From the IMG/VR virus record IMGVR_UViG_3300003873_000003, positions 54,361 through 118,360 of that record: a DNA stretch of 64,000 bases. One strand, given 5' to 3'. The translations under genes and the position numbers were made by a program. This document shows, piece by piece, positions 1 to 64,000 of the stretch (its first letter is position 1; the number at the start of each line of letters is the position of its first letter). The notes under the pieces were generated by a model. It did no database searches and was not told the origin of the DNA. It saw only the letters and a list, made by a program, of their open reading frames with translations. The DNA is from a virus.

Positions 1-188
1 GCAGAGCCACTAAGTGCAACTACAGGATGACCACAAGTAGCGACAGCCACGTCACCTACGGCGATGCCTGGGGTAGCACCTTTAACAATAGGGTTACCTG
101 TGACGAACGTACCAGTGTAACCTTGGGGGTTTGTATGGGCAGGGCAAACACCTACACAGATGTCACCAACACACACTAAGGGAGGCAT
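1..188 (-). CDS. PAAR-like spike tip protein (T4 gp5.4-like), truncated by window edge
   Basis: Not in ORF track. Manual translation from ATG at 188: MPPLVCVGDICVGVCPAHTNPQGYTGTFVTGNPIVKGATPGIAVGDVAVATCGHPVVALSGS. Repeated VGD units plus C..H and CGH metal ligands are typical of PAAR proteins. Confidence 0.7.
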   Translation of the reverse strand, partial: MPPLVCVGDICVGVCPAHTNPQGYTGTFVTGNPIVKGATPGIAVGDVAVATCGHPVVALSGS

Positions 189-189
189 A

Positions 190-960
190 TCACTCTCCCT
201 CAACCACGGCTAACATCTTATGGTAGAATAAGTAGCCATGCGCCCCAAGACCTCTTGTATCCTCGCTCGCCTCCTCCATAACAGCGTCTATCTCCGCCTT
301 AACAACCTCCAAGTCAACATGGGGATGGTTAGCGTCAGAAGCCACAATGTTGTGAGTATCACAATACGAGGCATACACCTTACGCAGGTACGACAGATTG
401 AAGTCATCACGGTCTAAGATACGACCCAAGAGAGGCGTATCCATGTGTTGCTCTAAGGCATAGCGGACGACTGCAAGAGATGCAATACGTTGTTTAACTG
501 GAAGCACAGCATCGAATCGGGAACCGCACATCTTAGAGAGTCGTAGCTCTTCCGTGTTCACCTTAGCGTCAACCAACGGAATAGCGAGGTTCTTTAATAG
601 GACGGGGTTAAGTGTGAGCAGAAACAGCTCTAACAGGTTGCCACACTGTATGACAATGTTTTCAACAGCCTCTGTATGAGCAGGAAGAGTGGAGTTCATC
701 TCCGAACGTACTTGAGATGCGATGCTTTGTAGGACGTTACGAGGAACCCTGTCCCCTAAGCCAGTGTAGTCTAAGTGTGAAATATCATCACTACCGAACA
801 GGTCAATGTAGTCATCAACGTCTTCGGACGCTACAACATAATCCATAACGTCAAGTAAGTCGAGGTAAACAATCAATAGATTCCTAAACTTATCAGGGGT
901 AAGCATTGAGGTAAGACCTTTATGCAGGTCGAACAGGTCATCGGGGATACGTTCTCCCAT
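190..960 (-). CDS. hypothetical helical protein (paralogue 1 of 3)
   Basis: ORF 190..1017; likely start ATG 960 after AAGGAG. No known motif. Confidence 0.7.
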   Translation of the reverse strand: MGERIPDDLFDLHKGLTSMLTPDKFRNLLIVYLDLLDVMDYVVASEDVDDYIDLFGSDDISHLDYTGLGDRVPRNVLQSIASQVRSEMNSTLPAHTEAVENIVIQCGNLLELFLLTLNPVLLKNLAIPLVDAKVNTEELRLSKMCGSRFDAVLPVKQRIASLAVVRYALEQHMDTPLLGRILDRDDFNLSYLRKVYASYCDTHNIVASDANHPHVDLEVVKAEIDAVMEEASEDTRGLGAHGYLFYHKMLAVVEGE

Positions 961-985
961 AATGGTATTCTCCTTTGTACGAATG

Positions 986-1765
986 TTATACGCCGTTATA
1001 CGAAAGGTGGAGGGCAAACGCTACTCTTTGTTGGGAGTGGTAGGAATCGTCAGACATAGCGTCACGAGCCTCTTTCTTTATAAGGGCTAGTGCTGATTTA
1101 CACTTATCATAAACACGCACGTTCAGTCCATCAACCTCGTGGTCGGGGAGCAAGTGGATGAGGCGCATGACAGTGTACTGTTTGTCTATGTACGAAGAAA
1201 CATCAGTATCGAACTTCCAGTGAGGTATCTTGGTAGAACGTAATGCCTTGAGAGCCAACTGGCACACTGAGGACGAATAGGACACACGCTGCAAATGAGA
1301 CTCATGCAAGCTTGCATCCTCGGTATGACCCCTATGAAGTTTCAAGAAATGGGATTCATCCGCTAACAACGCAGCTCGCTTCTTCAAAGAAGGGATAACC
1401 ATCCTATGCAGCAATGTACGGATACGCAGAACACCGAACGTTCGCACCAAGTCATCCACTTGCTTCTCAAGCGACACGAGCGTCATCCACAAGGAGCCCA
1501 TACGAACGACATCTTTGGCGGAATTTATATCAGCGGTATCAGCAAATGACCGCATGGTAGTATCGAAGTCTATGAGTTGAGCCCAAAGCTCATCTAAAGC
1601 AGACCGTGCAGCTACCCAGTGGTCGTGGGGGATAAGTGTAACATCGCTGTATGCCGAGCCACAACCTTCCAAGGTGAGAAAGTCCATTAACGGTCGGAGC
1701 TTACTCAAACACGCTTGGAATCGAGTATCGTAGTCTTTATCATCTATATTGGTGCATTCGCTCAT
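986..1765 (-). CDS. hypothetical helical protein (paralogue 2 of 3)
   Basis: 259-aa ORF with AAAGGAG RBS; C-terminus weakly resembles its neighbours. Confidence 0.75.
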   Translation of the reverse strand: MSECTNIDDKDYDTRFQACLSKLRPLMDFLTLEGCGSAYSDVTLIPHDHWVAARSALDELWAQLIDFDTTMRSFADTADINSAKDVVRMGSLWMTLVSLEKQVDDLVRTFGVLRIRTLLHRMVIPSLKKRAALLADESHFLKLHRGHTEDASLHESHLQRVSYSSSVCQLALKALRSTKIPHWKFDTDVSSYIDKQYTVMRLIHLLPDHEVDGLNVRVYDKCKSALALIKKEARDAMSDDSYHSQQRVAFALHLSYNGV

Positions 1766-1794
1766 CGGGAGCTCCTTTGTTTAAGTAATCGTAT

Positions 1795-2439
1795 CTAGTC
1801 AGAAGTGCATCTGTATATGTAGTCCAAGTAGTTCGCCAGATGATAGGCAAAGTCAGCTCGCACCTCGACATCACGGTACAGGTCAACATCACTAACAACA
1901 TCAACCACATGAGCAATCGCTTCATCCGCTAGGGACGCAACACGATAGTCAGACCGTGAGATTTCACCTGAACCTGCCAAATAGATAAGGAAGGTAACAC
2001 TATTTATGGAGCCCAAATCAAAGTATTCTGTAGGAGGTATCCACATCACCACACGCAACGCCAAGTCCAAGGCATTAACCTTTCGGCGAGCAGCACGGAT
2101 ACTACGCACACGCATTTCAGGGGTTTCTCCGATGAAACAATGGGCGTGGTAAGAGTATTCGGTGTACGCCGACCTACGCAAAGCCCTAAGAGTCTCTAGG
2201 TAAAGACGCTTCATAAAACGGTTTTCAGCTATGGTTACCTCGGTTAAGAGATTACCGAGCGCATCAGACTCTAGGGGTTCATCAATCACAGATTGAACTA
2301 TGTCAGCCACACCCGACAAAGGGTTGTATTGACGAAGGGTATCACGGATGACTTCTGCCCGACGTGTATTTAACTTTGCTATTGATACAGTCGTGGACGA
2401 AGGTAAGTCACAGTTAGAATGCTCTGTTACAGTAGGCAT
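1795..2439 (-). CDS. hypothetical helical protein (paralogue 3 of 3)
   Basis: 214-aa ORF with GGAG RBS. Confidence 0.75.
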   Translation of the reverse strand: MPTVTEHSNCDLPSSTTVSIAKLNTRRAEVIRDTLRQYNPLSGVADIVQSVIDEPLESDALGNLLTEVTIAENRFMKRLYLETLRALRRSAYTEYSYHAHCFIGETPEMRVRSIRAARRKVNALDLALRVVMWIPPTEYFDLGSINSVTFLIYLAGSGEISRSDYRVASLADEAIAHVVDVVSDVDLYRDVEVRADFAYHLANYLDYIYRCTSD

Positions 2440-2585
2440 TATTTAAGCTCCAAGGGATAAGGTTATCCAATATACGAAATAAGAGGGCAAGTGTGCAGGT
2501 GTAGGGGAAACCACCGACCACCTCACTAGGAACTACTGGCACAACTAAAAAACTACATGCCTAGCAATTAGCAAAGGTAGCCGTC

Positions 2586-4670
2586 TCACACTTTGTTTAA
2601 GTGTGCCTCCCCTCCACTACGAGTAACACGGTACACGTCACCTAAGCCCATATCAAAAGGCGATACGACCACTACATTCACCAACTTAGACAAGCTAGGT
2701 AAGAACTCGGAGATGAACAGCGACTTGCTGCTATCATCCATACCGCTCTCAATCTCATCGAAGATGACGGTATCGACTCTGCTTGTCTGGGGCATGATGC
2801 TTATAAGGGAGATGTAAAGCAAGCAAATAAACTGCCTGCGCTCTGCGCCACTAAGCATACGGACATCTGACACTAGACCCGAAGGTCGTGTAACAACAAT
2901 CTGCAAAGAGGAAGGGTTGACGATAATCTCAAACTTAAAGGATTCTGCGAATAGCAGGCTTCTGTAGGTATTAAGCTTCTTAGTACAGACAGCAGCCAAA
3001 GCCCGAAGCGTATGTATCTTGATACCTGTGTTTGAGTAAGCATCTGCTAAGGCAGAGTAACACACTAAGTCATCAAGCTCCTCTTCAAGTTCATCAAGCT
3101 CTAACTTCAATTCCGCCTGCTCTTCCAAGTCTTTCTCATAGAGAGCCCGACTGACCTCATACCCGTGCAGCTCGTTTGACAACGATTTTATACGTTTGCC
3201 TAGCTTACCAAGCCTCACCGTATCAGGGTTAGTCTCAGGCAGGGCAACCCCATAAGCGTCTCGGTAGTCCTCGATGTTAAAATCGAGTGGTGTTGGCTTG
3301 GTTGGTTTCGGTACGGGCTTGACTATAGCTCTACGCAACCAAGAGCGGTGTTCGTCTATCTCATCCTCGATGTCGTTTAATCGTGATAACATAGGCTTAA
3401 TATCAACCTTCCCTAGAGTCTTCTCCAGCCTAGCCCTCTCCTGCACGGATTTCAAGGAATCGTTGAACTCGGTGCGCTTCAACAGCTCGGCTTTATACTT
3501 GGCGACCCTAGACTTGGACTTATCGTACAAGGCTTGGATGGAATCAGCATCTAGCTCCGAAGAGCAGGTAGGGCATACGCAAACACCGACAATACCCTCC
3601 AGAGAAGCTACAAGCTCAAGTGCTTGGGATAGCCTACCTTCAATCTCTGATACAGGTTTCGGTGACGCATCTGCACTTACCTTAACAGTTACCGTAGGGA
3701 GGCGAGCTATCTCTGCCTTCACAGACTTGTTACTGGCACTAATACGGCGTGCAGCACGAACCTCAACCTTCAAGTCAGCAAGCTCCGAGGTCAAGGCATC
3801 CAAAAGGTCTTGGCGTTCTTCTCGTGACATGGGGTCAGGCTTGTATGCCTTAAACTTCCTGTATGCCGCTGCATCTGCCTTATATGACTTTACAGCGGTG
3901 GCGTATGCAGAATAAGCGTCTAAAGCGGCTGTGTAGTCTGCCTTACTCAATGGTACTAGGGCTTTAGCCGAGGACGTTAACCTATCGTAGTTCTGTTGCT
4001 GAAAGGTTGTTTCAGCGCACAGCTTCTGCAAACGTTCGTACTGCTTCCGATACTTACGGAGCTTCTCCACATCCGCTGACCTATCAGGGACTACCTCCAC
4101 TTCCTTAATGCGGTCGTTAAGAGTCTCGAACCTGACTTTCTTTTTCTTCAACTCACGCACTTTAGCCAACATGGGTTTCTGCAAGTCAGCGTACTGCTCT
4201 AGGGGAAAAATCTCCTCGAACGCTACCAGTCGGTTAGCATCAGTTCCGTTTAGAAACGGCGAGAAAAGCAAACTATTGATATAGAAGGTTGAGTAGAACA
4301 TAGCAGGGGTTAATGGAAATATCTCTCTCACCATCTCCTTAGCATGTGACTTAGTGCGAACAGCTAAGTCCTTACCATCACGGTAAATCTTATAGCCCCC
4401 ATCATAGATTATCTTATAACGGTGTTCATTCGTGAACTCGACAGTAATAGTCCCTGTCTTCAACTTCGCTCTCGACACAGCAAGAGGGTGGTCTTGAAGC
4501 ACGGTACAGAGTGCATAGAACATAGCAGACTTGCCTGCCCCATTACTGCTGTGTGGTTTCCTGTCTTTATTGAGACCTATCACGGAAGTTAAAGGGGCGT
4601 TACCGAACTGAAAGGTGGTATCGACATGGTGCGCACAACCCTCTAGTCGAATACTGTGCATCTCAATCAT
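2586..4670 (-). CDS. sbcC: SbcC/Rad50-like SMC ATPase (T4 gp46-like recombination nuclease subunit)
   Basis: Walker A NGAGKS, coiled coils, zinc hook CPTC, signature LSGAE, Walker B VIFDE. Likely start 4670 after AAGGAG. Confidence 0.92.
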   Translation of the reverse strand: MIEMHSIRLEGCAHHVDTTFQFGNAPLTSVIGLNKDRKPHSSNGAGKSAMFYALCTVLQDHPLAVSRAKLKTGTITVEFTNEHRYKIIYDGGYKIYRDGKDLAVRTKSHAKEMVREIFPLTPAMFYSTFYINSLLFSPFLNGTDANRLVAFEEIFPLEQYADLQKPMLAKVRELKKKKVRFETLNDRIKEVEVVPDRSADVEKLRKYRKQYERLQKLCAETTFQQQNYDRLTSSAKALVPLSKADYTAALDAYSAYATAVKSYKADAAAYRKFKAYKPDPMSREERQDLLDALTSELADLKVEVRAARRISASNKSVKAEIARLPTVTVKVSADASPKPVSEIEGRLSQALELVASLEGIVGVCVCPTCSSELDADSIQALYDKSKSRVAKYKAELLKRTEFNDSLKSVQERARLEKTLGKVDIKPMLSRLNDIEDEIDEHRSWLRRAIVKPVPKPTKPTPLDFNIEDYRDAYGVALPETNPDTVRLGKLGKRIKSLSNELHGYEVSRALYEKDLEEQAELKLELDELEEELDDLVCYSALADAYSNTGIKIHTLRALAAVCTKKLNTYRSLLFAESFKFEIIVNPSSLQIVVTRPSGLVSDVRMLSGAERRQFICLLYISLISIMPQTSRVDTVIFDEIESGMDDSSKSLFISEFLPSLSKLVNVVVVSPFDMGLGDVYRVTRSGGEAHLNKV

Positions 4671-5913
4671 GGGTACTGACTCCTTTGAACGAAGAACCAA
4701 AGTTAAATGAGGTATCTAGACGAAGCGCAAAGACGCACTCGGGGCATACATGGATGTGGTTATTCTGCTTACCGTCAAGAATACCACTAGCATGGTAAGC
4801 TGTAGTATAGTCACCCTCGGGGAACTCGAACCCACAGATGTCACAAGATAGGCGTACAGAGGCATCAGCTTGAGAGTCATCCAAAGGCGTAGCGACAAGA
4901 GTACGCCTAGGAGAGTCGGGGGCAATAAAAGAAATCTTACCTTCACTATCAGCAGTAATATCAAGAACATCAACATCAAACACCCTACAGGCAGTCTCAC
5001 ATACCGCACAATAAAGGATAGACTCAACTAAGTGGGAAATATAGCTGTCATCTGTTTCGTTCGACCCCCGTTCGCCACTCAAGGTTTCCATCAGTTCGGA
5101 GGAATACTCGGAGTACGGAAAGTCATCACGAGAGAATACAGTGCTATGATGAACTGATACACCGTCCACACCAATAGAGTAGCGTAGGGCACCTAAAAGC
5201 GGTGGAGGCGTACCAGCCTTCGGATGTAGAGACCCAACCACAAGGATATAATAAAACTGCTCGTGTTCAAAAGGTAAGTGCAACCCTCTTGAATAGTGGG
5301 TAATTAGGGCGTTGTCCGCAGGGCTAAGGCAGGTGGCAGGGTCTGTAGTGTACACAGGTTTCAGTATCGAAGTACCGTTGTGGTAGATATTCATCATAGT
5401 GGGGTCTCCTTGTTTTTGAGCATATTGTAGAGTGTAGCGTAGAGCATAGCTATCAGGTTTGCGGTGGGTGGTTATAACAGTACATCCATTAGCACGAGCG
5501 GCGGCATCAAGTTCGTTAGACAGACACTTGCGCACGATGTATGAAACGTAAGATGCCGAGACAGAAGAAAACGAACTATCGGAGCCTACACTAAAGTACG
5601 TATCAGGTTCGACACATAAGGACTCTTGAAGATTCACGGCATAAGAATCATAAGGAAACGGACTGCAATCAAATACACGTTCAGATAAGACATCCAAACA
5701 TACATCAGATACACAGTACCGTACGATGCCCAAGACACGCATATAACCTGCTGAACCTTGAGCTAGTACACTGATATATTTAGTACGCCCACGAACACCA
5801 AACCTTATGAAGGTGTCTAGCTCGGATAAGTCGTAAGAACCTCTAAGCTCCACTATGTTTTCATCAGTGCAGACAATGAGTAAACTACCAATCGCTTTCA
5901 AAATATCCATCAC
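4663..5913 (-). CDS. hypothetical protein with C-terminal zinc ribbon
   Basis: 416-aa ORF, GGAGG RBS, CDIC...CPEC near the C-terminus. Confidence 0.7.
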   Translation of the reverse strand: MMDILKAIGSLLIVCTDENIVELRGSYDLSELDTFIRFGVRGRTKYISVLAQGSAGYMRVLGIVRYCVSDVCLDVLSERVFDCSPFPYDSYAVNLQESLCVEPDTYFSVGSDSSFSSVSASYVSYIVRKCLSNELDAAARANGCTVITTHRKPDSYALRYTLQYAQKQGDPTMMNIYHNGTSILKPVYTTDPATCLSPADNALITHYSRGLHLPFEHEQFYYILVVGSLHPKAGTPPPLLGALRYSIGVDGVSVHHSTVFSRDDFPYSEYSSELMETLSGERGSNETDDSYISHLVESILYCAVCETACRVFDVDVLDITADSEGKISFIAPDSPRRTLVATPLDDSQADASVRLSCDICGFEFPEGDYTTAYHASGILDGKQNNHIHVCPECVFALRLDTSFNFGSSFKGVSTHD

Positions 5914-5923
5914 GCCTCCAAAG

Positions 5924-5959
5924 AAAAAACGCCACCCCGTGTGTGCGGTAGTGGCGTTT
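5924..5959 (-). terminator. intrinsic terminator-like hairpin
   Basis: AAACGCCAC...GTGGCGTTT stem followed by a T-run on the minus strand. Confidence 0.6.
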
Positions 5960-5999
5960 CGGTTATGCAGTATTTACAGTTTTGAGATTAAGCAGCTAC

Positions 6000-6158
6000 C
6001 TAAAAACTAGGATGCCATTCAGGTAGAACACCATCATGTAAGTACCCCTTAACAGCTTCAATAGAGGCGCACACAAGCACACCACCAGTAACGTTAAGCC
6101 CTGCGAGGGACGCTTTTAGCGATGCCTTAGCGTCAAGATTCATCATGTCATCATACAT
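6000..6158 (-). CDS. small hypothetical protein (52 aa)
   Basis: Not in ORF track. AAGGAG RBS, MYDDMMNLDAKASLKASLAGLNVTGGVLVCASIEAVKGYLHDGVLPEWHPSF; fills the operon gap. Confidence 0.6.
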   Translation of the reverse strand: MYDDMMNLDAKASLKASLAGLNVTGGVLVCASIEAVKGYLHDGVLPEWHPSF

Positions 6159-6170
6159 AGAATAAACTCC

Positions 6171-6365
6171 TTATGGTTTTGGTTCTTCATAACCATGTAA
6201 GACCTGCGAAAGAAACGAGCGGATGCAACGCACAGATAAAGCAACCGCAACCGTCAGGTAAAATACCACCACAACACCACAGAAGATGGCAATTATACCC
6301 CCAGCACCTACGAGACCGACACATAGCTGAAAAAAGCGTTCGAGGAAATCAGATATTGCCGTCAT
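6171..6365 (-). CDS. small membrane protein
   Basis: Start MTAISDF at 6365 after GGAGG; long hydrophobic segment. Confidence 0.65.
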   Translation of the reverse strand: MTAISDFLERFFQLCVGLVGAGGIIAIFCGVVVVFYLTVAVALSVRCIRSFLSQVLHGYEEPKP

Positions 6366-6600
6366 AGGTAGCCTCCTTAGGGGATTCTTCGCACAAGTAA
6401 TCACGGAGTTTAGGGTAGCCGAACGCCTTGAGTACCCCACCAGCTAGTACCAAAGCAATCACTACCACAAGTATAGGTAGGAGTAGGACAACTATAACAA
6501 CACCTACCGTAATGAAGTAGGCTAGGAGATTAAGACCATCTACAACGATGGTACGTAAAAACGTCCAACTGTTAGCAAGAAATTTTGTTACTTGTTCCAT
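6349..6600 (-). CDS. small membrane protein
   Basis: 83 aa, GGAGG RBS, long uncharged Val/Leu-rich segment. Confidence 0.7.
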   Translation of the reverse strand: MEQVTKFLANSWTFLRTIVVDGLNLLAYFITVGVVIVVLLLPILVVVIALVLAGGVLKAFGYPKLRDYLCEESPKEATYDGNI

Positions 6601-6652
6601 CAGTATAGCCTCCGAGCTAGTTTAAGTTTTAAGTTCACATAGCATGTGTACA

Positions 6653-7027
6653 TCACCACCTACCCCAGTATCTAAACAAGTCCTTGATTCTAACACCTAC
6701 CCGAACCGAGAAAGAAGTGAACCGTGACTCAATATAGTCTAAAGCAGCAACAAGCAACTTAGTGGACTCTCTACCTACAGCTTCCACCAAGTACGCAAGA
6801 AGCCACACGAAAGAAAGAGCTAGAGTGATGAGTAGCATAGGGACCAACAACGTAAGCCACAGCAAACAGTATCCCACAACAACACACAAAGGGAGAAGGA
6901 ACACTGCAACCTTCGAGCATATTGACTGCGCATGATGCAGCAAGTCCCACTTTACGAGAAGGTGCGCCACATAGCTTTGCGCACTTAACCACATAATGTT
7001 TAGGTTACGGATAACAGAGTTAATCAT
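6653..7027 (-). CDS. small membrane protein
   Basis: 124 aa, overlaps the upstream stop (ATGA), 1-2 hydrophobic helices. Confidence 0.7.
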   Translation of the reverse strand: MINSVIRNLNIMWLSAQSYVAHLLVKWDLLHHAQSICSKVAVFLLPLCVVVGYCLLWLTLLVPMLLITLALSFVWLLAYLVEAVGRESTKLLVAALDYIESRFTSFSVRVGVRIKDLFRYWGRW

Positions 7028-8097
7028 AGCGCCAGCAACCGAGCAATCAATAGTTGCTTATCATCAATGGTGAAGGTCGTGAACTCTTTTTTCAAGTCAA
7101 CCAACCCATTCATAATCGCAGTCATGTCTTCCAAATCAGGAGCTTCTTTTAGCTTGCGGAACTTGGCTAAGAACGTGCGTCTATCATACGAAACATAGTC
7201 CAGCTTCACCTTAGACATGTAGTACAAGGCACAAGTATGAAACTCAAGCATCTTACCTAGAGCCCCAATACTGCAATAGCGAACAATGCTTGTTGGGTTG
7301 TTCGTATAAACACCCATCAGAACTTCAATGGCAGCAACCCCACTTGTCACGTCAAACTGCTCACCGAATGTTTTAAGGACATCAACGTTCTCGCCTGACG
7401 CAATGATGTTAGCCACACCTTCGAGAAGCTGCAAAGAGTCCCTAGGTTGACCGCCTGTAGCATCAAGGATTTGACTCAAGATTTTATCCCGTTCTTCTTG
7501 GCTCTTGAATCGGATACGCTCTGCCTTAGCAGTAGCCTTCAAGAAAGGCATCATATCCTTAGGGGTCAACCTACGTAGGTTCAGCTTAACACATCGACCG
7601 ATGATGGTGTTCATCATCTTATCAGGGTCAGTTGTAGCCAAGAGGAACACTGTATGTTCAGGGGGTTCTTCCAGTAACTTCAACAAACACGATGCACCTG
7701 CTTTTGTCATTTGGTGACATTCATCGAGCAAAAAGACCCGCATGTTGTAATGAGGCATAAATTGAGATTGTTGCTTCAATGCACGGATGTCGTCAATACC
7801 ACGGCTATCACCCATGTTCATCTCGATGAAATCGGGGTGCATGGTGGATTTGCAAGAGGAACACTCGCCGCAGGGGTCGGCTCCTTTTAGGTTTTGGCAG
7901 TTCACAATCGAAGCTAAGATTCGAGATATGGTTGTCTTTCCACTTCCAGTGTCTCCAGATATTAAGATAGCGTTAGGTACGTTACGGCGCTTAACCATAC
8001 CTTTTATCATATCACACACAGGCTTTTGACCAACAACCTCGCCGAGCGTTCGAGGGCGCAGTTTCACCGCCAAACTTTCTGATACCATTGAACTCAT
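7024..8097 (-). CDS. dnaX: clamp-loader AAA+ ATPase, DNA polymerase III gamma/tau-like
   Basis: LAVKLRP..L.EVVGQ, Walker A GDTGSGKTT, Zn module C...PCGECSSC, DECHQM, LLKLLEEPP, TIIGRC. Confidence 0.93.
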   Translation of the reverse strand: MSSMVSESLAVKLRPRTLGEVVGQKPVCDMIKGMVKRRNVPNAILISGDTGSGKTTISRILASIVNCQNLKGADPCGECSSCKSTMHPDFIEMNMGDSRGIDDIRALKQQSQFMPHYNMRVFLLDECHQMTKAGASCLLKLLEEPPEHTVFLLATTDPDKMMNTIIGRCVKLNLRRLTPKDMMPFLKATAKAERIRFKSQEERDKILSQILDATGGQPRDSLQLLEGVANIIASGENVDVLKTFGEQFDVTSGVAAIEVLMGVYTNNPTSIVRYCSIGALGKMLEFHTCALYYMSKVKLDYVSYDRRTFLAKFRKLKEAPDLEDMTAIMNGLVDLKKEFTTFTIDDKQLLIARLLAL

Positions 8098-8158
8098 AAT
8101 GAAACTCCTATTAAACTATAATAAAACTCTTTCACGTCATTTACAGAAACCTACAACG

Positions 8159-8196
8159 AAAAAGGCAACGTAACTGATATAGTGTTACGTTGCCTT
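8159..8196 (-). terminator. intrinsic terminator
   Basis: 13-bp perfect stem AAGGCAACGTAAC/GTTACGTTGCCTT with a T-run on minus, right after the 8206 stop. Confidence 0.75.
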
Positions 8197-8205
8197 AACA
8201 TAAAG

Positions 8206-8862
8206 CTAGTCCCCTACAGTATCGTCACTAGGTACGAGACTTTCAGTTTCATCGGTTGATTCATCGGGATTGCGGACATAGCCGTCACCCTCGGTAGTTG
8301 AGCTGTCAACATCCATAGACAAAGGAGCCGCAGAATAACAGGTGGACGGCACATACCAACCTTCGAGCAGCAAGTCTTCGAGCGATGGGTTCCAACCTCC
8401 GCAGAAAAGTCGGTCAGGTTCAACGGTCAAGGCTTCACCTACATCGTCATAGGTGTTCTTATCGAACAAGTACACACCCAACATCATAGAGGAGGGGTCA
8501 TAGTCTTTCAAGGCGAAAGGTTTTAGTGGGTCAGGTGCTACAGAATCCACCAAAGCAACCACCATAACAGTCTCCTTCTGCGCAGGCGTAAGAACAACAG
8601 GGATAGAGGCAGGTAATGCCCCATCGAAGTTCTTATGTGCAACTAGCTTACCACGATGCAGAACATCAAGCAAGCAAGTGCGCTCTACAGGTTCAGAGAC
8701 AGTAGCAGCTACTGCGGAGTGTAAGCTATCAATAGCCTCACCTACGGTATCACCCGATGCTATATCTTGTGTTACATCAGCCCCCGTTGCAGTGACTTTA
8801 GTGGTTGTAGTACCATTTGAGGTTTTACCTCGCTTGTTCTTGTTCTTTCTCATTTTCATCAT
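8206..8862 (-). CDS. hypothetical protein
   Basis: 218 aa, AAGGAG RBS, basic N-terminus and acidic C-terminus. Confidence 0.7.
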   Translation of the reverse strand: MMKMRKNKNKRGKTSNGTTTTKVTATGADVTQDIASGDTVGEAIDSLHSAVAATVSEPVERTCLLDVLHRGKLVAHKNFDGALPASIPVVLTPAQKETVMVVALVDSVAPDPLKPFALKDYDPSSMMLGVYLFDKNTYDDVGEALTVEPDRLFCGGWNPSLEDLLLEGWYVPSTCYSAAPLSMDVDSSTTEGDGYVRNPDESTDETESLVPSDDTVGD

Positions 8863-8939
8863 TCTCCTTTTAGTTTAACTTAGTAGGGGTTCAACTAGAC
8901 ATGCGTAACTGCACTCTAGGACTTACACTGTTTAAGTGA

Positions 8940-9317
8940 CTAACTTGTAGTATCACCTTCGCCGTTAGCAGTCTCCCGCATAGCTTGTTTATATTGGCGC
9001 AAGCGAAGAATATCCTTATTCAGTTTGTACTCTTGCCGACATGCTTTACGGACTCGTTTCTGATAGGAAGCCTCCAGACCATCATTTAGGTTAGCGACTA
9101 AACCCTTGACGGTATCAGACTGACCAGCAACACTAAGTGACTCATCAAGAAGAAGTTTAGCCTCGTGTATCGCCAACGAACACCTAAGAAGCTTTTTGCT
9201 GCGGCGAGCTACTTTACGTTCCAAACGGATTAGGGTTCGCAAGCCCGAGTTGGATTCAGTTAAGTACGCTGATTTTCCTCCCCCTGTATCCGACTGCTTG
9301 TCTTTCTCGTTACTCAT
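8940..9317 (-). CDS. hypothetical basic coiled-coil protein
   Basis: 125 aa, AAGGAGG RBS. Confidence 0.7.
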   Translation of the reverse strand: MSNEKDKQSDTGGGKSAYLTESNSGLRTLIRLERKVARRSKKLLRCSLAIHEAKLLLDESLSVAGQSDTVKGLVANLNDGLEASYQKRVRKACRQEYKLNKDILRLRQYKQAMRETANGEGDTTS

Positions 9318-9368
9318 TGTTTGTACCTCCTTTCGTACTTCGTGCGGTGGCTTTACACTTTCTAGCCA

Positions 9369-10391
9369 TCACTTCTTAGGTATAGATTTCATCTTGAAGC
9401 ATTTACCCCCGTTAGCGAATGGGCAGGGGTACACAGACTTACCGCTCGCATCCTTCTTCATGTAACCATTAAAGAACTCTGATTTGTATTCGGCTAGGCT
9501 CTTGCACGGTTTAGCTTTCAAAAGAAACTTCTCCGCAGAAGCATGTTTCGGGTCTTTAAGTAGGGCTGTGCCTGCACGCCTTTGTTTGTATTCCATATCC
9601 ATCTTGCGTACCTCATCTGCCCTCACAGATTCATCCGTTGCGAAGTAGAAAGGTCGTACCCCCTCTAGCCGAGTCTTACCTGACATAGATGTCACAGACT
9701 TAGCTGCTGTATCACGACCCAAGTAGATTAAGAAAAACCCTGATATAGTGATACCATGAAGCTTGGTTATCAAACCTGCGTACCTACGAGCTTGATAAGG
9801 GTGGTAAGACACAGGTAGCCCCCTGCCAGTGTCGACTTTATCCTTGGATGTAGTCTTGTATTCAAGAACATAGTATTTTCCGTTTGCGGCTTGGAACACA
9901 CCATCGACATGCCCCGTGAAGGTGTTGACACCACACAGCTTACGTTTCACTGACATAAGCACATTGTCTTTCTTTGCGGCATCCTCCATCTTCTTGAAGT
10001 CTCTTGGGGGCCATGCTACTTCAAGCTCTTCATAGAAAAAATTGCGGTCGGTTTGACCGCAGCACTCACACACAGTTGGCTCCAACTGGTTATAGTGTAG
10101 CTTACCGCAAACCTTACCCTTATGGTAGGATAAACAACGCCATGTACCGAATAGCTTTCCTTTGTTTGTCTTATAGATAAGCCGTTGCACAGTCTCATGC
10201 ACTGCTGTCCCGATTGTCGTATAGTGGAATCCACCGTAGTCAAAGGAAGAGCTTGGCTGGTCCCGCCTATCCACGTAGTCCAATAAACCACAGTACGGTA
10301 GTGAGGATGCCCGAAACTCGGTACGTGCTGCCTCGTTCTCTTCATAGACTAACATATTGGATAGCATTTCTTTTATTGCTTTTTGTGGCAT
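9369..10391 (-). CDS. Cas4-like PD-(D/E)XK exonuclease
   Basis: FRASSLPYC, IGTAVHE, GHVDG...VLEYKT, QARRY and C-terminal Cys (PCK...CPF...C). Likely start ATG 10391. Confidence 0.8.
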   Translation of the reverse strand: MPQKAIKEMLSNMLVYEENEAARTEFRASSLPYCGLLDYVDRRDQPSSSFDYGGFHYTTIGTAVHETVQRLIYKTNKGKLFGTWRCLSYHKGKVCGKLHYNQLEPTVCECCGQTDRNFFYEELEVAWPPRDFKKMEDAAKKDNVLMSVKRKLCGVNTFTGHVDGVFQAANGKYYVLEYKTTSKDKVDTGRGLPVSYHPYQARRYAGLITKLHGITISGFFLIYLGRDTAAKSVTSMSGKTRLEGVRPFYFATDESVRADEVRKMDMEYKQRRAGTALLKDPKHASAEKFLLKAKPCKSLAEYKSEFFNGYMKKDASGKSVYPCPFANGGKCFKMKSIPKK

Positions 10392-10494
10392 ACAGGCTCC
10401 TGTTGTTACTTTCACTTTAAGTTAGTCATATTTACATTTCTTATCCAGTTAATTAGTGTAAATGTGTAAACCTCTAAGCACAACAGGAGGAATC

Positions 10495-11130
10495 ATGGGA
10501 TTCAAATTTCAAATAGACAAGCACGGCACGTACACAGAGTATCTAAGGGTGGAAGGAAACTTTAGGCGAATAGTTAAAGCCCTACCTACTAAGCGACCTA
10601 TGGACGAGCCGTTCAACGGCGTGCGCTTTATAAACGAGCAAGGTGAGGTGGTGAGGGACGTAGCTTTCCCACAGAAAGCCTACATAATCGAAGGTACTCG
10701 CTTCTTCAAGAACCCTACGATGCACTCAACCATCTGGGCATACGACCAAGAAGAGGGCGTGGTTTATGCGTCAAGCAAAGGTAGCCCTATTGCTAAGCTC
10801 AAGATGAAAGTTAAAGCGATGACCAACCTAGGGAGGGTGATGCTAGTAGAACCCCATAATGGTAAGAAGGTCTACGCATTGTTTGAACACCTTGGGAAGA
10901 TACTCAAGGAAGAAACACACCTTAAAACAGTATCAGGTACGTACCCCTCTAGGCTATGCCGCAGGGGTTTAAGCACCGACTGCACAGGCGCAGAAGAACG
11001 AATAGAAGGTGTTTGGGATGACTGGGGTGTACGGATGTACTTCGGTGCGGATGTAATTCTGTCTGTCGAGGTGTTTAGCAAGGACTCGGTTGTGATAAAA
11101 TCTACGAAAATAGGAGCAGATAATGCCTAA
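10495..11130 (+). CDS. hypothetical protein
   Basis: Start MGFKF after AGGAGG. Confidence 0.7.
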   Translation: MGFKFQIDKHGTYTEYLRVEGNFRRIVKALPTKRPMDEPFNGVRFINEQGEVVRDVAFPQKAYIIEGTRFFKNPTMHSTIWAYDQEEGVVYASSKGSPIAKLKMKVKAMTNLGRVMLVEPHNGKKVYALFEHLGKILKEETHLKTVSGTYPSRLCRRGLSTDCTGAEERIEGVWDDWGVRMYFGADVILSVEVFSKDSVVIKSTKIGADNA

Positions 11131-11359
11131 AGAAAAAGAGAAGCAAGCACGGGAGTATAAACTAATATCCTCGGCTATACGCCGCAAGATACCAAGCAAA
11201 CCCTCGTACAACGATATAAAAGCGAACACAGAAGCAGCGATTCTATACCGAGCTTACACAGAAATAAGCAAGCTTGCGGACAGCATCATAGCAGACGCAG
11301 TAAACCTACCCGAACACAAGAAGGTGGATAAGCTACTAACATCAATCCGCCGACTATAG
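11123..11359 (+). CDS. hypothetical protein
   Basis: 78 aa, AGGAG RBS, coupled to the upstream gene. Confidence 0.65.
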   Translation: MPKEKEKQAREYKLISSAIRRKIPSKPSYNDIKANTEAAILYRAYTEISKLADSIIADAVNLPEHKKVDKLLTSIRRL

Positions 11360-11368
11360 GAGACAATA

Positions 11369-11728
11369 ATGGAAGACATAATCAAGCGAATAAGGAAGAA
11401 CAAGGCTAGGTCAGTAACCGTACCGCAGTTACTCCGCAAGGTAAGAGAACAGCCACCCGAACCCCAAGATGCGCTAGAGTGCAAGGTAGGTTCAAAGAAA
11501 GCATTTAACAAAGTCAAAAATGAAGGGAAAGCCACATCAAAAGAAATCAATGTCCTACTTGACCTAGTAAACAGGATGCACATGGCAGTTAGGCACTCAA
11601 CCCACCTAAAGAACGGCGTGTACAGCAAAGAAGGGTTCGATGTTTACACCCCACTCTCGGAAGCCATCAACAGCCTCAAAGAAATGATAGAAGATGCAGC
11701 AGAATATAACGATAAATACAACAAATAA
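11369..11728 (+). CDS. hypothetical protein
   Basis: 119 aa, AGGAG RBS. Confidence 0.7.
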   Translation: MEDIIKRIRKNKARSVTVPQLLRKVREQPPEPQDALECKVGSKKAFNKVKNEGKATSKEINVLLDLVNRMHMAVRHSTHLKNGVYSKEGFDVYTPLSEAINSLKEMIEDAAEYNDKYNK

Positions 11729-11762
11729 TTGCAATTTATTTGCATTTTTCTTCAAATAATGC

Positions 11763-11790
11763 TTGACAAACCGTAAATCCCCGTTATCAT
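11763..11790 (+). promoter_or_regulatory. sigma70-type promoter
   Basis: TTGACA-16 nt-TATCAT with an AT-rich upstream element; a TGTAAAT motif follows at 11794. Confidence 0.65.
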
Positions 11791-11808
11791 TACTGTAAAT
11801 AGTGTATA

Positions 11809-11943
11809 GAATCGTGGTGTGGGGAGCAATGAGCTAACTCCTCCTAAGAATGCTCTGATGTACCCTCAAGATGCAACCCCACATCACGATTCACAACATA
11901 CGTTCTTTACCCTCAAGGAAGGCTCTAACTGCCACTCTAGAGC
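11809..11943 (+). ncRNA. candidate structured leader or ncRNA
   Basis: 16-bp closing stem GAATCGTGGTGTGGGG/CCCCACATCACGATTC (one G-U) extended inward by GCA/TGC and TGAG/CTCA; second hairpin GCTCTA...TAGAGC; TACCCTCAAG present twice. Confidence 0.5.
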
Positions 11944-12024
11944 ATACTTTATTTCGAGTTTTCGTTTAGTTAATTGGGTATAAGAGCAAATAATACAAAG
12001 AACAACAGATACAAGGAGCCTCAC

Positions 12025-14031
12025 ATGCCACTAAACTTGGCGTTACTAGCTACAGCGCATCCTGACGATGTGTTGAAGACTATCGAAGTCGTAGCAAAGC
12101 GAGATAAGCGAGACTATAGCAAAGCGGTTCTATCTACAGAAGGCGTGAAACCAAAGTCTAGAACTCTCACCCCAGAAGATTACAAAGGTAATAAGTTTGC
12201 AAAGCGCATTGTGCGTTTTTTCTCCGTTCTAAAGCCTACGAAAGCAGAGACTTTAGAGGCGTATATGAACGCTGAACTCTCAAGATACAAAGATACCCAC
12301 TCTGTAGCCCACATCAAGCACTACCTGTACTATCGTAACAAGCTCATCCGCCTCCACAACAAGGAAGCGAAGGCTCGCAAGCGAGACCTTGCCCTGCCCA
12401 AAAGGGACTGGAAGCACGCTGACCCCAATAATCTCCCTAAAATCTACTTCGAGGACTACCGTCCTACCAAAGAAGATGATTATCCTATGTACCAACTCTC
12501 CCATCTTAAAGACCCTGTAAGGAAGCTACTTTCTAAGTACGCTTCCTTTCGCACGTTCACGCCTAGGGTTCAAGAAGAGATGGTATATTTACTCTCCCAT
12601 GCCATTGTATCAGGCAAGAAAGCACCTATCCCACAGAACTTCCTTATCCACCGCACCCCAACACTTATCAGACAGCAAGTTGATAAAACAACTGGTGAAG
12701 TACACACAGGTTACGCTTGGTTGCAAGAGTATAACCTACTGCGCACTACGGACTACACTATGGGCTATATGACAGCTCATGGCAAGTATCACACAGGCAT
12801 CTGCCGCCGTTGGACAGTAAACCCCAAGCTTTACACGATTGACCTGCAATCCCAAGAAGAAATGCTAGAAAGCATGAGCCATACCAAACAGAACTTCAAG
12901 AACGCCACCTTCTATTTCTCCAAAGATGGCTCCCGCCACCGCATCACGCCTCAATGCAAGCAAGCTATGGAATGTGACCCTATTGTTCTTAACATCACAG
13001 CAGCCAAGAAACGACTTGCCGAGCTTAAAGCCGACAAAGCCACACAAGGGAAGTACCTCAACGACCTACGCTGCCTAAACCTCATACTTTCCCAAGCAAC
13101 CACCTTCAAACACGATAATACCCTCTTCGCTACGTACACCCCCAAATACCGTGTTGTATCCACAGGGCGTATCCAAGAGTTCGGTGGTGGATTACAAACA
13201 ATCTCCCGCCTCTCCAAACAAGCCCTCCTACATAAGACAGGCATCCGCAACGTGGACATCAAAGGCTCTCAAGTTATGATACTTGAGCAAACTCTACGTA
13301 ACCATGGCTTCACAGAATCAGCAGACCGCATCAAAGCGTACTGTAACACCAACAGAGCCAAACTAGCGGCTAAATGCACCCTCCCCGAATCTGTCTTTAA
13401 GCGTGTTGTACTATCAACCATCTTTGGTGCAACCATGTCACTCAAGAACGGTCGTACATTCCAAGACCTAGTAGCATCCGTACACCCAACCCCAGAGGCT
13501 AGGGAGCGTTGCCTGCGCCTATGTAAGCGTCATTTAAGCTTTCTCACCCAAGCCATTGAAGATTATGACTCAATCTTTGCTCACAAGACCACACACGTCA
13601 ATGCAATGGGTACAATCTACAAAGGAAACTACTCATCTAAGGTGAGAGCCCACTATCTTCAAGGACAAGAAGCAGACTTGGTAAGAAGACAAACCAAATG
13701 TGCCAACGAACATGACGGCTACATGACACATACCAAAGAGTCCCTTGAGCTTCTACAAGCATGTCATAAACAAATCTCAAGTGTAACAAACCTAAGTGTC
13801 AGTAAAGAGTGGTCAAAGAGTACCATGGAACAGGCTAAGAATAGTAAGTTAGCTATATGGTTAAGAACACTAAGAAACACTAAGTTAGAGCAATGTAACC
13901 TAAGCAAGAAGCTACAGGGAGCCATGAGGAAGGCAAGAATCACCATTACGTATGCACTAATATATACCTCCGACATATATACAAGACAAGGCAGTGTCTG
14001 TAGTACCTACACACAGCCGTTAGATGCTTAG
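12025..14031 (+). CDS. divergent family-A polymerase-like protein (TV-Pol-like)
   Basis: TGRI..GGGLQ, motif A NVDIKGSQ, motif B FKRVVLSTIFG, LQGQEAD and motif C EHDG in PolA order. Start ATG 12025 after AAGGAG. Confidence 0.7.
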   Translation: MPLNLALLATAHPDDVLKTIEVVAKRDKRDYSKAVLSTEGVKPKSRTLTPEDYKGNKFAKRIVRFFSVLKPTKAETLEAYMNAELSRYKDTHSVAHIKHYLYYRNKLIRLHNKEAKARKRDLALPKRDWKHADPNNLPKIYFEDYRPTKEDDYPMYQLSHLKDPVRKLLSKYASFRTFTPRVQEEMVYLLSHAIVSGKKAPIPQNFLIHRTPTLIRQQVDKTTGEVHTGYAWLQEYNLLRTTDYTMGYMTAHGKYHTGICRRWTVNPKLYTIDLQSQEEMLESMSHTKQNFKNATFYFSKDGSRHRITPQCKQAMECDPIVLNITAAKKRLAELKADKATQGKYLNDLRCLNLILSQATTFKHDNTLFATYTPKYRVVSTGRIQEFGGGLQTISRLSKQALLHKTGIRNVDIKGSQVMILEQTLRNHGFTESADRIKAYCNTNRAKLAAKCTLPESVFKRVVLSTIFGATMSLKNGRTFQDLVASVHPTPEARERCLRLCKRHLSFLTQAIEDYDSIFAHKTTHVNAMGTIYKGNYSSKVRAHYLQGQEADLVRRQTKCANEHDGYMTHTKESLELLQACHKQISSVTNLSVSKEWSKSTMEQAKNSKLAIWLRTLRNTKLEQCNLSKKLQGAMRKARITITYALIYTSDIYTRQGSVCSTYTQPLDA

Positions 14032-14222
14032 ATAGCCTATTCAGCATCACCCACCCACATTATCTTAATGTAGCTTATTGTGCAGCCAGCATGACCATAT
14101 AACCCCTAATCACATTGATTACGAACCACTCTATGTACCACCCTTGCATCCAGAGTACCCCTTAAACTACACTATACCAACCAATAATACCTACACTAAT
14201 TGAAGTGCAGGAGGAGAATACT

Positions 14223-14432
14223 ATGCCTACTACAACTATCAACCCATTGCGTTTTATGGTACAAGCCTCGGAAGTACGTAATAGAAAGAACTGCCCCATC
14301 TGCCACAGGTCTATGGAGCATGTAACAGCACATAATGACGTAAAAGCCTTTGTTTGCTTGACAGACCGTGTTTGTTTACCTGACACTGGTGAAGACTACG
14401 CCCAAAACACCCAAAACTTGATGTTACATTAA
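14223..14432 (+). CDS. small zinc-ribbon protein upstream of portal
   Basis: GGAGGAG RBS; CPIC...CLTDRVC. Confidence 0.7.
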   Translation: MPTTTINPLRFMVQASEVRNRKNCPICHRSMEHVTAHNDVKAFVCLTDRVCLPDTGEDYAQNTQNLMLH

Positions 14433-14445
14433 AAGGGGAACCATC

Positions 14446-16167
14446 ATGTATAAAGGTTACAAACTAACATCAGCCTTCGGGAAGACGAGTATCACCTCGT
14501 CTATGTCGGGGATGAACATAAACACTTCAAATGGTTCGTCTGATACTAGCGTACTTGATGGTTTCATTTCAACTAAGGAATCCATACTACGTAAGGTGTA
14601 CAGGGACATATACTACCACGATAGTATCGGTGGCGCAGCCGTTGACCTTATTGCTGACTTGACATTCTCACCGTTTGAGCTAGGTGGTGTCCCTGATTCT
14701 GTTAAGGATGTTTACCAAGATAAGCTGGCTAACTTCGACTTTGCCACTTTCCTGCCTGAATTGTCACTAGACTACCATGTGTACGGTGCTTTCTGTGGGA
14801 GCTTGAACTTCAACGCCGAGACCAAAGCCTTCAATAGCTGCATACCACATCAACTTGAGAACTTGCATTTCACCGAGGTTCCACTCTTCGGGAGTGACCC
14901 CCTCATTGACTTGAAAGCACCCAAGAGCTTGCGTAACGCCTTCAACAGCAACGATAGTCGTATGAGGGCTATCATGTCAACAGCACCCTCTAAGTTGAAC
15001 AGTGATGGACTTATCCATTTAGACCCTGCAACCACGTTGTTTATGGCTCGCCGTTCTATGGCTTCTGACTCACAGATTGTATCTTACTACCGCCGTATAT
15101 TACCTTACTATCTCTTGGAGACTTCTATCTTGAAGGGAAGTATCACCCAAGCACGCCAACGTCAAAGAGCTATTTTGATGCTATCTGTAGGTGATGAAGA
15201 TTGGGAACCAACCCAAGCCGACCTTGCGGATATTACTGATATGTTTATGTCTGCTAATGCTGACCCTTTGGGTGCTGTGGTTGCATTGCGTAAAGGTGTT
15301 GAGGCACAAGAGGTAATGCAGGGTGGGGAGTTTTGGAAGATTGACGACATCTATGAAAGTATGTCATCCATGAAGATGCGAGCTTTAGGCATGAACGAAG
15401 CTATGCTTACAGGCGAGGGTTCTTGGAACAACGCTGAACAAGCTGTGGAGTCTTTCTTGATGTACCTAGAGGCACATCGGGCAACTGTTTGTCGTAAAGT
15501 GTTTTATGATAAAATCTTTCCCTTAATCAGCATCACAAGTGGGTTGAAGAAGGAATCCACAGAGGCAGACTATAAGCCCCCTAAAGACTTTGATATTCAT
15601 CGTGTGGAAGCCTCACTTGTAGCCCCTGGGAATACCGAACTGAAAGCCGCCCTTGAGAATGTTGATTACGCTAAGTACCACATCCCTACCGTGATATGGA
15701 AGAAAGCCTTGTCGCCCACATCGGATGGTGACTACATGCAGAGGTTATCTGACTTAGCTGATGCAGAAGTCCCTGTAACCATGCGTATGTACGCTCAAGC
15801 AGCAGGGGTTGACTTCGACACATTATTGAACTCACTTGATGAGGATGTGAACGATAGACTAGCTGTTGCCGAGTACCAAGATAGGGTGGATTCAGGTGAC
15901 CCAGCCCATGATGATGAGTTCGGTGATAGCATGAAGCTTACGGGCAGCTTGAAACGAGTAGGCTTTGCTAAAAGAGAGTTCCCTAAGCTTGATAAAGATA
16001 AAGCACAAAAGGAAAACAAAGTCCTTTCTAAGGCATTGTCCAATGTTTCAAAGAAAAAGACGCACCAAGCTAATGAAGCTCACACAAACGAAAATGGTAA
16101 GACTTATTCATACCCAAACAAGGGGCGTGTCCACAGTGATATAAAGAAAGGAGATAAGGATGGCTAA
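14446..16167 (+). CDS. portal protein
   Basis: 573 aa; YRDIYYHDSIGGAAVDLIA, RALGMNEAMLTGEGSWNNA and WKKAL patterns typical of portals. Confidence 0.75.
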   Translation: MYKGYKLTSAFGKTSITSSMSGMNINTSNGSSDTSVLDGFISTKESILRKVYRDIYYHDSIGGAAVDLIADLTFSPFELGGVPDSVKDVYQDKLANFDFATFLPELSLDYHVYGAFCGSLNFNAETKAFNSCIPHQLENLHFTEVPLFGSDPLIDLKAPKSLRNAFNSNDSRMRAIMSTAPSKLNSDGLIHLDPATTLFMARRSMASDSQIVSYYRRILPYYLLETSILKGSITQARQRQRAILMLSVGDEDWEPTQADLADITDMFMSANADPLGAVVALRKGVEAQEVMQGGEFWKIDDIYESMSSMKMRALGMNEAMLTGEGSWNNAEQAVESFLMYLEAHRATVCRKVFYDKIFPLISITSGLKKESTEADYKPPKDFDIHRVEASLVAPGNTELKAALENVDYAKYHIPTVIWKKALSPTSDGDYMQRLSDLADAEVPVTMRMYAQAAGVDFDTLLNSLDEDVNDRLAVAEYQDRVDSGDPAHDDEFGDSMKLTGSLKRVGFAKREFPKLDKDKAQKENKVLSKALSNVSKKKTHQANEAHTNENGKTYSYPNKGRVHSDIKKGDKDG

Positions 16168-16711
16168 GAAACTAATATACCACGGGGATAACTATGGTGG
16201 TAAGTTAAAGCTCACAGATAAGTATATGAAGTTGAGTAACAACCAAGAAGGTATGGGTATATACTTTGGGAACCTATCCATAGCTAGAGGGTACGGTGAC
16301 GACATTACAGAAGCCGAGATTGATACCTCACGTTTCGCCGATAGTCGTAACCCCACCTACCGTGTGTTATCTTCGAGAGCTGTTTTGAAGATGTTGAAGT
16401 ACCTTGCAAAAGAAGACTTGGAGTCGATGTGGTATCTAGCTACTGACTACGGCTTTGATGTCGATATGGAAGATACGATTGACGTACTCCCCAACTTAGC
16501 GCACGCTATGAAGGACGAGGAGATTCGCAACTTCCAAATCACTTTGGCTCAATCGTTCGGCACAGTGCCACTGTCAAAAGCATGGAAATCTGCAACTCGC
16601 CTAATGGGTCTGTACCACACAGAGAACAATCCGCACGACCACTCCGAGTTGACTATCTACTCTGTTATTGACTTAGAGGGGCTTAAATACCATAGGTACA
16701 ACCCTGAATAG
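16160..16711 (+). CDS. ADP-ribosyltransferase-like protein (ART-PolyVal type)
   Basis: IYHG...EGMGIYFG...ARGYG signature; coupled to the portal gene. Confidence 0.55.
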   Translation: MAKKLIYHGDNYGGKLKLTDKYMKLSNNQEGMGIYFGNLSIARGYGDDITEAEIDTSRFADSRNPTYRVLSSRAVLKMLKYLAKEDLESMWYLATDYGFDVDMEDTIDVLPNLAHAMKDEEIRNFQITLAQSFGTVPLSKAWKSATRLMGLYHTENNPHDHSELTIYSVIDLEGLKYHRYNPE

Positions 16712-16766
16712 GTTATGTGTAAACTGATACCATTGAGTAGTTGTTACACTATAGGGGGCGTATAGT

Positions 16767-17030
16767 ATGAAGTTTAAGAAAGTTAATGGTGTTTATGTGG
16801 GGGTTCGGTTCGATGGTCAAGTTATCAACATCGAACGTACAGACTACGATAAAAACACACGATGGGTTTCTAGGTATGCGGGAGACCATGATGGCGATAA
16901 TACTGAATTTTTCAGTACGCTAAGGGAAGCCCAAGCTGCCGAGAACTCCATAGAGGTACAGATGCTTAGGGTTCAGCACGCACCTGTCGGTGTTAAACAC
17001 GTCAAACGCACAAAACCCTCACGCTACTAG
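16767..17030 (+). CDS. hypothetical protein
   Basis: 87 aa, own upstream TGTAAAC motif and downstream terminator. Confidence 0.65.
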   Translation: MKFKKVNGVYVGVRFDGQVINIERTDYDKNTRWVSRYAGDHDGDNTEFFSTLREAQAAENSIEVQMLRVQHAPVGVKHVKRTKPSRY

Positions 17031-17055
17031 GTGAAACAATATAAGATACACGTTT

Positions 17056-17081
17056 AAGCCCCTTTAACCGAGGGGCTTTTT
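17056..17081 (+). terminator. intrinsic terminator
   Basis: AAGCCCCT/AGGGGCTT stem plus T-run. Confidence 0.75.
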
Positions 17082-17153
17082 GCGTTCTTATGCGTGGTAA
17101 ATGCGTTTAGTGTAAATGTGCTGTGACATCAGATACTAAAGGAGAATCGTGCT

Positions 17154-17594
17154 ATGGGTATACTCAAATTCAAATCTTATGATATAAAGCTACTACGGGA
17201 GCGTTTGTCTAGGGAGAGTGTGCTATCTCTGGTGCCTGTAGTTAGCTTGCTATCCTGCCTAGAGGGTGGGGAAGTGTGGCGGCTGCCTTATGTCGATGAA
17301 CTTGTGGGTATGCACCTAGGTACATACGAGTCTGTCTACGGCAAGAAGTTCTGGGCTTCCCCTCATGGAGATTCTAGCGAGCTGGTGGTGTACGATACTA
17401 GCGAAGGTGTATTTACTCCCCCTCCGCATAGTACCTGTGCTAAGCAAGATGTTTTTCTTATTCAAGGCAAAGAGCAGCTACCTACAGTTGCGATTGAGAA
17501 AGCCCTCTTGGTTATGGGGGGATGTAATACAGCTATGACGCTCACTATACACAAGACTATCTTAGGCAGGTATAAAGCCTCTTTCGGAGGGTAA
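17154..17594 (+). CDS. DUF1566/Lcl C-terminal-like protein (copy 1)
   Basis: WRLPYVDEL...FWAS motif. Confidence 0.55.
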   Translation: MGILKFKSYDIKLLRERLSRESVLSLVPVVSLLSCLEGGEVWRLPYVDELVGMHLGTYESVYGKKFWASPHGDSSELVVYDTSEGVFTPPPHSTCAKQDVFLIQGKEQLPTVAIEKALLVMGGCNTAMTLTIHKTILGRYKASFGG

Positions 17595-17666
17595 TTACCC
17601 TGTCTTGCTGTTTAGGGTGTTTCTGCGTTTAGTGTAAATGACACGCAACACTATCTAAAGAGGGGA

Positions 17667-18116
17667 TTGTATATGCACTATCCACAAACTATAAAAGTAA
17701 AACTACTAGACTGCCCAATGTCTCGACCCGAAGCCTTGCAAGCCATGTCCAGCAACTTAGGTTGGCGCATACCGAACCTAGCCGAACTAGAGGGTGTTAT
17801 ATTGAAGTGTGTTACACTGAAGGGGTTTAAGTCTGAACGAGGCTACTGGATTCTAGGAGGTACGAGTCCCTATGACTCGTGGGTGTACACACCTGAATCT
17901 GACGTGTACTATTTTCCTTGGGAGGGTATTTCGTTCCCACAAGGCAACCCACCCGAAAAGAACCGAGTATTTTTAATTGAAGGCTCCACTCCTATCCATA
18001 GGAACCTTATGATACTAATCTTGCTAGAGCTATCCAAACATGATGGAGGGGTAGAGTTTTCTTTAACTACTCGCAGGTTCGGCTCACCTGTGATTTCACT
18101 ACAAGAGCGAGGTTAG
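17667..18116 (+). CDS. DUF1566/Lcl C-terminal-like protein (copy 2)
   Basis: MSRPEALQ...GWRIPNLAEL...YW motif. Confidence 0.55.
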   Translation: MYMHYPQTIKVKLLDCPMSRPEALQAMSSNLGWRIPNLAELEGVILKCVTLKGFKSERGYWILGGTSPYDSWVYTPESDVYYFPWEGISFPQGNPPEKNRVFLIEGSTPIHRNLMILILLELSKHDGGVEFSLTTRRFGSPVISLQERG

Positions 18117-18126
18117 ACTTAGGTGA

Positions 18127-18229
18127 AATTTGGCACCTTTACAGTTAGATACTGTTCGTGTATATGCGCATGTGCGTGTTTATTCAGAGAGCAAGAAAGC
18201 ATTGATAAGAATTTGGCACCTTTACAGTT
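18127..18229 (+). repeat. 20-bp direct repeat containing a -35 box
   Basis: AATTTGGCACCTTTACAGTT at 18127-18146 and 18210-18229. Confidence 0.9.
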
Positions 18230-18249
18230 TAATCTCGACCTGCTATACT
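18221..18249 (+). promoter_or_regulatory. strong sigma70 promoter with extended -10
   Basis: TTTACA-17 nt-TATACT with TGn extension. Confidence 0.75.
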
Positions 18250-18297
18250 TCATCCATCGCAAGTGAATGACGCAAGCGAAATCAGAGATACAAAAGG

Positions 18298-18666
18298 ATG
18301 TACCACATGGCTAAAACTACAGATGCAGCGCAAGCGAGCAAATTTGAACTTACCGAAACTGAATTTTCATCAATGACGGCTGAACAAAAAGTTGAACACG
18401 ACAAAAGCGATGCTTTTCGTGAGTCGTTTGTTCATGCTGTATTAAGTGAAGAAGAGGATTTTAATCCTCAACTTCATGCGATTGTTGACGAACTCGACCG
18501 CCTTTATGCACTTGAAGCTGCGCACAAAGGTGAACCATGGTTTGATAAAGCTTATGCACAAGCGCAAGCCATGTTCACTGCCTATTCAAACTACGCATCC
18601 GAGCTGAAAAAGATACACCAACTCGCAATGGCACATACTAAGTTTTGGTGTGATGGCTTGGAGTGA
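18298..18666 (+). CDS. hypothetical early-type protein (cassette 1)
   Basis: 122 aa with own promoter and terminator; paralogue of 18846. Confidence 0.75.
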   Translation: MYHMAKTTDAAQASKFELTETEFSSMTAEQKVEHDKSDAFRESFVHAVLSEEEDFNPQLHAIVDELDRLYALEAAHKGEPWFDKAYAQAQAMFTAYSNYASELKKIHQLAMAHTKFWCDGLE

Positions 18667-18695
18667 TGAAGCGTAACACCTAAAACAATCAACCG

Positions 18696-18726
18696 AGCCA
18701 CCGTGTAAAAACGGTGGCTTTTTTTT
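18696..18726 (+). terminator. intrinsic terminator
   Basis: AGCCACCGT/ACGGTGGCT stem plus T8. Confidence 0.85.
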
Positions 18727-18770
18727 GTACCTAAAAAGTCCCCGGCGACTAACCACCGCAGCTAGGGGAC

Positions 18771-18799
18771 TTTACAGTTTGATTTTTACTTGTTAAAAT
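18771..18799 (+). promoter_or_regulatory. strong sigma70 promoter with extended -10
   Basis: TTTACA-17 nt-TAAAAT with TGn extension. Confidence 0.75.
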
Positions 18800-18845
18800 A
18801 CATTCATCGCAAGTTTTATTTCATGCGAAATTTTGTGTAAATAGG

Positions 18846-19211
18846 ATGCACCACATGACAGAACAAAAGAAGGCAGCGCAAGCGAGCAACGTCAAGCGAG
18901 AACACGAAAAGAAAAACGAGATATTTAAGATAGGCTTTTTCTTCTTCGCCAACAGTGATGAAAACCCCGCAAACATTATGCTTCTTCAAGAGTATCAGCG
19001 GCTTGAAAAGTACAGAGCCACGGATTCAAACGAGCAGTGGTTTAAGGATGCAGAGCTTGAATTGCACAAGCTGACCGCCGCACGTTCGGCATACTTGGAC
19101 GCACTCGCAAACCTGTATCCAAAACGAGGCGCAGATGGCAAACTTACCAAGGGTGCCCCCATCGAACCTAAATATGAAGTTGTGTATTCATCGAGCGATA
19201 GAACGCACTAA
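18846..19211 (+). CDS. hypothetical early-type protein (cassette 2)
   Basis: 121 aa; shares M.HM...AAQAS and E..RL...WF..A...TA.S.Y with 18298. Confidence 0.75.
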   Translation: MHHMTEQKKAAQASNVKREHEKKNEIFKIGFFFFANSDENPANIMLLQEYQRLEKYRATDSNEQWFKDAELELHKLTAARSAYLDALANLYPKRGADGKLTKGAPIEPKYEVVYSSSDRTH

Positions 19212-19237
19212 GAACAAACAACAAGCCTATAATGATA

Positions 19238-19324
19238 GAAGCACCCTACGTGGATGACATGTAGGGTGCTTCACGTTTCCATGTACAGAAAAGCGACTCT
19301 AGGTTTAACCTAGAGTCGCTTTTT
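19238..19324 (+). terminator. tandem hairpins, second is a terminator
   Basis: GAAGCACCCTAC/GTAGGGTGCTTC then AAAAGCGACTCTAGGTT/AACCTAGAGTCGCTTTT. Confidence 0.8.
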
Positions 19325-19359
19325 AAGCTTAACACTATAAACCAAAAGGATGGTATATT

Positions 19360-20229
19360 ATGACACATAAAATAGAGATGGGGGAACTGGAAGGAGAGGG
19401 TATTGGGTACACTGCATCAGATAGTACAGTCCAATCTTACTTAGAAGCCTATGCCGACCGTGTTTCCAATATAGTTCGTGCAGCTCGGCTAGACCCCCAA
19501 GCCTCGCTCGAACCTAGCGAGATTTTATCCTGTAACACATTGCTTGTGAGTAACCTTTGCAACGCCGTAGGCGCAGCCTGCCAAGAAGCTACTTTAGTCA
19601 GCCTAGATAGCCGACCCTACTTTGTGGGGTGTGTAGCTGCATTCGAAGAGTTGGCTGCAACGTCCCTGACTTCTCTTGATATTGTAACTCACAGGCTAGG
19701 CGAGCTGGGTGGAGAAGCACACCTTGAGCAGCGACCTGAACATTCGCTATCCAGTTCCTTGGGGTTCCCTTTGGAGATTCAAAGTGGCTATAGTACCGTG
19801 CAGCACATCATCCGCCACGCTTCCGAAGTATCTGCTGCGATAGCTCGACCGACACTTGCAGAGTTGGGGGCATCTGTCTACAAGGACGTTACTGTACGTT
19901 CTGTGCGTAACATGTTAGGGTTGCTTTCGGGGTGCGGTGGTGATACCAAACATGTTGTGGTGGCGATGTACAACACCTACCTTTGTATTAACCTCATGGG
20001 TCACATGCGTAACGTTACATCAGGTGAGCTAGGTTCGGGTGCGGTCTCCGAGTCATGTACTACAAGTGGGATGACTGGCTTTCTGCGTACCTATGACATG
20101 TACTGCACTGCGGCAAGAATGAACATTACGTTGTTTGAGAGTTTGGCAGCTGCACTGATTGACTCTGATATTGAAGGGGGTTTAGCTACGCTTAGTCTTT
20201 ACTTCAACATAAGGGAAAACCTACTATAA
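19360..20229 (+). CDS. hypothetical protein, possibly degenerate Dps/ferritin-like fold
   Basis: FEELAATSLTSLDIVTHRLGELGG resembles Dps helix B (FEELY...D.IAER...LGG). Confidence 0.6.
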   Translation: MTHKIEMGELEGEGIGYTASDSTVQSYLEAYADRVSNIVRAARLDPQASLEPSEILSCNTLLVSNLCNAVGAACQEATLVSLDSRPYFVGCVAAFEELAATSLTSLDIVTHRLGELGGEAHLEQRPEHSLSSSLGFPLEIQSGYSTVQHIIRHASEVSAAIARPTLAELGASVYKDVTVRSVRNMLGLLSGCGGDTKHVVVAMYNTYLCINLMGHMRNVTSGELGSGAVSESCTTSGMTGFLRTYDMYCTAARMNITLFESLAAALIDSDIEGGLATLSLYFNIRENLL

Positions 20230-20246
20230 AGTGTAAATGGTTGATA

Positions 20247-20366
20247 CCGAGTAACCACACAGGACTAACCCCTGTGTGGTTATCGTACTTTGTGGTAATG
20301 AAGATTGCACAGACTTTAGAGTCGTAGGGTCGCTACTTTTCCACAACTTAATTTGTGGAACGTACC
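20247..20366 (+). ncRNA. candidate multi-hairpin ncRNA or leader
   Basis: 12-bp stem TAACCACACAGG/CCTGTGTGGTTA followed by several short hairpins incl. TTCCACAA/TTGTGGAA, downstream of TGTAAAT at 20232. Confidence 0.35.
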
Positions 20367-20409
20367 CAAACAAAAACGGGGGTTATAAAATGAGAAATAT
20401 GGAGGTTAT

Positions 20410-21201
20410 ATGAAAGCGTTATTCGGCATGTGTAGTGCCTCGATGGGTCAGGTTCGGAAAGCTATCCCTTCCGCCTGCAAAGCCCAAGTCTGTACTTATG
20501 AGAGCAACACTGTAAACAAGCATGTTGATGTGTGGCTCGTTCCCTCGCTTCGGATGTTGAAGAAGAAGATGCCTTTTCGAGGTGTTGTCATTGTATTCGA
20601 TAGCCCCTTATACTTGAGTAGTATCACTTCGCTTGAGTTCTTGGATGTCACTCGCAACACTGCACACACTTTCAACTTCAAGCACTTTACACCCTCGTTG
20701 TTAGACCCTGTTCGTAAAGCACTTCGGCTAAAGGATAGGAAGAAGTTTGACTTGAGTGAGGTTGACTATTTTCACTCGATTATTGAAAATGTTACATCGG
20801 GTACTGTCCTTGATAAGTACAATCAACTTTTCTACTCGCTCCCTGGGACTAAAGAGAAGATTGTCCTAAAGGCTGCCTTGTTGAAGTTCATGTTTGAGGA
20901 CGCTCCCCTTAGCATAGTCAAGAAGGTTCTTGAAGATAGCTTTAGTGATGAAGAGCTTTGCTGTGAATACCTAGATGATTTGGTAGCCTTCTTAGATTCC
21001 CCCGAAGGTCGGAATGTCAAGGATGCTTGTAAGGATGTGCGTGATAGCCGAATCGAGCTGTTGAAAAAGAAGAAGCCCTTATCTGTTCCTTACGCTCGCA
21101 TCATTAAGAAGTATGGCGTTGACAGGTTCGAGTTGAAGTACCTAGCTAAAACGTATTACAAGAATTGTGGTGATGATGACCCTGCAATGATGGAGGGCTA
21201 A
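20410..21201 (+). CDS. hypothetical protein
   Basis: 263 aa, GGAGG RBS, first gene of the TGT operon. Confidence 0.75.
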   Translation: MKALFGMCSASMGQVRKAIPSACKAQVCTYESNTVNKHVDVWLVPSLRMLKKKMPFRGVVIVFDSPLYLSSITSLEFLDVTRNTAHTFNFKHFTPSLLDPVRKALRLKDRKKFDLSEVDYFHSIIENVTSGTVLDKYNQLFYSLPGTKEKIVLKAALLKFMFEDAPLSIVKKVLEDSFSDEELCCEYLDDLVAFLDSPEGRNVKDACKDVRDSRIELLKKKKPLSVPYARIIKKYGVDRFELKYLAKTYYKNCGDDDPAMMEG

Positions 21202-21205
21202 AGCG

Positions 21206-22855
21206 ATGTCATATCATTTCGTACATGCAGGCATCTTCCCTTATAAGAAGAGTGGGATTGCTGTCTACACAAAGTTTGGCAAGCATCATGTCAACAATCT
21301 TCGGGTGAAGCATAACCACGAGTACACTTGGATTACAGCCCCCGACCGTGAGCTTATCATTGTAAGCGATGCTCATAAGTCAGATTGCTTCCGCCCTCAA
21401 GGGTGTAACTTCGATACCATGCAAATCTTTGGTCCCACTATACCGAGTTTTGATGGGTATGACGTTGATTACATGATGACTAATTACACGACACATATCG
21501 GTAAAGAGCATCTATCCCCTATGCACCGTAAGCAAGGGTTTCGTGACCACACCCACCCTCTAGCCCCAGACAGGGCAACTTGGATGGCTGATTCGGGTGG
21601 GTTTCAGTTCAGTACAGGGGTGCTATCTTTCGTTGACCCTATCAACATGGTTAAGTGGTATAACGACAATGCCGATATTGGTATGGTATTGGATATGCCT
21701 GTTTCTAGGGAACATGGGCTTGCAACCTTCAAGCGTGCTGCACATACCCAAGCTCGGAATACTGCGGCTATGGTAGCGCATAAAGCCGAGCATTTGGATT
21801 TGATGAATATCATTCATGGAAGCACTGTGGAGGATAGGGCTTACTACCGCCGTGTCGTTGAGCGTGACGATATAACGAAGCTTGCGGTGGCTGGGGACTA
21901 CAATGGCACTGTGCTTGACGTTATCAACAACCTGCTATCACTTGTTAATGATACAGGGTCTCACTATGACCACTATCATTTACTTGGCATCTTCAACCCT
22001 CGCATTACCGCCTTGCTTGCTAAGGTTGCTTCCGAGGGGATTGTTGATACCCTAACCTCTGATAGTAGCACTGCGATTCAAGCCGCTACCGTGCGTGAGT
22101 TCTATGTGATAAGCAAGAACGAGGGGCTGCATCGTACGCCTGTTGGTCACAAGTATATCCATCCGAACATATCCAACCGATTGCCTTGTTCATGTCCCGT
22201 CTGCTCCACACTGAAATATACAGACGTTTTCACAACTGTAAATTCAGGTAGCTGTATTGCCTTGCTTGCTGTGCATAATATGTTCGCAATGTCCACCTAT
22301 ATGAGTATGCTGGACACCTATGCCAACACCCTTTCCACCGAGGAATACCGTTCCTATTTATCTTCCACGATTGCTAAGAGGGGTAGCGGTGGGCAGGAGA
22401 TGCTTCATTGCATTGACTTTATTGAGTCTTACAAAGAAGAAGGGCTAGAAGCTGCACAGCGTAAGTTCCAATTTTACTTGGATGGTAATTTAGGTTCTGC
22501 TAAACCTTTGCCTTCTATGTTAGGTGGTGCAGTGGAGGAAGAGGAACCCAAGGAAGAATTAAGCCTAGATTCCGATGATGACACCCCTGCAGCAGGCAAA
22601 GAAGAATACCATGCGCACTTACAGAAAGTTTTAGGTAACTTTGACAGATGGGCGGAAGGCGAAGACCTATCTCATGTTGATGGGTTAGATATGCGTAGGT
22701 CCGAGAAGTCCAAAGAGTACAAAGAACGTAAAGCAGCTCGTGATAGAGGCGAACATCAGGAGCCTGTGAAGAAGAAGCAGTTATTGGGTATGAGTACCAA
22801 AGCTAAACAGCGAGCCAAAGGGACGAGGAGGTTGCGAGCCCGACCTAAGGAGTAA
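21206..22855 (+). CDS. TGT-superfamily transglycosylase (queuine tRNA-ribosyltransferase / DpdA-like)
   Basis: MADSGGFQ, VLDMP, HLLG, TSDSS and Zn site CSCPVC...HN. Confidence 0.88.
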   Translation: MSYHFVHAGIFPYKKSGIAVYTKFGKHHVNNLRVKHNHEYTWITAPDRELIIVSDAHKSDCFRPQGCNFDTMQIFGPTIPSFDGYDVDYMMTNYTTHIGKEHLSPMHRKQGFRDHTHPLAPDRATWMADSGGFQFSTGVLSFVDPINMVKWYNDNADIGMVLDMPVSREHGLATFKRAAHTQARNTAAMVAHKAEHLDLMNIIHGSTVEDRAYYRRVVERDDITKLAVAGDYNGTVLDVINNLLSLVNDTGSHYDHYHLLGIFNPRITALLAKVASEGIVDTLTSDSSTAIQAATVREFYVISKNEGLHRTPVGHKYIHPNISNRLPCSCPVCSTLKYTDVFTTVNSGSCIALLAVHNMFAMSTYMSMLDTYANTLSTEEYRSYLSSTIAKRGSGGQEMLHCIDFIESYKEEGLEAAQRKFQFYLDGNLGSAKPLPSMLGGAVEEEEPKEELSLDSDDDTPAAGKEEYHAHLQKVLGNFDRWAEGEDLSHVDGLDMRRSEKSKEYKERKAARDRGEHQEPVKKKQLLGMSTKAKQRAKGTRRLRARPKE

Positions 22856-22858
22856 GCT

Positions 22859-23377
22859 ATGCCAAGTGTGAAAAGAAAGCCAAGTGTGAAAAGAAAGCCA
22901 AGTGTGAAGGGGCAGCCTAAGAGTATCCCCAAAGCTACTACTCATGTGAGAGTTCTCAATAAGAGGGCTAAGGGGTTGACTGCGTATCAGATACTCCAAA
23001 ACGCTAACCGTAAATACCGCCGTGATACCAAGGATGTGAGTATCGGAGGTAGTCGGACTATTAAACTGAAAGGCGAGGAAGCCGTGCAGTTTAAGACACT
23101 CACTACCGCACGCACTGTTGGGGGTGCTACCCGTGACCGCCCTCATACAGTAACTATCATCCCTACGGATGTTAAGGGTGGCGTTATTCTCGACTGCGAC
23201 TGTGAAGACTTCGTATTCGGAGGTTGCGAATACTCTTTGGCTTGGCATGGAGCTGCCTATATACGGCGTGGCAATGGTAAGGCTCCTGTAGTCAACTTCC
23301 CTAACTGGAAGCGTGACTACATAGCCTGTAAGCATTGCTTGCGTGCGCTCATTGAGTACAAGAAGAAGTATCTATAA
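22859..23377 (+). CDS. SWIM zinc-finger protein
   Basis: CDCEDF...ACKHC; basic N-terminal PSVKRK repeats. Confidence 0.75.
   Translation: MPSVKRKPSVKRKPSVKGQPKSIPKATTHVRVLNKRAKGLTAYQILQNANRKYRRDTKDVSIGGSRTIKLKGEEAVQFKTLTTARTVGGATRDRPHTVTIIPTDVKGGVILDCDCEDFVFGGCEYSLAWHGAAYIRRGNGKAPVVNFPNWKRDYIACKHCLRALIEYKKKYL
22861..22908 (+). repeat. 18-bp in-frame tandem repeat
   Basis: GCCAAGTGTGAAAAGAAA, two full copies and one partial. Confidence 0.9.
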
Positions 23378-23389
23378 TAAAAGAGGTGG

Positions 23390-24274
23390 GTGACTATGCA
23401 CAAATGGGTGGCTGATTCGGAGCCTGAATTTTTAAGTGGTGGTAACATTGATGCAATCTTCGCTGTAAGTGTCTCTGTTGGCGTTGAGGGTCTTACTCGG
23501 CTCGGTCTGTTGATTCCTATGCTCGATGCGGTGATTTCGGGTGTCATAGAGAACCCTAGGCGTTGTGTGTCCCCGTTAGATAGGGCTGTGCTTCTGCGTA
23601 GATTACTTACTGTTGTAAATAAACCGCATACGTTTACATCGAGTGAGATAGTAGATTACCTGCTCTTGGAGCGCAGTATCTATTACAGAGCGATGGAGTA
23701 CGCAAGCAAGAACGCAAAGCGGCTGACTTGCAGCAAAAGTGATTTATTCGTTGGTAAACGTCTAATTGAGAGTTCATACAAAACGAGTAGTGCGTTTCGG
23801 GAGCGGCTTATCCATAGCTACTCTAAACTCGCTGCAAAGCAAGCTCACTATGACTGTACTACATCGGGTCTCGACTTATCTGTTGAGGATGTTTTCATCA
23901 GTTACTTGCTTGCGGTGGGTAAGGCTATTGATAAATACAATAGCACGAAAGGGGCTCTTGCTAGTTTTGTAGCTAACTGGATTACTGCGCACCGTAACGA
24001 TGTAAGCCATGAGTATGGTATATCCTATGTTGTTCCTAAGGGGTATAAAGGGAAGGAGAGCAGTGGCAATAATCTAGCTACAGAGTACGACTGTACTAGC
24101 TACGACTTGAGCATCGACCCTTCTTTTCCTGACTCAAGTGCTGTAGCAGAGGTTGTTATGCGAGTTGACCCCTCAGGTGTACTCGCATTACTATACTCGG
24201 TTGATTTGTCCCCTTTAGGTTTTGAACCGAAAGGTGTAAATGTTGTTCATGAAAAGAAAAATTTTGTTGAATAG
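23390..24274 (+). CDS. phage RNA polymerase sigma factor (sigma70 region 2-like)
   Basis: RERLIHSYSKLA...EDVF...KAIDKYNSTKGALASFVANWI matches region 2.1-2.4; no clear region 4. Confidence 0.75.
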   Translation: MTMHKWVADSEPEFLSGGNIDAIFAVSVSVGVEGLTRLGLLIPMLDAVISGVIENPRRCVSPLDRAVLLRRLLTVVNKPHTFTSSEIVDYLLLERSIYYRAMEYASKNAKRLTCSKSDLFVGKRLIESSYKTSSAFRERLIHSYSKLAAKQAHYDCTTSGLDLSVEDVFISYLLAVGKAIDKYNSTKGALASFVANWITAHRNDVSHEYGISYVVPKGYKGKESSGNNLATEYDCTSYDLSIDPSFPDSSAVAEVVMRVDPSGVLALLYSVDLSPLGFEPKGVNVVHEKKNFVE

Positions 24275-24285
24275 GAGAAAGTGAT

Positions 24286-25518
24286 ATGGCTAAAGGTTGG
24301 GGTACTACAAAACCTCGTGTGAACGAGGATAGCAAACGGTTAGACCAGTTGGTAGATTTGATAGCTCTGCCTGATGATGAGTACGTGCAAGTACGGTTTG
24401 TGGGGGACATCTTTACGTTTTCCCAACATTGGATGGATATTATCACAAAGCAAGGCAAAAAGACTTCAATCCCTAAGCTGTGCTTGAATTGGGACCCAGA
24501 AGAAGAAGAGTTTGCAGATAACGGTTGCCCTTACTGCGAAGCTCAAGGGAAAGGCGGGGCTATCAACTACCTTGCTAACGCTATCGTGCGTGACTTGCAG
24601 GATGCAGAACCTCGCAAGCCTGTAGCACCTAACGCAAAAGAGCGTAAGACAGGCATTAAAACTGTTGGTAGTAAGTCTTGGACACCTGTAAGGGTGGTAC
24701 GTATCCCCGCAGGTGCAGCGAAGAAAGTTGTTGACTTGGCTGCGTTGAACCGTGTTAAGGGGGAGCCTGTTCCTATGAGCGACCCTAAGTACGGGTGTGA
24801 CGTATCTATCAAGTACGACAGCAAGGCTTCGGGCGCAGATAAGTATGCTGTTCAGAAAGGTGAGCGTACTGCTATCACCAAAGAAGAAACGGCGTACTTG
24901 GTGTATGACTTGGACGTGCAAGTGTTACCTTCCGTTGAGGATAGCATCACAGAGTGTGAAAAGCTTATTAAAATGTCCCCTGACTTTGATGGCGATGACG
25001 ATGGTGGTCGTAGTTCTGCTGGTCGTAAGAAGAAAGTGGGGTCTAAGACTAAACGTCAGAAGAAACGTGAGTTTGAAGAGGATGAACTCGATGGCGAAGA
25101 CTTTGATGACGACCTTGACGGGGACGACATTGATGACGATGCTGATTTCGATGATGACTTGGATGATGACGACCTCGATGAGGAAGACGAAGACCTTGAT
25201 GATGACGACCTTGATGATGACTCCGATGATGACGATTTGGATGACGACTCCGATGATGCTTTATATGATTTGGATGACGACTCCGATGATGCTTTATATG
25301 ATTTGGACGATGATGACTCCGATGAGGATGACGATTTGGATGACCTCGATGACTTTGACGAAGAAGAGGAAGAGGAAGACCCTAAGCCTGTTAAGAAAAC
25401 TCGGCGTAGTGCGTCTAAGAAAGCACCTGCCAAGAAGAAGACACGTTCTTCCGCCAAACCCGAAGAACGTAAACGCCGCCGCCGTGAACCCCGTAGTGGT
25501 CGTAAGTTGAGAGGATAA
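24286..25518 (+). CDS. single-stranded DNA-binding protein (gp32-like) with long acidic tract and basic tail
   Basis: QVRFVG..HW, LC...CPYC, SDPKYGCDVSIKY; position before recA. Confidence 0.7.
   Translation: MAKGWGTTKPRVNEDSKRLDQLVDLIALPDDEYVQVRFVGDIFTFSQHWMDIITKQGKKTSIPKLCLNWDPEEEEFADNGCPYCEAQGKGGAINYLANAIVRDLQDAEPRKPVAPNAKERKTGIKTVGSKSWTPVRVVRIPAGAAKKVVDLAALNRVKGEPVPMSDPKYGCDVSIKYDSKASGADKYAVQKGERTAITKEETAYLVYDLDVQVLPSVEDSITECEKLIKMSPDFDGDDDGGRSSAGRKKKVGSKTKRQKKREFEEDELDGEDFDDDLDGDDIDDDADFDDDLDDDDLDEEDEDLDDDDLDDDSDDDDLDDDSDDALYDLDDDSDDALYDLDDDDSDEDDDLDDLDDFDEEEEEEDPKPVKKTRRSASKKAPAKKKTRSSAKPEERKRRRREPRSGRKLRG
25234..25307 (+). repeat. 33-bp tandem duplication in acidic tract
   Basis: GATTTGGATGACGACTCCGATGATGCTTTATAT twice (DLDDDSDDALY). 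Confidence 0.9.
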
Positions 25519-25547
25519 AATAAACCTTGTATGAGGTGTAAGAGCTT

Positions 25548-25591
25548 AAAAGGCTGTGTGGTGCTACTATTGTCCATGCAGCCTTTTTTTT
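25548..25591 (+). terminator. intrinsic terminator
   Basis: AAAAGGCTGTGTGG/CCATGCAGCCTTTT stem plus T-run. Confidence 0.75.
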
Positions 25592-25623
25592 GTTTACGTT
25601 AAGAATAGTTAGGAGTCTTTATC

Positions 25624-27051
25624 ATGGCAACAGAAAACAAAAGTGTTTCCCTAAGAGGTAGCACTCGTAAGAAAGCAACACCCCGCAAGAAATCTACTGG
25701 TGGTGATACGTCACCGAAGTTCGATTCTATGGCAGGCGATGTTTTAGATGGGATTGAACGGCAGTTCGGTATCACGAGTTCACGAGCCACTTACGGGACT
25801 GCAATCTCCACAGGGATTTTGAATCTCGATTTAGCTATGGGCGGTGGTGTTATTGGTGGCGGTTGGTATACCTTCGCAGGGGTGGAGTCCGCAGGTAAAT
25901 CCACGTCTGTGACTCATATTACGGCAGGTTTAGTGAGGGCAGGCATCCCGACAATCATCCATTGGGATGCAGAGGGTAGTGGCGGTGATGAATACGCAGC
26001 TTCCATTTACGGTGTTGACGATATGGGTGAGGTTTATGGCGAGCGTGATGCGGATGGCGTTTGGGAGAAAGACCCTAAAGTCCGTTACTATAGAAGTTCC
26101 AACCTTGAGCTTTTCTTTGATTTCTGTAGTAAGATGTTACAGAACCTACCCGATAAAACCTACATGGCTTCCTCTAAGAAATGGTACTATGTCTACCCTC
26201 CTACAAGGGATAATAAGTCCAAGTATAAGGGGTCTTACGATGCCAAGCTGTACAAAGAAACCAATCGACTGTTCATTGAAGCCGAAGATGGGAAGCCACA
26301 AGCGGTTATTATCCTAGATAGCTACCCCGCACTTCTACCTAGCGGCGTTGAAGAAGGTGATGATGCTGATAACAGTTTGGCTTTCTTGGCACGAGCATAC
26401 TCCAAACATGTCCCCCGAGTCGCAGGTCGCCTAGCTCAAAAGCAAGTCACAGTCATTGGCGTGAACCAACTGCGTGAGAAGCCTATGGTTCGGTTCGGTA
26501 GCCCCTTCTATGAGGGTTGTGGTAACGCATTGAAGTTTGCTAGTGGTTGCCGCTTATGGTTACACACACGAGCCGTACCCCATGGAAAAGGACAGTTTGA
26601 AGAGGAGACCTCTGTTGAAGAAGAAGGGGGAGTAGATACTTACCGTTACACCTTAATCAAAGCCACAAAGAATAAATACGCTACTCCAAACATGGAAGGG
26701 TGGATGCGTATATGGGTTACTGATTCGCTTGGTGATGGTCGTGGCATCGACCCCGTGTATGATTGCTTCCAGTACCTGCAACGTACCAATCAGATTACAG
26801 GCGGCACAATGAATAAAATTCGTTTGGCTTTCGGGTCTTACTCTGATGAGCCTTCTCGTGTCATACGCTGGCTTGACTTCAAGCGTCTTGTGTTATTCGA
26901 TAAAGCTAATAACGTTAAGTCCCTCAAAGCCCTATGCGAGAGTTTGAAGATAAAGCCTATCAGAATCTATACGCTTTGCCAAAAGCAGATGGCATCAGGT
27001 GAAGGGTGGAGCTTGTTCTTCGAGGCGAACCTTGAGGGTGATAAGAAATGA
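25624..27051 (+). CDS. recA: RecA/UvsX-like recombinase
   Basis: ISTGILNLDLAMGGG, Walker A GVESAGKS, IILDS, VNQLREK, GNALKFASGCRL, KNK. Confidence 0.93.
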   Translation: MATENKSVSLRGSTRKKATPRKKSTGGDTSPKFDSMAGDVLDGIERQFGITSSRATYGTAISTGILNLDLAMGGGVIGGGWYTFAGVESAGKSTSVTHITAGLVRAGIPTIIHWDAEGSGGDEYAASIYGVDDMGEVYGERDADGVWEKDPKVRYYRSSNLELFFDFCSKMLQNLPDKTYMASSKKWYYVYPPTRDNKSKYKGSYDAKLYKETNRLFIEAEDGKPQAVIILDSYPALLPSGVEEGDDADNSLAFLARAYSKHVPRVAGRLAQKQVTVIGVNQLREKPMVRFGSPFYEGCGNALKFASGCRLWLHTRAVPHGKGQFEEETSVEEEGGVDTYRYTLIKATKNKYATPNMEGWMRIWVTDSLGDGRGIDPVYDCFQYLQRTNQITGGTMNKIRLAFGSYSDEPSRVIRWLDFKRLVLFDKANNVKSLKALCESLKIKPIRIYTLCQKQMASGEGWSLFFEANLEGDKK

Positions 27052-28094
27052 CGGCGAAGCTTAGATTTGTTTTCTGTAGTGACTTCCATTTAGGGGCACT
27101 AAAGCAACACTTCGGCAAGCAGGCAACTTCCTACATACTCGATTGCTGTAAAAAGGCTTTCGAGTATGCTGTGGAAGAGGGTATGGATGTTGTTGTCATT
27201 GGGGGTGACATCGCAGACAAGCTTCCTCTTGCACAGGAAGACTTGCTTGCTCTGATACGTCTTTTCCATTCTTTCCCTACGCTGCACTTTCATATTGATA
27301 TGGGGAACCATGACTTCGATAGTGAGGATAACAATTCACTTACACTGCTAGAGTGGTTGGGTGAGGTGCAGCTAGTCCCCAACTGCACTGTGTACACAAG
27401 CCTCACCCTGACAGACATTGAGGGTATTCCTTTCTGTTTCGTTCCTCACCCGTTCACAGCGGCTATTGAGACAGATACACCCAAGATAAACGTAGGACAC
27501 TTTGAAGTTCGGGGTGCAACTCGTGACAACGGCTCTGTGAATAATAAGGGTGTTGAACTAGCTGACCTTTCTGATGATTACTGGTTGGTGGGTCACCTTC
27601 ATACACATCAATACCACTACAAGAAGCGTATTGCGTATTGTGGGAGTCTATTTCAGAAGACCTTTGGGGAGAAACTTCCCAAGGGGTTTTTGGCATGTGA
27701 GGCGCACTTCAATGGGACTAAGCTTCGTATGCGTTCAATGTTTATTGAGTCAAAGCCTGCCATGTTTCTTCGCACTAAGTACGCTAAGTCGGAGGATGGG
27801 CTGCGTGTACGGAACGCTGCGAACGTCAGATACAGACTTTTCGTTGACGCTTCGGTAGAGGTTCCCGAATCCTACCTAGCGGATAATCCGTCTGTTACCT
27901 CGTTGGTGGTTGGTGAGAAGGAAGACTTGAAAGCAATCAAGGATTTCTCTGTTACTGTAGATACTGAAATACTAGGGGACGATTTAGCTACTATTGGTCT
28001 TGAAGATTACCTTGAAGCGCAAGGTCTCGATGAAACCCATGTGGCTAGGTCTCTCGCTATTGTGGAGGATTATTTATGCCCACAGACATCGTAG
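27048..28094 (+). CDS. sbcD: SbcD/Mre11-like metallophosphoesterase nuclease (gp47-like)
   Basis: SDFHLG, GGDIAD, GNHD, GHF, GHLH, YCGS. Confidence 0.92.
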   Translation: MTAKLRFVFCSDFHLGALKQHFGKQATSYILDCCKKAFEYAVEEGMDVVVIGGDIADKLPLAQEDLLALIRLFHSFPTLHFHIDMGNHDFDSEDNNSLTLLEWLGEVQLVPNCTVYTSLTLTDIEGIPFCFVPHPFTAAIETDTPKINVGHFEVRGATRDNGSVNNKGVELADLSDDYWLVGHLHTHQYHYKKRIAYCGSLFQKTFGEKLPKGFLACEAHFNGTKLRMRSMFIESKPAMFLRTKYAKSEDGLRVRNAANVRYRLFVDASVEVPESYLADNPSVTSLVVGEKEDLKAIKDFSVTVDTEILGDDLATIGLEDYLEAQGLDETHVARSLAIVEDYLCPQTS

Positions 28095-28969
28095 TTGGTG
28101 AGTTGCAGAATTATGTGCGAACAACCCACACTACCTATCGGCGTGGTTCGGGCTACTGGTTTGTAGCCTGTCCATTCCACAAGGAAAAAACACCGAGTTG
28201 CAAGGTGAATACAAAAGCCTCGACCAAGTACCATGTTGGTGACTTCAAGTGCTTCGGTTGTGGCATCCGTGGTGACTGGGGAGCATTTAGTGCAGAGGCT
28301 AACCTAAAGGGTATTTCCTTTGTTGAGAACTTTAGTGAGTACGGTGCTGTTGGGAAGGTTAGCACTCGTGAGGTGACGGAGGAATACGACCCCGTTATGG
28401 CGTTTGACTGGAAGAAGAAGGATGGTGACTGGAGGGGGATTCCTAATGATACCGTACGTGCTGTAGGTGGTAAAAAGGTATTCTCTGACTTCTTCAATGA
28501 TACAGCCTTGTTTCTTCCTTGTAGTGTCAACGGTTCCGTTTTAGGAGGCATAACTTGCCGACTATCGAAGGGGGAGGGGCTATCTTACCTCAACACCAAG
28601 GGTATTTGGTCAAAGCGGTCACTTTACCCTTACGACCACACTGCAAACATGGTTGAAGCTCTATCGTTAGACTATGCTGTGCTTGTTGAGGGACCTAGAG
28701 ACGCATTAAGGCTTATCTCGTATGGTATACCTGCGGTGGCAGTGCTTGGGGTTGAGTCGTGGAGTTCCTTTAAGGCTGACTTGTTGTACGCTATGGGTAT
28801 CTCTACCTTGGTAGTATTTTCTGATGGGGATAAAGCAGGCAACACGCTGTATAAGAAGGTTACAGCTTCTGTACTACTCCCTACCATAAAGGTGAAGGTT
28901 CAGTATGGCGAAGACCCTGGTAACTGTAAGGAGAGTAAGATAAAGGCTATCAAGCGCAAGTTCGGTTGA
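28076..28969 (+). CDS. DNA primase (CHC2 zinc finger + TOPRIM)
   Basis: CPFHKEKTPS...CFGCG, LVEGPRDA, FSDGDKAG, EDPG. Confidence 0.92.
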   Translation: MPTDIVVGELQNYVRTTHTTYRRGSGYWFVACPFHKEKTPSCKVNTKASTKYHVGDFKCFGCGIRGDWGAFSAEANLKGISFVENFSEYGAVGKVSTREVTEEYDPVMAFDWKKKDGDWRGIPNDTVRAVGGKKVFSDFFNDTALFLPCSVNGSVLGGITCRLSKGEGLSYLNTKGIWSKRSLYPYDHTANMVEALSLDYAVLVEGPRDALRLISYGIPAVAVLGVESWSSFKADLLYAMGISTLVVFSDGDKAGNTLYKKVTASVLLPTIKVKVQYGEDPGNCKESKIKAIKRKFG

Positions 28970-28993
28970 TGTTACCCTATATTTTAGACAAAT

Positions 28994-29031
28994 AAAAAGG
29001 CACGGTGTATTTGATTACACCGTGCCTTTTT
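28994..29031. terminator. bidirectional terminator
   Basis: AAAAAGGCACGGTGTA/TACACCGTGCCTTTTT between convergent genes. Confidence 0.85.
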
Positions 29032-29051
29032 ACGTTGTGGACTTGGGTTTC

Positions 29052-29621
29052 TTACTTATCCTTTTTCTGGGCTAACGCCTGCATGTGTTCTGTTAGTTTG
29101 GAGCTTGAAGCTTTCTTAGCGACATATTCACAATCTTCTTTGGTCAACTGTGATTCGATGGTGCGAAGTTCATTAAAGCGTTCAACATCCGAGATGCCTT
29201 CACGTCCCATGATTTCGATTACCTGTGGTGCTATAGCCGCTAGAGGGTCTTCTTCTGATTTCGTCTGTTCAGACAGTGTACCAGTTGCAGCCATAGAACG
29301 CATACGTTCACGGACATTGGCATCTTCCGCCTTCCCTTCTTCCGATTCGAGAGTTTTAATAGCGGCTTCGGGCTTGATTAAAACAAGAGTACCGTTGAAC
29401 ACTGCTTGACGGAAGCTGTGCGATTTCAGTAACGCTCCTTTATCCACCTGTTCACTCAACTCGATTGGAATCCAAGTTTTTGGAATACGAATCGGGACCT
29501 GTGTGTTCTCACCCGATAAGACTGTCATACATACTGTACCGATTGGGTTAGTCCCGTTCACCACGAATACTCGGCGGCTGTTAGAAACTTCCATTTCGCT
29601 GAACTTCATTACACCTTCCAT
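29052..29621 (-). CDS. hypothetical protein
   Basis: 189 aa, GGAG RBS. Confidence 0.75.
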   Translation of the reverse strand: MEGVMKFSEMEVSNSRRVFVVNGTNPIGTVCMTVLSGENTQVPIRIPKTWIPIELSEQVDKGALLKSHSFRQAVFNGTLVLIKPEAAIKTLESEEGKAEDANVRERMRSMAATGTLSEQTKSEEDPLAAIAPQVIEIMGREGISDVERFNELRTIESQLTKEDCEYVAKKASSSKLTEHMQALAQKKDK

Positions 29622-29724
29622 CTTTATTCTCCATTTAACCTTTTATATGTTACTTCTGCATACGTTGCTCATAGCAATTAACTAAAACGAACTACAAAAA
29701 AAAATCTCTACTCGTTAGACTTTT

Positions 29725-30327
29725 TCATTTTACTTCACCCCCCATCATGCTCTTTATGTTCTCGTATAGCATACTGCTTATACCTAGAACCTCGTAGGGA
29801 GTCCTTTCCGAGCCTACTTTGCGCAGCACGCTTTCATCTAGGAACAGCCTAGCCGCTAGTACCGCAGGGTCGTTCTCCGTATGTGAGCCACACAGCTTCA
29901 TATTCCCTCTTGTTATGATTAGCTGTAGTTGCTTCCTTATGTTCTCGCACTTGGTATCTGATTCGCATACAGTATGCTTTCTTCCGCAAGTTTCACACAG
30001 ACCCCTGATGTCTATATATGAGTCGAGTTTCATAATATCAATGACGGCAGTCAACTTATGGATGTTGGCGTTCGTATCGAGGGTGTGTGGCTCTACACCC
30101 CTAGCCTCTGCTATCTGTGCGATAGAGAAGTCTTCTGTTTCCGCCATGCTATCAAGTATACACGCAGGTGACGCTTTACCGCTGAACGCTACGTTAGCTG
30201 GGCACTCGGTTGTTTGGCATACGCCTATATACCTAACTTGTGAGTACAAACATGATTTCGTTACAGTCGTTGGTTCCGTGTTTTCCTCTTCTTTGAGCTG
30301 CTTGCTTTCTCCACGTCTCTTAGACAT
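29725..30327 (-). CDS. hypothetical Cys-rich protein
   Basis: 200 aa, GGAGG RBS, two Cys clusters. Confidence 0.7.
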   Translation of the reverse strand: MSKRRGESKQLKEEENTEPTTVTKSCLYSQVRYIGVCQTTECPANVAFSGKASPACILDSMAETEDFSIAQIAEARGVEPHTLDTNANIHKLTAVIDIMKLDSYIDIRGLCETCGRKHTVCESDTKCENIRKQLQLIITRGNMKLCGSHTENDPAVLAARLFLDESVLRKVGSERTPYEVLGISSMLYENIKSMMGGEVK

Positions 30328-30809
30328 CTATTAAAGTCCTCCCTCGTCTCTAGTATCTTAATGTTCAATTCTCTTTGTAAGCCATATATGCCGATTAGCG
30401 TAGCATCTAGCTCATGCGGGGTTACAGCGCACCTAGGGTACGCCAGTTTCAATGAGCCATCGAACGTTCTCATTTGCTTGTTTGTGCTGTTCTTCCACAC
30501 AGCCGCACTGAACAGCTTGGGGTTCATTGTGTACATAGAGCCAAGCATCAGGTTCACTTTCTCTAGGGCTGCCACCTTGCCTCCTCTGCTAACGTATCTC
30601 TCAACGAATATATGCTTCGCTTCGTAGGTGATACTCGACATCTCACTAACGAACCCCGATAGCTTCATGTTCAAGTTCTTGTCGATTTTGTCCACAGGGT
30701 TAGACAATAAACCGCACTTCATAACTGTTAGCTCTCGTAGTGGTTGAACGTACCGCATGATTGAATACGCAAAGTTTACTGTCCCCGGGTCTAAACCTAC
30801 AAAAATCAT
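30261..30809 (-). CDS. ruvC: RuvC-like Holliday junction resolvase
   Basis: FVGLDPGTVNFAYS, IFVER, WK, HELDATLIG. Confidence 0.85.
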   Translation of the reverse strand: MIFVGLDPGTVNFAYSIMRYVQPLRELTVMKCGLLSNPVDKIDKNLNMKLSGFVSEMSSITYEAKHIFVERYVSRGGKVAALEKVNLMLGSMYTMNPKLFSAAVWKNSTNKQMRTFDGSLKLAYPRCAVTPHELDATLIGIYGLQRELNIKILETREDFNRCLRDVEKASSSKKRKTRNQRL

Positions 30810-30869
30810 ATCGTCCTCCTTTGTGCTGTGGCTGATACCTTAATTAACTTTAAGGAGGTAGCCTTCGTC

Positions 30870-31919
30870 ATGCTTATACCCAATAACAGTAAGAGTCCAG
30901 CGAAGCAACGTCTTGGTACTTTTGTTGATGCCGCTAACCAACAATATCTCAACGCTATTGACGTTGAAGCCGTCCCAATAGCCATCTATAATAAGACACG
31001 CAGTAAGGGTTCAGAGTGTTCTTGTTACAAAGACCACTCACTAGGCAAGCTGAAAGAGCAGCCTCCACAAACAGATGCGAATAAGACCCGAAGTTCACGT
31101 ACTGTAACCTTGCGTAAGTTCTCGCACAACGGTCAGCCTGTAGCCGTTGACCAACCACTCCCTAGCAATGTTGACCCTTTGGCAGCACTCGATATACCTC
31201 CAGCCCCAGTTCCTGATGAACTTGCAGCAGGTCTTGTTGCTTTTAACAATGATGGTATCTACGGGGGTTCTACCACAAAGTGCTGCATTTGCTTTGGTAC
31301 TGGTCATGTCGGCGGATACACGTATAAGAGCGGGCTTCGTCTTGTCATGGATGTTCAATCGGCTACCTTAACGGGTAATGGTTTGGATGATACTGTGCGA
31401 CCGTTCTGCACTTATGACAATACGACAGCCACTTGGTCATTTAGACGTCCCCAGTACTACTCCTCCGTTGACATACGTGTGTACAACAACGATAAGTTGT
31501 TGCCTGTTAAGCCTGTGTTCACAGAGAACGGTGTTGTGGTTGACTTGTTGAACCCCTTACATCCGCCTTCTGTAGCCTCTACTGTGTGTACAGTAACCTC
31601 GCAAACACCTTTTACACATTGTGTTCTACGGTTTGATTTCGCCCCAAGAGATATGGCGAGTATGGGTGCAGTTAATTACAACAAGGATGTACTCAATGAG
31701 AACGTGGGTGGTGAGGTGGAGATAGTGCTTCCCCCTTCAATCTACGTTTACCCCGAAGATGTTATTGTTGATAACTTGAATCGTGGTTGGGAAGTGCAAG
31801 GTACAGATGAGCTACTTACTGCGCTGAACGTTTGTATAAACAGGGTAGCCACATGTCGAATTTTGCAACCGTGGGCTACTCAAGTCGTCTTAAAGGATAT
31901 GCCACTAAGTTGGCAGTAG
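30870..31919 (+). CDS. virion neck/head-closure protein (putative)
   Basis: Start ATG 30870 after AAGGAGG; CSC and CCICFGTG motifs; first gene of the structural region. Confidence 0.5.
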   Translation: MLIPNNSKSPAKQRLGTFVDAANQQYLNAIDVEAVPIAIYNKTRSKGSECSCYKDHSLGKLKEQPPQTDANKTRSSRTVTLRKFSHNGQPVAVDQPLPSNVDPLAALDIPPAPVPDELAAGLVAFNNDGIYGGSTTKCCICFGTGHVGGYTYKSGLRLVMDVQSATLTGNGLDDTVRPFCTYDNTTATWSFRRPQYYSSVDIRVYNNDKLLPVKPVFTENGVVVDLLNPLHPPSVASTVCTVTSQTPFTHCVLRFDFAPRDMASMGAVNYNKDVLNENVGGEVEIVLPPSIYVYPEDVIVDNLNRGWEVQGTDELLTALNVCINRVATCRILQPWATQVVLKDMPLSWQ

Positions 31920-31928
31920 GAGATTAAA

Positions 31929-32543
31929 ATGGCGTTTCTTTATCGAGACCTTTCCCTCTTTGAGTTTGATGAAGATGGGATGAAAGAGCTTATGACAAGA
32001 GCCTCCGAGCTGCTTGAAGCTGTTGGCACGGGGCTTGTGCTTGCAGGAGTTACTAGCGGGGACTACCAAGAGACTTGTACAGCGACACTTACTGACGGTT
32101 CTGCTGAACCTCACCACTTGGTATTCGAGCGTGACCTTAGCGGCTTGAAGTTTGATACTGTAGGCAAGCTCCGAGCTGTCCGTGAGGAGTTTTTGAACTA
32201 CTACAACGATGTGAATAACACAAAGAACTTGGATATGGTGTTGGCTTATATAAAAGAGCTGGAGGCAGCTATTGTGCGTCTGACTAAGTACATTCGCAAC
32301 CTGCACCAAGGCGCACCTATCCATGATTCGTTTGCCCTCAGCTTAGTCCCTGAGGGTGGTTTCGTCCACCGCAAGATTGTCTGCAAGATTACTTTTGTTG
32401 ATGTTCTTGTGTTCGAGTACACCTACTATCTTGATGACATTGTTATCGTTATGCGTATGTGGGGTGACTTAATCTCAATCAACGGCATCGTGTGTACGAA
32501 ACTCGGAGCTATAGCGACTATGAGGTCTATATGCAAAGCGTAA
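31929..32543 (+). CDS. hypothetical protein
   Basis: 204 aa, AGGAG RBS. Confidence 0.7.
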   Translation: MAFLYRDLSLFEFDEDGMKELMTRASELLEAVGTGLVLAGVTSGDYQETCTATLTDGSAEPHHLVFERDLSGLKFDTVGKLRAVREEFLNYYNDVNNTKNLDMVLAYIKELEAAIVRLTKYIRNLHQGAPIHDSFALSLVPEGGFVHRKIVCKITFVDVLVFEYTYYLDDIVIVMRMWGDLISINGIVCTKLGAIATMRSICKA

Positions 32544-33628
32544 TACGTGGTACAAACACCCTTTTCTTCACACAGTTTTATGACAGTAACGGGGCTCCAC
32601 TAACCCCTGTAGCTGCACCTACGTTTACTATGTTTGATGCTACTGGCGCACCTGTAGCACAAGGCGTTGGGCAGCAAGATACCACTAACCCTGCTAGGTT
32701 TACAGCGGCGTTGACTGTACCTATCCAAGCACCACTCACGGTCGTTGGCTCTCCTTACAACATGATATGGTCTTTGCAGTCAACTACGGCTGCTGGGGTC
32801 GTTACGAACTACACCAACAAGGAAAGTTTCTACGTTGTTGACCCTGTAGCTCCTGTTGCTAACCCTGTGGTTGTTGGCAACGCTGCTGCTACTGTATCTG
32901 TTACGCTACCTGCCTTACCTAAAGGTAGTCCTGTGTACTCAGTCTATGCTGGGGATGTACTGGTTACAACTGGTACTGTGACGCTATCGGCAGGTGTATC
33001 AACACCCACTGGTGTGCAGTACACGGCTACCATAGCCGCAGGCGTGCTTGCTCCATCCGCACAGCCGTATACTGTGCTATGGAGTATCCCCGGGGACGTT
33101 AATACCTATACCAATATGGTTAGCGTTCTATCTGTGTCGCAGTTTGCGCTGCTTAATCAGTTGCGAGATTTCATTGATAAAGCTCGCTTACAGGATGGGC
33201 TTACAACACTGGATTACACGGATGACAACTTACACAACTACTTGAACCAAGGTCTCCAACTTCTTAATAGTTGGAATCCTCAAGTTACTGCATGGACTTA
33301 CGGTACGTTACCAACAACAATGACAATGCCTTTGCTGTTTGCTGCCGCTTACTGTGGCTTGTCTGCGCAATACCTAGCAGAAGGCGTATCAGCGTTTGAC
33401 TTTAGCGGTCAGCAAGTAACGCTTACTGTTAGCCGCATGGACTCTATTGATGGTGCTTTGAGCCGAATCTCTGAATGGTTGGATACTAATTTAGAGAAGC
33501 AAAAGCGTCTTGTTGTTCGTGGCGGTCCCGTACACTTAGGTATTCAGTTGAACCAGCACACGAACGCTATATCTCGGTCTGTACCTGTTTTCCGTGGGGG
33601 TGTAACCCCTATAAGCCGCCGTTGGTAA
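32531..33628 (+). CDS. head-tail adaptor/neck protein with Ig-like N-terminal domains (putative)
   Basis: Thr/Val/Pro-rich beta domains then LRDFID...YTDDNL..YL helical adaptor-like domain. Confidence 0.55.
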   Translation: MQSVIRGTNTLFFTQFYDSNGAPLTPVAAPTFTMFDATGAPVAQGVGQQDTTNPARFTAALTVPIQAPLTVVGSPYNMIWSLQSTTAAGVVTNYTNKESFYVVDPVAPVANPVVVGNAAATVSVTLPALPKGSPVYSVYAGDVLVTTGTVTLSAGVSTPTGVQYTATIAAGVLAPSAQPYTVLWSIPGDVNTYTNMVSVLSVSQFALLNQLRDFIDKARLQDGLTTLDYTDDNLHNYLNQGLQLLNSWNPQVTAWTYGTLPTTMTMPLLFAAAYCGLSAQYLAEGVSAFDFSGQQVTLTVSRMDSIDGALSRISEWLDTNLEKQKRLVVRGGPVHLGIQLNQHTNAISRSVPVFRGGVTPISRRW

Positions 33629-33631
33629 GTC

Positions 33632-33928
33632 ATGCGTAATCGAACTCGTAAGCCTGCAAAAGCTATCCGAGCCAAACGCACTTCAACGAACGTGAAGGCG
33701 GGAGCATTCGCTAACGAGAAAAAGCGTTCTAGGTATGGTGAAGATTGGTCTTCTAAGTGTAAAGCCAAGAAAGGCAAGTGTTCTGCTTGTGGTGCTGTAG
33801 GCAGGACGGAGAATCACCACATAGTACCTTTGTCTAGGGGTGGCTCTAACGCACCTATAAATCTGAAAGAACTGTGCCACAACTGCCATAGTAAGCAGCC
33901 TGGGCATCGCCACATAAAGAGGTGGTAA
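33632..33928 (+). CDS. small HNH endonuclease
   Basis: CSACG...HHIVPLSRGGSN...NL..LCHNCH. Confidence 0.92.
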   Translation: MRNRTRKPAKAIRAKRTSTNVKAGAFANEKKRSRYGEDWSSKCKAKKGKCSACGAVGRTENHHIVPLSRGGSNAPINLKELCHNCHSKQPGHRHIKRW

Positions 33929-33946
33929 AATAAAGGAGATGAAAAT

Positions 33947-34642
33947 ATGAAAGATAATGTTTACGAGGGTATTGCCTCCAAGTCTATCTTAAAGGTGGTC
34001 TCTAGCAAGATGTTGTCACCTACTTTAGCTCAAGTCACGTTTAACGTGTTCAGTGCTACTGATAAACAATCCATTCGTGCAGCCGTGGCGACTCACTTGA
34101 AGAACTTAGCCAAAGCAGTCGATGGTACTATGCGTGTTTATGACGATAAGGGTACTACTTGCGCCCGTGTTATCGTAGAATCCTCTGCTAAACGTATGTC
34201 GTTGCGTGATGCAGAAGGCATGACCGTTGTTAGTGCTAACGTTATGCGTGATAGTATGGATAACATCTGGAGTGTAGAAGGTAAGGGCGATTCAGCTACC
34301 ATTGTACAACAAGGCACAGAGGATTTAGAATCAATCTTGCGCCAGCGTCAACGTACTACCGCCGCCGTTATCGAACCTACCCCAGCCATAGGTGACTTCG
34401 CCAAAGTGTTTGACATTGAAAGCCGCTGCTTGCGTTATGGTTTCTTAACGTCTGATGGCGTTTTGGACATTAAGACCCACAAAGAAGTAGCGTGTACTGC
34501 TGACCAAGTTATTGCATATCAGACTGATATTGCCAAACTGCCTGTATCCTCCAAAGAACGCTTGAAAGAATACATCCGTGTTTTGTACGGTAAAAACACT
34601 AAGTTCTTTGAGCGTGTTATTGAGCAAATCGACTCACTGTAA
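33947..34642 (+). CDS. putative virion protein
   Basis: 231 aa, AAGGAG RBS, in the structural operon. Confidence 0.6.
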   Translation: MKDNVYEGIASKSILKVVSSKMLSPTLAQVTFNVFSATDKQSIRAAVATHLKNLAKAVDGTMRVYDDKGTTCARVIVESSAKRMSLRDAEGMTVVSANVMRDSMDNIWSVEGKGDSATIVQQGTEDLESILRQRQRTTAAVIEPTPAIGDFAKVFDIESRCLRYGFLTSDGVLDIKTHKEVACTADQVIAYQTDIAKLPVSSKERLKEYIRVLYGKNTKFFERVIEQIDSL

Positions 34643-34643
34643 T

Positions 34644-34686
34644 GCAGGGGTGTTGTGCTGCACACCCTGTTAGCACAACACCTTGC
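34644..34686 (+). terminator. long intergenic hairpin
   Basis: GCAGGGGTGTTGTGCTG/TAGCACAACACCTTGC; no T-run. Confidence 0.55.
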
Positions 34687-34724
34687 GTTGTTTAGCAGTG
34701 AGTAAGAAACCAAAGGAGGGTTGT

Positions 34725-35123
34725 ATGGACACTGCACACCCCAGAAATACTATCGGTGGCGTGCCTGTTGTTGAGACTACAGAGAGCGACTGTAACCAGT
34801 GTGCAGCACAGTGTTGTAAGTATGTCAGTTTCGAGGTTGATATGCTCGATAGGGACTACATACGCTACCTGTACTACCAAGGTGCAACCGTTATAGCTAC
34901 GACTGATAAAGATGCTTCCGTTATACTGCCTACGAAATGCGCTATGTTGGATGAGGCTACGAACCGTTGTATCGACTACGAGAACCGACCTAGTATTTGC
35001 AGGTCGCACACTTCACGCTCATGCGTGGATAATCCCCGTGAGACTGTTGACTATCGTTTAACAAGTTATGCGGAATATCTGAAATTTGTCGATTTATGCG
35101 AAGAACTTGCCCTTTTTTCTTAA
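34725..35123 (+). CDS. YkgJ/CxxCxxCC-family cysteine-cluster protein
   Basis: CNQCAAQCC...CAML...RCIDYENRPSICR; start after AAGGAGG. Confidence 0.85.
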   Translation: MDTAHPRNTIGGVPVVETTESDCNQCAAQCCKYVSFEVDMLDRDYIRYLYYQGATVIATTDKDASVILPTKCAMLDEATNRCIDYENRPSICRSHTSRSCVDNPRETVDYRLTSYAEYLKFVDLCEELALFS

Positions 35124-35141
35124 AAAACTTGCATCATAGTG

Positions 35142-35180
35142 TTGACTTAACGAAAAAAGAGCGTAGCTTTTGTGTTAATT
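35142..35180 (+). promoter_or_regulatory. putative promoter(s) for histone-like gene
   Basis: TTGACT-16 nt-TAGCTT, followed by a TTAATT motif at 35175. Confidence 0.45.
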
Positions 35181-35251
35181 GATAGACGTGGCAAAAGCCA
35201 CAAAATCAAGAAAAAACATGTCCCAGTGACATATAAAAGAGGAACTACCCA

Positions 35252-36082
35252 ATGACTAAAACAGAATTGTACGAAAAGGGCTTTATGTATCAAGAGGGCG
35301 ACCGTGTGTTGGTAAACTGCAAAACTGCCGCTGCGCCTCGCTACTTCCTAGGTGTTGTCAGCAATCAGTATGGCAAGAAAGTTATGGTTAACTTTGATGA
35401 CGGTGACCGCCGTGGTTTCTTGTTCGACCCTAAAGGTAAAGCGGGCATTATCGGTATCGCAAAAGGTACTAAAGCTAACCCTGATGAAGTTCCTGCTGAA
35501 AACGTAGCTAAGAGCCTTCGCAAGCTATCCGCTACTTTCTGGGCTCGCCGTGAAAAAGCCTGTGCCGCTGCCGAAGCTGCTGCAAAGGAAGAAGCACCTG
35601 CCAAGAAGAAAGCACCTGCCAAGAAAACTGCGGCTAAGAAAGCACCTGCCAAGAAAGCTCCAGCTAAATCTGCTACCAAGAAAACTGCTGCTAAGAAAGC
35701 ACCTGCCAAGAAAGCTCCAGCTAAATCTGCTGCTAAGAAAGCACCTGCAAAAAAGGCTGCCGCTAAGAAAACTACTGCAAAGAAAGCCCCAGCTAAGAAA
35801 GAAACTGCTGCTGCTTCCTCTGATGTGTTCGGTCGTTTGAATAAGTTGTTATCTTCTAAGGCTGTGTTGGAACCTTCTGTTACAGATGAGCAAGCTGAAT
35901 CTTTTGCTTCACTGCGGGCGCGTGTGGAAAAGTACCAAAGCGGAAAAGTTACATCAGCCGCAACGAACCGCATGGTGCGTGCATTAGGTACATTCATTAA
36001 GTCATTCGAGGTGGACTCAACAAAGACAAAACGTATGTTAGCCGTTGTTTCCAGTACAAAAGAAGCTTTGGAAGCAAGCTGA
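35252..36082 (+). CDS. histone H1-like protein with N-terminal Tudor/SH3-like domain
   Basis: YQEGDRVLVN...YFLGVV...VNFDDGD then about 75 aa of KKAPAKK/KKTAAKK repeats. Confidence 0.8.
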   Translation: MTKTELYEKGFMYQEGDRVLVNCKTAAAPRYFLGVVSNQYGKKVMVNFDDGDRRGFLFDPKGKAGIIGIAKGTKANPDEVPAENVAKSLRKLSATFWARREKACAAAEAAAKEEAPAKKKAPAKKTAAKKAPAKKAPAKSATKKTAAKKAPAKKAPAKSAAKKAPAKKAAAKKTTAKKAPAKKETAAASSDVFGRLNKLLSSKAVLEPSVTDEQAESFASLRARVEKYQSGKVTSAATNRMVRALGTFIKSFEVDSTKTKRMLAVVSSTKEALEAS

Positions 36083-36118
36083 TACGAATAACGCCAGTAT
36101 GATAATGGCGGATGTTGG

Positions 36119-36146
36119 AATAGGGACTCCTAACCGAGTCCCTATT
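36119..36146 (+). terminator. intergenic hairpin
   Basis: AATAGGGACTC/GAGTCCCTATT perfect stem. Confidence 0.55.
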
Positions 36147-36163
36147 ACTATGGAGGGTACTGT

Positions 36164-37375
36164 ATGAGAACATTGTATGCTGCTGCACCCGCCCCTAAGA
36201 TTGCTTATCAGGTGGGCGACCGTGTTGTAGTGAATAAAGGTACTGGTGATAAACCTGCATTTTATACTGGCGTTCTGACACGAAAGCTGGGAACTAAATT
36301 TGATGTAGAGATGGATATGGATGGCGAAGTGCTGCGTCTGCCAAACAACGGCTCTAAAGTCGGCTTGGTTGGCATATCCTACTCTGATACTGGGTTCAAT
36401 AGGCAGCTCACTAAACGAGATGCAAATGTTGTTCGTGACCCTAAGTACGGTAAGCGTGCTTCTGAACGAACACATAAAATTTCCGTGAAACAGAAACCCC
36501 CTGTAAAAAGTAAAGGTGCTAAGTCTAGAGGTAAAGCACTTAGAAAACCACAAGTGCCTACTATGGGAACAAAAGAAGGTCTTGCCTTTGTACAAGGTCT
36601 TGCTCGTAGCATCGTCTATGACGGTGTTGCTAAGGACGATGTTTTACGCAGCAATGAGGATGTGTTTTCCGCTAACCCCGAGTTCTACAGGACTTTGGAC
36701 AGTTGGGTAAACGTGTTAAGCCGTGAGAAAGAAGCACAAGCGAACAACCATTTTGGTCGTGGTGGTGACCATAAAACTCGTAAAGAGCGTGGTGAAGTGC
36801 CTGATACCAACAAATCACCTTCTTCTCGTAAGAAGCGTGCGGATAGTTCGGAGAAGCTATCTGCTAAGGATTTTGCCAAGGCTACACGAGCTTTGGGTAA
36901 GAAGGGACTTGCTGTGGCAGAGGTGAAAACTTCATCGACTGTGCGTGATATTATGGAAGCTATTGAGCTGGAGTATCCTAAGACATTCAAAGCCAACCCT
37001 AAACTAAGGGATAGTGTGCGTCTGCACATAAAGAAAGGCTTGGACTCTGTTAAGGATAGCCGTAGTGATAAAGATAGCTTCATTGATAGACTATCAACTG
37101 ATATAGCGTTCAACGGTAAATCTTTGGATTCTATGCTAGAGTTGTATGCACCGAGGTTCGATGCTGACCCTGATTTGATACATCAGCTTGAAGTGGCTAT
37201 TCGTGATAAGCAATCTTCTGGGGAACTATCTGAGGGTTTGACACCTGACGACATCTTCTCGGAAGACACTAGCGAGTTTGATGCACCTCCAGAAGATGTA
37301 TTCGACTACTTGGATGAGTTCAGCTCTCCTACTTCTTTCGACTTGGGGGATAACTTCGATGACTTCTACAGGTAG
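36164..37375 (+). CDS. Tudor/SH3-like domain protein, putative internal head protein
   Basis: YQVGDRVVVN...FYTGVL...GLVGIS; basic middle, acidic C-terminus. Confidence 0.65.
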   Translation: MRTLYAAAPAPKIAYQVGDRVVVNKGTGDKPAFYTGVLTRKLGTKFDVEMDMDGEVLRLPNNGSKVGLVGISYSDTGFNRQLTKRDANVVRDPKYGKRASERTHKISVKQKPPVKSKGAKSRGKALRKPQVPTMGTKEGLAFVQGLARSIVYDGVAKDDVLRSNEDVFSANPEFYRTLDSWVNVLSREKEAQANNHFGRGGDHKTRKERGEVPDTNKSPSSRKKRADSSEKLSAKDFAKATRALGKKGLAVAEVKTSSTVRDIMEAIELEYPKTFKANPKLRDSVRLHIKKGLDSVKDSRSDKDSFIDRLSTDIAFNGKSLDSMLELYAPRFDADPDLIHQLEVAIRDKQSSGELSEGLTPDDIFSEDTSEFDAPPEDVFDYLDEFSSPTSFDLGDNFDDFYR

Positions 37376-37376
37376 A

Positions 37377-38072
37377 ATGCGTGTTTACAGTAATGCTGTT
37401 GGTGGGACTCCAATAGAGTCTTTCTCTCGTAACAAGGTGACAGCTTCCGCCTCGCAAGCATTGCAGACAAAGGCGTGGTTGCCGTTCGCCTCTGAACCGT
37501 ACCACATAAGCCCCAATATCGAGGATTATGTGGTAACACCTGTTACGATTTTCCCTGCCGAACTTCCTAACCGCAACGGTGTTGGTTTCTCTTACGAGGA
37601 ACTGACTAAGTTCAATCCTAACTTGGGGCAAATTGCCTACAAGACATGGATTGGGAAACCCTTGTTCTCGGAGCATGATAACGAGGACATCGTTCGAGCT
37701 AAGGGTGTAATCTTGGATAGTGTGATGACATGTGTTGGCAAGAACAAGACATGGGTCGTTACATTGTTGTCTGCGTGGGATAGGACAAAAGACCCCGTGC
37801 TTGTAAACGACATCCTAACCCGACCTGACAGTGCTTACAGTATGGGTTCTTATACCTCTGACTTGTCTTGCAGTTACTGTGGGGCTACAGTTAAAGGTGA
37901 TGGAGGCTGTAGCCACATTGACGCTAAGAAACCGCAAATGAAGATAATTGACGGTAAGCTTGTGTACCTGATGGCTGTAGGCGTTGAAGGGTTTGAGTTA
38001 TCTAAGGTAGCTACCCCTGCATTCGTTGACGCTGTTACACCGCAAAACCTTGCTATCAAGCTGTGGGACTAG
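37377..38072 (+). CDS. prohead maturation protease
   Basis: PNRNGVGF, GKPLFSEHDN (His), YSMGS (Ser), CSYCG..C.H, GFELSKVATPAF; likely start ATG 37377. Confidence 0.8.
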   Translation: MRVYSNAVGGTPIESFSRNKVTASASQALQTKAWLPFASEPYHISPNIEDYVVTPVTIFPAELPNRNGVGFSYEELTKFNPNLGQIAYKTWIGKPLFSEHDNEDIVRAKGVILDSVMTCVGKNKTWVVTLLSAWDRTKDPVLVNDILTRPDSAYSMGSYTSDLSCSYCGATVKGDGGCSHIDAKKPQMKIIDGKLVYLMAVGVEGFELSKVATPAFVDAVTPQNLAIKLWD

Positions 38073-38207
38073 GCTGATACAGAAACGATTTATATACGAT
38101 ACTTCCAATAGCTTCGGCTTCAAATCCTGTAACAAGGCTTTGTCGCACTCTAATTCGATACAACCCGTAAAGATGAATAAACGGGACGTTATATAAGGAG
38201 ATTTAAT

Positions 38208-39743
38208 ATGTTGAATATTATTGCACGCTTGGAAGCTATTGAAGCTACCCTAGCAGGTAACATGCCTAAGTTCAAACTCAGAGACCGTGTTGTCGTAAAT
38301 ATGGGGGAATCCTTCGAGAAACCTCGCTACATGTTGGCTACTATCACTGCCTTAGCCCCTTCTCAGGAGGCTTTTAAGGTTACATTGGATAGCGGCGAAA
38401 AAGACATCGTTGTAAAATATGCTCATGAGAACCGCAGGGATGCGTTGTCTGATATGCCTATGTTCATCGGTATGGCTGCTGCTGAATATGCTGGCAGCAA
38501 GCAAAAGAAAGCTGTTCATCGTAAGGCACCTATTCGTAAACACTTGATTCACAACTACGTTAATGGCGTGCCTTTGGACTCCAAATCTGGTAAGGGTGTA
38601 CCTGCTTGGGGTAGCATCCCTGTTAAACGTGCTGGTGATTCTGCTGAAGACACATCAACTCGTTCTCGTTCTTCCTCCCCAGCTAAGACTCGTCCTAGTG
38701 GATTGGCTTTGCGTTCTCGTGTTTTGGTTGACTACCATGCACATTCAGAAGACGAAGGGGCTCACCCTGAATTGATGTTGGGTACTATTGTCGGGTTCCG
38801 CAACGGCATGGCTACTGTGAGCTTCGATTATGACCCTACTGAAAAACGCAAGTATAAAGAAGAAATCAGTGTTGATTCAGGTATCTTGGCTGTCTTGCCT
38901 GACGATACTGAAATTGACGACCGTATCCTTACTCGTTCCCAAGCTCGTGCTTATTCTAAGGGCGTTGAATTACCTGCTGCACCTGCTCGTGATGACTCAT
39001 TTGAACCCGACCCTGAAATCAAACGTGGTGAGATTGTCGTAGGTAACTACACCGCCAACATGAAGGTTGAAGGCAAGCCTTACGGTGACCGTTACTACTT
39101 AGGTAAGGTTATTAAAGTAAGCTTGGGTCGTGCTTATGTTCAATACAATGATGGAAGCCGTGGTAACTACCCAGCTAAGTTCTCTCAAAAGGGTATTGTC
39201 GGTATTGTAACTAAAGGTGCGGATGCTGAAACACGCAAGACAAGTATCGCCCCTAACAAACTTGACACTTACTTGGATGATGAGTTCTTGTTTGACTTAG
39301 GTAAATACCACATGCTATCTAAGGGTGATGTTTCCTCTCATTACACAGGTGAGCATAACGGTAAGAGTCCTTGGGCTCCTGGAGGCGCACGCCGACCTGC
39401 AACACGTAAGCCTGCTGCTGAAAAACCTGCAACACGCCGCCGTAAAGCAGCACCTAAGCCTAAGCCTAAGACAATCGCCGACATTGAAACTAAAGCTAAG
39501 TATAAGGCTAAAGACCGCATCGTAGCAGAGTTCCCAGATGAAGACGGCAACGTTATGTACTACTTGGGTGTTGTAACACGGGCTTCTGGGGATACAGTAA
39601 ATGCTGTCTTCGATGACACCGACAAGTATACTTTCCCTAACGAAACTGTTAGCCCTGGGGAGTTTGGTATCTTGGGATTATCTACTCATGAAGAACACCA
39701 CGATGAGCCTATCTCTAAAGATGACATCGGTGATTTCATCTAA
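38208..39743 (+). CDS. protein with four Tudor/SH3-like repeats, putative internal head protein
   Basis: Four copies of the DRVVV...Y.LG.V...V.FD..G(I/L) domain. Confidence 0.7.
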   Translation: MLNIIARLEAIEATLAGNMPKFKLRDRVVVNMGESFEKPRYMLATITALAPSQEAFKVTLDSGEKDIVVKYAHENRRDALSDMPMFIGMAAAEYAGSKQKKAVHRKAPIRKHLIHNYVNGVPLDSKSGKGVPAWGSIPVKRAGDSAEDTSTRSRSSSPAKTRPSGLALRSRVLVDYHAHSEDEGAHPELMLGTIVGFRNGMATVSFDYDPTEKRKYKEEISVDSGILAVLPDDTEIDDRILTRSQARAYSKGVELPAAPARDDSFEPDPEIKRGEIVVGNYTANMKVEGKPYGDRYYLGKVIKVSLGRAYVQYNDGSRGNYPAKFSQKGIVGIVTKGADAETRKTSIAPNKLDTYLDDEFLFDLGKYHMLSKGDVSSHYTGEHNGKSPWAPGGARRPATRKPAAEKPATRRRKAAPKPKPKTIADIETKAKYKAKDRIVAEFPDEDGNVMYYLGVVTRASGDTVNAVFDDTDKYTFPNETVSPGEFGILGLSTHEEHHDEPISKDDIGDFI

Positions 39744-39782
39744 CCAAAGATTTACGGGTAACCCCGTTAACTAGACTTATGA

Positions 39783-39811
39783 TGCGCATGAGTTGGTATG
39801 ACTCATGCGCA
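39783..39811 (+). promoter_or_regulatory. hairpin abutting scaffold RBS
   Basis: TGCGCATGAGTT/GACTCATGCGCA directly before AAAGGAG. Confidence 0.5.
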
Positions 39812-39828
39812 CGAAAGGAGACCCTATC

Positions 39829-41019
39829 ATGCTTAAAAAGATTACAGCGAGTGTATTGGGTGATACACCTGTGATTGCTTCAAGCTTGGCGCCACTGCAT
39901 GAGTGCATCTGTAGTTCGTGTGGTACTAAGGTCATTGCCTCCGTTGGTGAGTCGAATCCTCACTGCGTTGTCTGTGCGGCTGCTACTGTTCCACTATCAG
40001 AGTGCGACCCTAGTTTTGACCGAGCCTCCCTAGTTCACTTGGCTAAGTGTTCTTGTGGTGCCGACTTGAGCATCAGTAAAGAGTTTGATTCTAATCTTAC
40101 TGCTAAATTGAAGTCTAAGCTGCATTGCATTGAATGCGGAGCGGCTATGGACTTCGAGGATGAAGGTGATTACGAAGAGGACAATGCCGTGCAGGAAGAA
40201 GAACCCATTGACTTGGACGACCCTGCCCTTGACTTAGACCCTCACAGCGAGCCTACGGTTAAGAAGCACGAACCACAGTTACAGTACCCAGATGGTGCTG
40301 AAACCGAAGATGAAGCCATCAACAACATCAAAGAGACCATCGAAGATACAACCCCAATGGATTCTTCCATTACAGCGGCGTTCGATGGTAAGCAATACGC
40401 TATCTTCAAAGGCTCTAAGGTAATCGCTACCATTGCCAAAGATGATGTGAGCGAAAGTGTTGCTAAGGTATTCGGGACTCGTTCTTTCTTACCTGCCTTG
40501 CAAGCTGCTATCCAAGCAAACCGCACAGAAGGCTATGGCTTGAAAAAAGTATCTGTTGTTCTTGATGATTCCCACATCAACAAGAAAATCGAAGCTGCTG
40601 TTGCCAAAGAGAAAGAAGACATGCGAGCTAATTTTGAACAAGCGATGTCTATTGCTGCCGCAGGGCAAGTTAAAGGCATGTTCAAAGCCCCTTTGTTTGA
40701 CGCTATGGAAAAAGAGCTTACTGCGTTAGGCGTGGCTAATGCCGCAAGTATCGTAAGTCGCCTTGTAGCAACTGCGGGTCCTAGCCAAATGGATATTCTC
40801 GTCAATGAGGCTACTCACTTGTTAGACTCAAGTAAAGATGAACGTAATACACTAGCTAAGAAGCTCCTACGCACTACTACAGAAGCTTCTGTTTCCAATG
40901 ATGTGGCTACTCCAGCACCTGCACAACGCATTGACCGTGTTGTAAGCAAGAGCAATGCGCCACACACCGAAGCACCAATAAAGAAGTTTGGAACTTTGTT
41001 CCCAACAACCCCAGTATAA
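39829..41019 (+). CDS. prohead scaffold/core protein with zinc ribbons (putative)
   Basis: CxxC pairs, acidic linker, helical C-terminus; lies between protease and capsid. Confidence 0.6.
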   Translation: MLKKITASVLGDTPVIASSLAPLHECICSSCGTKVIASVGESNPHCVVCAAATVPLSECDPSFDRASLVHLAKCSCGADLSISKEFDSNLTAKLKSKLHCIECGAAMDFEDEGDYEEDNAVQEEEPIDLDDPALDLDPHSEPTVKKHEPQLQYPDGAETEDEAINNIKETIEDTTPMDSSITAAFDGKQYAIFKGSKVIATIAKDDVSESVAKVFGTRSFLPALQAAIQANRTEGYGLKKVSVVLDDSHINKKIEAAVAKEKEDMRANFEQAMSIAAAGQVKGMFKAPLFDAMEKELTALGVANAASIVSRLVATAGPSQMDILVNEATHLLDSSKDERNTLAKKLLRTTTEASVSNDVATPAPAQRIDRVVSKSNAPHTEAPIKKFGTLFPTTPV

Positions 41020-41034
41020 AGGAGGCATTCTTAA

Positions 41035-41742
41035 ATGCTTTATCATCTTAAAACACAAATCGTAAATTCTTCCGAAGTTGCTGTTGACCCAGCTGCTTCC
41101 ATTACCACAGAAGGTATGGCTTTGGTTAGCAACCTCATCAACGGTATTCAGCATGTATCACCTTCTACAGGTGTTGCGGGCGAACAATTCGCAGGGTTCA
41201 GCTATGGTGAAACAGTTATCCCTAATACTGCACCTGCTGTATTCTCTGCTATCGCCGCTGCTACACAAGTATTGCCCCATGCACCTGTAGGCGGTACTCA
41301 AGTACGTATTACAGCTAACGGTACTCCATTGACCGCTGCTGCTGCCCCAGCTGGTGGTGGTGCTGCTACTGCTGCGGCAGGTACTTTCGTACTTGCAGGT
41401 CAAACATTGACCTTGAATGCTGCCGAAGTGGGTCAAACTCTTGTTGTTACTTATCGTTACGCTTTGACCGCACAACAAGCTCAAATGTTGTATGGCGATG
41501 GCGTTGTTGGTCAATCTGCCGCTGCTTTGTTGCACTCTACTGGTGTCATCAAACAAGGTACAGTTTATACTGACCAATACGATGTAACTGCTGACTATAC
41601 TGCTGGCGCACAACTACGCTTGGCTCCTAATGGCATGATTACTACTGCTGCTGGTACTGGTGTCGCTTTGACTGGTATGACTGTAGTTGAAGTTCCTTCC
41701 GCTGTACAACCTATGTTGGGTGTATCCTTAAACGTAGCATAA
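41035..41742 (+). CDS. capsid decoration/cement protein (putative)
   Basis: Ala/Gly/Thr-rich, YTDQYD motif, immediately upstream of the capsid gene. Confidence 0.6.
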   Translation: MLYHLKTQIVNSSEVAVDPAASITTEGMALVSNLINGIQHVSPSTGVAGEQFAGFSYGETVIPNTAPAVFSAIAAATQVLPHAPVGGTQVRITANGTPLTAAAAPAGGGAATAAAGTFVLAGQTLTLNAAEVGQTLVVTYRYALTAQQAQMLYGDGVVGQSAAALLHSTGVIKQGTVYTDQYDVTADYTAGAQLRLAPNGMITTAAGTGVALTGMTVVEVPSAVQPMLGVSLNVA

Positions 41743-41788
41743 GGTATCTAAAGTATACCTTGGGTCTATAAGACTCATAATGGCATAC

Positions 41789-41841
41789 AGCCATACAGCT
41801 TGACTCTAATTCCTTTTAGAAGGGTGTTAGGCTGTGTGGCT
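41789..41841 (+). promoter_or_regulatory. long leader hairpin upstream of major capsid gene
   Basis: AGCCATACAGCTTGAC/GTTAGGCTGTGTGGCT with CTAATT in the apical part. Confidence 0.55.
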
Positions 41842-41888
41842 CGGCTCGCCTATCTATTAAAAACAACTGTTAAACAGGAGATTGAAAA

Positions 41889-42959
41889 ATGAGTAACTTC
41901 ACAACCCGTAACGGGGAACCTATCGAAGCATTGCGCTTGGGTGGCTCTCAAGTAGTAGCTTCAAACGGTGAAATTAACGCCCACTCTAAAGGTGAGTTGG
42001 CTCAACAGATTGCATCCTTATTGGCTGCGGCAAATCAAGGCGAAATCGTACAAGCTGAAAGCACACAAGATGCGGAAGCTGCCCGCGAAGCTCGTAAAAT
42101 GGCATTGTCTGCTGCATACCAATCATCTGATTCTGACTTCGAAGACTTAGGTCGCCAGTTGGCTTCCGAAGTTCGTGTGGAAGCTGACCGCCAAGGTTTG
42201 TTACGCCGCATGTTCGTAAAATCAGAAGTAACTCGTGGGAACCAACCACGTATCCGTGTTAGTGAACAAAACGTTATGGCTATCGTTGCAACGTCTGCAT
42301 CACAAAACACACCTACTATGGTTCGCTCGAAACATATCAACCCACCAGAGTTCTATATCACTGCATCCCCTTCAGTTGAAGAACGTGATATTCAACAAAC
42401 TTCTGACGATTTATTGGAAGAAGCTTATTTCCAAGCCCAACAAGGTATCATGGTTGCGGAAGATAAGATTTGGAAATCACAAGCCGATGCAACTGTTGGT
42501 GTGTCCAACGACTTATTGTACTTGGTTGGCGGCTTGACTCCAGCATTCTTCACTCAAATGCGTACTGCCGTAAACTCCCATGGTATCCCTGTAACAAACT
42601 GTGTTATGTCTTCTGACTATTGGGATGACATCATCGCTAATGCAGGCTTCTCTACTTGGTTAGACCCTGTATCTAAGTTTGAGTTGGTATCTACTGGTAC
42701 TTTGGGCTCTATCTTGGGTGTTACTTTGAGTACAGATGCTTTCCGCCGTCAAAGCCTGCGTGTTTTGAATCAAGGTGAATTGTACATGTGTGGTGCCCCT
42801 GAATACCATGGTGCTTATACTGACCGTGATGGCTTGCAATCTCGTGAGTCTGACATCTTCGCTCGCAGCGATGTACCTGCTCGTGGCTGGCGCATGTATG
42901 AATTGATGTCAATGTCCTTGCACAATGCTCGTTCTGTGCAAAAAGGCGTTCGTGCATAA
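41889..42959 (+). CDS. major capsid protein
   Basis: 356 aa, strongly biased codons; DRQGLLRRM, PPEFYI, IMVAEDK, GSILGVTLSTD, RGW..YE HK97-fold-like pattern. Confidence 0.85.
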   Translation: MSNFTTRNGEPIEALRLGGSQVVASNGEINAHSKGELAQQIASLLAAANQGEIVQAESTQDAEAAREARKMALSAAYQSSDSDFEDLGRQLASEVRVEADRQGLLRRMFVKSEVTRGNQPRIRVSEQNVMAIVATSASQNTPTMVRSKHINPPEFYITASPSVEERDIQQTSDDLLEEAYFQAQQGIMVAEDKIWKSQADATVGVSNDLLYLVGGLTPAFFTQMRTAVNSHGIPVTNCVMSSDYWDDIIANAGFSTWLDPVSKFELVSTGTLGSILGVTLSTDAFRRQSLRVLNQGELYMCGAPEYHGAYTDRDGLQSRESDIFARSDVPARGWRMYELMSMSLHNARSVQKGVRA

Positions 42960-42975
42960 TTCATAGCAACCCTTA

Positions 42976-43015
42976 GTTGCCAGTGCAAAGCCCCAACATG
43001 CCTAGCACTGGCAAC
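42976..43015 (+). terminator. hairpin after capsid gene
   Basis: GTTGCCAGTGC/GCACTGGCAAC. Confidence 0.6.
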
Positions 43016-43059
43016 AACTGTTTGAACTAAAAAAACCTGTATATCGAGAGGATACAACA

Positions 43060-43380
43060 ATGAAACATGCTGATATGACACCCCGTGAGCTGCACGCTCA
43101 CTTACAAGAAGTAAACGCTTCTTTTGAAGAAGATGCTGGTTTTGATGAAGACCCAGTAACTGCTTCTGCTAGTACACAACAACTTTGGGCTGGTATGGAC
43201 GAAGAAGTTGATGATGAATTTGAAGAAGACGAATTTGAAGAAGACGAATTTGAAGAAGACGAAGACGATGAATTTGAAGAAGAAGACGATGACTTCGACC
43301 CTGATGAGTTTATGTCAGGTGGCGTAGTTAAGAACCTGAACCTCGCTTCAGCGTCTCGCCGCCGCCGCCGTTACCCTTGA
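43060..43380 (+). CDS. small highly acidic protein with poly-Arg tail
   Basis: EFEED repeats (15-bp unit), C-terminal RRRRRYP. Confidence 0.75.
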   Translation: MKHADMTPRELHAHLQEVNASFEEDAGFDEDPVTASASTQQLWAGMDEEVDDEFEEDEFEEDEFEEDEDDEFEEEDDDFDPDEFMSGGVVKNLNLASASRRRRRYP

Positions 43381-43417
43381 GGCACGGCTCTTCTAGTATA
43401 ACGTAAAGAAAAAACTG

Positions 43418-43458
43418 ATAGGCAGCATAGGTTACATATTGCCTATGCTGCCTATTTT
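43418..43458 (+). terminator. intrinsic terminator
   Basis: ATAGGCAGCATAGG/CCTATGCTGCCTAT plus T-run. Confidence 0.8.
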
Positions 43459-43474
43459 CGTTTGGGGGTGTACC

Positions 43475-44026
43475 TTGTTAGAACTTGTGCTTTCCGACTT
43501 CCGTAAGACACTTGGAAGTCTTGTCTGTCCAACAGAGATGGTTGGTGATAGTAACTTTGGTCTCCGAAGACTGCATAATGAGGATGTTGCTCGTGTTCCT
43601 TATGGAACGTTGCAAGTGACCGCCTTGCGCATATCCGATGACTCCTATAATAAAAGCTCCGCTTATAGGGGTGTTGCAGGTGGTAACCTACGGAAAAGCC
43701 CTCAAGTGCAGTTTGATAGGGTAGTCCCGATGGAAGCTGACATCACCTTCACCTATAGAACCACAGATTTGTCCAGTATATTCAGTACGATTAAGCTAAT
43801 TTTGTTTAGGACGACAGGTGGGGAGTTTAACCGAACGATTACGGTTGATACACTCTCTACCGATACATCCTTTAAGTTGGCTAGTGATTCTATAGGTTTC
43901 GGCGACCCTGATGATAACGGCATCATAGATGTTCCGTTTGAGTTCACTGTGAAGTCTTGTCTGATAGAAGAAGGCTCCATTGCCGCTGTAACGTCTATCG
44001 TACCTACCAAAGTAAATACATTCTAA
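43475..44026 (+). CDS. tail completion/terminator-like protein (putative)
   Basis: Position before sheath; likely TTG start downstream of the terminator. Confidence 0.45.
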   Translation: MLELVLSDFRKTLGSLVCPTEMVGDSNFGLRRLHNEDVARVPYGTLQVTALRISDDSYNKSSAYRGVAGGNLRKSPQVQFDRVVPMEADITFTYRTTDLSSIFSTIKLILFRTTGGEFNRTITVDTLSTDTSFKLASDSIGFGDPDDNGIIDVPFEFTVKSCLIEEGSIAAVTSIVPTKVNTF

Positions 44027-44038
44027 AGGAGTCCCCTC

Positions 44039-44341
44039 GTGTCTGTTACCCATACCGTTGTGACTACTCACAACACAAACATACGCCGTGTTGTGTCTCG
44101 GCAGACGCTTGTACTAGCAAGCCCCTCTTTCTCTGAGAGAGTTGAAGCCTTAGCACCTGCCGCTGTGTTGACCTTGGCTGTGACTACCCATATTACCATA
44201 TACAGTGATGTCCCTGTGACGGTTACTGTTGGAATCCAAGCTTTCGTCTGCACTCACTTTATGGTGGATGCCGCCATGCCTTCCGTGACTATCGCAAATA
44301 CAGGTCTCGTACCTGCCAATCTTACAATAATAATGGGGTAA
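44039..44341 (+). CDS. small beta-rich structural protein (putative)
   Basis: AAGGAG RBS, GTG start. Confidence 0.6.
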   Translation: MSVTHTVVTTHNTNIRRVVSRQTLVLASPSFSERVEALAPAAVLTLAVTTHITIYSDVPVTVTVGIQAFVCTHFMVDAAMPSVTIANTGLVPANLTIIMG

Positions 44342-44348
44342 ACTACTT

Positions 44349-44660
44349 ATGAAAGAAAAACAACCGATTTCGGATACATTACCAACAACCACTCCAACAA
44401 CGGAGCCTGCACCGCAACAAACTTATGAGTATAAGCTGTTTAACTCCACTGACTTCATGTGTGAGCTACCCTTACACGGAGAGGTTTACCACTTGGCTCC
44501 CAAGGTTGGCAGTGTGGTTATATTGGATTGCGAGCTTACTGATGACCTTCCTGATGGCGTATTCATCATGGATAAGCCACCTGAGAAGGCTCCCTACGAA
44601 GACAAGAACTTTCGACCTGATACTAGCAAGTCGCCAACAAGTGCAGTGAAGCTTATCTAA
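44349..44660 (+). CDS. hypothetical protein
   Basis: 103 aa in the tail operon. Confidence 0.6.
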   Translation: MKEKQPISDTLPTTTPTTEPAPQQTYEYKLFNSTDFMCELPLHGEVYHLAPKVGSVVILDCELTDDLPDGVFIMDKPPEKAPYEDKNFRPDTSKSPTSAVKLI

Positions 44661-44697
44661 GCTGCGCTAACGAATCTATATAGGAGGACTTGCTAGT

Positions 44698-46419
44698 ATG
44701 CCAACATACGCCAGTTCTGGAACTTATAGAAAAGAGACTGACCTAAGCGCAACGGGGAACCAACAAGGTGCTTCCGCAGGTGCATTGGTCGTTCACTCCA
44801 ATAGAGGTAGTGAGGAAATTACTTTAATCACTCGTGAAGAAGATTATGTTGCTGAATACGGACAGCCCGACCCTGCGTTAGGGTTCGGACACTTTGCAGC
44901 AATTCCATTCTTATCACAATCAAATCAACTGTATGTTAAGCGTGTTGTTAACGGGGCTTTACGTGCAGGTGTTGAAATTACAGATACAGGTACAGTCACC
45001 GCAGCAATTCCTTGGGCTGTAGGTAAGACCACTGCAACCGTGAACAATGTTTTCCCTGCTGGGACAACTCCTGTTCCTTTGGTGTTCGGTGCTACTACTG
45101 CGTTCCATGTGTTCGCACGTAATAGCGGTGCTTGGGGTAACACCTTGCACATCGAGATTGCCAACATCCGCTTGGTGAACCTCGGTGCGAATCAAGAGTT
45201 TGACTTGCTTGTGTTTGAAAACGGTGTGTTGATGAACACCTACACTGTGTCGCTTGACCACCATGTTGATGGTTATGGGCAACAGACTTTCATCGAGGAA
45301 CGGATTAACTTGTTCCCTGGGCTTATCAGTGTTCGTGTTAACCCAGCTTTTGTTGGCACAATCTCTACCCCAATCACAGCCCCTGTGGCTGCTGTACCTG
45401 CGGTGGCTGCCGTACCTGCTAACCCTGCTGCTGTACCACCTACACCTGCAATCCCACCTAAACCTGCTGTAGCTGCAAATGCAGGTGCGCCGTTTGGTGG
45501 TGGCTTTGACGGGGCTATCCCTACTGAATCGCAGATTATGCTCGGTTGGGACGCTTTCTCTGACCCTCAACAGACGCATGTGCAGATTCTTATCAATGGT
45601 GGCTATGCTTCTATTGCAGTGCATCAACACATCTTTGGTATTTCTGTACTGCGTGGGGATGCTACATCGGTGTTGGATATGCCGAGTAATATGCAGGAAG
45701 TCTTAGCTGCTAAATCCTATCGGGACTTATACCTAGGTATTGATAGTAGCCAAGCATCCATCTACACTTGTGATGTGCTTGTGAAAGACAAGTATTCGGG
45801 TCGTACTTTGTATGTTCCACCATCAGGTTTCGCTGCCGCTGTGTTCGCTCGTACTGACCGTACCACTAACGTAAGCTTTGCACCTGCTGGGCTTAACCGT
45901 GGTTTGTTATCAGGTATGGGTTTGACTGTACTTGGTTTGCGTGTTAAGTATGATAGAGCTGCCCGTGACATTTTGACACCTTCACAAATCAACTCTATTG
46001 TATGGCGCAACGGTGTTGGTCCCTATATCACAGAGCAAGAAACTCTGCAATCCTTCCAGTCTGCTGTATCCAATATCGGCGTTCGCCGCATGTTGAACCA
46101 GTTGGAAACCTACATTGCGAACATGATGGATTACACGTTGATGGAACCTGGGGATGCCTTCTTACATGCAGAAATCATCTCTCGTATCAACTTGAAGTTA
46201 GAAGAGCTGCATAATGCCCGTGCATTCGCTATGACTTTGGATGGCTCTTTGCCTTACATGGTGGTTATCAAACAAACATCTGCACAGATTGACGCAGGCG
46301 TAACACCTGTAACGGTTATGTTGAAACCTGGGATTCCAAATAAAGTTGTTATTCTTAACACTGTGCTTACTCGTAACGGTGCTTCCTTCAAGACCGTCTT
46401 AGCACAAGGAGGCTTCTAA
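44698..46419 (+). CDS. tail sheath protein
   Basis: GTYRKETDLS, GAWGN, YVPPSGF, FAPAGLNRG, IGVRRML. Confidence 0.93.
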   Translation: MPTYASSGTYRKETDLSATGNQQGASAGALVVHSNRGSEEITLITREEDYVAEYGQPDPALGFGHFAAIPFLSQSNQLYVKRVVNGALRAGVEITDTGTVTAAIPWAVGKTTATVNNVFPAGTTPVPLVFGATTAFHVFARNSGAWGNTLHIEIANIRLVNLGANQEFDLLVFENGVLMNTYTVSLDHHVDGYGQQTFIEERINLFPGLISVRVNPAFVGTISTPITAPVAAVPAVAAVPANPAAVPPTPAIPPKPAVAANAGAPFGGGFDGAIPTESQIMLGWDAFSDPQQTHVQILINGGYASIAVHQHIFGISVLRGDATSVLDMPSNMQEVLAAKSYRDLYLGIDSSQASIYTCDVLVKDKYSGRTLYVPPSGFAAAVFARTDRTTNVSFAPAGLNRGLLSGMGLTVLGLRVKYDRAARDILTPSQINSIVWRNGVGPYITEQETLQSFQSAVSNIGVRRMLNQLETYIANMMDYTLMEPGDAFLHAEIISRINLKLEELHNARAFAMTLDGSLPYMVVIKQTSAQIDAGVTPVTVMLKPGIPNKVVILNTVLTRNGASFKTVLAQGGF

Positions 46420-46928
46420 TGGCTGTTGGATTACAAGACGTTCGGGGGCTACCTGACCCTCTTGACACAGAAGATTTTTTGTTCACTATCCCTGCTATGC
46501 CTGTCGGTAGCGCACGTCACTTAGAGATTAAGTGTAAGACAGTTGACCTCCCGGGCTTTGGTACGGAGAAGAAGACTGTTGAGCTACATGGCTTCAAGGT
46601 TCATTATGCAGGCACTAAGAAGTTCGATGGTACTATGTCTGTCTCTTTCGTTGAAGGTCGGGACTTAGCTGTCTATCGTGACCTGCTCCTTTGGAGTGAG
46701 CTTGTCAAAAGCACTCGTGCAGGTATGGGGGCAAGTAAGCTAGTGTACTCTACCATAGGTATGATTTCACTACTTGATAACTCTCGTATGCAGTCAGGCT
46801 TGTTCAATGTTGAGGGTTTGTTCCCTGAGGATGTAGAGCAGACATCTCTTGGTGAGGCAGGCGTTATGCTTGTCACCGCTAGTTTCTCCTACGACATCTT
46901 AGCTCCAGAGCTTGCTATCTTAGCTTAG
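46419..46928 (+). CDS. tail tube protein
   Basis: CKTVDLPG, HYAG...F.G..SVSF.E, GLFP, FSYD; follows sheath. Confidence 0.85.
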   Translation: MAVGLQDVRGLPDPLDTEDFLFTIPAMPVGSARHLEIKCKTVDLPGFGTEKKTVELHGFKVHYAGTKKFDGTMSVSFVEGRDLAVYRDLLLWSELVKSTRAGMGASKLVYSTIGMISLLDNSRMQSGLFNVEGLFPEDVEQTSLGEAGVMLVTASFSYDILAPELAILA

Positions 46929-46951
46929 TACAACGTATGGTACACTAGACT

Positions 46952-46990
46952 ATAGCCGCAGTACATACTACTTGTACTGCGGCTATTTTT
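46952..46990 (+). terminator. intrinsic terminator
   Basis: ATAGCCGCAGTACA/TGTACTGCGGCTAT plus T-run. Confidence 0.8.
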
Positions 46991-47022
46991 ATTTCCCTAC
47001 ACAGTCATAAGGAGGTAACTTA

Positions 47023-47703
47023 ATGGCACAGATAGGATTGAACGATGTAGCTGGTATCGAGCCCGCCATGCTGCATAGGTTTCTTGTTCATATAAGCGGC
47101 TTCGATAAGTATGTTGGCGGTGACACTAGAATGGCTACTGTTAGGGCTGCCAATGTTAATGTCACCCACCCAAACACGACATCGGAAGGTATCTTTGGGT
47201 ATGGTACTAAAGAATACTTCCCCGCTTTCACTGATATTGATTCCTTTACTATCGGGTTCGTTGAAGACGCTAGTTTCACGATAACGAAAGCATTGTACCA
47301 GTGGAAGCAAGAGGTGGTTGACCCTAATGGGTTTTACGGGACACCTTCGCAGTACAAAAAGGTAGTGACCGTTGAAGCTACTCCGCCGTTAGCAACTGGA
47401 TACCCACAGCCTAAACCTACCGTCATACCTTACCCACAACCAAAACCGAAACCCCAACCAAAACCAAGTGGTAACACGTCCGATTACCAGTACCAACAAG
47501 CACCTAATAGTTTTGAGTTTACGTACACTAAGACCTCTGAACCTAGAACGCCCCCTGACGGCATTGACCACAGAGGTATGGTGTTTGAACTTAGTGGAGT
47601 ATGGCCCAGTATCACCTCTCCGTTCGAGTATGAGCAGGATGGAGGAGTTCTAATTGTCTCACAAGAGTTCAGTGTTGACAATGGAAGACTTTTGCCTAAA
47701 TAG
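47023..47703 (+). CDS. tube-like baseplate tail-tube initiator (gp54-like) with Pro-rich insertion
   Basis: FTIGFVED, W...V, GVWP..I, FSVD tube-fold motifs; PQPKP repeats. Confidence 0.65.
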   Translation: MAQIGLNDVAGIEPAMLHRFLVHISGFDKYVGGDTRMATVRAANVNVTHPNTTSEGIFGYGTKEYFPAFTDIDSFTIGFVEDASFTITKALYQWKQEVVDPNGFYGTPSQYKKVVTVEATPPLATGYPQPKPTVIPYPQPKPKPQPKPSGNTSDYQYQQAPNSFEFTYTKTSEPRTPPDGIDHRGMVFELSGVWPSITSPFEYEQDGGVLIVSQEFSVDNGRLLPK

Positions 47704-47712
47704 GAGCATAAA

Positions 47713-48399
47713 ATGACAGTGTACAATAAACAAGGATTACCCTCGAATGGCGTTTTCGGCATTTCTGATGTGAACATCCGACCGATGCAGGTTAAGGACT
47801 TGCAGTTGGCGTACCGAGCCCGTGTTGAGGATAACATTACCCACATTATCGACTTGGTGGATGGGTGTATAAAGGAAGATGCGAGAGACCTAACAGTCCC
47901 TGACTTCTATTACTTGTGTGCATGGCTGCGGTTAAACTCGTATCCTGTAACACCCCTTAGCTTGAAATGGGAGTGTAAGAATAAGCATGAGAATACTGAT
48001 ATTGTTAGCACCACGAACTTATCCATAACAGTGTGTGATAAATCTAAGGCAGGGAAGTATGCCGATGTTGAGCTTCACTACGCTACTGTGCGTGACTTGG
48101 AGTACATCAACGAAGTCAAGGCAGAGTTGCCTGAACATGAGGCATGGCTTCTTGATAAAGCTCAGTGGTTATCACCTAAGCTTGGGGATATAACAAAGAG
48201 GGTCGAGCTTCTTAAAGAAGGTGGTATTGAAGACGATATGGCATTGTTAGGGTCTATCTCTACCTTCCGTGCCGATATGCGTCATGGTGTAGCAGAGAGT
48301 GTTAAACTGTGTTGTGAGAAGGAGGAATGCGCCTATCATAGTGGAGTAGAAGTTTTAATCCCTATGAAACTCGTAGAGTTTTTTCCCTTCAATTTCTGA
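47713..48399 (+). CDS. baseplate hub/tail assembly chaperone (gp26-like)
   Basis: LPSNG, IRPMQVKD, DLTVPDFYY..LR.NS, C..H.N; ends EFFP. Confidence 0.7.
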   Translation: MTVYNKQGLPSNGVFGISDVNIRPMQVKDLQLAYRARVEDNITHIIDLVDGCIKEDARDLTVPDFYYLCAWLRLNSYPVTPLSLKWECKNKHENTDIVSTTNLSITVCDKSKAGKYADVELHYATVRDLEYINEVKAELPEHEAWLLDKAQWLSPKLGDITKRVELLKEGGIEDDMALLGSISTFRADMRHGVAESVKLCCEKEECAYHSGVEVLIPMKLVEFFPFNF

Positions 48400-48412
48400 T
48401 AGGAGCGTGAGG

Positions 48413-48559
48413 GTGCGTTGGTACGACATTGGTATCTTAGCTCACCAGCCTTACAACCCCAACATGGCTTGTATTGATTTCTTTTACTTCTATGAGGAGG
48501 CAACGAAGAAGCCGTCTAACGGAGGTGAAAGCCTTAAATCAATGCTTGGCGGAAACTAA
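48413..48559 (+). CDS. small chaperone ORF (gp51-like or frameshift extension of upstream gene)
   Basis: Not in ORF track. Open +1 frame VRWYDIGILAHQPYNPNMACIDFFYFYEEATKKPSNGGESLKSMLGGN between chaperone and tape measure. Confidence 0.6.
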   Translation: MRWYDIGILAHQPYNPNMACIDFFYFYEEATKKPSNGGESLKSMLGGN

Positions 48560-48586
48560 CTGCCCCACATTAAGGAGATTACAAAG

Positions 48587-50923
48587 ATGAGAAACGAACA
48601 AAGTGCTTTCCTTGATACTGGAATTGGGGGAAGTGATACGAGACCGACACACCCTGACGTACAAGTAGGTACGCATGATGAGCAGTTGAGGGCAGCTCGG
48701 GCTGGTATGACACAAATCCAAAACCTTGTGCAGAACACCAACAACGTGTTGGCAGGTACGCAGGGTATAGATGAAGAGAGTTCCCGTGAGCTAGAGACTC
48801 TTAAAGAATCATTGCAAACCGCCGACTCTTTGTTGGGTAAGATTCTTGACCCTCGTGTCCCTGCCAGTGCTAGTGAGGTTCAAGCTCTATCGACTTATTA
48901 CCATAAGATTGATGATATAATCAACAATTCGCATATTGCGCTCCGTAATGGTCAGGATTTAAGCGCACACCTCATGCAGCAATCTCGACTAACGAATCGT
49001 CAGATTCTAACCGAAGGACACCTTGGCGATATTGTTGAAAACTTGGGTTCTCAAGTAGAAGGCTCTTTCGAGAGCTTTGTTTCAAACAATGCTATTGAGG
49101 TTAGTACACGCAGCATGGCAGGCGACTTGACTCGTACTGCCATGATTGCAGGTATGGGTCCCGCAGGTATGCTCGTGCCGCTTATCGACAGGGCTGTAGG
49201 GATTGATAACCTTGCAGACAAGACCCTAGGTGCGGTTGGAGGTCTTGTTAAAGGTACTTTCGGTGGAGCAGGCAGCCTTATAAGCCGTGTTGTACGCCCC
49301 GAAGGTGGAGTCGTTGATGCTAAGATAAAAGACCTGCAAGCGAAAGCAGCATCCAAGAAGCAAGACTTCTTAGACAAGCGTGAAGAGAAACGTGAAGAAG
49401 CCCTAGATAGGAAGAAAGCCAAGCGTCTAAAGCGTGAGCTTAAACGCATGAATGTCGAGTTCGATGAAGAAGGTTGGCTACTTCGCAAAGGGGAGGCACG
49501 CCAAGATAAGTACCGCAAGCGTAGGCTAGAACGCATAGCCGCCACAGAGAGTGTTGAGTCCGAAGCTGTTGCTTCTCTACTACAAGAGGCTGGCGTTGTC
49601 GGTGGTCAAGTTCAAGCTCGCATGTTGGGTGACCCATCAACCCAAGAGCGACCCACACCTGAGATACAGCCTGTTGAGCCTACACCTGAACCTGCGGCTG
49701 ACCCAACACCTGAACCACGCCGTACAGCTTCGTCTTCGGCAGATGAGCCGTATATGGCACCCGTACCTCCGTTTGAGGATAGTGCTAGAGGTACTCAAGC
49801 ACACAGTTCCGAAGATGTTAGCCCTACCTCGTCTTCTAGTGAGCCACAGCGTGAACCATTATTTGACGTTCGTCCTCCAAGCCGAACAGCCGAACCTAGT
49901 CAGGGCATTAGAAGCCCTGCCCGTAGTGTGCAGTTCCGCAAGAAAGAGGCTAAGCGTATCTATAAGCCTATTGTGGCAGAAATACGCTTAGCCTCCAAGG
50001 ATAACACAGAGGCTATACTTGGTGATACTGGGGTTGTATCTGCGTTACATGACATCAACGATACCTTGAAAGCCACAGATGAACATAACTCACGTAACAA
50101 TGGAGATGGTGGGGGTTCAGTGCTAGATGGTCTTGTTGGTGCAGGTGGTGGTATCCTCGGCGCATTGGGTGGTTTGTTCAGTCGGTTTCGAGGTAGCGGT
50201 CGTACCAGTGAGACTCATAGGACAAATGAGACTCATAGGACAAATGAGACTCATAGGACAAATGAGACTCACAGACCTCAAGGTCGTGTAGAGACCCCTC
50301 GTAGCAGCTTACATGCACCTCATGGTGTTCGAGCCCCAGGGTTGCTCGGTGCAGCTATGGATTTGGCAGGCGGCGCATCTGATGTTACGGATATTCTATC
50401 AGATGAAACCCTTAGTGAGCATGACCGCAACGTTGAGGCTTCTAGGGCAGGCGGTGAAGCTGTTGGGGGTATGGCAGGTGCTGTACTTGGAGGTGAGGCA
50501 GGTGCATCCGCAGGTGCAGTTATTGGTACTATGGTCTTCCCTGGGGTTGGTACTGCTGTAGGCACTGTTCTTGGTGGTCTTCTTGGTAGTTATTTCGGTG
50601 CTGATGCTGTATCGCAAGTTGGGGGGTCTGTGGCTTCGAGTGTGGCAGATTTCTTCTCTTCGCCCGATAATACAGCCACTCACACTGCAACCTCGTCTAC
50701 TGGTGTACCGATGCGTGAGGGTACTGTTCTGCGTGGGAGAGCGTTGTCTGACCCCTCCTCGTCTCGACCTAATGTTACACCTATTGTAAACGTTGCCCCT
50801 CCTAAGGTTGAGGTTAAACTACCTGAATCAAAAGAACAAGAAACGAACAGTGTGAACACTAGCCATATACCGTATCGGACGGATGAGTTCGGTACAGCAC
50901 TTCTTAATGGGGGTCATTTATAA
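48587..50923 (+). CDS. tape measure protein (putative)
   Basis: Position after chaperones; helical, glycine-zipper segments, low-complexity linker. Confidence 0.65.
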   Translation: MRNEQSAFLDTGIGGSDTRPTHPDVQVGTHDEQLRAARAGMTQIQNLVQNTNNVLAGTQGIDEESSRELETLKESLQTADSLLGKILDPRVPASASEVQALSTYYHKIDDIINNSHIALRNGQDLSAHLMQQSRLTNRQILTEGHLGDIVENLGSQVEGSFESFVSNNAIEVSTRSMAGDLTRTAMIAGMGPAGMLVPLIDRAVGIDNLADKTLGAVGGLVKGTFGGAGSLISRVVRPEGGVVDAKIKDLQAKAASKKQDFLDKREEKREEALDRKKAKRLKRELKRMNVEFDEEGWLLRKGEARQDKYRKRRLERIAATESVESEAVASLLQEAGVVGGQVQARMLGDPSTQERPTPEIQPVEPTPEPAADPTPEPRRTASSSADEPYMAPVPPFEDSARGTQAHSSEDVSPTSSSSEPQREPLFDVRPPSRTAEPSQGIRSPARSVQFRKKEAKRIYKPIVAEIRLASKDNTEAILGDTGVVSALHDINDTLKATDEHNSRNNGDGGGSVLDGLVGAGGGILGALGGLFSRFRGSGRTSETHRTNETHRTNETHRTNETHRPQGRVETPRSSLHAPHGVRAPGLLGAAMDLAGGASDVTDILSDETLSEHDRNVEASRAGGEAVGGMAGAVLGGEAGASAGAVIGTMVFPGVGTAVGTVLGGLLGSYFGADAVSQVGGSVASSVADFFSSPDNTATHTATSSTGVPMREGTVLRGRALSDPSSSRPNVTPIVNVAPPKVEVKLPESKEQETNSVNTSHIPYRTDEFGTALLNGGHL
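50209..50271 (+). repeat. 18-bp in-frame tandem repeat (ETHRTN)
   Basis: TGAGACTCATAGGACAAA x3 plus a partial copy. Confidence 0.9.
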
Positions 50924-51549
50924 TGCCTGTGTACGCACCTTATAGAGCTATACTTCAATGGAGTACATCCGAGGGTGTGGATGATTATGTTGTGGCTAAC
51001 CTGCCCGAAACATGGTCATTCGCCTTTACTGCTAACTGGGATGCTCCTTGGGCGGACGGTATCATTAACAGTGATGCGTTCAAGCATGGTGCGCACGCCT
51101 TCGGTGTAGCCACTACGACTCAGGAGCTTACCTCTCAAATATGGAACAGTAGTAACTCTGTGGATGTTACTTTACCCTTCATCTTTGTATCCCGTACTTC
51201 GGCTTACGATGATGTTGTGATACCTGCTTACAAGGTAGCAGGTCTTACGTTACCGACAGAGACCGCCTCTTCCTCGCTTAGTGCTCCGGGACCTCACCTA
51301 CAGATTAAGTCTAACGACAACACATGGTTCGCAGTGGACACGCAAGGTGGTGAGCATCTATCCCTTCACATTGGCACGAAGTTTGTGCTTGAGTCGGTTG
51401 TTGTCACAAACGTTAATGTTGAGTTTGACACTATGCTAGATAAAGATGGCTACCCAGTTAAAGCCAAGGTCGATGTGAGTATCAGAACACATACCACGCC
51501 TGTACGTAACAAAGGCGGCTTTAGGGGTATGTTTGGAATCAAGGAGTAA
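50923..51549 (+). CDS. baseplate tube cap/initiator (gp48-like)
   Basis: VVVTNVNVEFD...DGYP..AKVDVSI.T; follows tape measure. Confidence 0.65.
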   Translation: MPVYAPYRAILQWSTSEGVDDYVVANLPETWSFAFTANWDAPWADGIINSDAFKHGAHAFGVATTTQELTSQIWNSSNSVDVTLPFIFVSRTSAYDDVVIPAYKVAGLTLPTETASSSLSAPGPHLQIKSNDNTWFAVDTQGGEHLSLHIGTKFVLESVVVTNVNVEFDTMLDKDGYPVKAKVDVSIRTHTTPVRNKGGFRGMFGIKE

Positions 51550-51552
51550 ACT

Positions 51553-51831
51553 ATGAACCGAAGTGACCTAGCACCCGACCCTATATCACTAGGCTACCAT
51601 GACTTGTTTAACCAAGTCGGGCTACCTTTCGAGGTAACATCCAAGTACGGTTTCGCACCTGACAGGATTTCATTTGATTACTATGGCACATACGATTTTT
51701 GGTGGTTAGTCCTCATGTTCAATGGCTTTGTTCACCCCCGTGAGGTTCAAGTCGGTATGGTTATACGACTGCCGAGTATTAAGACAGTGTTCGCTTCTGC
51801 AACACGAGGAGAGCAAATTGCTTTACCTTAA
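51553..51831 (+). CDS. baseplate LysM/gp53-like protein
   Basis: PDRISFDYYG...WWLVL.FNG..P......IRLP. Confidence 0.8.
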   Translation: MNRSDLAPDPISLGYHDLFNQVGLPFEVTSKYGFAPDRISFDYYGTYDFWWLVLMFNGFVHPREVQVGMVIRLPSIKTVFASATRGEQIALP

Positions 51832-52891
51832 TAAGAGTTTCGGCGTATCCTTGCTTATTGGTGGGAAAGGGTTCCCTCTGACTAACTTGACATTTAACAC
51901 AATCTCTATCTATGAGAACACCTCTAACTCTCTCCCCACGGTGGAGATTGTGTTGCGTGACGTAAACCAATCACTTTATGATGCGTTTGAGCTTGGAGAC
52001 GGTACTTCCATCGAGCTTGTCATTGAGAACAATGGTATCCGTGATGGTATGCGCTTTGACTTAACGGGGTATAGGGGTGACCCTTCCAATAAGGAAGTGC
52101 TACTGTGTGGCATCTTGAGCTACCCTAAATTCTTGCAAGTTTCTACCTTATCATTCAAAGGGACTGCATCTGATGCTTTGCACGCTATCGGTGCAGATTG
52201 CGGTATTCAGAGGTTCAAGATAACGCCGACTATGGACTCGCAGGTGTGGCTTCCATCGCTCTCAACTGGTATAGCTAGGTGCGCAGACATAACCGCAGCT
52301 TCGTACAAAAATGGTTCCTTCTTTAGGTTCGCTATCACAGCCTTGGGGGAGCTAATCTTAGTGGATGTCAATTCACAGATTACCAACAAGGCGTTGCAAC
52401 TGACTGTGGATAACTCTACAACAGGGGCGTACTTGGTGACCTCGTGGAATCCTGAATCTATGAACGGGGTTTTGAACAACTGGAAAGGGTACGGCTTTAA
52501 GGTCACAACCGTTGGTCTTGACAAGACCCCTAAGGTTATCAGCACCACCTCTGTGCGTAAGATGAGTTCGTTCTTGAACCTGTCAAAGACCTTCGGGCAG
52601 GCTGGGTACTCCACTATGGATAACGGCAATACTCATATCAACTATGAGACTGCCTTGCAATCTAACAAGCGCAACTTGGCTTTGTATAATGTGAATAGCC
52701 ATGTGCTGCTCCGAGACTGCATACCTGATGTTGGGTTGCTTGCGCCTGTTGATTTATTTTGCGGTACTCGTCATTCAGGCAGATACCTTATTACGGCTAG
52801 GACTAGGGTTATATCGGGTTCCTCATACTATGAGAAGTTAGAGCTGTGTACAAACGGCTACGCCACAGATAAAAACAGGAGACTTATATGA
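51818..52891 (+). CDS. baseplate hub protein (gp27-like)
   Basis: ISIYEN...P..EIVLRD, SGRYLITA; likely TTG start at 51818. Confidence 0.7.
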   Translation: MLYLNKSFGVSLLIGGKGFPLTNLTFNTISIYENTSNSLPTVEIVLRDVNQSLYDAFELGDGTSIELVIENNGIRDGMRFDLTGYRGDPSNKEVLLCGILSYPKFLQVSTLSFKGTASDALHAIGADCGIQRFKITPTMDSQVWLPSLSTGIARCADITAASYKNGSFFRFAITALGELILVDVNSQITNKALQLTVDNSTTGAYLVTSWNPESMNGVLNNWKGYGFKVTTVGLDKTPKVISTTSVRKMSSFLNLSKTFGQAGYSTMDNGNTHINYETALQSNKRNLALYNVNSHVLLRDCIPDVGLLAPVDLFCGTRHSGRYLITARTRVISGSSYYEKLELCTNGYATDKNRRLI

Positions 52892-53568
52892 CAATGGTTA
52901 ACCCTTCCGAGTTGTTTAAGAAGCGGCTTGAAGATATTGAATTTTTTGGGATAGTTGTAGCTAACACAGACCCCTCAAAGCAAGAACGTCTGCGTGTACG
53001 TGTAAAAGGTCTGTGGGATGAAGTCCCTGATGCTGACCTACCTTGGTTACTTCCTATAAAGGAACCTTGCGATAATACAGCCAATGCTTATTGTTGGGAT
53101 GTCCCTGATGTTGGTTCTTCTGTACGTGTTGTATTTCCTAATAGCGACCTCTACAAGGGTCGCTATAGTGCGTCTATACTGGATGCCAATCTTCCTATCC
53201 CCGACTACCCTAACACCTACGGTCGTATGGATAAGTTTGGGAACTTAATTTATGTAAACAAAGTGACTGGTGATATTATAACGGTTAGTGGTAGCGGCAA
53301 ATCATCGTTCGTCATGCGTGGAAACGGAAGCATCGAAGCCACCTGTACTGACTATTCTATGGTAGCTAGTGGCACAGTCAGTGTGACTTGCAAGACATCA
53401 AACGTTAGAGCCCAGACCTCCGCCACCGTAACAACACCTACACTGAACCTTAACGGTGACAGCACTAACATAAAATGCACTAGCTGCACAGTGAATGCTA
53501 GTGGGGCGGTTAGTTTCACCGCTTCCTCCACCTTCTCCGTGCTTGCTTCTGCAATCAACTTGGGGTAA
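52888..53568 (+). CDS. baseplate central spike (gp5/gpV-like OB-fold + beta helix)
   Basis: GIVVANTDP...RLRVRV, LPW, VPDVGS.VRVVF; ends INLG. Confidence 0.88.
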   Translation: MTMVNPSELFKKRLEDIEFFGIVVANTDPSKQERLRVRVKGLWDEVPDADLPWLLPIKEPCDNTANAYCWDVPDVGSSVRVVFPNSDLYKGRYSASILDANLPIPDYPNTYGRMDKFGNLIYVNKVTGDIITVSGSGKSSFVMRGNGSIEATCTDYSMVASGTVSVTCKTSNVRAQTSATVTTPTLNLNGDSTNIKCTSCTVNASGAVSFTASSTFSVLASAINLG

Positions 53569-53571
53569 CCT

Positions 53572-53931
53572 ATGAGCAGTGACGTTAGCTTGAATGCAAA
53601 GAAAGAAGTTGTCTTCGGTGTACATGCTATCAATAACAGCATCTACTCCTGTATGATGACCCAAGTAGGTGAGAGACCTTGGAACAGAGACTTTGGTAGT
53701 AACATCCCTAGGCTTTTAATGGAGCCTGTTGACGATATTACTGCTCAACTTCTGAAAGTAGCTATCCATCGTAGCCTAGGGAGATGGGAACCCCGTATTG
53801 AGGTAAACTATGCTGCCACTATAGTCACGCCGTTGGATACGAACGATGGCTATTTTTGCCGTGTTGTGTACACTATCCTTGAAACTGACCAACGAGTCAC
53901 CTATAACCTAACACTCCCTTGGAGGAACTAA
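53572..53931 (+). CDS. baseplate wedge gp25-like protein
   Basis: T..GERP....FGS.I..LL.EP, WEPRI. Confidence 0.92.
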   Translation: MSSDVSLNAKKEVVFGVHAINNSIYSCMMTQVGERPWNRDFGSNIPRLLMEPVDDITAQLLKVAIHRSLGRWEPRIEVNYAATIVTPLDTNDGYFCRVVYTILETDQRVTYNLTLPWRN

Positions 53932-53934
53932 GTC

Positions 53935-55362
53935 ATGCCGCCATTATTGCCGCTTGCACAGACATACACTCCCCTTAGTTCAGTTACGCCTGACCAGCTG
54001 GGGAACAAGAGTAAACTATTAGCCTTGCTTGCACAGGCAGGCACATGGACAGACCAGTACACAGGTGGGGTAGGAACGACTCTGATTGACATGATTGCAT
54101 CAGGCGTTACGTACTCACAGTTCGAGATTGAGCGTGCCGTCCAAGAGTGCTTCCCTGATACTGCACAACGTGATGTGTCTGTTTATGCTGCCATGCTTAT
54201 GCTTGGTGTTCGCCTTTCTAGGAAATCACCAAGTGCTGCAACCGTAAGTATAACACCCCCATCCACCTTCACCTTGCCTGTGTACCATGTGTTTGATGCC
54301 GCAGGTGTCCCCTGTTTCAATGAGACATCTTTCCCTATGGTGCAGGGCGTGCCTCACACGTTCACAATCCATGAAGGTGTTATAGGTTCAACGACATTCA
54401 CATCGGATGGCTCTTCTTTCCAACGGTTCCATTTAGGTGTCCCAGGCTTCATTGTCGGTGATGCTAATGTGTACGCCACTGTGAACGATGTACCTTGGAC
54501 AAGAACCACGCTACCTCTATGGCACTACGCAGGTACAGACACAGTTTTCTTTGATAGAACATTACCCTCTGGGGATGTTGAACTTGTGTTTGGTAACGGA
54601 TTCGTAGGTGCGATACCACCTAAAGGCTCTATTATCAAGGTCACTTACGCAACTACATCAGGGACTCAAAAGACAGTTGGCGGTGGTGTTACAGTTAATG
54701 CAGCTAGTACACTCCCTACGGCAACTTCGGGGGCTATCCCTGCGTTGACTGGCTCTACGTCTGCACCTACCGTAGGCTCTGACCAAAAGACGGTTCAGTA
54801 CTACCGTGCAGTGGGACCACAGCTCTCCAATTCGGGTGGTCGAGCGGTTAGTTACGCAGATGCTAAGGCTATCGCAACCAGTATGCCTAACATCATTGAC
54901 TGCCTGCCTAGGGCGCAGCGTGATATAGCCCCCACCAGCTTGGCAGCTATGAACGTGGTTGACTTGACAATCCTCACGGCTAACCCTGCTGCTTGGACAC
55001 AGGCAGATACCGATGCCTTCCTTCTTGCTATGGAGCCTAGTAGGTATATGACAACCCATTACACCGTTACTATAAGCCCTCCAGTTAGCCAACCTATCGC
55101 AGGAACTATCTATGTGCTTAGGACGGCTATTGCTTCCGAGGTGCTGTCTGCCGTTACCTTGGCGGTTACAACGTTTTATCAAGCAGGCGTTTCAAGTATC
55201 GGAAGGGGCTTACTCGTATCTGATATTTATAACATCGTAACAAGCACGGTCGGCGTGGATTACTTGGTGCTATCCGCACCAATAAGCGATGTCGTTGTGC
55301 AGCCCACAGAGCATGTTGTTGTACCTTCTGTTAATTTTGTAACCGTTGTGAGTACACGATAA
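53935..55362 (+). CDS. baseplate wedge gp6/J-like protein
   Basis: F.DTA, SDGSSFQRF, VFGNG..G..P, RAVS..D. Confidence 0.88.
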   Translation: MPPLLPLAQTYTPLSSVTPDQLGNKSKLLALLAQAGTWTDQYTGGVGTTLIDMIASGVTYSQFEIERAVQECFPDTAQRDVSVYAAMLMLGVRLSRKSPSAATVSITPPSTFTLPVYHVFDAAGVPCFNETSFPMVQGVPHTFTIHEGVIGSTTFTSDGSSFQRFHLGVPGFIVGDANVYATVNDVPWTRTTLPLWHYAGTDTVFFDRTLPSGDVELVFGNGFVGAIPPKGSIIKVTYATTSGTQKTVGGGVTVNAASTLPTATSGAIPALTGSTSAPTVGSDQKTVQYYRAVGPQLSNSGGRAVSYADAKAIATSMPNIIDCLPRAQRDIAPTSLAAMNVVDLTILTANPAAWTQADTDAFLLAMEPSRYMTTHYTVTISPPVSQPIAGTIYVLRTAIASEVLSAVTLAVTTFYQAGVSSIGRGLLVSDIYNIVTSTVGVDYLVLSAPISDVVVQPTEHVVVPSVNFVTVVSTR

Positions 55363-56153
55363 TGGATGTCTTCAACGCTACACGACCACCAGTAGGAACT
55401 GACCCCGCAGCTATCGGAGATGTGTGGGAATACATAGAAGGTAATAGACGGTACACTTGCACGGCTGTTGATGCAGCAGGTTTAACTACATGGGCGGAGG
55501 AGCTACTCCACACCTCTGACGACCTATTACCTCAATTCTTGAATGACGACCCATTTTGGGCTGAAATGGTAGCTGCCATTGACTCTTTGCGTGATGAGTG
55601 CGTGGATAGACCAGTGCGAGACTTGCGGTACATTAGGAACTCTTCTGTTCTTCCACGCACATGGAAGATTCAATCAGCCAAGTTAATTGGTGTCGATGTG
55701 AACAATCTACAGTTAACGGATGCCGAGTATGGTCGCCTATTGGAGTTCTTAGTGCAGTTCCAAGGCGACAAGGGGACTATGTGGTTGCAGAGCTTCTTGA
55801 GCTTTGTTAAGGACGTTAAAGTGCAGCTCGTACCTCAATGGACGAACGACCATATAACGTTCGTTGACTCTGTACCTGAATCGTCTAAGTTGCCGATATT
55901 CTCACCTCTAGGGGCAGGCACGTACTACCTGTCGTCTCACTTTCGGCTATCCGTTACCTACAACGCTGGAGCTAACCCCTCTACGTTCAATTTAGCAAAT
56001 TTTACACCTGCTAAACTAACAGAACTTTATTATTTGTTCGGACCTATGACCGTGGTTCTGTTGGTAAGCTTAACGTTCACAGCTCTCACTGTTGATTTGC
56101 CTGTGTACTCGGCAGGTGCTATACACAGGACTGTGAAGGGAACTATATTATGA
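55362..56153 (+). CDS. baseplate wedge gp7/I-like protein
   Basis: LLPQFL...KGT...SFL motif; follows gp6. Confidence 0.65.
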   Translation: MDVFNATRPPVGTDPAAIGDVWEYIEGNRRYTCTAVDAAGLTTWAEELLHTSDDLLPQFLNDDPFWAEMVAAIDSLRDECVDRPVRDLRYIRNSSVLPRTWKIQSAKLIGVDVNNLQLTDAEYGRLLEFLVQFQGDKGTMWLQSFLSFVKDVKVQLVPQWTNDHITFVDSVPESSKLPIFSPLGAGTYYLSSHFRLSVTYNAGANPSTFNLANFTPAKLTELYYLFGPMTVVLLVSLTFTALTVDLPVYSAGAIHRTVKGTIL

Positions 56154-56172
56154 AAAGGAATAGGAGTTAAAT

Positions 56173-57942
56173 ATGCAGTTAGTCTCAATAACCTCGCAAG
56201 AGGGTCTCGCAAAGGCTAATGCTGTAAGTAATGGCTTAGGCTATAGTATCGTGGTGACTGGTTTCAGTATCTCGGCTATAGGTAACGGTACTACGGGTGT
56301 GGTTGCAACCCGCACTTACGCTAACCGAAATGCTACTTGGTACACGGCTGCCATCAGCAAGCATTCCCCCTCTAACAGTGCTATTATGACAGTTCAATGC
56401 ACTATCCCCCAAGGTGCTGCAACTGTAGTGACAAAGGTTGCCGAGATTTACTTGGAAGGAACCTTGGGTGGCGTGCCGTTTTTGATAGCTACTGCCGCAC
56501 CCGATGCACCTCTTACTTATGACCCCGCAGGTAGCTTAACTTTAGAGCTAAGTACGCAACTCCTTAGTGCAATAGCGAGCAGTGTAACCTACAACATAAG
56601 CTCCGCTGTTGAGATTGGTATACACGAAACCAACTCAAGTATGCACCCTCTGAACAACTTAGGTGGAAACAGAGCCCCTACCGTAAACGATGATGTGATA
56701 GCAGGATATTCGCCTAAGTCACAGTGGGTTTGGGGTACTCGTATTTGGTACTGTACCAGTAATGCGGCTAGAGCCGCCGTGTGGCGTGAACTCGTACCTA
56801 CATCGCAAAGAAATACTGCCAATGGATACGCAGGTCTTACAAATGGTTTGTTGACATTGAGCCAAGTACCTGTACTTCCTAAAACAAGGGTGGGTCTTGG
56901 TAATGTAAATAACACCTCTGATGTGAACAAGCCCGTGTCAACGGCAACACAGAATGCTTTGAATCTTAAAGTTCCTCTAAGCCAAAGGAACGTGGCTTTA
57001 GGCTATGAGGGGTTAGATGCAAACGGGCGACCTATGAATAGCTTGGTAGCTCCTAACGGGAGAGCCTCGAACCTTGGAGCGAGTACGACTGTTACTGGCT
57101 TTGACCTAAACTACATTGCTTACGCCTTACCTTCGGGTTTGTATGACGGCATCAACATGACCAACACTCCTCAAAATGATAAAGGTTGGTGGTATGTTCA
57201 GAACTACCGCCACTCTAGTAATGGCATAAACAATGTGTGGGCTTATCAGGTGGCAACCGCCTTCGGTACAGGTCATACTGTAGTAGGTTTAACGGGTGGG
57301 GATACCTACGAGAGACACGCTGTGATGGTAGGTACTACTGTTACTTGGAGTGCTTGGCGTAAGGCAGGAGTCCCTATAGCGACAGCAGCGCAGGCTTTAG
57401 GCGGTACGGATAATGCCACTATTATGACCCCCTTGAGGGTGAAATCTTATGTGGATACATACGTCACACCCCTCCTCCCTGCTCCTACAGGTGATGTGCT
57501 GTATGATATACCAGGGACTTACTACTGGACAACCCCAGCTAAGGTGACATACATAGAGCTTTCCGTTTCAGGTGGTGCAGGTGCTGGTAGCAACATAGCC
57601 TCTGGTGGGATACCTGGGTCTACTGTTAACAGGTTTCCCACAACTGGCGGTACTACATATACCATAGTAGTGGGGGCAGGTGGGAACTCGTGGAACATAT
57701 ACAAGGATTCTGCGGGAGGTACCCCATCTAGTGTGTCTTCGCCTACGAAGACACTAATTACGGCACAGGGCGGTGATGGCGCACTGGGTCCTCCGACAGG
57801 TGCAGGGTGGCAGATTAGCCCCCGAGGTGTCACGGTTGACCCTAGTGCATTAACACCGATTGCTTTAACTCTACACACATCTGTCCCCGGAGGTATCATG
57901 ACTAAAGGTGGAGATGGTACTGTGTACCTTCATTATTCATAA
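56173..57942 (+). CDS. tail fibre protein
   Basis: IT..GL N-terminus, VGLGNVNNTSDVNKPVSTA repeat, IMTPLRV, Gly-rich C-terminal domain. Confidence 0.85.
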   Translation: MQLVSITSQEGLAKANAVSNGLGYSIVVTGFSISAIGNGTTGVVATRTYANRNATWYTAAISKHSPSNSAIMTVQCTIPQGAATVVTKVAEIYLEGTLGGVPFLIATAAPDAPLTYDPAGSLTLELSTQLLSAIASSVTYNISSAVEIGIHETNSSMHPLNNLGGNRAPTVNDDVIAGYSPKSQWVWGTRIWYCTSNAARAAVWRELVPTSQRNTANGYAGLTNGLLTLSQVPVLPKTRVGLGNVNNTSDVNKPVSTATQNALNLKVPLSQRNVALGYEGLDANGRPMNSLVAPNGRASNLGASTTVTGFDLNYIAYALPSGLYDGINMTNTPQNDKGWWYVQNYRHSSNGINNVWAYQVATAFGTGHTVVGLTGGDTYERHAVMVGTTVTWSAWRKAGVPIATAAQALGGTDNATIMTPLRVKSYVDTYVTPLLPAPTGDVLYDIPGTYYWTTPAKVTYIELSVSGGAGAGSNIASGGIPGSTVNRFPTTGGTTYTIVVGAGGNSWNIYKDSAGGTPSSVSSPTKTLITAQGGDGALGPPTGAGWQISPRGVTVDPSALTPIALTLHTSVPGGIMTKGGDGTVYLHYS

Positions 57943-57965
57943 CAATAGAACCTAGGAGACCTGCT

Positions 57966-58403
57966 ATGCCACGCTATGCACTAATCGACAAGAACTTAAA
58001 CTCCGTGTTTGATGTTGTAGAGGCTTCAGAACCCCCGAGTGGGGCGAGTGCTGCCTACCTTGTAGTCGATATTACCAATAATATAGATAGCTGTCTGATA
58101 AATAGAGATACTTTATATGACGTTGCTTCTAAAACGTTTATTATACCTGACAAGTACAGGTGGAGAGCCTTCGAGGTTAAGAGAAGGCTAGAAATCGAAG
58201 AGCTGGAGTTTGAGTACGCTCGTAACTCCAGAGAGACACGTATGGGGAAGACCCCAACGAGGTCAAAGGCTGACATGCAGAAGCTAGATGTCTATATCCA
58301 GCTTTTGTGTGATATTCCTGTGACTGGAAAGCAATCTCCTCCATTAGAGCTGCCTCCGAGACCTTCCCCATTCCCAAGCTGCCCTAACCCTAGAATTGTA
58401 TGA
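57966..58403 (+). CDS. tail fibre assembly chaperone (putative)
   Basis: Follows fibre; YIQLLCDIP...P..P motif. Confidence 0.6.
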   Translation: MPRYALIDKNLNSVFDVVEASEPPSGASAAYLVVDITNNIDSCLINRDTLYDVASKTFIIPDKYRWRAFEVKRRLEIEELEFEYARNSRETRMGKTPTRSKADMQKLDVYIQLLCDIPVTGKQSPPLELPPRPSPFPSCPNPRIV

Positions 58404-58438
58404 GGTGCAAGCAGTTAAACTATAAAAGGAGAACAAAC

Positions 58439-58741
58439 ATGAGCGAACAAGACATTGAAAACAAACTACAGGACAAAGGGTTGAATGCACCCCGACTATC
58501 ACCTGAGCTAATTGATAGTGTTATCGTTAGTGAGACTTTCACGAAGCTCCCTAGCGGTAAGTGCCTCATTTGCGAGCTAACGCTTGTTAATGGATTCACT
58601 GTAAGAGGCGAATCAGCTTGTGTGAGCGTTGCTAATTTCGACCTAGAGATTGGGAAAGAGGTTTCACGCAAGAACGCACGAGCTAAGATATGGGGATTCG
58701 AGGGCTACTTGCTTCAACAACGTCTGTACGAAAATCAATAA
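58439..58741 (+). CDS. phage Gp49/Gp66-family protein
   Basis: LNAPRL, L.NGFTV.GESACVS..NFD.EIG...A..KIW.FEGYLL. Confidence 0.88.
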   Translation: MSEQDIENKLQDKGLNAPRLSPELIDSVIVSETFTKLPSGKCLICELTLVNGFTVRGESACVSVANFDLEIGKEVSRKNARAKIWGFEGYLLQQRLYENQ

Positions 58742-58758
58742 AAACTGATTAACCTAGG

Positions 58759-58793
58759 AGCCTACATGACCACCATATCATGTAGGCTTTTTT
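58759..58793 (+). terminator. intrinsic terminator
   Basis: AGCCTACATGA/TCATGTAGGCT plus T-run. Confidence 0.8.
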
Positions 58794-58842
58794 GTCTCTA
58801 ATTTATGCTGCATGGGATGTACCCTCCCTGCTGGAGACTATA

Positions 58843-59232
58843 ATGAAGCTTAATCGTGTCGCATCTAGGCACATACCCCCAAAGAACGTATTTTGCAATA
58901 GCAAACATGAGCTTTTAGAGCCTTTGGAAATGATGCACACAACAGTACCCACTGGATTCATCTCCGATGGAGTAACAATACCACCTTGGTTGTTCTTTAT
59001 CGCACAATCGTCAGGTAGGATACTAGAACCTGCTATACTACACGACTATCTATTGAGCCGATTAGACCCCCTTAGTAGCCGTGGTGGAGCAGACAAAGAG
59101 TTTATCGAAGAGTGCGCCCGATACGGGCTGCGCTGCAAGAGAAGGTATTTAATATACGCAACTGTGAGGGTTTACGGGGTTATAGTTGTATCTTTAAGGA
59201 GGCTCAAACGATATGTTTTTAATAAATCATAA
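58843..59232 (+). CDS. DUF1353-family protein
   Basis: VPTGFISDG.TIP...AILHDYL...AD..F...Y.TVR.YG. Confidence 0.85.
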   Translation: MKLNRVASRHIPPKNVFCNSKHELLEPLEMMHTTVPTGFISDGVTIPPWLFFIAQSSGRILEPAILHDYLLSRLDPLSSRGGADKEFIEECARYGLRCKRRYLIYATVRVYGVIVVSLRRLKRYVFNKS

Positions 59233-59785
59233 TGACAGACCCATTGACGTGTTTCTCGTCAATGGAGACATAACTAGCGTACCACCGCAGGTGATTACGG
59301 ATATAGGTACAATCAATGCAGCTATACCACTACCGCCTAGAGTAGTTGAGTTCGTACCACCTAACGCCAAGCCTGTCATTCCCCCGGGACCTGCGTACCC
59401 TACATTTCCGTTCCCAGGTATGACCATATCGGGTGTATCGGGTGTTGGAGTTACTGAATTTTGGGATGGTACGGCATGGGTTCCTCTAACTGTGGCAGGT
59501 GGCGGTGGTTCCGCTGTATGGAAGCCATATAACCCTGCTACACCTGTGGCTTCGAAGGATATGCTGATGGTGGACACGAGTGTCGCCCCTGTTACTATTG
59601 CCCTTCCGTTAGGTGTTAGTGGTGAGAGTATCGGTTTCTTGGATGCTAAGGGTACTTTCGTAACGAACAACCTAACACTCACATCTACAGCCCCTGATAC
59701 CTTCATGGGTTTACCTTCGCCTTTAGTTCATTCAGTATCTCGTACCCTGATACTTACTTCTACGGGTGGTGACTGGAGGTTCTAA
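59213..59785 (+). CDS. tail fibre/receptor-binding module protein 1
   Basis: WDGTAW motif; C-terminal VDTS...ITLP...D..G.F..NN...DWR domain. Confidence 0.65.
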   Translation: MFLINHNDRPIDVFLVNGDITSVPPQVITDIGTINAAIPLPPRVVEFVPPNAKPVIPPGPAYPTFPFPGMTISGVSGVGVTEFWDGTAWVPLTVAGGGGSAVWKPYNPATPVASKDMLMVDTSVAPVTIALPLGVSGESIGFLDAKGTFVTNNLTLTSTAPDTFMGLPSPLVHSVSRTLILTSTGGDWRF

Positions 59786-60422
59786 ATGAGTAACAGTATG
59801 GATTTCAAAGAGGATTGCAGTACCATTCTTGCACACAATATAGGAGACTAACATGACTAGCAGAACGAATAAATATGAGGAACCCTCGCTTACATACCTT
59901 ATCGAGATAAGGGAGTATCGGGAGACTCTAACTCACAGAAGAGAGGATGGGAAGGCTTTGGGTGACCTTCCTCGTGAGGAGGCGGATGCCTACTTCAAGA
60001 AAGTGGAGAAAGAAACGTACAATATGCTCCTTGATACCCATAAGCAGGTGATGGTTAGCTCTATCCGAATGAGGGAAGAGCAACTTATCAGCCAAGACAG
60101 GTACGTGGACATGTACGCTATGCAGCAAGCCGAGTTCCTGAAACGTGATGACCACAAAGCTAGAACCCCTATTACAGATGCTATAGCCGCTGCGAGAGGT
60201 ATCACAAGAGAAGCTTTGTTTGACAAGATTGCAGCGAAGCTTGCCGAAAAAGCGGTAGCCTTAGGGGCTCTAGGTAAAAAGCGTGACGGCATTAAAGCAG
60301 CTAAGACCTTCGAGGAAGTTGATGCGTTGATGAGCTGACGATATTTCATCCAGCAACAATGCACCCACGAAGGGAACAAAGTGGAGGTTCTAAATGAGCA
60401 ACAGTATGGATTTCAAAGAGGA
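59774..60422 (+). repeat. 41-bp direct repeat flanking an inserted gene
   Basis: TGGAGGTTCTAAATGAGYAACAGTATGGATTTCAAAGAGGA at 59774-59814 and 60382-60422, one mismatch. Confidence 0.9.
59853..60338 (+). CDS. tail fibre assembly-like protein
   Basis: TPITDAIAAARGI...KI..K...IKAAKT.EEV pattern common in fibre-associated genes. Confidence 0.6.
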   Translation: MTSRTNKYEEPSLTYLIEIREYRETLTHRREDGKALGDLPREEADAYFKKVEKETYNMLLDTHKQVMVSSIRMREEQLISQDRYVDMYAMQQAEFLKRDDHKARTPITDAIAAARGITREALFDKIAAKLAEKAVALGALGKKRDGIKAAKTFEEVDALMS

Positions 60423-61494
60423 GTGGGTTCCCGTAAGGGGTCCCACAACCCTCAAGACTAAGATTAAACCAATACTAAACCAAAAGTTTTATGATGAAAC
60501 AACATTAGTCCAAGAGAAATGGGATGGTACAGCATGGGTTCCTGATGTGGTTACTCCGCTATTACCACCAAGAGAAGGTGCTGTGGGTCGTACACCAACG
60601 AAGAACTGGCGTATCAAGGTACTGTCTGCAACTGATGGTGCAAACAATATCATCTTTGACCCTGTTAATGGTGTAGGTAATCAGAAGTCATTTTACTTCT
60701 GCTTACCTGTGTTCACCAACTCTGATGGAACTACAATTTCTACGATACCGACAGTTAAGCTTGTCGGTATCATAAACAACTACAGCCTAGGTACTAACAT
60801 GCGTGGGGGGGCTAAAGACACTCTAAGAGCGAGTAATGTGCTAGGGTCAGGTTACATAGAAATGACTTTCAGTGTACCCGTTGATGGGACTTCCTATAAG
60901 ATGGTAGACGCAGCAGGTTCCTTAGTGCGCTCGTGGGACTTAGAAGCATCTTATGACAATGGCGCAACGTGGTCAGTAGTTGACTCCCAACGGTCTTTTG
61001 TTCGTGGTGCATCAGCCACCTCGACACCGTACTATGGAAGCACATCTTCGCTATTCGCAAACACGTTTTACATGGACATAACCACCAATGCTCCATCGTA
61101 CCCCTCCAATCCTGTGGAGGGTCAGAGATTCTATAACAAGACCTCCAAGCAGGATATGAAGTTTGATTCAGCCACCAATAGTTGGGTTCCTGTTACGCCT
61201 GCTATCCCTAAGTGGAAAGTAATATCGGCTGCCTATACAGCGGTCAACCTAGAATCACTAGCCCTTGATACATCTAGTGGTGTAGCATTTGCTGTTGTCT
61301 TGCCTGCCAATCCAAAAGACGGCGATGTGATAAGGTTTTCTGACTATGCAGGCTCTTGGGGACAAACACCACCTAAACTTGTCCGTGCCGCTGTAAGTGA
61401 CTCTATAATGGGATTGAATGAGGATGTCACACTAGATGTTCGAGGATGGAGTTTCGAGCTTAGATTCATAGGCACGGACTGGAGGATTATTTAA
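60394..61494 (+). CDS. tail fibre/receptor-binding module protein 2
   Basis: WDGTAW, discoidin-like core (WDLEASYDNGATW), YP.NP..GQ.FY linker, shared C-terminal domain. Confidence 0.7.
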   Translation: MSNSMDFKEEWVPVRGPTTLKTKIKPILNQKFYDETTLVQEKWDGTAWVPDVVTPLLPPREGAVGRTPTKNWRIKVLSATDGANNIIFDPVNGVGNQKSFYFCLPVFTNSDGTTISTIPTVKLVGIINNYSLGTNMRGGAKDTLRASNVLGSGYIEMTFSVPVDGTSYKMVDAAGSLVRSWDLEASYDNGATWSVVDSQRSFVRGASATSTPYYGSTSSLFANTFYMDITTNAPSYPSNPVEGQRFYNKTSKQDMKFDSATNSWVPVTPAIPKWKVISAAYTAVNLESLALDTSSGVAFAVVLPANPKDGDVIRFSDYAGSWGQTPPKLVRAAVSDSIMGLNEDVTLDVRGWSFELRFIGTDWRII

Positions 61495-62354
61495 TGTCTT
61501 TTTTATCCGATTTTGTTAACGTATATAACCCTGCGCCCAAATCAGGGGCAGTAGGTATACAAAGCTCTAACAAGTTTAGATTGAATATAACAAAAGGTAT
61601 CACTGTGGAGATGTTCCTATCTGAATTTAAGTTATACGATGCCGCTGGGCTTGTTAACTTATCCACTGCAACAGCTAAAGTTACAGTCGCTACTAACCCT
61701 AAGAACATCGGTGTGGCGTTAACCAACAACGGTACTGCTGGCGTATCAGATATGTTCAACCTCGTGAACGGCAAAGGTATATACGAGGTGACTCTAACTG
61801 CCCCTGTAAACATTACTGCTTACGCTCTATCGTTTTTCATGCGATGGAATGCTATGGAGGCTCCTAGCAGCTACACATTCGAGACATCGTATGACGGTGG
61901 GTTGACTTGGGTAGCTTTGGATACCGTTGTCAACAAAACGAACTGGCAAGATAGAGTCTTGGTAAAGACTACACTAGCCATAGGTACGTACCCTGCCGCA
62001 CCGCAGAAAGGGCAGCTTTTCTATGATGAGACTAAACAGGGGGAAATGCGCTATGATGGTGCGGGCTGGGTTCCATTATTCCCTAAGTGGAAAGTAGTAT
62101 CGGCTGCCTACAGTGCCATACCCGATGACAAGCTCCTTGTTGATACATCTGCCGCAGCCGTCACTGTTACCCTTCCATCTCTACCTCAAGTGGGGACAGA
62201 AGTAGCCCTGCTCGATTCCGCAGGGACTTGGGGTACAAACAATGTGACAGTGACAGCTAAGACCACTATACAAGGGTTACCTAGCCCCTTGTCGCTAACA
62301 ATTTCATCTAAACGTGTCGTGCTTGTGTTTAACGGTACAGAGTGGAGGCTATAA
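61494..62354 (+). CDS. tail fibre/receptor-binding module protein 3
   Basis: FETSYDGGLTW core, same linker and C-terminal domain. Confidence 0.7.
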   Translation: MSFLSDFVNVYNPAPKSGAVGIQSSNKFRLNITKGITVEMFLSEFKLYDAAGLVNLSTATAKVTVATNPKNIGVALTNNGTAGVSDMFNLVNGKGIYEVTLTAPVNITAYALSFFMRWNAMEAPSSYTFETSYDGGLTWVALDTVVNKTNWQDRVLVKTTLAIGTYPAAPQKGQLFYDETKQGEMRYDGAGWVPLFPKWKVVSAAYSAIPDDKLLVDTSAAAVTVTLPSLPQVGTEVALLDSAGTWGTNNVTVTAKTTIQGLPSPLSLTISSKRVVLVFNGTEWRL

Positions 62355-62355
62355 A

Positions 62356-63990
62356 GTGTCTGATTTACGTGACTTAAAACCTGAGTGGCGAACAATACCT
62401 GATTCGGTATCAACTGTGGAACGTGATGGGATTTACCACCCTCCATTGAACCACGTTGTGTTCAATATAGATACCAACCAACCCGAACGTTGGGATGGAA
62501 CTAAGTGGGTGTCTGCTAGTAACAGCTACACCCCTCCACCACTGTCGGGACCCGTAGGGATGCAGCCTACAGATTTATGGCGTATCCGTGTTACAAAGAT
62601 ACACTCCGCTAATGGCAACGGTTATACGGACTTACTTGTTCTCGGCTCGTTTCTGACTACAGATACGGCAGGCACAATACCCGTAGCTGGGACACCTGTT
62701 GGTACACTAGCACAGACAGTAGGCGGTACTACCACCCGAACAGCACAGACCCTACCAGCGTCATACAATGCCATTTCGGTTCCACACCTTGCGGGGGCAC
62801 CTGCAAGTGGGTATGCCACCTTCGCTTTAGACTATGCAATAGAGTACGCCTACCCTGCGCCTGTAGCACCTATGGGGGTTAAGATGCCTCAAGCCGCAGG
62901 TAGCCTTCCTACCCAATACCTAGTTGACTATACAATAGATGCCTCCTACGATGGTGGGAAAACGTGGGCTAACATCCATACGGTTGTAGGGGAACCCCAA
63001 CCGACACTTGGTGCATACAGCAAGTCTTATGCCTTAACTGTTAAGGACTATCCTGCTAACCCCGTTAGCGGTCAAACGTTCTTCAATGAAACCACCCAAA
63101 AGGAAATGCGGTTTAATGGGTCTAAATGGGTTCTTGCTAACCCTACTTCCACACCGTATACGCCACCTCCTTTATCGGGACCTATAGGCGGTGCATCTGC
63201 CTCATTGTGGAGAGTCTATTTTGACGCAGCGACTGTAGGCTCTGTTAATACCACGGCTATTCTATTTTGGGCAGATGCTGCTTCTACTGTGACGATTGAC
63301 GCAACTGTGGCAACCATCACGACTAATATGACCGTAAATGCGGGGGCTGTTGCAAACCTAGGGTCAGGAACTACCTATGCTTATACAATAGTACAGGCAG
63401 GTGGGTACATTGAGATTGCCTTCCCTGCTGCTATCTCGCCTATTTCATGGACGTATAAGCCTGGGGCGGGAGCTGCTGGCAATAGTGTCGATGTTACACT
63501 AAAGCATTCTTTGGATGGTGGGACAACTTGGTTAAACTCGGATGTGCAGACTGGCGTGCCTATTGATAACACTCGCCACGATTTCGTTCTTCCTGTACCG
63601 ACATACCCCGCTAACCCTGTTAAAGGTCAAACGTTCTTCAATGAAACCACACAAACACGGATGCGGTTTGATGGTACTACGTGGGTGGTAGCTGTTCGCA
63701 CATACACCCCACCTGTGTGGCAAGTAATATCTGCTGCGCATACGGCAGTTCCTATGGAAAAGCTTATGGTTGATACGTCTGTCGCCCCTGTAACTATAAC
63801 CCTACCTGCAACACCGAAACTTGGTGATAGCGTCATGGTAAGTGATGCGGCAGGTTCTTTCGCTACAAATAATTGTTCCGTAGACCCTGGCACCAACACC
63901 TTGATGGGTGTGGCAGCTATTATGACCTTGAGTGTCAATAACGTAGGCGCAGAGTTCGTCTTTACTGGTTCCGATTGGAGGATAGCATGA
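62356..63990 (+). CDS. tail fibre/receptor-binding module protein 4 (two core domains)
   Basis: Likely GTG start at 62356; ASYDGGKTW and HSLDGGTTW cores, duplicated linker, shared C-terminal domain. Confidence 0.7.
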   Translation: MSDLRDLKPEWRTIPDSVSTVERDGIYHPPLNHVVFNIDTNQPERWDGTKWVSASNSYTPPPLSGPVGMQPTDLWRIRVTKIHSANGNGYTDLLVLGSFLTTDTAGTIPVAGTPVGTLAQTVGGTTTRTAQTLPASYNAISVPHLAGAPASGYATFALDYAIEYAYPAPVAPMGVKMPQAAGSLPTQYLVDYTIDASYDGGKTWANIHTVVGEPQPTLGAYSKSYALTVKDYPANPVSGQTFFNETTQKEMRFNGSKWVLANPTSTPYTPPPLSGPIGGASASLWRVYFDAATVGSVNTTAILFWADAASTVTIDATVATITTNMTVNAGAVANLGSGTTYAYTIVQAGGYIEIAFPAAISPISWTYKPGAGAAGNSVDVTLKHSLDGGTTWLNSDVQTGVPIDNTRHDFVLPVPTYPANPVKGQTFFNETTQTRMRFDGTTWVVAVRTYTPPVWQVISAAHTAVPMEKLMVDTSVAPVTITLPATPKLGDSVMVSDAAGSFATNNCSVDPGTNTLMGVAAIMTLSVNNVGAEFVFTGSDWRIA

Positions 63991-64000
63991 GTGATATAAG

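Follow-up and report, generated by a model that had tools for sequence, protein, structure and literature searches.

A TV-Pol-type minimal family-A polymerase with an N-terminal globular domain, encoded as a predicted separate transcription unit in a phage genome

What is the role of a stand-alone polymerase-like protein in a phage that already encodes a replicative DNA polymerase? The question is raised by P0001, the product of a gene in the window, which is the whole 64-kb stretch of phage DNA that was analysed. The original prediction described a promoter, a hairpin with a 16-bp closing stem, a second hairpin, a duplicated TACCCTCAAG and a 668-aa ORF at this locus, and all of these are present in the sequence (Table 1). 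The promoter-like site is the top-scoring one within positions 9000–16500 and is located in the intergenic gap past the ORF at 11369–11728; the scan detected 10 sites in total, compared to 11.9 expected from shuffles. The start codon of P0001 is consistent with both of its close homologues (P0002 and P0003). The polymerase gene is a predicted transcription unit of its own, with a putative host-type promoter ahead of a leader of some 235 nt.

Table 1 Features of the P0001 locus (positions in the window)
Feature	Position	Strand	Remarks
Sigma-70-type promoter-like site, TTGACA-16-TATCAT	11763..11790	+	11/12 matches
Predicted long 5' leader	11791..12024	+	~235 nt; from promoter and start-codon positions
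Hairpin, 16-bp closing stem, 52-nt interior	11809..11892	+	Arms 11809-11824 and 11877-11892, 94% complementary
Ribosome-binding site, AAGGAG	12013..12018	+	6 nt ahead of ATG; read from sequence
ORF of P0001, TV-Pol-type minimal family-A polymerase	12025..14031	+	668 aa
N-terminal extension, residues 1-154	12025..12486	+	Specific to P0001-P0003; mostly low-confidence model
Winged-helix-like (predicted) N-terminal globular domain, residues 155-296	12487..12912	+	Common to wider family
Thumb, palm and fingers, residues 297-585	12913..13779	+	pLDDT mostly >90
Codons T380-G381-R382	13162..13170	+	G381 and R382 invariant
Codon D411, presumed motif A metal-binding Asp	13255..13257	+	Invariant
Codons K459 to G468, motif B-like K-x8-F-G	13399..13428	+	K459 and G468 conserved
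Codons L545-Q-G-Q-E-A-D551 through H563-D564-G565, motif C region	13657..13719	+	Conserved
Low-complexity K/S/T/N-rich insertion, residues 587-645	13783..13959	+	pLDDT <50
C-terminal beta-hairpin, residues 646-665, 'ARITIT...'	13960..14019	+	Completes palm in model
C/A-rich 3' intergenic stretch	14032..14222	+	Prolongs negative GC skew of gene

P0001 matches none of the Pfam families at E up to 10, exonuclease and helicase families included, which agrees with the original statement that such motifs are lacking, and there are no NCBIfam matches. The profile of family-A DNA polymerases, PF00476, matched neither P0001 nor nine of its relatives. The fold was recognized from the AlphaFold model. 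As the original prediction had proposed to check, a Foldseek search of the PDB with this model placed family-A DNA polymerases on top, namely Klenow, T7 DNA polymerase, apicoplast polymerase and Pol theta (E 5e-6 and weaker, probability 1.00). Superposition with VIA gave a Z-score of 15.1 to the polymerase domain of Pol theta (273 residues, rmsd 3.8 Å) and of 13.4 to Klenow, and the VIA/PolA structural alignments span residues 297–664, ending at model residues 653–664. When 48,161 chains were scanned exhaustively, all of the best eight matches were family-A DNA polymerases, with Z-scores from 13.9 to 9.7. The thumb of the model consists of helices 324–336 and 338–357, R382 is placed in the strand region 359–385, and D411 forms the end of strand 407–412, ahead of helix 415–426.

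The motifs shared by PolA and T7 RNAP occur in P0001 in the order originally described: TGR 380–382, LQ 390–391, DIKGSQ 411–416, K459...F467-G468, LQGQEAD 545–551 and HDG 563–565. A search of 1.84 billion representatives identified 176 relatives at E up to 1e-3, of which 84 were aligned into a profile. Residues G381, R382 and D411 are invariant (84/84), and at least 90% of the 84 rows keep K459, G468, L545, Q546, G547, E549, H563, D564 and G565. Comparison of the profile with a 24-sequence PolA alignment by hhalign was non-significant (probability 1.2%, E 0.046) and misplaced motif A. Within this overall non-significant alignment, K459 and G468 are paired with the K and YG of the PolA motif, QG with 'IQG', and HDG with 'VHDS'. 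The TGR arginine, which we take to be the arginine of PolA 'TGRLSS', is paired with it by hhalign as well. Because the alignment is non-significant and motif A is misplaced, the equivalence of the residues rests on the fold match together with the motif order. The model and the conservation pattern support the assignment of a family-A polymerase fold to P0001, with the expected conserved catalytic residues and with no exonuclease or helicase domain. Since the catalytic set R382, D411, K459, Q546 and H563-D564 is intact, P0001 probably works as a template-dependent nucleotidyl transferase.

The original prediction related P0001 to the TV-Pol proteins, and this is borne out by comparison with Microcystis phage Ma-LMM01, for which a TV-Pol element was described by Iyer et al. 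2008 (PMC2579912). The profile of the P0001 family has a single match in the Ma-LMM01 record (E 2.8e-48), the ORF BAF36121, which according to the annotation adjoins IS605-type transposases. The alignment of this ORF by hhalign has a probability of 99.9% (E 2.8e-32) over 382 columns and includes the N-terminal domain; BLASTP with P0001 alone gave E 2e-9. The text of Iyer et al. names Ma-LMM01 and not the ORF, and BAF36121 was assigned here as its TV-Pol because it is the sole match in the record and has IS605-type transposases next to it, as the paper describes. Iyer, Abhiman and Aravind (2008, Biol Direct 3:39; PMC2579912) also distinguish, among the TV-Pols, those that have a globular domain at the N-terminus. 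By sequence, P0001 is a TV-Pol of the subgroup with the N-terminal domain; the family was already known, and P0001 adds a member to it.

The traits given for TV-Pols are a thumb of two antiparallel helices N-terminal of the palm, a beta-hairpin with an absolutely conserved arginine, two metal-binding aspartates in the palm, fingers with a conserved aspartate and an RxxxK motif, and no fused or linked nuclease (PMC2579912). In the model of P0001 the two thumb helices directly precede the beta-hairpin, the arginine of which is R382 (84/84). The conservation of D411 (invariant) and D564 (at least 90%) makes these two residues the probable metal-binding pair. There is no nuclease domain in P0001, and the Cas4-like nuclease is encoded 1.6 kb upstream on the opposite strand. 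In the fingers, K459 is conserved (at least 90% of rows); the position four residues before it is E455 in P0001 and is not arginine in the relatives compared, and the position three residues before it is aspartate in many relatives and serine in P0001. The context typical of TV-Pols is described as either a D5-type helicase or one of the mobile-element enzymes resolvase, integrase and transposase (PMC2579912). None of these was found beside the gene in the window; therefore, the context behind the proposal that TV-Pols are primases is absent at this locus.

The N-terminal domain is a candidate for contacts with DNA. Residues 155–296 modelled alone reached a pLDDT of 89. The matches of this domain are weak, the best being TFIIE in Foldseek (E 0.023), a Z-score of 6.3 in VIA, and an Lrs14-like regulator in the profile search against the PDB (E 0.029), and nearly all of them are winged-helix proteins and not exonucleases. 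H192 and L233 are conserved in the domain. These matches weakly suggest that the N-terminal domain is winged-helix-like and likely to bind DNA. The extension that precedes it contains a helical hairpin at residues 74–121 in the model and is lacking from relatives of about 500 aa. At the other end of the protein, the low-complexity insertion differs in length in the alignment of P0002 and P0003, and small tandem repeats are present at 13769–13799 and 13862–13884; the beta-hairpin that follows is kept in all three proteins.

The gene content of the phage supports the original view that P0001 is not the replicase. The phage encodes a canonical PolA with a 3'-5' exonuclease domain, a DnaB-type helicase, and a clamp loader at 7024–8097. 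Where the original prediction listed a DnaG primase beside the clamp loader, a Toprim_2 domain is present in the ORF at 28076–28969, and the DnaG N-terminal core PF08275 was searched for and not found. With a PolA replicase, DnaB-type helicase, Toprim protein and clamp loader already encoded by the phage, an accessory role of P0001 is the most likely one. The neighbours of the gene in the window are the clamp loader, the Cas4-like PD-(D/E)XK nuclease, small ORFs without assignment and the portal. The next gene, separated by a 192-nt gap, is a 69-aa zinc-ribbon-like ORF, and its weak zinc-finger match is the only one that the flanking small ORFs have in Pfam, PHROG or PADLOC. No SSB-like partner is evident, and there is no adjacent helicase. 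A clamp loader is found within about 4–5 kb in three of the seven loci compared (the window, L002 and L003). The gene heads a + strand late module, with about 50 kb of + strand structural genes starting just downstream.

The RNA upstream of the gene had been proposed to serve the enzyme as a template or primer, as in retrons, and the pair to fire an origin at the switch of strand skew. The hairpin at 11809–11892 is non-random: inverted repeats with at least 15/16 Watson-Crick pairs within 100 nt occur at four loci in the 64-kb window, compared to 0.075 per dinucleotide shuffle, with such a repeat present in three of the 40 shuffled windows. Folding of the whole 236-nt leader is only modestly better than that of its shuffles (z -2.05; 7/200 fold equally well), and the second hairpin has a small 6-bp stem at about 11925–11945. 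Copies of TACCCTCAAG are located at 11861 and 11908, with one further copy in the genome; however, a shuffled window contains about 7.3 pairs of exact 10-mers within 100 nt, and the duplication is therefore not significant. The nearest homologue with flanking DNA (L012, 39% identical protein) has an upstream region that shares no sequence with that of the window. The sole strong hairpin there has a T-run behind its stem and is read as the terminator of the upstream gene, and there is no equivalent of the hairpin in the window; within the P0001 clade this comparison rests on L012 as the one locus with upstream DNA. In seven cultured jumbo-phage orthologues a promoter-like box is followed by a non-conserved leader of about 300 nt, as in the window, and RNAalifold of their leaders found the upstream terminator alone to be conserved. 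Rfam and tRNA scans were empty.

The skew switch has a local cause. The block of negative skew at about 12.1–14.35 kb corresponds to the gene and its 3' flank, with a GC skew of about -0.30 to -0.32 over 13900–14349. The coding-strand GC skew of the gene, -0.173, is the lowest of the 123 ORFs (mean +0.057, sd 0.069), and its GC3 skew ranks second of 96. The compositional flip is thus real and is caused by the gene itself; no iterons were found outside the ORF, no AT-rich repeats flank the gene, and a search of 14032–14222 found no tandem repeats. The proposal that structured RNA and enzyme together fire an origin explains why a real hairpin is positioned between promoter and gene at the point of the flip; however, the missing hairpin at L012, the unconserved leaders of the jumbo phages, the chance-level repeat pair and the absence of repeats typical of origins around the gene make it highly improbable. 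The most plausible view of the hairpin is that it acts within the leader, in mRNA stability, processing or translation control, and not as a template or primer of the enzyme.

The composition of the gene, which is unlike that of the rest of the phage, suggests that it was acquired separately, although the history of acquisition is made uncertain by an unremarkable overall codon-usage distance (rank 48/96) and by long tree branches. It could be a passenger, either a TV-Pol that spreads a small mobile element or a remnant of one, with no role in phage replication. TV-Pols were defined in transposon-like elements, one of them inside Ma-LMM01 (PMC2579912), and the gene in the window is a compositional outlier in an isolated transcription unit. 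In a quick tree with long branches, no sister relationship is seen between the P0001 clade and the orthologues from jumbo phages of Erwinia, Dickeya and Yersinia (Alexandra gp224, Y3 gp219, AD1, JA11/13/29 and others, annotated 'hypothetical protein'), and two related jumbo phages, PaBG and Lu11, lack the gene. The L006 homologue, broken up into two ORFs, is the sole + strand gene among - strand genes. Some relatives do have neighbours of the mobile-element kind, such as a transposase-like ORF in L003. In the temperate-phage contig L007 the homologue has an integrase 1.7 kb upstream of it and terminase and portal after it. A passenger gene is nevertheless an unlikely explanation, because the catalytic residues are intact, and the window contains no integrase, resolvase, transposase or bounding direct or inverted repeats. 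Furthermore, 44 cultured jumbo-phage records carry an orthologue at a syntenic position, with identities of 36–78% that diverge with the genomes, which looks like a gene that is kept because it is useful. In six of the seven jumbo-phage loci examined, a gene for a protein of about 165–175 aa, with no counterpart in the window, abuts or overlaps the stop codon.

Two further explanations assign P0001 a different enzymatic task. A promoter-specific single-subunit RNA polymerase, produced early from a promoter of the host type and then transcribing a gene set such as the downstream structural genes or making origin primer transcripts, would have the layout of P0001, in which a DNA-binding-type N-terminal domain is followed by thumb, palm and fingers without an exonuclease domain. 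T7 RNAP (Z 9.2, 366 residues), yeast mitochondrial RNAP (Z 8.8, 351 residues) and N4 mini-vRNAP (Z 8.3, 386 residues) align over residues of about 160–650, N-terminal domain included, which is longer than the approximately 270 residues aligned with DNA polymerases. The steric-gate residue after motif A in PolA is glutamate; the P0001 family has no glutamate at or near this position, and the residues after D411 are IKGSQVMIL. The family shares its K-x8-[F/M]-G spacing with both T7 RNAP and PolA, and the position of the gene at the head of the late module would suit a transcriptase. However, the core is nearer to DNA polymerases (Z 13.9–15) than to RNAPs (Z 8–9), no repeated promoter-like motif was found, and the one 15-nt repeat that involves the promoter (11760, 14355) is not genome-wide. 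PF00940, used as a control, was unmatched in this genome and in every other, so that its absence is uninformative. Relatives of the phage group are reported to have phage sigma factors and hence to use the host RNAP (PMC7412058), and TV-Pols are also described from small transposon-like elements (PMC2579912), where a transcriptase would make little sense. We consider a dedicated RNA polymerase improbable. A repair, gap-filling or lesion-bypass polymerase similar to Pol theta or Pol nu, working for example on modified DNA or recombination intermediates, would account for the best structural match (Pol theta, Z 15.1; Pol nu, Z 13.0 in VIA and 11.6 in the exhaustive scan), the absent exonuclease domain and the Cas4-like PD-(D/E)XK nuclease nearby. 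Against it, the Z-scores of family-A DNA polymerases lie within about 1–2 units of each other, too close to favour Pol theta in particular, and no repair neighbour is conserved between the window and the homologue loci. A winged-helix-type N-terminal domain is unusual among repair polymerases, and a repair function appears quite improbable.

The reading that we prefer, with about an even chance of being right, is that P0001 is an accessory and probably site-targeted initiating polymerase, that is, a primase-polymerase. The N-terminal domain would place the polymerase on particular DNA, where it would start or extend short strands without proofreading. Initiation of the primase/polymerase type has been proposed for TV-Pols (PMC2579912) and demonstrated for the PolA-type primase CcPol-MP, and a priming role of P0001 is reasonable to assume, even though a second primase is not obviously needed, since the phage already has the Toprim protein. 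Family, fold, conserved residues, gene layout and composition are established by the analysis, whereas catalysis by P0001, its targeting to DNA, its priming and its preference for dNTPs or NTPs are inferred. A bolder and rather doubtful version is that the winged-helix-like domain makes P0001 a sequence-specific de novo initiator, similar to a miniature T7 RNA polymerase, which would recognize a site on the phage DNA and there make RNA or DNA primers or short transcripts. If so, TV-Pols with the N-terminal domain would add a third class of primase or transcriptase, one that is site-specific. Since such TV-Pols are syntenic in the 44 cultured jumbo-phage records of Erwinia, Dickeya and Yersinia phages, this can be tested directly.

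Several known systems resemble P0001 in part. T7 RNAP, mitochondrial RNAP and N4 vRNAP have the same domain order and likewise no exonuclease domain. The structural alignments with them are long (350–386 residues, Z 8.3–9.2), with Z-scores below those of DNA polymerases; P0001 is far smaller, with no specificity loop or promoter-recognition element identified and no sequence-family match. Canonical PolA (PF00476), including that of the phage itself, shares the fold of the polymerase domain (Z 13–15) and the motif order, whereas P0001 is without the 3'-5' exonuclease domain and has a shorter distance between the QG and HD motifs. Motif B of PolA carries a tyrosine at the position where the P0001 family has F or M.

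A family-A domain that works outside the replicase role, on a mobile genome, is also found in CcPol-MP and the PolA-SSB primases, which belong to SCCmec and to mobile elements of Bacillota (Rice 2023, Front Mol Biosci). CcPol-MP synthesizes DNA primers de novo from dNTPs and is described as the only TV-Pol-labelled enzyme with biochemistry (PMC7581432; PMC10061031). Other TV-Pols were uncharacterized to the knowledge of the authors of the eLife paper (Bebel et al. 2020; PMC7581432), and we found no characterization of TV-Pols in the later literature. CcPol requires an adjacently encoded small OB-fold partner and a helicase, neither of which is evident near P0001. It is also described as retaining the ribonucleotide-excluding residues of PolA, E174 and the equivalent of F762 (PMC7581432), whereas the P0001 family has no glutamate near motif A.

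The closest likeness is to the TV-Pol subset with the N-terminal domain, represented by Ma-LMM01, with which P0001 shares the minimal core of thumb, Arg-bearing hairpin, palm with its pair of Asp and fingers with their Lys, the N-terminal globular domain, a phage home and the lack of a nuclease domain. By contrast, the 154-residue N-terminal extension and the low-complexity C-terminal insert are present in P0001–P0003 alone, the arginine of RxxxK is not conserved in the P0001 family, and the N-terminal domain is modelled as winged-helix-like, with helices and a beta-hairpin, instead of the all-helical structure predicted in 2008. The jumbo-phage orthologues are about 24% identical to P0001, about 525–545 aa long and without the N-terminal extension; they belong to the same family and have the same two-domain architecture.

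The AlphaFold model of P0001, the 668-residue protein encoded at the locus, is confident over residues 155–585, with pLDDT mostly above 90. The top Foldseek matches of the model are Klenow, T7 DNA polymerase, apicoplast Pol, and Pol theta. Alignment of model residues 297–664 with VIA-align gave a Z-score of 15.1 over 273 residues, with an rmsd of 3.8 Å. An exhaustive scan covered 48,161 chains: family-A DNA polymerases took the first eight places, ahead of T7 RNAP, mitochondrial RNAP, and N4 vRNAP with Z-scores of 8–9. Since structure searches rank family-A DNA polymerases first, the polymerase palm of the original prediction withstands this check.

The relationship is much harder to detect from sequence. 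P0001 matches no Pfam family at E-values up to 10 and no NCBIfam entry at E-values up to 0.1, and its single PHROG match is marginal and to an unnamed group. Searches of PDB sequences with phmmer and with a profile (hmmsearch) found no solved polymerase. Comparison of the P0001 family by hhalign with the phage's own PolA alone gave no match; comparison with an alignment of PolA proteins (24 of the 120 listed) was not significant and misplaced motif A, while pairing TGR, K...G, QG, and HD correctly. When 1.84 billion cluster representatives were searched exhaustively with phmmer, 176 proteins had E-values up to 1e-3. Two of these, P0002 (50% identity, 686 aa) and P0003 (41%, 859 aa), are the only close relatives; the remainder are mostly 450–600 aa long and match P0001 residues ~170–590. 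In an alignment of 84 of the 150 relatives listed, with short fragments and the majority of rows below rank 87 omitted, G381, R382, and D411 are invariant, and Q391, K398, Q416, K459, G468, L545-Q546-G547, E549, and H563-D564-G565 are at least 90% conserved. The motifs named in the original prediction are positions conserved across this alignment, which we take to be PolA motifs as named in the PolA and T7 RNAP literature.

The profile of the 84-row alignment matches exactly one ORF of Microcystis phage Ma-LMM01, with an E-value of 2.8e-48. The ORF (BAF36121, 506 aa) is annotated as hypothetical, adjoins two transposase genes, and has an antirepressor gene nearby. The hhalign alignment to BAF36121 has a probability of 99.9% over 382 columns and extends over the N-terminal domain as well as the polymerase core. 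Ma-LMM01 is listed among the carriers of TV-Pols, a divergent family of family-A polymerases, and an integrated TV-Pol element has been described in this phage (PMC2579912). According to the same source, a subset of TV-Pols carries a globular, uncharacterised domain at the N-terminus, and this subset is associated with resolvase, integrase, or IS605/IS630 transposases (PMC2579912). Because of the profile match to BAF36121 together with this account, P0001 is assigned, by sequence, to the N-domain TV-Pol subset; the available text of PMC2579912 names the phage and not the ORF. P0001 has the thumb helices, invariant Arg, and two Asp residues (assigned by sequence) of TV-Pols, and lacks a nuclease domain. 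The RxxxK motif is half present in the P0001 family, with the Lys but not the Arg, and the mobile-element or D5-helicase context of TV-Pols is absent in the window. The TV-Pol family has been known since 2008; what is new here is a further member with clade-specific additions. Pfam, NCBIfam, and the named PHROGs yielded no entry for the N-domain family.

The additions comprise the first 154 residues and a K/S/T-rich insert at residues 587–645, both specific to P0001–P0003. A conserved β-hairpin C-terminal to the insert (residues 646–665) completes the palm in the model. Residues 150–304 modelled alone have a pLDDT of 89. The matches of the N-terminal domain are weak (best Foldseek E-value 0.023; best VIA Z-score 6.3; profile match to an Lrs14-like regulator with an E-value of 0.029), and nearly all are winged-helix proteins, including TFIIE, MarR, ArsR, and the N-terminal domain of T4 MotA. 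In the model the domain thus looks winged-helix-like, which is treated as a lead to a DNA-binding role.

The window is the final 64 kb of the 118,360-nt record, which has a CheckV completeness of 45%. Genes on the - strand extend to position 10,415, and from 10,462 on nearly all genes are on the + strand. An AAGGAG sequence lies 6 nt 5' of the P0001 ATG, and the two close homologues use the same start site. The promoter in the original prediction is present: the TTGACA-16-TATCAT sequence at 11763–11790 has 11 of 12 matches and is the best site of the region, in a scan without overall enrichment (10 sites versus 11.9 expected). The promoter-like site and the long leader predict that the P0001 gene is an independent transcription unit. 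Directly after the stop of the ORF at 11369–11728, positions 11730–11749 form a weak stem rich in A/T (TGCAA / TTGCA), with TTTTT after it; it was not called by the terminator scan and may be a terminator isolating the polymerase gene. A 15-nt repeat, TGCTTGACA[A/G]ACCGT (11760 and 14355), was rejected as a phage promoter motif since it has no further copies genome-wide. A defence-system search of the locus gave no PADLOC match.

Features around the P0001 gene in the window, and genes at the TV-Pol stop codon in six jumbo-phage loci (coordinates within each locus)
Feature	Position	Strand	Remarks
Clamp loader	7024-8097	-	PF13177, E 4e-34
Cas4-like PD-(D/E)XK nuclease	9369-10415	-	phrog_1706, E 7e-18
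Intergenic gap	11729-12024		between - and + gene blocks, 5' of polymerase ORF
Polymerase ORF, 668 aa (P0001)	12025-14031	+	
Gap 3' of polymerase ORF			192 nt, then 69-aa ORF
69-aa zinc-ribbon-like ORF	14223-14432	+	CxxC-type cysteines; PF23145 zinc finger matched weakly and sub-threshold (E 4e-4)
Portal	14446-16167	+	
~165-175-aa gene, L002	9374-9871		
~165-175-aa gene, L016	2799-3266		
~165-175-aa gene, L017	2788-3312		
~165-175-aa gene, L018	2788-3312		
~165-175-aa gene, L019	2760-3284		
~165-175-aa gene, L021	2775-3272		

Loci of close homologues were not found in viral contigs searched with P0001 or in phages searched with megablast. A search of viral contigs with an alignment of 10 of the relatives listed retrieved five distant loci, and a search of metagenome contigs with the alignment of P0001–P0003 retrieved one. 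The BFVD fold matches are, in order, uncharacterised proteins of Dickeya phage JA29, an uncultured phage, JA11, and Erwinia phage Yoloswag. A search with the Alexandra orthologue found 44 phage records (35 Erwinia, 8 Dickeya, 1 Yersinia), all 248–267 kb long, in which some phages appear twice through GenBank and RefSeq. Every match is annotated as hypothetical, nearly all lie at 171–187 kb of their record, and query coverage is at least 80% in 41. A P0001-type gene is absent from PaBG and Lu11. The deposited starts of two orthologues are too late, by ~550 nt for AD1_214 of Dickeya phage AD1 and ~440 nt for JA11_200; the ORFs are open from ~1174 in L017 (AD1) and ~1177 in L020 (JA11), and the stretch ahead of the deposited start matches the Alexandra protein.

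In a FastTree phylogeny of 96 rows (the 84 aligned relatives and 12 translations from loci), seven jumbo-phage orthologues form one clade, and P0001–P0003 form another, loosely with the Ma-LMM01 protein. Because the branches are long, the tree is weak evidence that the P0001 gene may have been acquired separately from the jumbo-phage orthologues. In six of the seven jumbo phages, a gene of ~165–175 aa abuts or overlaps the TV-Pol stop codon, which makes it a candidate TV-Pol partner; JA11 has a 362-aa gene instead. The short gene has no significant Pfam match (one sub-threshold, E-value 0.0054) and no similarity to P0001, so the idea that the N-terminal extension of P0001 corresponds to it was rejected.

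The window and L012, the nearest homologue locus with flanking DNA, have no conserved neighbouring genes, and the sole neighbour common to the window and other loci is the clamp loader, within ~4–5 kb in three of seven loci. The clamp-loader gene of L003 (7480–10038) encodes 852 aa; its extra N-terminal region, matching phrog_9666 and a terminase-like PHROG, is possibly an inserted element. At ~1960–2050 of the same locus, about six copies of a 13-nt unit, ATCTTTATCTTCT, lie upstream of the homologue. In a 190-kb viral contig (L006, 7587–9086), the homologue is present as two ORFs of 246 and 250 aa and is the only + gene among - neighbours; it may therefore be broken or frameshifted.

The hairpin in the leader has the 16-bp closing stem claimed for it, with arms at 11809–11824 and 11877–11892. 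The window contains four inverted repeats as good as this one within 100 nt, versus 0.075 per window in dinucleotide shuffles, 3 of 40 of which held any. The other three near-perfect repeats (19288–19323, 28992–29032, and 49946–49995; arms 16–17 nt, spacers 3 to 18 nt) are likely terminators. The whole 236-nt leader is modestly more stable than its shuffles (z −2.05). The duplicated TACCCTCAAG is present; however, shuffled windows hold ~7.3 exact 10-mer pairs within 100 nt, so the duplication is at chance level and was rejected as a signal.

The proposal that the hairpin belongs to a retron-like RNA partner of the polymerase was rejected on comparison with homologues. L012 is the sole locus of the P0001 clade obtained with upstream DNA, and its protein is 39% identical to P0001. 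Its upstream region does not align with that of the window and has a single strong hairpin, a stem followed by a T-run, read as the terminator of the preceding gene. The upstream gaps of the seven jumbo-phage orthologues (Erwinia, Dickeya, and Yersinia phages) are 392–497 nt long and share a terminator hairpin after the preceding gene, followed by an A-tract with a promoter-like TTTACAYGG box and a non-conserved leader of ~300 nt; RNAalifold recovers the terminator only. No common structure was found upstream of five more distant homologues and the Ma-LMM01 gene, and Rfam and ARAGORN gave no matches. Three runs of one study listed no RNA data set that covers the stretch. The feature common to the upstream regions is the layout, an own promoter and a long leader, not a structure. 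The best reading of the window hairpin is that of a leader element confined to the P0001 gene.

The placement of an origin at the skew flip was likewise abandoned. Coding strands of the phage are G-rich, with a mean coding GC skew of +0.057 (sd 0.069, 123 ORFs), and the value of P0001, −0.173, is the most negative of all. Its GC3 skew of −0.31 ranks second of 96, and the bias thus reaches third codon positions. The negative-skew block from ~12.1 to 14.35 kb comprises the P0001 gene and its 3' flank, and because of it the cumulative skew reaches its minimum at ~15 kb instead of at the strand switch near 10.4 kb. The flip is therefore the gene's own composition. Iterons were sought around the gene and not found; the tandem repeats in 9.5–15.5 kb are all inside coding sequence, two in the low-complexity part of P0001 and one in the portal gene.

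The phage carries a canonical PolA with an exonuclease domain, a DnaB-type helicase, and a clamp loader. Of the DnaG primase and clamp loader originally reported, the clamp loader stands; the sole Toprim_2 match of the record is the ORF at 28076–28969 (+), with an E-value of 1.8e-7, but a search of the whole 118-kb record found no DnaG N-terminal core domain. The phage PolA is 35–38% identical to those of Dickeya JA13, Erwinia Yoloswag, and Yersinia fHe-Yen9-02, which are within or near the jumbo-phage group described with PaBG.

With a family-A core whose conserved residues are intact and no proofreading domain, P0001 would be an active polymerase. Its N-terminal domain would target it to DNA, where it may start or extend strands as an accessory initiator. 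This role is suggested by the 2008 prediction that TV-Pols are primase-polymerases on a family-A fold (PMC2579912), and by the demonstrated de novo DNA priming of CcPol-MP, a PolA-type primase (PMC7581432, PMC10061031). No biochemical test of any TV-Pol besides the atypical CcPol was found in the literature, in agreement with a statement in the available text of PMC7581432, and no biochemical study of an N-domain TV-Pol was found.

Other, less likely roles have to be weighed against that of an accessory initiator. PolA has a steric-gate Glu after motif A, and PolA and T7 RNAP both have a Tyr in motif B. In the P0001 family the Glu is missing from the vicinity of motif A, and the Tyr is replaced by F or M; RNA synthesis is therefore possible, and P0001 could be a miniature promoter-specific RNA polymerase, with RNA polymerases ranking after the family-A DNA polymerases in the structure scan. 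The gene could also be a selfish passenger; its possible separate acquisition stands beside the finding that no direct or inverted repeats flank it as mobile-element borders. A repair polymerase is a further possible role of P0001. The RNA-plus-origin module ranks lowest: both of its parts, the RNA partner and the skew-flip origin, were attractive ideas and have been removed as unsupported.

The N-domain TV-Pol family is large, with 176 cluster representatives, and the cultured jumbo phages and their laboratory hosts offer a direct route to testing a family-A polymerase as a site-specific initiator. CcPol retains the PolA residues that exclude ribonucleotides (PMC7581432). The temperate-phage contig L007, but not the window, echoes the setting described for TV-Pols (PMC2579912): its homologue has an integrase on one side and the terminase-portal block on the other, and a KilAC/Ant protein is encoded close by. 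The PaBG-type jumbo phages are reported to encode Pol I, Pol III gamma and beta subunits, a Cas4-like nuclease, and phage sigma factors (PMC7412058); the combination of a PolA replicase with a clamp loader is shared by the phage in the window and this group.
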